DNA of 32,552 nt. It comes from Octopus sinensis (lineage: Eukaryota). The position numbers and the translations under genes are program-made. Where the stretch lies: the NCBI RefSeq assembly GCF_006345805.1, contig NW_021832761.1:1-32552 (forward strand). Direction: 5' to 3'. Shown piece by piece: positions 1 through 32,552 of this stretch. Below the pieces are notes generated by a model. It saw only the letters and a list, made by a program, of their open reading frames with translations, searched no databases and had not been told where the DNA came from. The stretch's first letter is position 1; every line of letters starts with the position of its first letter.

Positions 1-146
1 CTAGTACTTATTCCATCGGTATTTTCCTCGAACCACTAAGTTACGAGGGACGTAAAACACACGAACATCGATTGTCAAGCGATAGTGGGGGTAACAACAC
101 AGAACACAAATATGTTTATTTATATATGTATATATATATATATATA

Positions 147-189
<43 letters not shown>

Positions 190-951
190 ATATATATATA
201 AATGGAGCAAAAACAATAAAAGCATACGGACAGAATAGACAATATAAAGGCGGACAAGAGAAGCAATAATTAGGACAGGCAAGAAGATACGGGTCATTCG
301 TGGCCTTCTTTATTCAGTCAAGTGCCAAATGTCACGACCATTTTGGGCAGTTACACTTGAGATGGTTCGATCTGGTTGCCCTCAAAAATTTAATCTAAGA
401 TCATTAGACCGCTTAGCGAATATGTAGAACAAAGACAAAATACTGAGAACATGGTACACAATTACTAATACAAGCAACAAGGAATAACAACAGTTGTCTT
501 TCGACTGAGAACGAATCCAATTGAGCTGGCGTGTATGAAGTGAAAGACTGAAAGCAGGAACATGGGAGTTGGACATAAGAGGTGTTGGCGTCGGCGGTCA
601 GGCCAAGAAAGAAAGATCATGGCTGACCGTACAGCGGTCACATGGAAGGAGAAGAGATGGGTAGGGGGCAGCAGGACTGAGTCAAAGAGGAAGGTGCAGG
701 GGAGATAAACGAGTGGGAAATAGTGGAAGTTAAAGAATGAGAGGGCCAAGAAATGTGAGAGAGATAGGGGGAGCGAGAAAAAGAAAAAATGAGGAAAGTG
801 AGAAGGGGACTAAAAGATAGAGTAAGAGTCGTACAACATTTAGATACATACCTACCATAAGGTGAGCAAAGGTGTGTACGTACGTCGCTATATGAATATA
901 TATAAATACAAAAATGGAGCAAAAATGCAATAGGGGACAACAAAAACATTC

Positions 952-984
<33 letters not shown>

Positions 985-1157
985 CTATATATATATATAC
1001 GACGGGCTTCTTTCAGTTTCCGTCCATCAAATCTACTCACAAGGCGTGGTCGACCCGTGACTAAAGTAGAAGACACTGGCCCAAGGTGCCACGCAGTGGG
1101 ACTGAACTCGGAACTATGTGGTTGGTAAGCAAGCTACCACACAGCCACTCTTGCACC
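1..1157 (-). mobile_element. tRNA-derived SINE family A, interrupted in its central (TA)n by a ~760-bp insertion
   Basis: 1-110 matches the 3' half and about 995-1157 matches the 5' half of the full copy at 23842-24247; head ends CAGCCACTCTTGCACC. Confidence 0.85.
201..957. other. Unclassified purine-rich insertion with imperfect terminal direct repeats
   Basis: AATGGAGCAAAAA at 201-213 and 913-925, each followed by CAATA and AAA.CAT.CGGACA; flanked on both sides by the SINE's (TA)n. Confidence 0.5.
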
Positions 1158-1906
1158 TATGTATATATAGATATATTGGTGTGTATGTATGTCTGTACAT
1201 ATATATATATTTAGGTATGCATGTATATATTTGTGTAAAGTATATCGCCAGGTTTATTTTGACGCTCTCTAAAAGTCCTCCTGTCTCTGCGTGATTTTTT
1301 CTTTTGTTTTTGTATTTGTTCTTAGATCTTTGACAACAAAATATAATATACGGACGCAGAAACGTGGCCGCCCCTTCTTTGTTTTGTTTTTTCCCCTCCT
1401 TTACTCCTTATCTTCCTTCTTGTGTGATTAACGTTTCCTAAATTCCCCCACCCTCAGCCTAAACACACACACACACTCTCTGTCACATACACATACGCAC
1501 ACACACACACACACAACACACACACACACACACACACAAAGCTAGACCAATCATCCATCCGCCTACTCTATAAATCCATTGGGCCAACCGACGAGTCAAT
1601 AAGTCATCGTTTACGCCGACAGCCAAACTAGAAGATCTGCTTTTGTAAAGTGAAACCTCCCCGTCTCAGAAACAACGAAAGAAAGATAGATAGAAAGGGA
1701 GAATTTTAGGGTAAGGAAAGGTGTTTATACAGGTATTCATTTAAAATTGAATAGCCAATATATCTTCGTGTTACCTTAACTAGTCATCCTTCAGGTAACA
1801 GAGTCTACCTTGAAATTTTGACATAATTTATGTTGGAAGTCATTAATTATACTATGTGTACATGTATGTACGTATGTCCAAGTATATATTCATATATGTA
1901 TGTCCG

Positions 1907-1938
<32 letters not shown>

Positions 1939-1992
1939 TGTATGTATGTATGTATGTATGTATGTATGTATGTATGTATGTATGTATGTATG
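1907..1992. repeat. (TATG)n microsatellite
   Basis: Direct tandem run; similar runs at about 5248-5328 and 11726-11808. Confidence 0.95.
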
Positions 1993-2227
1993 TGTTTATG
2001 TATGTATGTGTGCGTGTGTTTATGCTTCTACGTATGTATATATGTATGTATCTAACTATGTATGTAGTTAGGCAGGTATGGATTGCTGGATGAATCGATG
2101 GATGGATATGTATATATATGTATTGTATATTTCGTATGTATAATTGAATAACTATTTGTTTATGTGTATAAATATAATGTAATCATCTATATGTATGTAT
2201 GTGCGTGTGTGTATATATATATGCGCG

Positions 2228-2264
<37 letters not shown>

Positions 2265-2554
2265 GCGTATGTGTGTGTAAATATATAGGTATTTATTTCT
2301 ATATGTATGTCTATATTTATTTCTATATTTATTTCTATATATATGTATGCGTCTATGGATGGATGTATGCATGCATGCGTGCATGTATGTATGTGTGTAT
2401 GCGTTTTCTTATTGCAGTAGACACAAATGGAGAAATTTCGAAATACCTTAGAAATCTTTACAAAATCAGTAATGGTTGGGATTTAGATAATCTGGCATTT
2501 CCAGGTTTCTGTACTTATCTCTCCTTATGCAAAACTGGAGTTGAGCACAAGAGC

Positions 2555-2865
2555 TGTATGTGAAGGAATTTCGTAGACGGAAATTTGGTTGACAGAATGT
2601 TGTCGCACATATATATTTGTATGTGTGGATTTGTGTTTGTATTGTGGTTGTACTCCACAACCCGTTTGATAACTGGCATTGGTTTATTTACGTCTCCGTA
2701 AAATAACTAAAAAGTATACATCACAATTTATTGTAAACATTGTTGGCTGTAATATATCAGAATGCATAGAATATCTAAGGTCAATTTCTTCGTCTAAAAC
2801 CTCTCCAAGGAGGTGCCCCAGTATGGTAGCTATCCAATGGTTGAAAGAAGTAAAATAAAACAGAG
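2555..2865 (+). mobile_element. Old diverged SINE family A relative
   Basis: GGAATTTCGTAGACGGAAA, central TA/GT tract, and tail GGAGGTGCCCCAGTATGG...GAAAGAAGTAAAATAAAA. Confidence 0.6.
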
Positions 2866-3029
2866 TTTATATGCAGTATTTGAATGTATTTATTCCGTTC
2901 TGTTTGTTATTATATCCACAAATATCAGATCAATATGGTATTTCTTGTGAAAGTATTTCGATGTAAATATAGTGAATATTGATGCCATATTTTGACACTA
3001 GGCTAACCAATTTGGGAGTAGGGTTGAAT

Positions 3030-3170
3030 CGGTTATATCTACCCCAGTTCTCTGCTGGTACTTATTTTATCGACTCTGAAAAAGCAAAGTAGATTTCGGC
3101 GCCATTTGAACTGAGAACATAAAAACGGAAGTAATGCCGTTAAACATTTTCTCCGGCGTGCTAAAGTTTG
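3030..3170 (-). mobile_element. SINE family B (tRNA head plus Nin/Deu-like domain), diverged
   Basis: CTGGTACTTATTTTATCGAC...GCAAAGTAGATTTCGGCG...TTTGAACT aligns to the minus-strand copy at 12250-12463. Confidence 0.75.
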
Positions 3171-3193
3171 TGTATGTCGGAAAAAATATATAT

Positions 3194-3980
3194 TGGGTAT
3201 TCACCTGGGTATTCACATGAGTGATGACGCGACCTTTCATGTACATGTTGCTAAACTGGCAATGAAATGTAGACGGCTGGCTGGATGGATTCTTAGAACC
3301 TTTAGAACAAGAGAACAAGAAACCATGATGGTCCTCTGGAAGACACTTGTCCTAAGCCACTTTGACTATTGCTCTCAGCTATGGTCACCATCCAGTGTCA
3401 AGTTGATCACAGAACTTGAGGCGATCCAACGAAGCTACACGAAGAAGATAGCCTCTGTGTAGCATATGAGCTACTGGGAAAGACTCAAGAGATTAAAGCT
3501 CTATTCCCTGGAGCGTAGGCGAGAAAGATATGCCATAATATATATCTGGAAGATCCTGGAAGGACTTGTCCCAAACTTTGGCATCGAGAGTGACACAAAT
3601 GCCAGAACCGGGCGCCACTGCGTAGTACCAAGGACTCCAAATTTGCCATCAAGATGTAGGACAAGATATTGTGATAGCCTGGGCTTCAGAGGCCCACAGC
3701 TCTTCAATATCCTCCCGAAGAACCTGAGGGACCTGCATGGTGTAGATGCGGATGTCTTTAAAATAGGACTGGATCGCTTCCTGTCAGGTGTCCCAGATGA
3801 ACCAACTTCACGGCAGGAGGTGCAGATGAGGGCAGCTGCATCGAACTCTCTCATGCATCAGATGGCGTTTGCTAAAAAGCATCCGTGAGGTAAAATCGCG
3901 TAGCAAACCAAATGGCGGTGCCCCAGCATGGCCACAGCTCATTAGCTGAAACTGGAAAAATCAAATCAAAATCAAAATCA
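3194..3980 (+). mobile_element. 5'-truncated CR1/L2-group LINE: ORF2 C-terminus with one nonsense codon, 3' UTR, stem-loop and (AAATC)n-like tail
   Basis: ORFs 3193-3462 and 3466-3888 are in frame across TAG at 3460-3462 and read LGIHMS...WILRTF...LWKTLVLSHFDYCSQLWSP...ELEAIQRSYTKKI...YWERLKRLKLYSLERRRERY...GPQLFNILP, typical post-RT motifs. Tail 3913-3980 ends in ATCAAATCAAAATCAAAATCA. Confidence 0.92.
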
Positions 3981-4205
3981 TTGCGGCATTTTTTCTTCCG
4001 ATTCTTTAGATGCTGTCCTCAAGTTCCGCGGAGGTTGACTTGGGATTTCACCCATTCGGGGTGCATCAGATAAAGTATCTTTTAAATACTGGTGCCGATA
4101 TGATCGACAACATCCTTTACCTTAAATCTGCTGAGCTTGTGTCAGAATTTGAAACGGGCAGAATCGTTAACGCGCCGCGCAGGATTCTTAGCGGCATTTC
4201 GACGG
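3981..4205 (+). mobile_element. Degenerate SINE family B fragments
   Basis: AAGTTCCGCGGAGGTTGACTTGGGATTTCACCCATTCGGGG, then a second head GGCAGAATCGTTAACGCGCCG...TTAGCGGCATTTCG. Confidence 0.6.
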
Positions 4206-4545
4206 AGTGCACAACGCTAGGACTTAGTGAGGTTATTCCAGGACTTCTTTCCACTTGTTTTAAGACTTTCCCTAATGCCTGTCTGACAAGATTCAAAAAA
4301 ATTTCTGTAGTGCTTGTGAACGTTCATCCCTAAATTTATCTGGATACCAATTGGGATTCTTTTCAATCTACTTATGCCAGATTCGATCATCATCACTTTT
4401 ATTATCAGTAAGTTTTACTTGAAAGTTACCAGCATGTTGCAGAAAAATAAACTCGTTTCAAACGTATTTCCTACGGAATAAAAATATAAGAGAGCTATAA
4501 ACCCTTAATTCTGACCCCAAGAAAACTAACATCGGGATTTTTAAG

Positions 4546-4750
4546 GCAGCGAGCTAGCAAAATCATTAGCGCGCCGAGCAAAATGATTTGCGGCATTTCG
4601 TCCGTCTTTACTTCTGAGTTGAATCTCCGGCGAGATCGACTTTGTCGTTCATCCTTTGGGTATCGATAAATTAAGTACCTGCAAGTAATCGACTAGTCCC
4701 CTTCCCACAAAAGTTTCTGGCCTTGTGCCTATAGTAGAATGGATTATAAT
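4546..4750 (+). mobile_element. SINE family B with alternative tail (GCCTTGTGCCTATAGTAGAA...(ATT)n)
   Basis: Head GGCAGCGAGCTAGCAAAATCATTAGC; core ATCGACTTTGTCGTTCATCCTTTGGGTATCGATAAATTAAGTACC. Confidence 0.75.
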
Positions 4751-5340
4751 AATAACAATAATTATTATTATTTGGTACGTGAATTTATCTATGGCATTGT
4801 ACGGGGATATTGATTTCAGAACATATAATCAACAGACGCCATATAATGTATGTATCATCAGAAGTGGAATCGAAACCTAGTCGCATATTTGATAAAGAGG
4901 TTTATCAAAAGTCTACCAGTAATTTACAGCAGGTCACACTCCAGTGACTCTACTAATTTTGTTCTGTATAATTAATTTGTTGATCCTTTGGTCACGGATT
5001 GATCGGCTGTATTGAAACGGAAGGTTCCAGTGGTGTCACGATTCAATTGAAAATGGGATACTTGCGAGTTTAGGGAATTGTTTATGTGACAACCCCAAAC
5101 AATAGGAAGGGTGCAAACACTAACATATACCAATAAACACACGCACAAGCACACATGAACACACACACACAGAGTTATAACAACAGATCTATATACGTAC
5201 GTTCGTTCATAAAAAGAGCTGGCGTTAATGACAGGGAATTCTAAAACATATACATACATACATACATACATACATACATACATACATGCATACATACATA
5301 CATACATACATACATACATACATACATACGCATTCTTTCT

Positions 5341-5530
5341 TTTATTCATTTACTTCTTTCAGTCTTTTGATTGCAGCCATGCTGGAGCACTGCCTTCTAG
5401 GGTTTTAGTCGAACAGAGCAACCCCAGTACTTATACTATCGGTGGCTTTTGCCGAACCGCAAGTTTACAGGGACGTAAACACACCAAACCCGGTGGTCAA
5501 GCGATGGTAGGGGCGAAACTCACACACAGG
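5341..5530 (-). mobile_element. SINE family A, 3' half only
   Basis: TTTCAGTC...GCAGCCATGCTGGAGCAC...GCCGAACCGC...GGACGTAAACACACC. Confidence 0.85.
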
Positions 5531-5639
5531 ACAAACACACCAAACATACACACGCACGCACACCCATATTATATATATATATATATATCTATATATATAT
5601 TATAATATATATATATATAGATATTATATATATATATAA

Positions 5640-5682
<43 letters not shown>

Positions 5683-5684
<2 letters not shown>

Positions 5685-5785
5685 CGTTGAAAGCACCGGT
5701 TCTCGTGCGATCACCGAAGTTAAGCAACGTCGAGCCTAGTCAGTACTTAGATGGGTGACCGCTTGGGAAACCTAGGTGCAGTAAG
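5683..5785 (+). pseudogene. 5S rRNA-derived sequence, about 10-13 nt missing at the 5' end; head of a chimeric retroposon
   Basis: CACGTTGAAAGCACCGGTTCTCGTGCGATCACCGAAGTTAAGCAACGTCGAGCCTAGTCAGTACTTAGATGGGTGACCGCTTGGGAAACCTAGGTGCAGTAAG is recognisable metazoan 5S rRNA; A box, C box and the CCTAG/CTAGG helix pairing are retained. Confidence 0.95.
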
Positions 5786-5864
5786 AGTAACACATTGTTT
5801 TGAAAGGCATTGCCCCAGCATGGCCACAGCTCGTGAGCTGAAACTAGATGAAATGAAATGAAAA
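5683..5864 (+). mobile_element. Candidate 5S-derived SINE (SINE3) or 5S/LINE chimera
   Basis: 5S head, about 25-nt linker, then tail 5811-5845 matching LINE tail 3919-3953 at 33/35, then (GAAAT)n; embedded in (TA)n. Confidence 0.8.
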
Positions 5865-5974
5865 AATATATATATACACACGAACACGTCAAGGTCAGCA
5901 GCCCTCTTCCACACGCACATACAAACTCTCTTATACACACGCACACGCACTTTCGTTTTGGGAGCACCACTACT

Positions 5975-6177
5975 TTATTATCTCCCCTTCCTAGCTCTCC
6001 TGTGTAACCCTTCTGTCCGGCATTCACCATGATAGATGGCTAGCCACTACACATTCTTTATTTTCTCTCCTTGTTTCTTTCTGTGTTCCTTTCCGCCGAA
6101 GAGCGTAGGCTCGAAACGTTAAAGACTTTTTTCACTCCCACCTGTCTTCGTCTTTGTTTTTTTGTGAATTCTCCCTA
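5975..6177 (+). mobile_element. Penelope-like element pLTR fragment with degenerate hammerhead-like motif
   Basis: Pyrimidine-rich tract then GAAGAGCGTAGGCTCGAAACGTTAAAGACTTT...CTGTCTTCGTCTTTG; homologous to 21920-22100 on the minus strand. Confidence 0.6.
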
Positions 6178-6198
6178 TATATATATATATATTATATA

Positions 6199-6229
<31 letters not shown>

Positions 6230-6294
6230 CATATACATACACACACACCCACACACAATTATATATATTTTGAGTTCATCTCTGCCAATTCCAG

Positions 6295-6545
6295 TCAGAA
6301 GATGCCAAGCAGTAGGATTGAACCTTGAACCATGTGACTGGGAATCAAAATTTTTACCTCACAGCCAAGCTTGTATGTATAAACACACACGCACACACAC
6401 ACATATGCACACAGACACATATATATATACTTTTATTCTTTTATTATTTCAGTCACTTGACTGCGGTCGTGTTGAAGCACTGCTTTTGGTCGGGCAAATC
6501 GACCCCAGCACTTATTCTTTGTAAGCTGATTATTATTCATAGTTT
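6295..6545 (-). mobile_element. SINE family A fragments (head about 6300-6372, tail about 6431-6540)
   Basis: GCAGTAGGATTGAACC...CCATGTG...CACAGCCA; TTTCAGTCACTTGACTGCGG...AAATCGACCCCAG. Confidence 0.7.
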
Positions 6546-6585
6546 GTTGACAAATATGATGTACCAGTCCTACTGATATGTTTAC

Positions 6586-6977
6586 AGCTAGCTTGCTTAC
6601 CAACCACATGGTTCCGGGTTCAGTCCCACTGCGTGGCACTTTACGAAAGTGTCTTCTATTGTAGCCTCAGGCCGACCAAAGCCTTGTGAGTGGATGTCTA
6701 GACGGAAACCGAAAAAAGCCCGTTTTATACATATGTGTGTGTGTGTGTGTGTGTGCGTGTGTGTGTGTTTGTGTGTCTGTGTTTGTCCCTCCACCATCGC
6801 TTGACAACTGATGTTGTGTTTACGTCCCCGTAACTTAGCGGTTCGGTAAAAGAGATCGATAGAATACGTACTAGGGTTATAAGGAATAAGTCGTGTGGTC
6901 GATTTGTTCAACTAAATGCAGTGCTCTAGCATGGCCGCAGTCAAACGACTGAAACAAATAAGAGAATAAAAGAACAT
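6586..6977 (+). mobile_element. SINE family A, near full length
   Basis: B box GGTTCAGTCCC, CORE-like segment, (GT)n, Nin-like segment and LINE-type tail. Confidence 0.9.
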
Positions 6978-7072
6978 AGGAAACCAGATTCCTATATTCT
7001 TTTATTCTCTTATTTGTTTCAGTCGTTTGACTGCGGCCATGCTAGAGCACTGCATTTATTTGAACAGATCGA
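6899..7072. repeat. Local inverted duplication: 84-bp arms, 6-nt loop
   Basis: 6899-6982 versus reverse complement of 6989-7072: 81/84 identical by manual alignment. Confidence 0.95.
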
Positions 7073-7204
7073 GAATAAAAGAATATATATCCATTTTTAT
7101 TTTTCATTCTTTTATTATTGAGTCTCTTTCTTCCTGGTTTGCCATTTATGGCGCTATCCCCTATTTCTTTCCCCACTTTATTTTTCCCAAGCAAAGAATA
7201 GCTT

Positions 7205-7300
7205 ATCTGCTCAAAGTGCCACGCAGTGAGACAGAGCCTGAAAGCGAACCAGAAACTACGTGATTACAAAAACGAGCATGTTAACCACTCCACCATGCCT
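7205..7300 (-). mobile_element. SINE family A head fragment
   Basis: CAAAGTGCCACGCAGTGAGAC...GAACC...AACCAC. Confidence 0.6.
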
Positions 7301-7791
7301 ATTACTCTCCGCAACATCAAGCCTTAGACATTATTTTCTACCTCACGATTGTTCTTCTCTTAAACACCATCTTTTATCTTCCACTATCACTACCACGTGT
7401 AACTACCTCCTCAACTCTCCTATACAGGCCACCGTCACCCACATGCATTACTCTACTCATGGCTCGTACATCTAGAAGCTACTAGAAACTACTCAGGATT
7501 GAATTACACAATTGAGACACTTGACTCAATTGTTACATGTGAATCTCGCATTGTTCTGAAGCTTTCTTTACCGGTTCGCTCCCCACTGCGTTTCAATTGG
7601 TTGGGTATGGATCCCTTTCAGCTCCTGATTGAAGTGTCAACCGCATCATTTTGACAGTTGTGTATTGGTTCAAGGAAAACGCTACCATCTCCACCACCCT
7701 TATATGCTCTGTCTGTCTGTCTGTCTGTTTCTCACTCTTCCTCTTTCTGCTTTCTTCCTTTCTCTTTCTCCCTCTCTCCCCCTCTCTATCT

Positions 7792-7831
<40 letters not shown>

Positions 7832-8122
7832 TTTCTTTCGTTATATCTCCTTTTCAGATGTCCACACTGAGATTACAGACCTCGAATGAAAGTAAGATTC
7901 GTGCAACTTCACATAAACCCGAACGAGCACACGCTCACACCCACACCCACACAAACACATCCACCTACCCATACAAACACACATACACACACACACACAT
8001 TCACACATGCACACACGTAGATGCACATATAAACGTATGTAAATGTATAGACACATTCACGTCCATACATGGAGAACAGATGGACAAATATTTATACATT
8101 GACATCTATAAGTTACCTTGCA

Positions 8123-8192
<70 letters not shown>

Positions 8193-8292
8193 ATTTGTGT
8201 AAGACGACATAAATATCATATATGCATACATATGTGTGTGTATACATACTCACACACACACACACAGAAATCTTTAAATATATATATATATA

Positions 8293-9081
8293 TCTATATA
8301 TAAACGGCAGTTTGTCTGTCTGTGTGTCTGTGTGGCTGTCAGGTTGTACCCTCACCCTGACCACGGCTTTCAACCGATTCTGATGAAACTTGACACACAC
8401 GTAGCCCAATGTCATAATTCAAAACTAACACAGCGAAAATTTTGAAAAGTTCCCCCAGTTCTGAAAAAGAATCGATAAAATCGACATGGGTCGAGAATCT
8501 AAGCTTTTTATATGCAACACATTTTCTACAGACTGTCTAGGGGACGCAACTCGACCTTTTTAACTCTCGGAACACGTGGGGTAAGTATCCCAAAATGTAA
8601 TAATTGTACAAAAACGGCAAAAAAGCGGGCAGCAATGTGAGTGACAACAACGAAAAAGTCAAAAGTGACCAATTGAACAAACGAATGGAAAAGGTTTTTT
8701 GATGCACACGACAAAAGCGGTTTATAATAAACAAGAGTTTGCAAGTAGCGTCCGAGGACCCTTAGGGTACATCAAAAATTTAAGGTAAAACGTTTGGGGT
8801 GGTAGTTATAAAGAAGTGTAAACAAAAAAGTATTCGAATAACTTGCGGCTGCAGCAGCTATTAGCAGAAGTGGCGGTTGTTGGGGGTAAAGTCTCGAATG
8901 TAATTTCTTCCTGGTAGGAATTGGTTGGGTTGAATTATCGATAGCTGTTTGATAGTATTTGGGAGTGAAGAGAAGACATTGCAACCTACACATGCGCCTT
9001 CGTTCCCTAGAGGGAAAGGACTAGATTGGGATTAGTCGTTGCCTACTAGGGGCTCTTACATACCCCGGGCAACGCTGCTAG
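8293..9081 (+). mobile_element. Non-autonomous Helitron (789 bp)
   Basis: Inserted A|TC...CTAG|T; 5' TCTATATATAAACGGCAGTTTGTCTGTC; 3' CCCCGGGCAACGCTGCTAG resembles the 3' end of 20301-20694; no TSD. Confidence 0.8.
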
Positions 9082-9110
9082 TATATATATATATATATAT
9101 ATATATTATA

Positions 9111-9300
9111 GGCGTGGGAGTGGCTGTGTGGCAAGAATCACATGGTTCCAGGTTCAGTCTCGTGCGTGGCACCTTGGGCGAGTGTCTTCTACTATAGCCT
9201 CGCGCCGACCAGAGACTTGTCAGTAGATTTGGGAGACGGAAACTGAAAGAAGCCCATCGTATATATGTATATATATATATATATATATAATATATATATA
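9111..9300 (+). mobile_element. SINE family A, 5' half only
   Basis: GGCGTGGGAGTGGCTGTGTGG...CCTTGGGCGAGTGTCTTC...GAAAGAAGCCCATCG, then (TA)n; no 3' half follows. Confidence 0.85.
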
Positions 9301-9561
9301 TATATTGCATGGTGTTGCCCATAAAAATATGCGGGGTGATTATAATAAAAAAATAAGCAACAAGAATGGATCCGGTAATTTAGTACAATTGTTTCATACT
9401 ACAACATTTTATTAAAAGCTTTAAATATTACAGCAGATTTAAGATGCTGAGTAATCTTCACCTAATTTCATATAGGTTTTCCAATAATATAAAGTTCTCA
9501 AATCAATTAATAACATCTTAGGGCAGGTAAATATACAGATAAAGATGTAGATATGAATCTT

Positions 9562-9965
9562 AGGAACATGAGGTCGTATAGTTAAGATGCTAACTGACCA
9601 AAACCTTGTTTACAACTGACAGCTGTAAGGAAATTTCTTTAGTTATAAGGATTGGGATAAGGGCAGATAAAGAATTCAAGTTAGTTGAAGAAAAGAGGAG
9701 GAAATTCAGGATAAGTAAAAGAACAGGTTGTCACAAGAACAAAAGGTCAATTTATCTATGTGGTGACAAGAAAATTAGGTCAGAGTAGAAAGATCATTAA
9801 ATTCGAAGGAACATACGAGGTTGTAGGTCAGATACAAACTGACCAAAACCCTACTTGCAACTGAGAGCCATCAAAATTTTTTAGCAGTAGGAATTTAGGT
9901 AAGGGGATGTGATAGAATAATGTAAAAGGGATTTAAGTTAGTTGCAGAAAAAAGGAAGAATTTTG
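9562..9965. repeat. Diverged direct duplication, period about 245 bp
   Basis: AACTGACCAAAACC at 9592 and 9837; GGAACAT..GAGGT.GTA, CAACTGA.AGC and AAGTTAGTTG.AGAAAA are collinear in both units. Confidence 0.75.
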
Positions 9966-9985
9966 TATATATATATATATACAAA

Positions 9986-10144
9986 AGGAGTGACTGTGTG
10001 GTAAGTAGCTTGCTAACCAACCACATGGTTGCGGGTTCAGTCCCACTGCGTGACATCTTGGGCAAGTGTCTTCTGCTAAAGCCCCGGGCCGACCAATGCC
10101 TTGTGAGTGGATTTGGTAGACGGAAACTGAAAAGAAGCCCGTCG

Positions 10145-10208
<64 letters not shown>

Positions 10209-10405
10209 TGTGTCTGTGTTTGTCCCCTTAGCATTGCTTGACAACCGATGCTGGTGTGTTTACGTTCGGCAAAAAGAGACCGATAGAATAAGTACTGGGC
10301 TTACAAAGAATAAGTCCCGGGGTCGATTTGCTCGACTAAAGGCGGTGCTCCAGCATGGCCGCAGTCAAATGACTGAAACAAGTAAAAGAGTAAAAGAGTA
10401 AAAGA
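9986..10405 (+). mobile_element. SINE family A, near full length
   Basis: All modules present; tail GGCGGTGCTCCAGCATGGCCGCAGTCAAATGACTGAAAC followed by (AAGAGTAA)n. Confidence 0.92.
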
Positions 10406-10963
10406 ATACATATATGTATGTATGTGTGTATATGTTTGTGTGTGCTTGTGTGTGTATAAATATAAGTATATACATACATGCATACATACGTACACGAACC
10501 CTATAAACATGTCCAGACATATAAATATCTGTCAGTGAATGATTGATTATATATTATACTGTGATCTCTTTTACTTTTCTACCCTTTCGAGGATCATGAT
10601 TGGATTATTTGTGGACCACGATTTGGCACATATACAAACTAGTTGTTGTTTGTTGTTGTTGTTTCTGTTGTTAATGATGATGACGATGATGACTGAAGAC
10701 ATTTTCAAATCATTACCGACCCATCATATTTTCTGTAAACTGCGTAACAAAGACAAGAATATGCATTTTGCTCAAGTATAAGACCCAAAGGTGTTATTTA
10801 AGGGGATATTGTAATGGGGATATATTTCTAGCAAGCTGATACTTCTGGCATGTGAAACTTCTTGGAAGCCCCGTATTGTCTATCTGAATCGCATTAGTTG
10901 TGTGGTGAGAAGTTTGTTTCCCAACTACATATATGTGTGTATGTATATATATGTATGTATAAA

Positions 10964-11187
10964 GCGGCGAGCTGGCAGAAACGTTAGCACGCCGGGCGAA
11001 ATATTTAGCGGTATTTTGTCTGCCGCTACGTTCTGAGTTCAAATTCCGCCGAGGTCGACTTTGCCTTTCATCCTTTCGGGGTCGATTAAATAAGTACCAG
11101 TTACGCACTGGGATCGATATAATCGACTTAATTCCTTTGTCCTTGTTTGTGCCTCTATGTTTAGCCCTATGTGGGCAATCAAGAAAT
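10964..11187 (+). mobile_element. SINE family B, full length
   Basis: A box TGGCAGAAACG, B box GAGTTCAAATTCC; GTCGACTTTGCCTTTCATCCTTTCGGGGTCGAT-AAATAAGTACC resembles the Nin/Deu SINE domain as I recall it. Confidence 0.9.
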
Positions 11188-11259
11188 GCATGTATGTATG
11201 TATGTATGTCTGTGTGTGTTTACGTATGTATGTGAATGTATTGCGTGTGTGTATGTGTG

Positions 11260-11290
<31 letters not shown>

Positions 11291-11376
11291 CACATATGTA
11301 TGTGTGTGTGTGTATGCATGCATATATGTGTGTGGATTCATGTGTGTATGTGTGTGTGTATGTATGTATTCATGTA

Positions 11377-11724
11377 GGTGACGGCATATGACTCAGTTGA
11401 AAGAGCATCAGGCTTACAATCATCAAGGTAGTGATCTCGATTCCCGGACTGGGCTGCGTGTTGTGTTCTTGAGCAAGACACTTTATTTCACGTTGCTCCA
11501 GTTAAGTCAGCTTTTGAAATGAGTCGCAACATCACTGGTACCAAGCTGTATCGGCCTTTGCCTTTTCCATGGACAACATCGGTGGTGTTGAAAGAGGAGG
11601 CCGGTATGCATTGGCGACTACTTGTCTTCCATAAACAAAACTGCCCGGACTTGTGCCACGGAGGGGAACTTTCTAGGTCCAATCCCATGGTCAGTCATAA
11701 TTGAAAGGGATCTTTACCCTTTTT
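11377..11724 (+). mobile_element. tRNA-headed SINE with MetaSINE-like central domain
   Basis: A-box-like TGACTCAGTTG, B-box-like TCTCGATTCCC, then GTGTTGTGTTCTTGAGCAAGACACTTTATTTCAC; domain name assigned from memory of the Meta consensus. Confidence 0.7.
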
Positions 11725-12188
11725 CTGTATGTATGTATGTATGTATGTATGAAATGTATGTATGTATGTATGTATGTATGTATGTATGTATGTATGTATG
11801 TATGTATGTGGGCATGCATGTATGTATGCATGCATGCACAGGATATATTAGCAGATAAAAAATGTCGGCATTAACTGTAGAAATACCGGCTCACGTGATT
11901 TCTACATATATTGCGCGTCATCTTCAACAGTGACCCCAAACTTAATAAAATTTCGTTGGAAATGATATTAAAAAAGAGTGGGTTATATGAAGTCTCTACT
12001 TTAGGGACTTGCAATTTCTCGAGGAATCTAAGCTGATCTAACGCGCAAAAATGATAACATTTTAACCTAACAAACATATACGTGAATATTTAGAATAAAA
12101 TCCTGAATGAGTGAATTTGGCAACGTAATAACATATATATATTGTGTTTCGTGTGGCTTGTTTGAGTCTATATATCTAAATATATGCA

Positions 12189-12246
<58 letters not shown>

Positions 12247-12247
<1 letters not shown>

Positions 12248-12463
12248 TTACTACCCAGAAGGGGCTAAACATAGATGGGATAAACAAGGACAGACAAACG
12301 GATTAAGTCGATTATATCGATCCCAGTGCGTAACTGGTACTTAATTTATCGACCCCGAAAGGATGAAAGGCAAAGTCGACCTCGGCGGAATTTGAACTCG
12401 GAACGTAACGACAGACGAAATACGGCTACGCATTTCGCCCGGCGTGCTAACGTTTCTGCCAGC
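12247..12463 (-). mobile_element. SINE family B, near full length
   Basis: Reverse complement closely matches 10964-11187. Confidence 0.9.
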
Positions 12464-12695
12464 TGTGTGTGTGTGTGTGTGTTTGTGTGTCTGTGTTTGT
12501 CCCCCTAGCATTGCTTGACAACAGATGCTGGTGTGTTTACGTCCCCGTCACTTAGCGGTTCGGCAAAAGAGAGCGATAGAATAAGTACTGGGCTTACAAA
12601 GAATAAGTCCCGGGGTCGATTTGCTCGACTAAAGGCGGTGTTCCAGCATGGCCGCAGTCAAATGACTGAAACAAGTACAAGAGTAAAAGAGAGTA
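12464..12695 (+). mobile_element. SINE family A, 3' half, abutting the head of the family B copy
   Basis: Begins at (GT)n immediately after GCCAGCT; intact Nin-like segment and tail. Confidence 0.88.
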
Positions 12696-12816
12696 ATTAA
12701 ATTACATCATCTAGAAAATTCCATATAATAGAAGAGTTAAAATAAAAATAACAATTAAAAAGTAAAGATTAAGTAAATTACAAAAATAATATAAGGTATA
12801 TAATAGGTAGAAAAAC

Positions 12817-12896
12817 GACACGTGTTTCGCTGCTATATTTAAGAAATGATTATAGTAGTAGAGAAATCACTTGCATATAAATATAGGCGCTCATCA
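12817..12896 (-). ncRNA. Minimal type I hammerhead-ribozyme-like motif lacking C3 and stem I 5' strand
   Basis: Minus strand reads TGATGA, stem II (11/13 pairs), GAAAC, palindromic ACACGTGT stem III, GTC triplet. Confidence 0.55.
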
Positions 12897-13287
12897 CTCT
12901 CTTTTATTTCTCTCTTTTACTACTCTTACTTGTTTCAGTCATTTGACTGCGGCCATGCTGGAGCACCGCCTTTAGTGGAGCAAATCGACCCCAGGACTTA
13001 TTCTTTGTAAGCCTAGTACTTATTCCATCGGTTTCTTTTGCTAAACCGCTAAGTTATGGGGATGTAAACACACGCGATGTTGAGGGGACAAACACACACA
13101 CACACACATATATATGCATATATATAATGGGCTTCTTTCAGCTTCCGTCTATCAAATCCACTCACAAGGCTTTGGTCGGCCCGAGGCTATAGTAGAAGAC
13201 ACTTGCCTAAGGTGCCACGCAGTGGGACTGAATCCGGAGCCATGTTGTTGGTAAGGAAGCTACTTACCACACAGCCACCCCTGCGCC
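12897..13287 (-). mobile_element. SINE family A, full length
   Basis: All modules present; head ends CAGCCACCCCTGCGCC. Confidence 0.92.
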
Positions 13288-13288
13288 T

Positions 13289-13640
13289 TCCATTTTCATT
13301 CATTTTCCATGCTAACATGGGATGGATGGTTTGACAGGGGTTGGTTAGACAGAAGACTGCATCTGACTTCACTATCTACTTTAGCATTGTTTTACAGCTG
13401 GATGTCCTTCCTAACATCAACCACCTCACATAGTGGACTGAATGCTTTTTATGTAGCACCAGTATCAGCAAGGCCTGTTTTGGCATGGGTTTTACAGCTG
13501 GACACTCTTCTAAACACCAATCACTTTACAGAGTGGGCTAGATGAACCGGCACTGGGAGGGTCACCAAGTAACTTGCAAAACAAAGACCCTTCGAGACGG
13601 AGGGAGGCGACATTGGAGGAGGTGTCCTTGTGCTAGGTGA
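13289..13640 (-). mobile_element. RTE-type non-autonomous retroposon (family C), diverged, with internal duplication
   Basis: TTTTCCATGCTAACATGGG and two copies of TTTTACAGCTGGA...TTC.TAAC..CAA.CAC; homologous to 14502 and 27211. Confidence 0.65.
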
Positions 13641-13664
13641 TGAGAGGTTGGAACGTAACATATA

Positions 13665-14085
13665 AATACCTACTTATAAATATAAATAACCTTCTTGTCA
13701 TCATATCCAACAATATGCATTCTTATGTAGATGATACAGCTTTTCACTCTATCCTAACCATTCTTAACCACATATACCCATGCAATCCAGGTGCAACATG
13801 TCAAATTAGTACTGATTTTAAGAAGAGGACTTGAAAGTTCCTTTCAGTAGACCATACCAATCTTGTCTCTTCCAACAGCAAAAATTCACAAGCACCTCAC
13901 TTCTTAAGCATGAGCAGCACTTAACTAGAGCCCTCATAGCCAATTCAAATGTTAGGTTTCACTATCACCAAGAGCCAGGTGAAAACACATCCTTAACATA
14001 GCTAGGACTACATCTCAAAAATTGGTCCTTCTCTCCAGAGTCAGACAAAATACTTCAGCTCCAGACAATTGCTGACACTGCAAAG
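13665..14085 (+). pseudogene. Decayed LINE reverse transcriptase fragment (CR1/L2/Jockey group)
   Basis: LININNLL...MHSYVDDTAFH with a YxDD-like motif at 13724-13735; downstream broken frames read MLGFTIT, HILNIARTTSQKL, LLSRVRQ, FSSRQLLTL. Confidence 0.75.
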
Positions 14086-14501
14086 GATAGGAAACATTTT
14101 GGCACAGCTTATTTGGCATTGCTGATTTACCACTGATTTATTTGACATCTCTTGTTTGGGCGCTCTCTCTGTTGATGTGTGAGCATATTTTTCCTTATGT
14201 GTATGAGGAGAAGGAAAATGTTCTGTCGTTTATGTTCAATTAATAAATTGCAATGTCTCTCCCTCTCTCTGTTTATGTGTGTGAGCATTTAATTACATTT
14301 GTTTGTGTAACACCACTCTGTCTGTATTCTTTTATTTGTTTCAGCCATACTGGAGCACCACCTCGAAGTATTTAAAGAGTTAATTTATGAGCTGATGAAA
14401 TACAAGATTGAAACAGCTTGACTAAACCCTATTTTTCTGTTCACGAAGATATCATATATAAGGATACAGTACAGTTTAGCATTGAAACAAAACCCTGATA
14501 A

Positions 14502-14890
14502 CATCATCACCATCATTTAGTGTCCATTGTCTATGCTAGCATCGGTTGGACTGTTGGATCAGGGCCGGCACTGGAAGGCAGCACCAGACCCCAGTTTGAT
14601 TTGGCATGATTTGTATGGCAGGATGCTTTTCCTAACACCAACCACTCTGAGAGTGTAATGGGTGCTTTTTATGTACCACCAGCATGGGTACCATTATCTG
14701 CCACAGCTGCAATTTTACCTGGCTTGATGGGTCTTATCAAGCACGACATAATGCCAAAGGTATCGGTCATTGCCTCTGGGAGGCCCAACACTTGAAAAGA
14801 GCTTTCCAGGTGCCACTGGCATTGGCCACTTTGCTTCCGCGAGGCCCAATGCTAGAAAGGTGCTTTTTACATGCAACCGGCACGTAAAAA
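14502..14890 (-). mobile_element. RTE-type family C retroposon with (CAT)n tail on the + strand and internal ~65-bp duplication
   Basis: CATCATCACCATCATTTAGTGTCC...ATGCTAGCAT.GGTTGGA...GGATGCTTTTCCTAACACCAACCAC; GAGGCCCAA..CT.GAAA.G.GCTTT occurs twice. Confidence 0.7.
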
Positions 14891-15294
14891 CAACTCAAGT
14901 AATTTATAAATGAGATGTTTAATTATGTTAACAGTAACTTAACTGAAATAGCAAAATGTACTTGGTCATTTGAAAGTCTGGTCATGAATGCACTGACCAC
15001 TTTGTATTGTATCCATTTTGCCGTCCAATTTACAAAGATACATCATTCAAAAAAAAAAAAAAAAAGAAAAAATGAGCCTGAAACAGATTCTACACTTCTT
15101 ACAGTAACTGAACTTAATGAACCTCTCCTCCTATTAAGTGCTGCAGATGTTGTCAATTTTTAGTTTGCTTGAATTGTGTATAATTTCGCTCTAAATTCAT
15201 TTGAATAAGCACTTTTGTGTTTAAGAATAGATTTTTTTCCTTTTACCTAGTCCCTCTATTTTTTATTATGTTTTTAGCACATTTTAAAAAGCTC

Positions 15295-15927
15295 TGGCAT
15301 AATTACACGAGTGTGCCCCTCATAACATCCAGAAAAATAGGTATATTTTAATAAAATTTTCCACAAATATACTACAGATGATGTAGATTCCAGTTATAAC
15401 GACTTTGTTGTGAGAAAAGATTTTCGAGGGTGGGAGAGAGAGGTTTTTGAAAATACACTCGTGTTGGCTTTGTTTCCTCAAAACTTTTCCCCAAAATGGA
15501 TATTTTTTAATGAAATTTTCTGTAAATACCTTTCACATTATGTTTATTACAATTAAATCGGAATTTAAAACGAACCCCCCACCCCCCCAAAAAATTAGTA
15601 GGCTTGCACACATATGTACACCGAATGTATGTGTGAGAGCTCACCATTTTTTTTTATTCATATTAAATTCCGATATACCATCTGAAAAATATTTGTAGAA
15701 AATTTCATATTAAAAGTACCCAGTTTTCTTATGAGGAAACAAAGCCAACATTTGTGGATTTTCACGAATTCCGATCTCACAAATTTCACAAATTCTAATA
15801 TTATAATAATCTGCACCATCTGAAGCATATTTGTTAAAAAATTGCACCAAAAAATATTCATTTTTCTGGAAGTTATGAGGAAACAAAGTGAAGAGACACG
15901 CATACACACACTCGTGTAGGTATGCCA
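15295..15927. mobile_element. Foldback/MITE-like element with modular ~270-bp inverted arms
   Basis: TGGCATA..TACACGAGTGTG (15295-15315) versus CACACTCGTGTA..TATGCCA (15907-15927); subunit TTTGTTTCCTCATAAC...AAATAT...CAGATG occurs twice in each arm. Confidence 0.8.
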
Positions 15928-15954
15928 ATGGTCTTGCATTAGAACAGCCAAATA

Positions 15955-16090
15955 TTACTGGAGCCTTTCTTGTTTAAAAAAGTGACACATAAGATAATGC
16001 GATCCTAGATACCCGATCGGAATAAATACAGGATGGTCAGTACCAGAACGTCTTTGATCATAAGTTTGCTCAATTACCGAAACTAAATTC
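15955..16090 (+). repeat. Diverged interspersed repeat (family D), also at about 20090-20275 and possibly 32085-32222
   Basis: GACACATAAGATAATGCGATCC versus GACATATAAGATAATGTAGCCC, followed by GGTCA...AGAA.GTCTTT. Confidence 0.45.
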
Positions 16091-16542
16091 ATCCATATAA
16101 AAAAAGAAAAGAAAAAAAAAAGAAACTCGTCAAGAAATATTCTCCGAATCGTTTACAGTGTACCTATATTTGATAGTAACAATGTACGTTGAGAATTCAA
16201 TTTAAGAAAGATATGCTTTAATCGCTTTCGGAAGCTGACATCTACACATCACAAGCGCACTTGGTGAGCAACCGAAAGCCATAGAATGATTTTTAATAGT
16301 CATAATAATAATAATAATTAGGCGCCTATTTTTCTAGATTACATAGATGTGTTGTATACAATGAATATAAACAACGGAAGTAATCCGAACACATTAACAA
16401 ATATACGAAGAAAATAGTTATACAGACATACAATGGAATAGTGGTGTGTCACTGACACCGCTTTGAACATACATCAGGAATAATAAGACGGCATGTAGCA
16501 AAGCTAGTAGAAAGAACAATAAAATAATTAATTAATAAATAT

Positions 16543-16576
<34 letters not shown>

Positions 16577-16579
<3 letters not shown>

Positions 16580-16699
16580 CTGCTCGCTTAACCAGCGGGG
16601 TGGCGTCATTTGAAAGCTAAAAAACAATGCGAAGCGCATTGTGACCAGCGATGTGTAGCAACATCTGATAGCCTGGTCGGTCACGGTGATCACGGTGAT
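16577..16699 (+). mobile_element. Short structured retroposon 3' end inserted in (TA)n
   Basis: GC-richer island with perfect hairpin CAATGCG-AAG-CGCATTG (16625-16641), GACCAG/CTGGTC stem, and tandem TCACGGTGA tail. Confidence 0.55.
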
Positions 16700-18085
16700 A
16701 TATATATATATATGTATATGAAAATTCTAAATATACGTAAGTGAAAAATAAAATAATACTTCAATAATTAAATACTTTAAAATTTAATAAAATATACAAA
16801 GCTATTACAAGTCATTAAATAGTAATCAAAATAAGAAATGTTTCAAATATAGACAAACTCCTTACATAAGCTGACCATATAATAAATATACATGTGTAGT
16901 ATCTATAGATTTAATATAACAATAGATAGCAAAATTGACTAAATATCAAATAATATAATACCTAATTAACTTCAATTTAGTATTACAAATGCATAATCCA
17001 CTTATATATCAATAAATAATATAATATATTATAAAAAATATATATATATATGTTCATTTGTTCAACTAAACGCTTCAAAGCAGTGCTCCATCATGGCCTG
17101 GGAGAAGTGAACAAATAAAAAATAGTATATATATATAAATATGCGTGTGTAACATAATTATAGACATTATATGATAACTATTTATGTTTTTTTACACAAA
17201 TATATAAGTTATGTGTTGTACGTACTGTTTATAATACATATACACTATATATATATATATATACATATAACTGTGCGTGAATGTATGTGTGTGTTTGTGT
17301 TTGTTTGCGTGTATGTGTCTGTGTGTGCGCGTGTCTGTGTGTATGTCTGTCTGTCTGTCTGTCTATGTGGTGTGTGTGGTAATCTCTTTACTTATTTAAC
17401 CAGCTTTCGTGCAAACAGTCGCTCATTTCATATTGTTTCTGTCTCTCTTCCGCCAAAACACTTTTTGATAAATGTTTTAAACCAACAACTATTTATCAAA
17501 ATATTAGCCGTGCACCACATTATACATCACACCACAACCGTAGCACTCACCGGCACCGCTCCCCGCACAACACACTCACACAAACTCTGGACCTCACCGT
17601 TTATACAAACTCTGTACCACACCCACCCCACGCTTAATACGCTATGAAGAATGGGTGTTGGAATATCGTAGCCAGTTCATTGTTCGTGTACCGTTTTGTT
17701 GATCACTTTAATGTCTTTCTAGCCATTTCACTGGCTTAAAGAATCCCACTGTCAAGAGAAGCGATGTTTAATGAGGAATTTCTGCAAATTATTATAGATT
17801 ATGCATTGCAAAGTGGGCAGATGGATGATAACGAGCCAAAAGTTTCCACTGGTGAAGGCTAAACAGAAATAAAACTGATTGGTTATGTATGAACTGGCTT
17901 GCAGAAAAGGGCGTGTGTTTGGATTGGTAAAATCTGTAGATCGACAGCGAAATAAATGCATCACTTTATGGTGTTATTCACTTATATGCCTGAAGGATCT
18001 GAGTTCAATTCCTGCTTAAACTGAGACACTGCGTTTCTTCTTTATATATTGGATATAATTGTTTTTAATCGAATCTCAGGCTCAG

Positions 18086-18470
18086 GCTCAGGAGTAGATC
18101 TGTGGTAAGAAGTTTGCTTTACGACCACATGTTTCCGAGTTCAGTCCCACTGCGTGGCATTTTGGTCATGTGTCTTGTAGGTGGATTTGGGGACGGAAAC
18201 TGATAGAAGCTTCTAGTATATATGTGTATGTGTGTGTGTATGTGTTTACGAGTGTGTGTGAGTGTATGTGTGTCCCACCACCGTTTAAAACCGGTGTTGG
18301 TGCGCTTAAATCCCCGTAACAGCAGTTTGGAAAAAGAGACTGATAGCGTATGTACCAGTGTTTAAGAAACAAGTACTGGACTCGAAGCGTTGGAGTAAAA
18401 TTCATCAAGGTGGCGCCCCAGCATGGCCGCAGTCTACATGACTGAAACAAGTAAAAAAGGTAAAAAAAAC
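18086..18470 (+). mobile_element. SINE family A, older subfamily with internal deletion
   Basis: Head, B box GAGTTCAGTCCC, tail GGTGGCGCCCCAGCATGGCCGCAGTCTACATGACTGAAAC. Confidence 0.8.
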
Positions 18471-18489
18471 AATAATAAATAGGTTCTAG

Positions 18490-18915
18490 GCTTGAAATTT
18501 TGAAGAGGCTCATCGATTATATCGACTTTAATGCCACTTTATTTAATCGACCACAAAAGCAAAAAAAAAAAAAAAAACGGCAAAGTGACTTCACCGGAAT
18601 TTGAACTTCAGATATAATGAGCCGAAGATATGCCGTTCAGCGTTTTACAACATGCTAACCATTCTGCCAACTCACCGTCTATCTGTAGCAGATAAAATAA
18701 TGTTGCAAATATCGCCTGAGGTTTCTTTAATCTTCTCAAATTGACTACATAGGACGACAAGCTTGCAGAATTTTTAGAGGGTCTAGCGAAATGCTTAGCG
18801 ACATTTCTTCTGACTCTTTACCTTCTGAGTTCAAATCTCACCGATGTCAATTTTGCCCTTTATATTTTTTTTATATTGGTTTGAGGTTCGATAAAATAAA
18901 GTACTGCGGCCAATG
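18490..18915. mobile_element. Two degenerate SINE family B copies, head to head (about 18490-18675 minus; about 18765-18915 plus)
   Basis: GGCAAAGTGACTTCACCGGAATTTGAAC; TTCTGAGTTCAAATCTCACCGATGTCAATTTTGCC...TTCGATAAAATAAAGTAC. Confidence 0.65.
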
Positions 18916-19151
18916 TACTCGCCTTACCCTCCTTTGTTAGCTATCCTTGTACACTCCAATAGATTGGAGTTCCATTCAAAGGGAATGTTGTGACCTCGGT
19001 CACTTATATCCCATGAAAACCGAGGAAGCAATCTTATGAGTCCTAAAGTTTGAGAAAATTATTTGACTACATACACTACTACGAAATCTATTAGCTTGTT
19101 TTTTAACGTTGCAAGTTCAAATTTCACCAGATTTTAATTTTATTTTCAAAC

Positions 19152-20009
19152 TTCTTTACTCTTACTCTTTACTCTTTTACTTGTTTCAGTCATTTGACTG
19201 CAGCCATGCTGGAGCACTGTCTTTTTAGTCGAGCGAATCGAAACCAGGACTTATTCTTTGTAAGCCTAGTACTTATTCTATCGGGTTTTGTTGCCGAACC
19301 GCTAAGTTACAGGGATGTAAACACACCAGCATCGGCTGTCAAGCGATGTGGCGGGGGTGGGGCAAACACAGACACACAATTATATACACACACATACATA
19401 TATATGTAGGTTCTTGGTCTCAAGCATTTGTCTTATGAAGAAAGGCTGAAGACGCTCGACCTTTATTCTCTAGAAAAACGACGACGCCGTGGTGATCTCA
19501 TTCTTGCTCACAACATCATAAGCGGAAAGTGTAACCTCTCGAAAGAGCTGTTCTTCACTCCTGCTCCAGAGCGTCGGCTGCGGGGTCACTCCGAAAAGCT
19601 CTATCTGCGACGATTTCATCTCAATCGAAGGAGAGGGGGCTTTCTCCGTCCGGGTTGCGGATCCGTGGAATAAGCTGCCGGACGAGATAGTGAAGATGCC
19701 GACGACCGCTCGGTTCAAAGTCTCTCTTGACCAGAAATGGCCTGAACTCTTTCCATGAACACCACCCTGTACATAAGTCCATGTCCCCCTACATGGCCTT
19801 GCTTTTTGCTTTTTGAGCCAAAAAATTAACTTAACTTAACTATATACATATATACGACGGGCTTCTTTCAGTTTCTGTCTACCAAATCCACTCACAAAGC
19901 TTTGGTTGGCTCGCGGCTATAGTAGGAGACACTTGCCCATGATGTGGGACTGAACCCGGAGCCATGTGGTTGGTAAGCAAGCTACTTACCACACAGCCAC
20001 TCCTGCGCC
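19152..20009 (-). mobile_element. SINE family A, full length, split by a LINE insertion in its central microsatellite
   Basis: 3' half 19152-19405 and 5' half 19841-20009. Confidence 0.92.
19406..19840 (+). mobile_element. 5'-truncated CR1-type LINE 3' end with one frameshift; (TTAAC)n tail
   Basis: LGLKHLSYEERLKTLDLYSLEKRRRRGDLI...LRGHSEKL; frameshift at the G-run 19635-19639; then FSVRVADPWNKLPDEIV...FKVSLD; stop 19756-19758; hairpin CCATGT-CCCCCT-ACATGG at 19779-19796. Confidence 0.92.
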
Positions 20010-20300
20010 TCTTTGTTCGAAAATACAAATAAAGTTCCACTTGAAATGTTTGCAACTTCCCAGGGTTATTGCAAAGTACGAACTACATGATCTATCGACT
20101 TGTCAGAAATCGCGGACATATTTCTCTCAAATCAGACCTTAAAGAACACAAAAACTAAAAAAGGACATATAAGATAATGTAGCCCTTGTTAAGATATTTC
20201 TAAAAACAAGGCGTGTTGGTCACAATTAGAAAGTCTTTCTTATGTCTACTGACTCTATTTTGAGCTGAGATTAACAATAAAAGCTTCATTTTATTTCTTA

Positions 20301-20694
20301 CTAGCAGTATCGCCCGGCGTTGCTCGGGTTTGTAAGGGAAATAACTATATAAGCATTTTTAGAGATGTAAAGTATAATAGCCATCTCAATATGGCTAACC
20401 ACAAAGGGGGGGTTGTTACTGTAGCTTTTTACGTTCTGAGATTTAATAATAAATTTTTAGAGAGTTACTTCCCTTATATATGCCAAAAATGCATTAAAAA
20501 TAGGAAAAATTGATGGTAATTTTTTTTTAAAATCATAGACTCATCGTAGACGCGCGCTAATACCCAGAAAGGCTCGATATGAATCACGACTATAAGATAC
20601 CCGGTTTTGGTTAAACTGCACCGCAAAATGTGGGAGTAGTTAGGAATCTAAATCGTAGGAGACAGACACACAACTTCACTTTTATATATAAAGA
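20301..20694 (-). mobile_element. Non-autonomous Helitron (394 bp)
   Basis: Minus strand reads A|TCTTTATATATAAAAGTGAAGTTGTGTGTCTGTC...CCCGAGCAACGCCGGGCGATACTGCTAG|T, with a GC-rich subterminal hairpin about 8 nt before CTAG. Confidence 0.88.
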
Positions 20695-20899
20695 TATTTT
20701 CTCAAGCTGTAAACATTCCAAACCTCTTAAAATAACTGGTCACATGAGACGATCGACACCTCTCACATGCAAAATGTCTTTTTACTTGTATGTCTATTTA
20801 TACATTTTTCTTTCCTTTGCTTAATCGTGGAACAGGTTATTTGCTGACAAAACAAGGTTTATGATGTGCTAATAACGATAAAATTGGTTTCACATTTTG

Positions 20900-21290
20900 G
20901 CACAAGGTAGAGAATTCTGTGGGAGAGAGTAAGTCGATTACATCGACCCCAATGCTCTACTGGTACTCATTTTATCGATCCCGAAAGGATGAAATGCAAA
21001 GTTGACCTCTGCTGTGTTTGATTTCAAAATTTAAAAACGGACGAAATGCCACTTAGTGGTATACATTTATGTTGTGGGTGCAGAACGGAATTTCCTGATA
21101 CAGTTGAGAGGAATGCATCACTAACATTGTCAGAGAACTAGTCTTTGGTGAGGTAGCAATGAAATTGGGCAGAAGAACCTAGTCAATACAATCGACATGA
21201 GTATGCAACCGGTATTAAATTTATTGAACTTGAAAGAAGGAAAAACAAAGTCTAACTAGAAAGGATTTGAACTCACAGCGCAAAGAGCTG
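20900..21290 (-). mobile_element. Degenerate SINE family B copies (about 20900-21050 and 21180-21290)
   Basis: GTCGATTACATCGACCCC...CTGGTACTCATTTTATCGATCCCGAAAGGATGAAATGCAAAGTTGACCTC. Confidence 0.7.
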
Positions 21291-21919
21291 GAAGAAATAA
21301 AGCATATTGTGCTTAACCGATTCTGCCAGTTTGACATCATCACGCATACGCACTCAGTCATGTACACAATGGACGTGCTAATGTATATGCATATTCACAC
21401 ATATATATACACTCACATAAATACACACATATATAAACATATGTATACACATACATATATACACATTAATATACACACATCTATACACACGGAATTTTAT
21501 CAATGAACAGGTCGCGGTCTCAAAGCGACGAAAATATTGGGCAAATTAAATTTAAATGTTGAAGTGAATCTAACGGTTTTTGTGTTTCTTAAATGGCTTA
21601 TAAACACCTTCCACGCTGCAACTGTTTATATATATATATATATGAATGCATGCATATATACATGTATACATATATATGAGTGTGTGTGTGTGTATATATA
21701 TATATGTATATATGTATATACGAATGCATACTCATACACATATCTATATGTACATATATAATTTATATGATGGATAGTATTGACAGTGAATCGAAGGTTC
21801 GCACTGCTAAGCCATCATCGGACATTGTACTCTACCAAACCTATTGCTTAATCCTTCAATTTAATGAAAAACTACTTTCCTTATACCATAAAAACAAACA
21901 TTAACACACACACACATAT

Positions 21920-22100
21920 ATATAGTAAGAATTTGCAAAAAAACCCCAAAAAACAACAACAAAAGAACAAAAGACGAAGACGGGTTTGTAAACAACAAAC
22001 ATGTATTAGTTTAACGCTCGGGAAGTGAGAAAGTCTTTTACGTTTCGAGCCTAGGCCTCTTCGACAAAAAGGAACACAAAAGTAAACAGGGACAAGTACG
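21920..22100 (-). mobile_element. Penelope-like pLTR fragment with degenerate hammerhead-like motif
   Basis: Minus strand TTGTCGAAGAGGCCTAGGCTCGAAACGTAAAAGACTTTCTCACTTCCCGAGCG; same family as 5975-6177 but retaining a segment deleted there. Confidence 0.6.
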
Positions 22101-22364
22101 GATTGAGAGAAACAACAATAGGAAACAGCAGAAAGTACAAAAAGGGTTTAGAAAAGTTCAAAAGGGTCAAACGTCGTAGTGTATTGGAGGGATTTCTCAT
22201 CAAAGGAAGATTCCAGTGTAATCCATGGGTAGGAGAGGTGCAGCCGAAGTGCAGAAGTCCAGGTGTAGGAGAGTAGAAGAGATTTTTTCGTCACTATTTC
22301 TAGCCCGAGAGCAGCAGGCTTGCTGGTGCACGAGTGTTAAAATATCGGTTTCAGATTCTGGCAC

Positions 22365-22480
22365 AAGGCCAGCAGTTTGTGGAGAGTGGAGAAGTCGATT
22401 AATTCGACCCCACTGTTGAACTGGTATTTCTTATATCACCCACAAAAGAATGATAGGCAAAGTCGACCTAGGCAATTTTT
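22365..22480 (-). mobile_element. Degenerate SINE family B fragment
   Basis: GTCGATTAATTCGACCCC...CTGGTATTT...GGCAAAGTCGACCT. Confidence 0.65.
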
Positions 22481-23096
22481 TGTACTAAGAGCATAAAGTA
22501 TATATATACATTCATAGTATCATACATATATATATATACACACACATATACCTAGACATACGCACATGCATACATTTATACAACTACGTACATGCGCATA
22601 TATATGTGTGTATATATATATGTATGTATGTATGTATATGCGTGCTATATAGATATATTTTTCCATATCACATTTCGTCCATGTGTAATTTCTTTAAACT
22701 TGATACTAAAGAATATGAAGTATTTTCGTGCTATATTTCTGTTCCTCGTTACTGTATTACCTTATCAGTTTTAATGGAGGTCGCACGCACACTCATCAGT
22801 ACACCCTCCGTCCGTCCGTCCGACCAGCCACTCATACATACATATATACATACATACATACATGCCTACATACATACATACATACATGCATACACATACA
22901 TACATACTCTCATATGCACCTACCAAGTTATACACATACATAAATACATACATTCATAGACATTCATTCATTCATCCATCTACACATACATACCTACATA
23001 TTTATATGTATACACTATACATGCATGTATTTACACGCACGCACACACACACACACACATATACATACATGCTTACATATACATATGCATACATAC

Positions 23097-23148
<52 letters not shown>

Positions 23149-23186
23149 CATATATATAAGGTTAATCCAAACGATATATATATATA

Positions 23187-23240
<54 letters not shown>

Positions 23241-23418
23241 TCATACAATATGTACATGCATATATGTATACTTACATACAATCAGCTATCCAGCCAGTCA
23301 GCCAACCAACCAGCCGAAATGCAAGTACATCCATAAATACATACATACCTGCATACATACATTTCGTTCTTGGATTTGGTTTGCTGATTCTTTATATGAG
23401 TTCGTGTGTTGAAGCATA

Positions 23419-23802
23419 TTCTGTTGTGTCTGGGGAGCGTCATTTTCTTTTTGTGCCTTATAATTTAACACACTCACCGCTAAAATTTCCACTTATTTCT
23501 TATTTTTATTTTCCTAAAATTTTCGTTGCCTCTTGCAAAGTTTTCAATAGTCTTGACTCATGTCGATTGTATTGATTAGGTTCGTCTGTCCAATTTTCAA
23601 TTATTTCTTATTTTCATTGTCCTAAAATTTACGTTCCGTTTTACAACCGTTTCAATCGTCTCGACTAAGACTACTGAAAAGGTTGCAACACGCAAAGAAA
23701 AATTTTGGACAATAAAAATAAGAAATAAGTGGAAATTTTACGGGTGAGTCTGCTAAAGTATAAGGCACAAAAAGAAAACGACTCTCCCCAGACACAACAG
23801 AA
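23419..23802. mobile_element. TA-flanked foldback MITE with 136-bp arms and an extra internal subunit
   Basis: 23419-23554 versus reverse complement of 23667-23802: 120/136, ungapped; TA at 23417-23418 and 23803-23804; third copy of the inner subunit at about 23597-23666. Confidence 0.9.
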
Positions 23803-23841
23803 TATATATACGTACACATATCCATCTTATATGCACATATA

Positions 23842-24247
23842 GGCGCAGGAGTGGCTGTGTGGTAAGTAGCTTGTTTACCAACCACATGGTTCTGGGTTCA
23901 GTCCCACTGCGTGGCACCTTGGGCAGGTGTCTTGTACTATAGCCTCGGGCCGACCAAAGCCTTGTGAGTGGATTTGGTAGACGGAAACGGAAAGAAGCCC
24001 GTCGTATATATGTATATATATATATGCGTGTGTGTGTTTGTGTGTCTGTGTTTGTCCCCCTAGCATTGCTTGACAACCGATGCTGGTGTGTTTATGTCCC
24101 CGTTACTTAGCGTTTCGGCAAAAGAGACCCATATAATAAATACTGCGCTTACAAAAGAATAAGTCCCGGGGTCGAGTTGCTCGATTAAAGGCGGTGCTCC
24201 AGCATTGTCGCAGTCAAATGACTGAAACAAGTAAAAGAGTAAAAGAG
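23842..24247 (+). mobile_element. SINE family A, full-length reference copy
   Basis: GGCGCAGGAGTGGCTGTGTGG (A box), GGTTCAGTCCC (B box), CCTTGGGCAGGTGTCTT (CORE-like), (TA)n(TG)n, Nin-like segment, tail. Confidence 0.93.
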
Positions 24248-24708
24248 TATATGCATGAATATATACATACATAGGTGCATGGATGCATTTATACATACAT
24301 ATATGCGTGTATGCATGCATACATGTATACATACATACACACACACAAACACTTATTTACATGCGTCTTTGGATACGTAAGCACATTAACGCACACTGCA
24401 AAGTGGATCTTTTATTCAGTGGGAAAGAAATTAAGGAATTTTGAAAATAAACACGTAAGAACATATAAAAACATTGAATATACGTCAGCTGCTGTACAGA
24501 TGTTACCATTTCTACGGAATCATTGAGAAAGAAATATTTCCGGACCACTGCCCCACTACGTACAACTTCTCAGATTTCTATTCCCACTTTATAAATTTAA
24601 TATTTGAATTCATATTATGTTTTTATGTCTGAGTGATAATCTCGAAAAATTATGGTTTTCAGACAAATATTATGATCATCTAATATAGGGTTTACTACTG
24701 GAATGCCG

Positions 24709-24771
<63 letters not shown>

Positions 24772-24921
24772 CAAGCAAAGCAACAATCTAGAAATTGGTT
24801 AATTTCAGAAAAGCCTTGCAATTTCTATGCAAATAAATGTGTAACCTTTTACTCATCTTAAATTCAAATGATGGAATCTATAAGACAAATACACCAGTTT
24901 AAAAAGTATTATATATGTATG

Positions 24922-24955
<34 letters not shown>

Positions 24956-25016
24956 ATATATATACATATACTTGAATACTAATCGCTAATTTTGAACTAA
25001 TACTGCTTCCGACGCT

Positions 25017-25086
25017 AATAATAATAATATTAATAATAACAATAATAATAATAATAATGATGATAATAATAATAATAATAATAATA
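25017..25086. repeat. (TAA)n-rich trinucleotide microsatellite
   Basis: Direct tandem run with AAC and GAT variants. Confidence 0.9.
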
Positions 25087-25187
25087 TATATGTATATAGA
25101 TAGATAGATATATACACATACACACATACATACATATATATATATATATAAACATATATATATATATACATACAAATACATACAAAT

Positions 25188-25231
<44 letters not shown>

Positions 25232-25365
25232 CTATGCATGTGCATGTATATATATACATATATATATATGTGTGTGTGTTGTGTATCTATATATATGTAT
25301 ATAGTGAAAAAATATATAGAAGATGCACAGACGAACGGTAAGCGTTTATTGAGAGGTCTATGAAC

Positions 25366-25407
<42 letters not shown>

Positions 25408-25469
25408 AACATATATAGGAGACCTAGGAGTGCTCACATCAACAATAGGGTCGATATAGCTCGTAGGAT

Positions 25470-26460
25470 GATCACATTGGTGAAGAAGCATCCATCCTGC
25501 TGAATAAAAATTGTTATCAACAGCGGATATTACGTCATCATCACTGTGACACTAGTTCCCAGCCAAGTATTTTTTTCATGTTGGGGAACAGATGATAGTG
25601 TGTTGAGGAGAATATGGAGAATCAAGAGAATTTGGAGGGTGGTTAAACAGTTCAAAGCTACAGTCGTGCACAACACCCATTGAAACCAAGTGTTTGCATG
25701 CTGGAGCATTGCTCTGATGAAGCAAGATTCCATTTCGTCAGTTTTCTTCGGCGTTTGGTGTTTGTAGCCGTTTTTAACTGACTCAACAAGTTAGCATATT
25801 ACTCTTCATTGATGGTATGGCCTTTTTGAAAACAGCCAAGGAACACAATGTCTTTTGCATCTGACAAAAACTGAAGACATCACTTTCCCGAGGATGAAAC
25901 GACCTTGGCCTTCTTTGAAGCATGTGGAGAGGAATATTTCCACTTCATGGATTGTCTCTTTGTCGCAGGCTCAAAGTGATAAATCTAACACTCATTCTGG
26001 CTTAGGAAACGTCCAAGGAAATCAGCTTGATCTACCGCAAACAATGCTAGATTCTCCCGTGATGTTATCAGCCTGATGCACTTTTGATCAAATATCAAAG
26101 GACGTGGTACTCACCAAGAAGAAACCTCCGTCATGCCAAATACATTGTGCAAAATATTCTTTTCTCAATGTTATCTAGTAATAGCATTGGCTGTTTTATT
26201 TATAATCAATCGCCTCTCATCTATCACTACGTGGTGAATGCAATCAATGTTTTCTTCGTTGGTGGTAGGCGCAGGACGTCCAGCCATAGGGTCATCCTCA
26301 ACACTCTCTCTTTCCCTCATAAACTGAGCTGCCTACTTTTGTTCTGTCGTTGAAGCTGGAGCGTCATCTCCTAATGTACCGGCATGAATATCGTTAAGGG
26401 CTAAATTCTTCAGCTGTAAGTATTTGATTACACCACGATGCAAAATTTTGACGGTTTTCA
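25470..26460 (-). pseudogene. Mariner (DD34D-type) transposase pseudogene
   Basis: Minus-strand translation gives HRGVIKYLQ, ESVEDDP.AGRP, *VPR (26102-26113), FLSQNEC*IYHFEP.TKRQSMKW (25967-26008), GKVMSSVF, HQSNAPA (25699-25722) and HPP.S...PYSP; many stops and frameshifts; no TIR recognised. Confidence 0.9.
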
Positions 26461-26564
26461 AGAGAAGTCGCTACTAGTTACTTTAGAAGACTTCTCCGAA
26501 CAGTTACATATCTGTTTACCTGGAAAGAAACAATGTAGTTATTAATAAGAAATGTTTGAGTTTA

Positions 26565-26680
26565 TCTTTTATCGTTTCAGGGTCGATAAATTCCGTACCA
26601 ATCTAGCACAGGAGCCGATGTTATCGACTAGCCGCCTTCCAACGAAATTTCATGCTTTGTGCCTATAATATAAAGAAAGG
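26565..26680 (+). mobile_element. SINE family B 3' fragment with the alternative tail
   Basis: TTTCAGGGTCGATAAATT...GTACC...GATGTTATCGACTAG...GCTTTGTGCCTATA. Confidence 0.6.
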
Positions 26681-27178
26681 GTTCTTGCTGCTGTTGTTGT
26701 TGCTGTTGATGTTTATGTTGTTGGCCATCCCGTATCAGTTCCCGCTTGAAGACTAACGTAGTGAAAGCGATATCTATGGATTGACAGAATTGCTAGAGTG
26801 TCGAAAAGAGCTTGCGGTATATAGTTACTACTCTTTAAGTTAAAATCACTCCTATGTAACAAACTAATAGGGGTATCAGCCCCCATATCCGGTGGGAGGA
26901 GACTTACCTTCTTTGAAAAAGAAATCCGACATATTGCAACGCTTACCAAAATTAGATGACTGTAAAGTTCTCAACATATCCAACGACTTGGCAAAGCAAA
27001 GAGTTATGTAGATACAAGCTATAACTCAGCAATTACAGTGAGGAGAGAACCGATAAAATTTCGAAATTTCTTTTTTGTTTTATAAAGGGATTGACATTTG
27101 TTTATGTGAGGACCACTAGTCTAAGGTCATACTGTAATAACAGATGACTTTGATACATATACATACATACATAATACG

Positions 27179-27210
<32 letters not shown>

Positions 27211-27408
27211 ATCATCATCATCACCGTTTAACGTCCGTTCTCCATGCTAGCATGGGTTGGACGGTTCGACCGGGGATCTGGGAAGCCAGAAGGCTGCACC
27301 AGGCCCAGTCTGATCTGACAAGGTTTCTACAGCTGGATGCCCTTACTAACGCCAACCACTCCGTGAGTGTAGTGGGTGCTTTTTACGTGCCACCTGCACT
27401 GGTGCCAG
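27211..27408 (-). mobile_element. RTE-type family C retroposon 3' part, (GAT)n tail
   Basis: Minus strand ends CCAACCCATGCTAGCATGGAGAACGGACGTTAAACGGTGATGATGATGAT; 14-bp palindrome CCATGCTAGCATGG at 27242-27255; contains GGTTGGCGTTAGTAAGGGCATCCAGCTGTAG. Confidence 0.75.
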
Positions 27409-27440
<32 letters not shown>

Positions 27441-27720
27441 TATATATATATATACACATCCATCCATATATATATATATACCTGTATAGATCCAAACATT
27501 GTATACGGCTCAGTATACAAGGTTAGGCCTATTTGAAAATCAGGACGCTGGTCTATGGCACAACACGAGAAAAAGCGAGAACAAGATTCAAGCAAAATGC
27601 TCAGCATACATCTTCTGTACCTGTGTATATGTATATGCAAATCTGCATATATACTTCTATGTATATGTGAATATATATATATATATAATATATATATGTA
27701 TATATATATATGTATGTATA

Positions 27721-28046
27721 GAATAGTAGGGTAGTCAGAAATTTGGATGATTATGTATATATTATTTATTTATTTTCATCTTATTTACATTCTTAGCGCT
27801 TTCTTCCGTTATCGGATTTATCAAAAAATGATTTAAAATTAGATTTCTTGTGGTTATTATATATAAAGAATTGCTTGGCAAACCCCAGAAAATTCTTTAT
27901 ATATATATAAAAATGCCAAGCAATCTGACTTTAAAGCATTTTTTTGATAAATCTGATAAGGGAAGAAAGCGCTATAAATATGAATAAGATGTAAATAAAT
28001 AAATATATATATATAATCATCCAACATTCTGACTACCTCATTATTC
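27721..28046. mobile_element. TA-flanked near-palindromic foldback MITE (~155-bp arms, short spacer)
   Basis: GGTAGTCAGAA...TAGCGCTTTCTTCC.TTATC.GATTTATCAAAAAA mirrored on the right; about 85% identity by eye; TA at 27719-27720 and 28047-28048. Confidence 0.88.
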
Positions 28047-28096
28047 TAAATATACAATAACTGTACATCACTTCAAAAGATCTCTCTGTCTCTCGG

Positions 28097-28188
<92 letters not shown>

Positions 28189-28350
28189 CGATATATATAT
28201 AGATTGATACATATATATATCCTATCACCTACACGACTAGCTGGCATATACAGGTGCTTACAGTTACCAAGTATTCACCCTGAATTTTATATATATATAT
28301 ATATTATATATATATATAGACACATCTATATATATGAATATATATATATA

Positions 28351-28393
<43 letters not shown>

Positions 28394-28409
28394 CGTGTTT
28401 ATGCATACT

Positions 28410-28629
28410 ACTTTTGTTTATTCAGTCATCGTATTGCGGCCATGCTGGTGCTGCACCATGAAGAGTTTTAGTCGAACAATCAACCCCAGTACTTAATTTG
28501 TAAGTCGGGCAATTATAGTTCTCCATTAAGGTACGGGGACGTAAACAACTAACAACCGATTGTGAAGCGGTGGGAGGGAACGCAAATGCAAAGACACGCA
28601 CACAGTCATACATACACTCACATACACCC

Positions 28630-28712
<83 letters not shown>

Positions 28713-28865
28713 TACACACGTTATATGACGGACTGCATTTAATTTCCGTCTACCAGATTCTCTCAAAAACTTTGGGTGGCCCGGAACAATAGTTGAAGGT
28801 ACTTGCCGAAGGTGCCATGCACTACCATAATGTTGTGTCGGAAGCTTCTAAAACACACAGCCGCG
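28410..28865 (-). mobile_element. SINE family A, diverged
   Basis: ATTCAGTCATCGTATTGCGGCCATGCTGG...GGGGACGTAAAC...TTTCCGTCTACCAGATTC...CACACAGCC. Confidence 0.75.
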
Positions 28866-29054
28866 TATCGTAGGTATATATGTGTGTTTTATTGAACCAG
28901 TTTTTACTAATATATGGTTATCTAGGACTACACTTTTAAATTACGTCCTTATTTTGTTTAAGACAGTGAGCGAGATTCGGTTTCTTTTTCAAGCAAGTAG
29001 CGTGACTACGCTGAAACATTCCCGTTGGCGTCTCCTAGTAAGTAATGTCGTTTC

Positions 29055-29370
29055 GAAGAGGTGATGAGGATGATGACGATGAGGACAACGACGACGACTA
29101 CGATGATGATGACTATATATGCGACGCCATCAATAATGTTGAAGTTAGCTGTTGTAATGCTGGTGTTGGGTGTAGTGGAGGTATATCTCTTTTGGTGGTA
29201 GTGTTCATAGCGGTGGCTGCGGAGAAGGGGCTAGATGTAATGGTGCTGGTTATGGTGGTGTTGGTGCAGGAGGTAGTGGAGGTGGTGGTGGTGGTAGTAG
29301 TGATGGAGATGGCAGTGGTGTTAATGGTGGTGGTGATGGTGGTGTACATGGTAGTTCTGGTTCTAGCGGT
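29055..29370. repeat. Compound GAT/GAC/GGT trinucleotide low-complexity tract
   Basis: Direct inspection. Confidence 0.85.
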
Positions 29371-29409
29371 TGATAAAGAACTCCCGAGTTAGTTGTAAAC
29401 GTAAGGGAC

Positions 29410-29545
29410 ACGATTATGGGGATAAAATTGATTGGGAAGAATTAAAATTGTTGGAAACCGGAAGTAGCCTCCATTTTGTAAGTGATATTGGCCCCATGGA
29501 AAACGTAATTAATTTTCTGATTGGATTAATGGATTTTCCGCTGCT
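29410..29545. promoter_or_regulatory. Possible cis-regulatory motif cluster (ETS, YY1-like, CCAAT, homeodomain)
   Basis: ACCGGAAGT 29457-29465, GCCTCCATTTTG 29467-29478, three ATTGG, TAATTAA and GGATTA; motif matches only. Confidence 0.25.
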
Positions 29546-29706
29546 GTGGTAGTGTTAGTAGGGTCTGGGTTGAAAATACTGCAGGACTCCAGCCTTTAAA
29601 ATCGACATACACATATGCAGGCGTAAATACACACATATATAAACACATAAATGCGATGATATAGCTATACACGCACGCGCGCACACATATATATGAACAT
29701 GGATGG

Positions 29707-29784
<78 letters not shown>

Positions 29785-29808
29785 CTCACACACAAATATA
29801 TAGACATG

Positions 29809-29842
<34 letters not shown>

Positions 29843-29875
29843 TAGATAGATAGACATGTATGCATAAACATACAC

Positions 29876-29952
<77 letters not shown>

Positions 29953-30749
29953 GGAGAGAGAGATGCACCTATGCATACGCATACATATCTAGATACGTCC
30001 CTTGCGTATGAGTATATGTATACACACACACGCACACCCATACACGCACACACACATATATGTACATATACATATACATGAAATCTGAAAATACACACAA
30101 ATACAGATACACACACGCGCACACACACGCACACGCAAACGTATATACATGCAAGCATAAATATACATCCATCTACTAGGGATCTTTACGATCAAGGCAA
30201 TTAACTCGGTAGCACTTCATGCTAATGGACACCTAGAAATGTGTATCATGAATACCCCTTGTGGATTAACCAATTAATGTAGCGGTAACTAGTTAATTAA
30301 TAATATTACGAAGCATGCGGTAAGTCCAAGGTGAGTCTAGTAAATTGTTGTACATTTACTGCTGAGCAAATATTAATAATAAATAAATGAGAATTAAGAC
30401 AACTTCATTCTTATTAATACATCATTATATATATATAATTCATATAAATGCAGTGAATATTTAATCACATAAGAGGTATCCATCATAGGATACCTGGCAC
30501 GCTAGAAGGAATAGCTAAAATTCAAACCACTTTTAGGGATAATATTTTAAGGGAATGAAAAATAAAAACATTTGCCATCTATCTCCTGGACCATGGTTTC
30601 TGACTTTATATTAATTATATATATATATATATATATTATCTCTCACCAGATGGAGTACTTTATTGTTGAATATTCTATCACGGAGCAGTATATTATATAT
30701 ATATATATATATATATAGATATATATATATAGATAGATAGATAGATATA

Positions 30750-30995
30750 CAGGGTTTCGACTAAATAATGGAAACACCTTAAAATTTCAAACAATTTTAT
30801 TTTAATATCGAGTAGGACTGCCTTTGGCAGTAATTACAGCAGGAATTCTATGAGGTATAAAGTAGTATATTTTTTGCATTGTTTCCAAAGGAATTTTTGT
30901 CCATTCTTCAGCTAAAACAGTCTCCAGTGGAGGATAGCGACTCCTTACAGGTTTTCTAAAACGCACCATAAATGTTCAATAATAATTAGATCTGC
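30750..30995 (-). mobile_element. Tc1-like DNA transposon terminal remnant
   Basis: TA|CAGGG...AATAATGGAAACACC TIR-like start followed by GCCTTTGGCAGTAATTACAGC and GGAATTTTTGTCCATTCTTC, which resemble the reverse strand of Tc1 transposase 3' ends as I recall them. Confidence 0.65.
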
Positions 30996-31067
30996 GGACA
31001 GACTAATCTTTTAGTAGCGCTTTTCACTAAAGCATATTACTCTGCCTCTGGTATTCGAGTAATATGC

Positions 31068-31114
<47 letters not shown>

Positions 31115-31120
31115 TATATA

Positions 31121-31454
31121 GGGGTAAAATATGCAAAATCAACGAAAATGTATATTGCAAATAGAAAAAGACTATTTATGACAGGTAGCGACAAATATAT
31201 ACATTTAGATTGACTGAGGTAGTAATACGAGTTATAAAGGTCATTTGAACAAACGATGAATAGCTTCGCGTAAAGCATTGGTTCGTTTTGTTCTCTTACT
31301 TTATTATCATCTTATAATCATGTCATAATAATGACCTTTATGACTCATATTACTACCTCAGTCAATCTAAATGTATATATTTGCCGTTACCTGTCATAAA
31401 TAGCCTTTTTCTATTTGCAATATGCATTTTCGTTGATTTTTCATATTTTACCCT
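31121..31454. mobile_element. Foldback MITE with 125-bp arms
   Basis: 31121-31245 versus reverse complement of 31330-31454: 117/125, no indels; TA on both flanks; 84-bp spacer. Confidence 0.92.
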
Positions 31455-31499
31455 TACATTTTCACGTGTATTTTACATTTTCTTTTCGTAACATATTTC

Positions 31500-31540
<41 letters not shown>

Positions 31541-31589
31541 TTCACTCACACACCCACACACATATACCAAATTGAAAAAGGTAGTACTG

Positions 31590-31650
31590 GAATCGGTTTC
31601 TTCGACTAAACCCATCAAGGTGGTAATCCAGCATGGCTGTAGTGCAATGA
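31590..31650 (+). mobile_element. Degenerate SINE family A tail fragment (similar fragments at about 14330-14370 minus and 17052-17125 plus)
   Basis: TTCGACTAAA...AAGGTGGT...CCAGCATGGC. Confidence 0.5.
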
Positions 31651-32444
31651 GTGAAGCATATAAAACATGTGTATGTGTGTGTGTGTGTGTGTGTGTCTAG
31701 GTGCGGGTGTGCGTATCAAGCTATATACCCATGTACTTAGGCATGTTTGTATGTTTATGGTGGTGGCCACATGTGCAACCATCTTAAATCCCCAAATCAT
31801 ACCCCATCAGCCGACCATCACCACAAACACGAGAGACGGAATGAAGAAACAACCCTTTAGACTGGGCAATCGATTTGCTAGAAATAACAACGAAATTTTC
31901 TCGTAATCACATTTGCGCTCTATGAAATGAAGTGATACATAAAATAGCCTCATCTTGATCTGTCATGGGTAATCCCCGCCAGTGGTCACATGTGGCCCAA
32001 GGCACTTTCTGAATACCACACCTTCAATTCCTTTAGTGGTGCGGCCCACCTGATAATAAGCCAATGTCTCATGCGGCCCACTTCTCAGAAAAGGGTTCCT
32101 CATGCTGACTTACATAAACTGTTTGAATAAAAACAAAAGTAAAAACAAGGAAGGTTACAAATGGAACGCTCTCAGTTGTATTTTTTCGGGTCAAATGTGA
32201 CCAGGGGCTAAACAGCAACAATAACACATGAATAATACTCACCAGCACCCTTGAATATATACTCACCGCCACCCCCACTATCATCACCACCGCCAACACA
32301 ACCTTTGTCACTATTGTCGCTGTTAGCATACATTGCACCCTGATGACCCCCCAAACGAATCTTGGACAATACATTACTGTATACAACCCAACAACACATC
32401 CCCTCATTGCCTTCTTTGCTTCTTTGTGTTTCCAGCAGACTGTT

Positions 32445-32505
32445 CATCGTTGTCGTCGTCATCATCATCATCATCATCATCATCTTCTTCTTTTTCCTCT
32501 TCTTT

Positions 32506-32538
<33 letters not shown>

Positions 32539-32552
32539 TTCTTCTTCTTCTT
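32445..32552. repeat. Compound (GTC)n-(ATC)n-(TTC)n microsatellite
   Basis: Direct inspection; runs off the end of the window. Confidence 0.9.

What the first reader, a model, noticed from the sequence alone, without database searches (positions are those of the whole stretch)
5683..5864. 5S rRNA head fused to a LINE 3' tail: candidate SINE3 family in a probable cephalopod genome
Seen: about 100 nt of 5S rRNA with intact internal promoter boxes, a short linker, then TGCCCCAGCATGGCCACAGCTCGTGAGCTGAAACT (33/35 identical to the 3' end of the LINE at 3919-3953), then a pentamer tail (GAAAT)n comparable to the LINE's (AAATC)n. Established: 5S-derived SINEs (SINE3) exist but are rare, were first described in zebrafish, and use CR1-group LINE tails. 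Inference: this is either a 5S SINE family or a one-off 5S/LINE template-switch chimera. I do not recall one being described for octopus, but I cannot check this. A TTTT at 5798-5801 lies between head and tail and could terminate Pol III in this copy.
Basis: partly seen in the sequence, partly recalled or inferred. Interest (0 to 1): 0.82.

Follow-up and report, generated by a model that had tools for sequence, protein, structure and literature searches.

The report
Octopus 5S-headed SINE copy
This is one dead copy of a short octopus retrotransposon made of a 5S rRNA head and the 3' recognition tail of a CR1-like LINE; the structure is real, but 5S-type SINEs are a known kind already listed in published octopus repeat annotations, so it is ordinary.

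Summary
Rfam finds a 5S rRNA segment at 5682-5777 (80 bits, E 1e-15, model positions 14-109 of 120). A TTTT lies at 5798-5801. The segment 5811-5845 matches the 3' end of the LINE fragment at 3919-3953 in 33 of 35 bases, with none expected by chance. A pentamer-repeat tail follows.

The tail is a two-hairpin 3' module (GGTGCYCCAGCATGGCC, then a covarying CAGNN...NNCTG hairpin, then AAAC and A-rich short repeats). Related LINEs and about a dozen tRNA-type SINE copies in the window share it. The window is from Octopus.

I read the element as a 5'-truncated, probably immobile copy of a simple SINE3: 5S head, about 13 nt of linker, about 46 nt of LINE tail. It sits in a (TA)n tract. I could not count copies, because no octopus genome was searchable.

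A curated 2026 Octopus vulgaris annotation lists four "5S" SINE families covering 9.8 Mb, roughly one copy per 55 kb. An earlier study lists SINE/5S in O. bimaculoides and O. vulgaris. Family membership is therefore likely (about 0.7), and the novelty claim fails.

A one-off template-switch chimera remains possible (about 0.2), because the T4 sits one base before the LINE homology starts. Interest is low.

The parts
5566..5681 (.). (TA)n microsatellite directly 5' of the element; the probable target tract
   Evidence: TRF finds period 2 with 60 copies. The same ATATATATATA motif recurs directly 3' of the element.
5682..5789 (+). 5S rRNA-derived head. It lacks about 13 nt at the 5' end and lacks the canonical 3' T-run. 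By Xenopus numbering recalled from memory, box A is about 5718-5732, the intermediate element about 5735-5740 and box C about 5748-5765.
   Evidence: Rfam RF00001 matches 5682-5777 at 80 bits, E 1.2e-15, model positions 14-109 of 120, with all aligned pairs canonical. The extension to about 5789 rests on ungapped similarity read from the sequence.
5790..5802 (+). Linker ACACATTGTTTTG of unknown origin; contains the T4 at 5798-5801
   Evidence: Sequence. It matches nothing else in the window. LINE homology starts at 5803.
5803..5844 (+). LINE-type 3' recognition module. Hairpin 1 pairs 5806-5813 with 5818-5825. Hairpin 2 is CAGCT (5827-5831), loop CGTG, AGCTG (5836-5840). A conserved AAAC follows at 5841-5844.
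   Evidence: 33/35 identity to 3919-3953 and 84% over 62 nt. In the alignment of 15 tails, hairpin 2 is 92% paired with U-A to C-G and C-G to U-A exchanges. The single-sequence fold shows both hairpins.
5845..5866 (+). A-rich short-period repeat tail: TAGATGAAATGAAATGAAAAAA
   Evidence: Sequence. It is the counterpart of the (A)AAATC repeats after the LINE module and of the unit repeats on related LINEs and SINEs.
5866..5876 (.). ATATATATATA directly 3' of the element; candidate target-site duplication, uninformative because it is low-complexity
   Evidence: an 11-nt match to the upstream tract. No direct repeat brackets the tail alone or the 5S part alone.
3196..3891 (+). 5'-truncated LINE fragment: C-terminal part of ORF2, with an in-frame stop at 3463-3465 and the natural stop at 3889-3891
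   Evidence: ORFs and translation. 599 homologues at E<=1e-5, best 65-71% identity. Longer relatives carry RVT_1 immediately upstream of the homologous region.
3911..3983 (+). LINE 3' module (hairpin 2: CAGCT-CATT-AGCTG at 3935-3948, AAAC at 3949-3952) followed by (A)AAATC repeats; closest relative of the element's tail

Best explanation
The segment 5682-5866 is one retrotransposed, 5'-truncated copy of a simple 5S rRNA-derived SINE (SINE3 type) of an Octopus genome.

Proposed mechanism. Master copies would be transcribed by RNA polymerase III from the internal 5S promoter (box A, intermediate element, box C). The transcript ends in a roughly 46-nt two-hairpin module plus A-rich short repeats. 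That is the 3' end of a CR1-like LINE group. The LINE's reverse transcriptase recognises this module and copies the RNA into nicked target DNA.

This copy. It landed in a (TA)n tract and lost the first 13 nt or so of the 5S part. It is probably immobile, because a T4 terminator lies one base before the tail.

Shown: the 5S homology, the tail homology, the conservation and covariation of the tail hairpins, and the flanks.

Inferred: Pol III transcription, mobilisation by the LINE, and membership of a multi-copy family.
For: (1) The head is real 5S. The tail is real LINE 3' end.

(2) The tail is a functional-looking module, not a random LINE piece. Three LINE relatives of 65-71% protein identity (L001-L003) and about 10 tRNA-type SINE copies in the window carry the same module. 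It reads GGTGCNCCAGCATGGCC, then a hairpin, then CTGAAAC and short repeats. Hairpin 2 is kept by compensatory changes: CAGCT/AGCTG, CAGCC/GGCTG and CAGTC/GACTG. It is 92% paired, and 0 of 500 shuffles reach the observed covariation score. Sliding the 3' partners by 1-3 columns drops pairing to 3-44%.

(3) LINE homology in the 5S element starts within 1-2 nt of where it starts in the tRNA-type SINEs.

(4) The canonical T-run that ends 5S genes is absent at the end of the head. A SINE3 needs that loss so that transcription can continue.

(5) Only the whole unit is bracketed by matching flank sequence, (TA)n on both sides. Neither half is bracketed alone.

(6) The genome is Octopus. A curated O. 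vulgaris annotation reports four '5S' SINE families covering 9,831,953 bp of about 2.8 Gb, and 169 CR1 families, 13 of them recently active (PMC13282606). That density predicts about 114 bp of 5S SINE per 32.5-kb window; 183 bp are seen. SINE/5S is also listed for O. bimaculoides and O. vulgaris in PMC8967140.
Against: Only one copy was seen, and copy number could not be measured. No octopus DNA turned up in the three searchable contig collections. The six-frame peptide search found nothing. A 24.7-kb O. bimaculoides sample has no 5S element.

Identity with the catalogued '5S' families is assumed, not shown. Part of what those annotations call 5S could be rDNA: in PMC13282606 Table 1, 7 'recent' insertions cover 42 kb.

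The T4 at 5798-5801 sits one base before the tail. That is what a template switch onto the U-tract end of a Pol III transcript would leave. It would also cut a Pol III transcript of this copy before the tail.

The repeat unit of the tail (TGAAA) differs from that of the nearby LINE copy (TCAAA).

The candidate target-site duplication is low-complexity. Hairpin 1 has one broken pair (T-T) in this copy.
Confidence: 0.7

Rival explanations
1. One-off or very low-copy chimeric retrocopy. A LINE reverse transcriptase began on a LINE (or SINE) RNA 3' end and copied about 60 nt. It then switched template to the 3' end of a 5S-type Pol III transcript. That transcript ended in UUUU, about 10 nt beyond the normal 5S end. 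The enzyme stopped near 5S position 14. No self-propagating family exists.
For: The T4 (5798-5801) lies one base 5' of the first LINE-homologous base (5803). That is the position expected if the Pol III terminator U-tract was the point of template switch. The element has no body domain, only head plus minimal tail. Only one copy was seen in 32.5 kb plus 24.7 kb of Octopus DNA. Template switching to small RNAs is the accepted origin of such chimeras and of new SINEs (cited in PMC4758252 and PMC4824008).
Against: The published density of 5S SINEs in O. vulgaris, about 0.35% of the genome in four families, makes a family copy a priori far more likely than a unique event. The canonical 5S terminator is missing and the 3' end of the head is more diverged than the promoter region. 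A fresh copy of mature 5S rRNA would not be expected to look like that. The breakpoint coincides with the module boundary used by the established SINEs.
Confidence: 0.2
2. Two independent adjacent insertions: a 5S pseudogene and, 13 nt downstream, an extremely 5'-truncated LINE or SINE tail in the same orientation.
For: CR1-type LINEs often leave very short 3' fragments, and the tail module is frequent in this window.
Against: No direct repeat brackets the tail alone or the 5S part alone, whereas the whole unit is bracketed by (TA)n. A 5S retropseudogene without a LINE tail has no obvious route of retrotransposition with tail-specific LINEs (inference). This subfamily of tail (CAGCT...AGCTG) occurs only twice in 32.5 kb, so chance adjacency within 13 nt in the same orientation is roughly 1e-3 or less (my estimate).
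Confidence: 0.05
3. A functional or orphon 5S rRNA gene.
For: High Rfam score with all aligned pairs canonical.
Against: The first 13 or so nt are missing, so helix I is lost. The 3' strand of helix I is diverged, there is no terminator at the 5S end, and the copy is not in a tandem array.
Confidence: 0.01

Closest known systems
SINE3 of zebrafish (Kapitonov and Jurka 2003) and other vertebrate SINE3 families
   Same: 5S rRNA-derived head with the internal Pol III promoter, and a 3' tail shared with a CR1-group LINE that ends in short tandem repeats (as described in PMC7245038).
   Different: The element here is minimal: head, about 13 nt of linker, about 46 nt of tail. It has no Deu or other body domain, belongs to a mollusc host, and must have arisen independently.
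'5S' SINE families in published Octopus repeat annotations (PMC13282606, four families and 9.8 Mb in O. vulgaris; PMC8967140, SINE/5S in O. bimaculoides and O. vulgaris)
   Same: Same genus, same class label, and a density that fits finding one copy in this window.
   Different: Those papers give only class-level tables. I could not see the consensus sequences, so identity with this element is not shown. The partner LINE and tail structure are not described there.
UnaSINE1 / UnaL2 of the eel (Kajikawa and Okada 2002, cited)
   Same: A SINE and a LINE share a conserved 3' stem-loop plus short repeats that the LINE reverse transcriptase recognises. This is the working model for the two-hairpin module seen here.
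   Different: UnaSINE1 has a tRNA head and the sequences are unrelated. Recognition has been shown experimentally in the eel system, not here.
Insect SINE3 families (HaSE3 and other lepidopteran families, SINE3-1_TC)
   Same: Invertebrate 5S-headed SINEs of independent origin. Conservation is concentrated on the promoter region (PMC10886601; PMC7245038).
   Different: Their partners are RTE- or I-clade LINEs, not a CR1-like LINE.
U6/L1-type chimeric retrogenes made by template switching (Buzdin et al., cited)
   Same: A small Pol III RNA, including its terminal U-tract, is fused in the same orientation to a 5'-truncated LINE 3' end.
   Different: Those are unique loci made by L1 and end in poly(A). 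Here the tail is a specific hairpin module, and a multi-copy family is likely.

Membership tests
SINE3 (5S rRNA-derived SINE; SINEBase criteria, PMC3531059) | At least 60% identity with 5S rRNA over at least 60 nt | tested here: met
   Rfam 5S_rRNA at 80 bits over 96 aligned nt, E 1.2e-15.
SINE3 (5S rRNA-derived SINE; SINEBase criteria, PMC3531059) | Short (<1 kb), interspersed, not tandem | tested here: met
   The element is about 185 nt. It is the single 5S match in 32.5 kb and is not in an array.
SINE3 (5S rRNA-derived SINE; SINEBase criteria, PMC3531059) | [quoted passage not shown] | not testable with these tools
   No octopus genome was searchable. The literature gives four '5S' SINE families covering 9.8 Mb in O. 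vulgaris, but identity with this element was not checked.
SINE3 (5S rRNA-derived SINE; SINEBase criteria, PMC3531059) | Extra sequence beyond the cellular RNA, with a 3' tail shared with a partner LINE | tested here: met
   33/35 and 84% over 62 nt to the LINE 3' end at 3911-3971. The module is conserved in related LINEs.
SINE3 (5S rRNA-derived SINE; SINEBase criteria, PMC3531059) | Internal Pol III promoter (box A, intermediate element, box C) retained | tested here: inconclusive
   The region is present and well conserved inside the Rfam alignment. Box positions were assigned from memory of Xenopus numbering, and function was not tested.
SINE3 (5S rRNA-derived SINE; SINEBase criteria, PMC3531059) | No Pol III terminator between head and tail, so the transcript reaches the tail | tested here: not met
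   TTTT at 5798-5801 in this copy. The canonical terminator at the 5S end is absent. Whether the family consensus has the T4 is unknown. This bears on the activity of this copy, not on its ancestry.
SINE3 (5S rRNA-derived SINE; SINEBase criteria, PMC3531059) | Target-site duplication around the whole element | tested here: inconclusive
   An 11-nt ATATATATATA lies on both sides, but it is microsatellite sequence.
Template-switch chimeric retrocopy (U6/L1 type) | A Pol III RNA with its 3' U-tract joined to a 5'-truncated LINE 3' end in the same orientation | tested here: met
   The T4 ends at 5801 and LINE homology starts at 5803.
Template-switch chimeric retrocopy (U6/L1 type) | Unique locus, with no other copies sharing the junction | not testable with these tools
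   The limitation is the same as for copy number.
CR1-group LINE (partner element at 3196-3983) | ORF2 with a reverse transcriptase followed by the conserved C-terminal region | tested here: inconclusive
   The window copy holds only the C-terminal region. Relatives P0011 and P0003 have RVT_1 directly upstream. The motif FDYCSQLWSP...LE.IQR...ERL..L.L.SLE.RR resembles the CR1/L2 C-terminus, a resemblance I recalled from memory. No clade phylogeny was done.
CR1-group LINE (partner element at 3196-3983) | Short 3' UTR with a conserved stem-loop and short tandem repeats at the end | tested here: met

The most novel reading that the evidence does not exclude
This may be the first structurally defined mollusc SINE3. 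It would be a minimal 5S-headed SINE of independent origin in octopods, with an identified CR1-like partner LINE. Its roughly 46-nt two-hairpin tail module would be the common currency of the octopus-specific SINE expansion. The T4 at the head-tail joint would be a preserved scar of the founding template switch onto a Pol III transcript.
Probability: 0.3. Interest if true: 0.35.

Novelty: already known. Interest (0 to 1): 0.15.

Why it matters
It matters little on its own. It adds one annotated example showing how octopus 5S-headed SINEs are built and which LINE tail they borrow.

The more useful by-product is the tail itself. A single two-hairpin 3' module, with compensatory changes in the second hairpin, is shared by a CR1-like LINE group, the dominant tRNA-type SINEs and this 5S element. 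SINEs make up a large part of octopus genomes. This module is a concrete candidate for the RNA signal behind that expansion, and it could be tested in a retrotransposition assay.

Tried and rejected
Junction and tail patterns in public collections:
- The junction-spanning pattern (5S box C region, a 30-60 nt gap, then the tail) found nothing in metagenome contigs or viral contigs.
- The general tail pattern found nothing in metagenome contigs, genome contigs or viral contigs.
- So these collections yielded no matching octopus DNA and say nothing about copy number.

Protein-database route:
- A six-frame peptide query across the junction against the 5.8-billion-protein database gave no hit at E<=10. 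The test is insensitive because the open frames are short.
- An exact look-up of the window's LINE ORF found nothing on record.

Sampling octopus DNA:
- Of six O. bimaculoides-type proteins, only one (P0121) had a contig on record. That gave 24.7 kb with no 5S element. With about 0.45 copies expected, this is uninformative.

Other attempts:
- The octopus 5S rRNA reference paper (PMC326244) and the octopus genome paper (PMC4795812) are not held. I therefore could not measure how far the head has diverged from the host 5S rRNA.
- ARAGORN finds no tRNA in the window, so the tRNA origin of the neighbouring SINEs rests on a B-box-like motif and on the literature.
- CpG observed/expected ratios are too noisy to date the element.
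- I tested whether the element sits inside the internal microsatellite of a split tRNA-type SINE, which would have given a clean empty site. The downstream flank does not continue that SINE, so I dropped the idea.
- The many miRNA-family matches at E<=1 are microsatellite artefacts, all far below gathering scores.

Full report
**What is in the sequence**

The Rfam 5S rRNA model matches 5682-5777 on the + strand. The score is 80 bits against a gathering score of 38, with E 1.2e-15. The match covers model positions 14-109 of 120, and no aligned base pair is flagged as non-canonical. It is the only 5S match in the 32.5-kb window, even at E<=1 and by sensitive BLASTN.

Read without gaps, weak 5S similarity continues to about 5789 (GGTGCAGTAAGAGT). 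The T-run that normally ends a 5S gene is not there. The first 13 or so nucleotides of 5S are missing, and the homology starts directly after a 116-bp (TA)n tract.

A 13-nt stretch follows (5790-5802, ACACATTGTTTTG) that matches nothing else. It holds the TTTT at 5798-5801.

From 5803 the sequence is homologous to the 3' end of the LINE fragment upstream. A local alignment gives 84% over 62 nt, 5803-5864 against 3911-3971.

The element ends in ATGAAATGAAATGAAAAAA. The LINE ends in (A)AAATC repeats. The units differ by one base.

**The LINE**

The stretch 3196-3891 is the C-terminal part of a non-LTR retrotransposon ORF2. It is 5'-truncated and has one in-frame stop at 3463-3465. It has 599 homologues at E<=1e-5, and the best reach only 65-71% identity. 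Longer relatives carry the RVT_1 domain directly upstream of the homologous region. Its conserved C-terminal motif looks like that of the CR1/L2 group. That resemblance comes from my memory, and I did no clade phylogeny.

**The tail is a shared, structured module**

Three related LINE 3' ends fetched from metagenome contigs (L001-L003) carry the same module. So do about a dozen SINE copies in the window. The module reads GGTGCNCCAGCATGGCC, then a short hairpin, then CTGAAAC, then an A-rich repeat with a short unit.

An alignment of 15 tails folds into two hairpins. The second hairpin is kept by compensatory changes:
- CAGCT/AGCTG in this LINE and in the 5S element
- CAGCC/GGCTG in L001-L003
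- CAGTC/GACTG in the abundant SINEs

In that hairpin 92% of cells are paired, and none of 500 shuffles reaches the observed covariation score. Sliding the 3' partners by 1-3 columns drops pairing to 3-44%. The 15 tails are related sequences, so this supports a conserved structure but does not prove it.

In the 5S element both hairpins are present, with one T-T mismatch in the first. LINE homology in the 5S element begins within 1-2 nt of where it begins in the other SINEs. This is the arrangement known from the eel UnaL2/UnaSINE1 pair, where the LINE reverse transcriptase recognises a 3' stem-loop plus repeats (cited).

**Whose genome**

Peptides translated from the abundant SINE of the window hit only Octopus bimaculoides proteins, at 76-93% identity. 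A 24.7-kb piece of the O. bimaculoides chromosome assembly carries the same SINE at 83-89% identity. The window is from Octopus; I cannot say which species.

**Limits of the insertion**

The whole unit is bracketed by (TA)n. An 11-nt ATATATATATA directly after the tail equals the tract directly before the head. No direct repeat brackets the tail alone or the 5S part alone. This fits one insertion into a (TA)n tract, but the evidence is weak because the flanks are low-complexity sequence. I also tried to show that the element splits a neighbouring SINE, which would have given a clean empty site. That attempt failed.

**Family or one-off?**

I could not count copies. The metagenome, viral and prokaryote-genome collections hold no sequence with the octopus tail module. 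A six-frame peptide search across the junction found nothing. Only one octopus locus could be fetched, and it has no 5S element.

The literature fills part of the gap:
- A curated 2026 annotation of O. vulgaris lists four "5S" SINE families covering 9,831,953 bp. One family has recent insertions. It also lists 169 CR1 families, 13 of them recently active (PMC13282606).
- That is about 0.35% of the genome, or about 114 bp expected per window of this size. The window holds 183 bp.
- An earlier study lists SINE/5S for both O. bimaculoides and O. vulgaris, and 5S-Deu-L2 for the giant squid (PMC8967140).
- The giant squid genome paper reports about 24,000 5S-derived loci (PMC6962438).

Reviews describe SINE3 as the second most widespread SINE type. 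It has arisen several times and is also present in insects (PMC7245038; PMC10886601). I found no paper that describes the structure or the partner LINE of an octopus 5S SINE.

**Weighing the readings**

A random 5S-plus-LINE-tail element in an Octopus genome is much more likely to be a copy of one of the catalogued families than a unique chimera.

Against that stands the T4, which ends one base before the LINE homology starts. A template switch onto the U-tract end of a Pol III transcript would leave exactly this pattern. The T4 would also stop a Pol III transcript of this copy before the tail.

The T4 may be a mutation in a dead copy, a leaky site in the family consensus, or the scar of the founding event. 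These cannot be told apart from one copy.

My estimates are:
- 0.7 for a copy of a multi-copy SINE3 family
- 0.2 for a one-off or very low-copy chimera
- 0.05 for two independent adjacent insertions
- about 0.01 for a functional 5S gene, because helix I is missing

**Verdict**

The element is an ordinary member of a known class that has already been listed for this genus. Novelty is low. The most useful by-product is the shared two-hairpin tail module, a testable candidate for the recognition signal behind the large octopus SINE expansion.

Noticed in passing
window 9965-10400 (+); other copies near 5336-5560 (-), 6430-6540 (-), 6726-6974 (+), 12464-12690 (+), 12908-13073 (-), 18220-18470 (+), 19160-19405 (-), 23852-24231 (+), 28282-28726 (-): The dominant repeat is a SINE of about 430 nt with three parts. 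The first is a tRNA-like head with a B-box-like GGTTCAGTCCC, which ARAGORN does not call as tRNA. The second is an internal (TA)n(TG)n microsatellite. The third is a body ending in the same LINE-type tail module plus (AAGTAAAAG)n. The internal microsatellite is present in every full copy, so it seems to be part of the element.
   Followed up: partly
window 12531-12677 / 12927-13073; 6914-6974 / 6997-7057; 31116-31245 / 31330-31459; 23416-23554 / 23667-23805: Closely spaced inverted SINE pairs, 88-93% complementary with 20-250 nt between the arms. If transcribed, they could form long double-stranded RNA hairpins, which may be relevant to the heavy A-to-I RNA editing known in octopus. This was not examined.
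   Followed up: no
window 2795-2860 (+): A diverged variant of the tail module (GGTGCCCCAGTATGGTAGCTATCCAATGGTTGAAAG plus AAGTAAAATAAAAC) ends another short repeat just upstream of the LINE fragment. This suggests further SINE or LINE subfamilies using the same kind of tail.
   Followed up: no
L001 (ERZ23499302), L003 (ERZ23499275), L002 (ERZ16768396): Short contigs in public ENA 'metagenome' assemblies carry LINEs of this group with the octopus-type tail. L003 also carries an octopus-type flanking repeat (TTTCTTTACTACCCACAAGGGGC, compare window about 12250). They look like cephalopod host DNA inside metagenome assemblies.
   Followed up: partly
P0121-P0125 (O. bimaculoides proteins); L005 14467-14655: Several annotated O. 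bimaculoides proteins contain stretches translated from the abundant SINE. Examples are FAM98A, a UBC-domain protein and a liprin-alpha-like protein. These are SINE exonisation or gene-model artefacts.
   Followed up: no
window-wide, e.g. 22558-22637, 10424-10494, 29749-29844: Dozens of sub-threshold Rfam matches to miRNA families (mir-297, mir-3149, mir-466, mir-1277) all fall on (TA)n, (TG)n or (TATG)n microsatellites. They are artefacts of low-complexity hairpins.
   Followed up: yes
window 5730-5739 and 5769-5776: Both arms of the 5S helix IV/V stem read CCTAG/CTAGG where the Rfam consensus has CCGGG/CCAGG-type sequence, so the changes compensate each other. Either the host's own 5S rRNA has this variant, or the SINE head has been kept under structural constraint. 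No octopus 5S reference was available to decide.
   Followed up: partly
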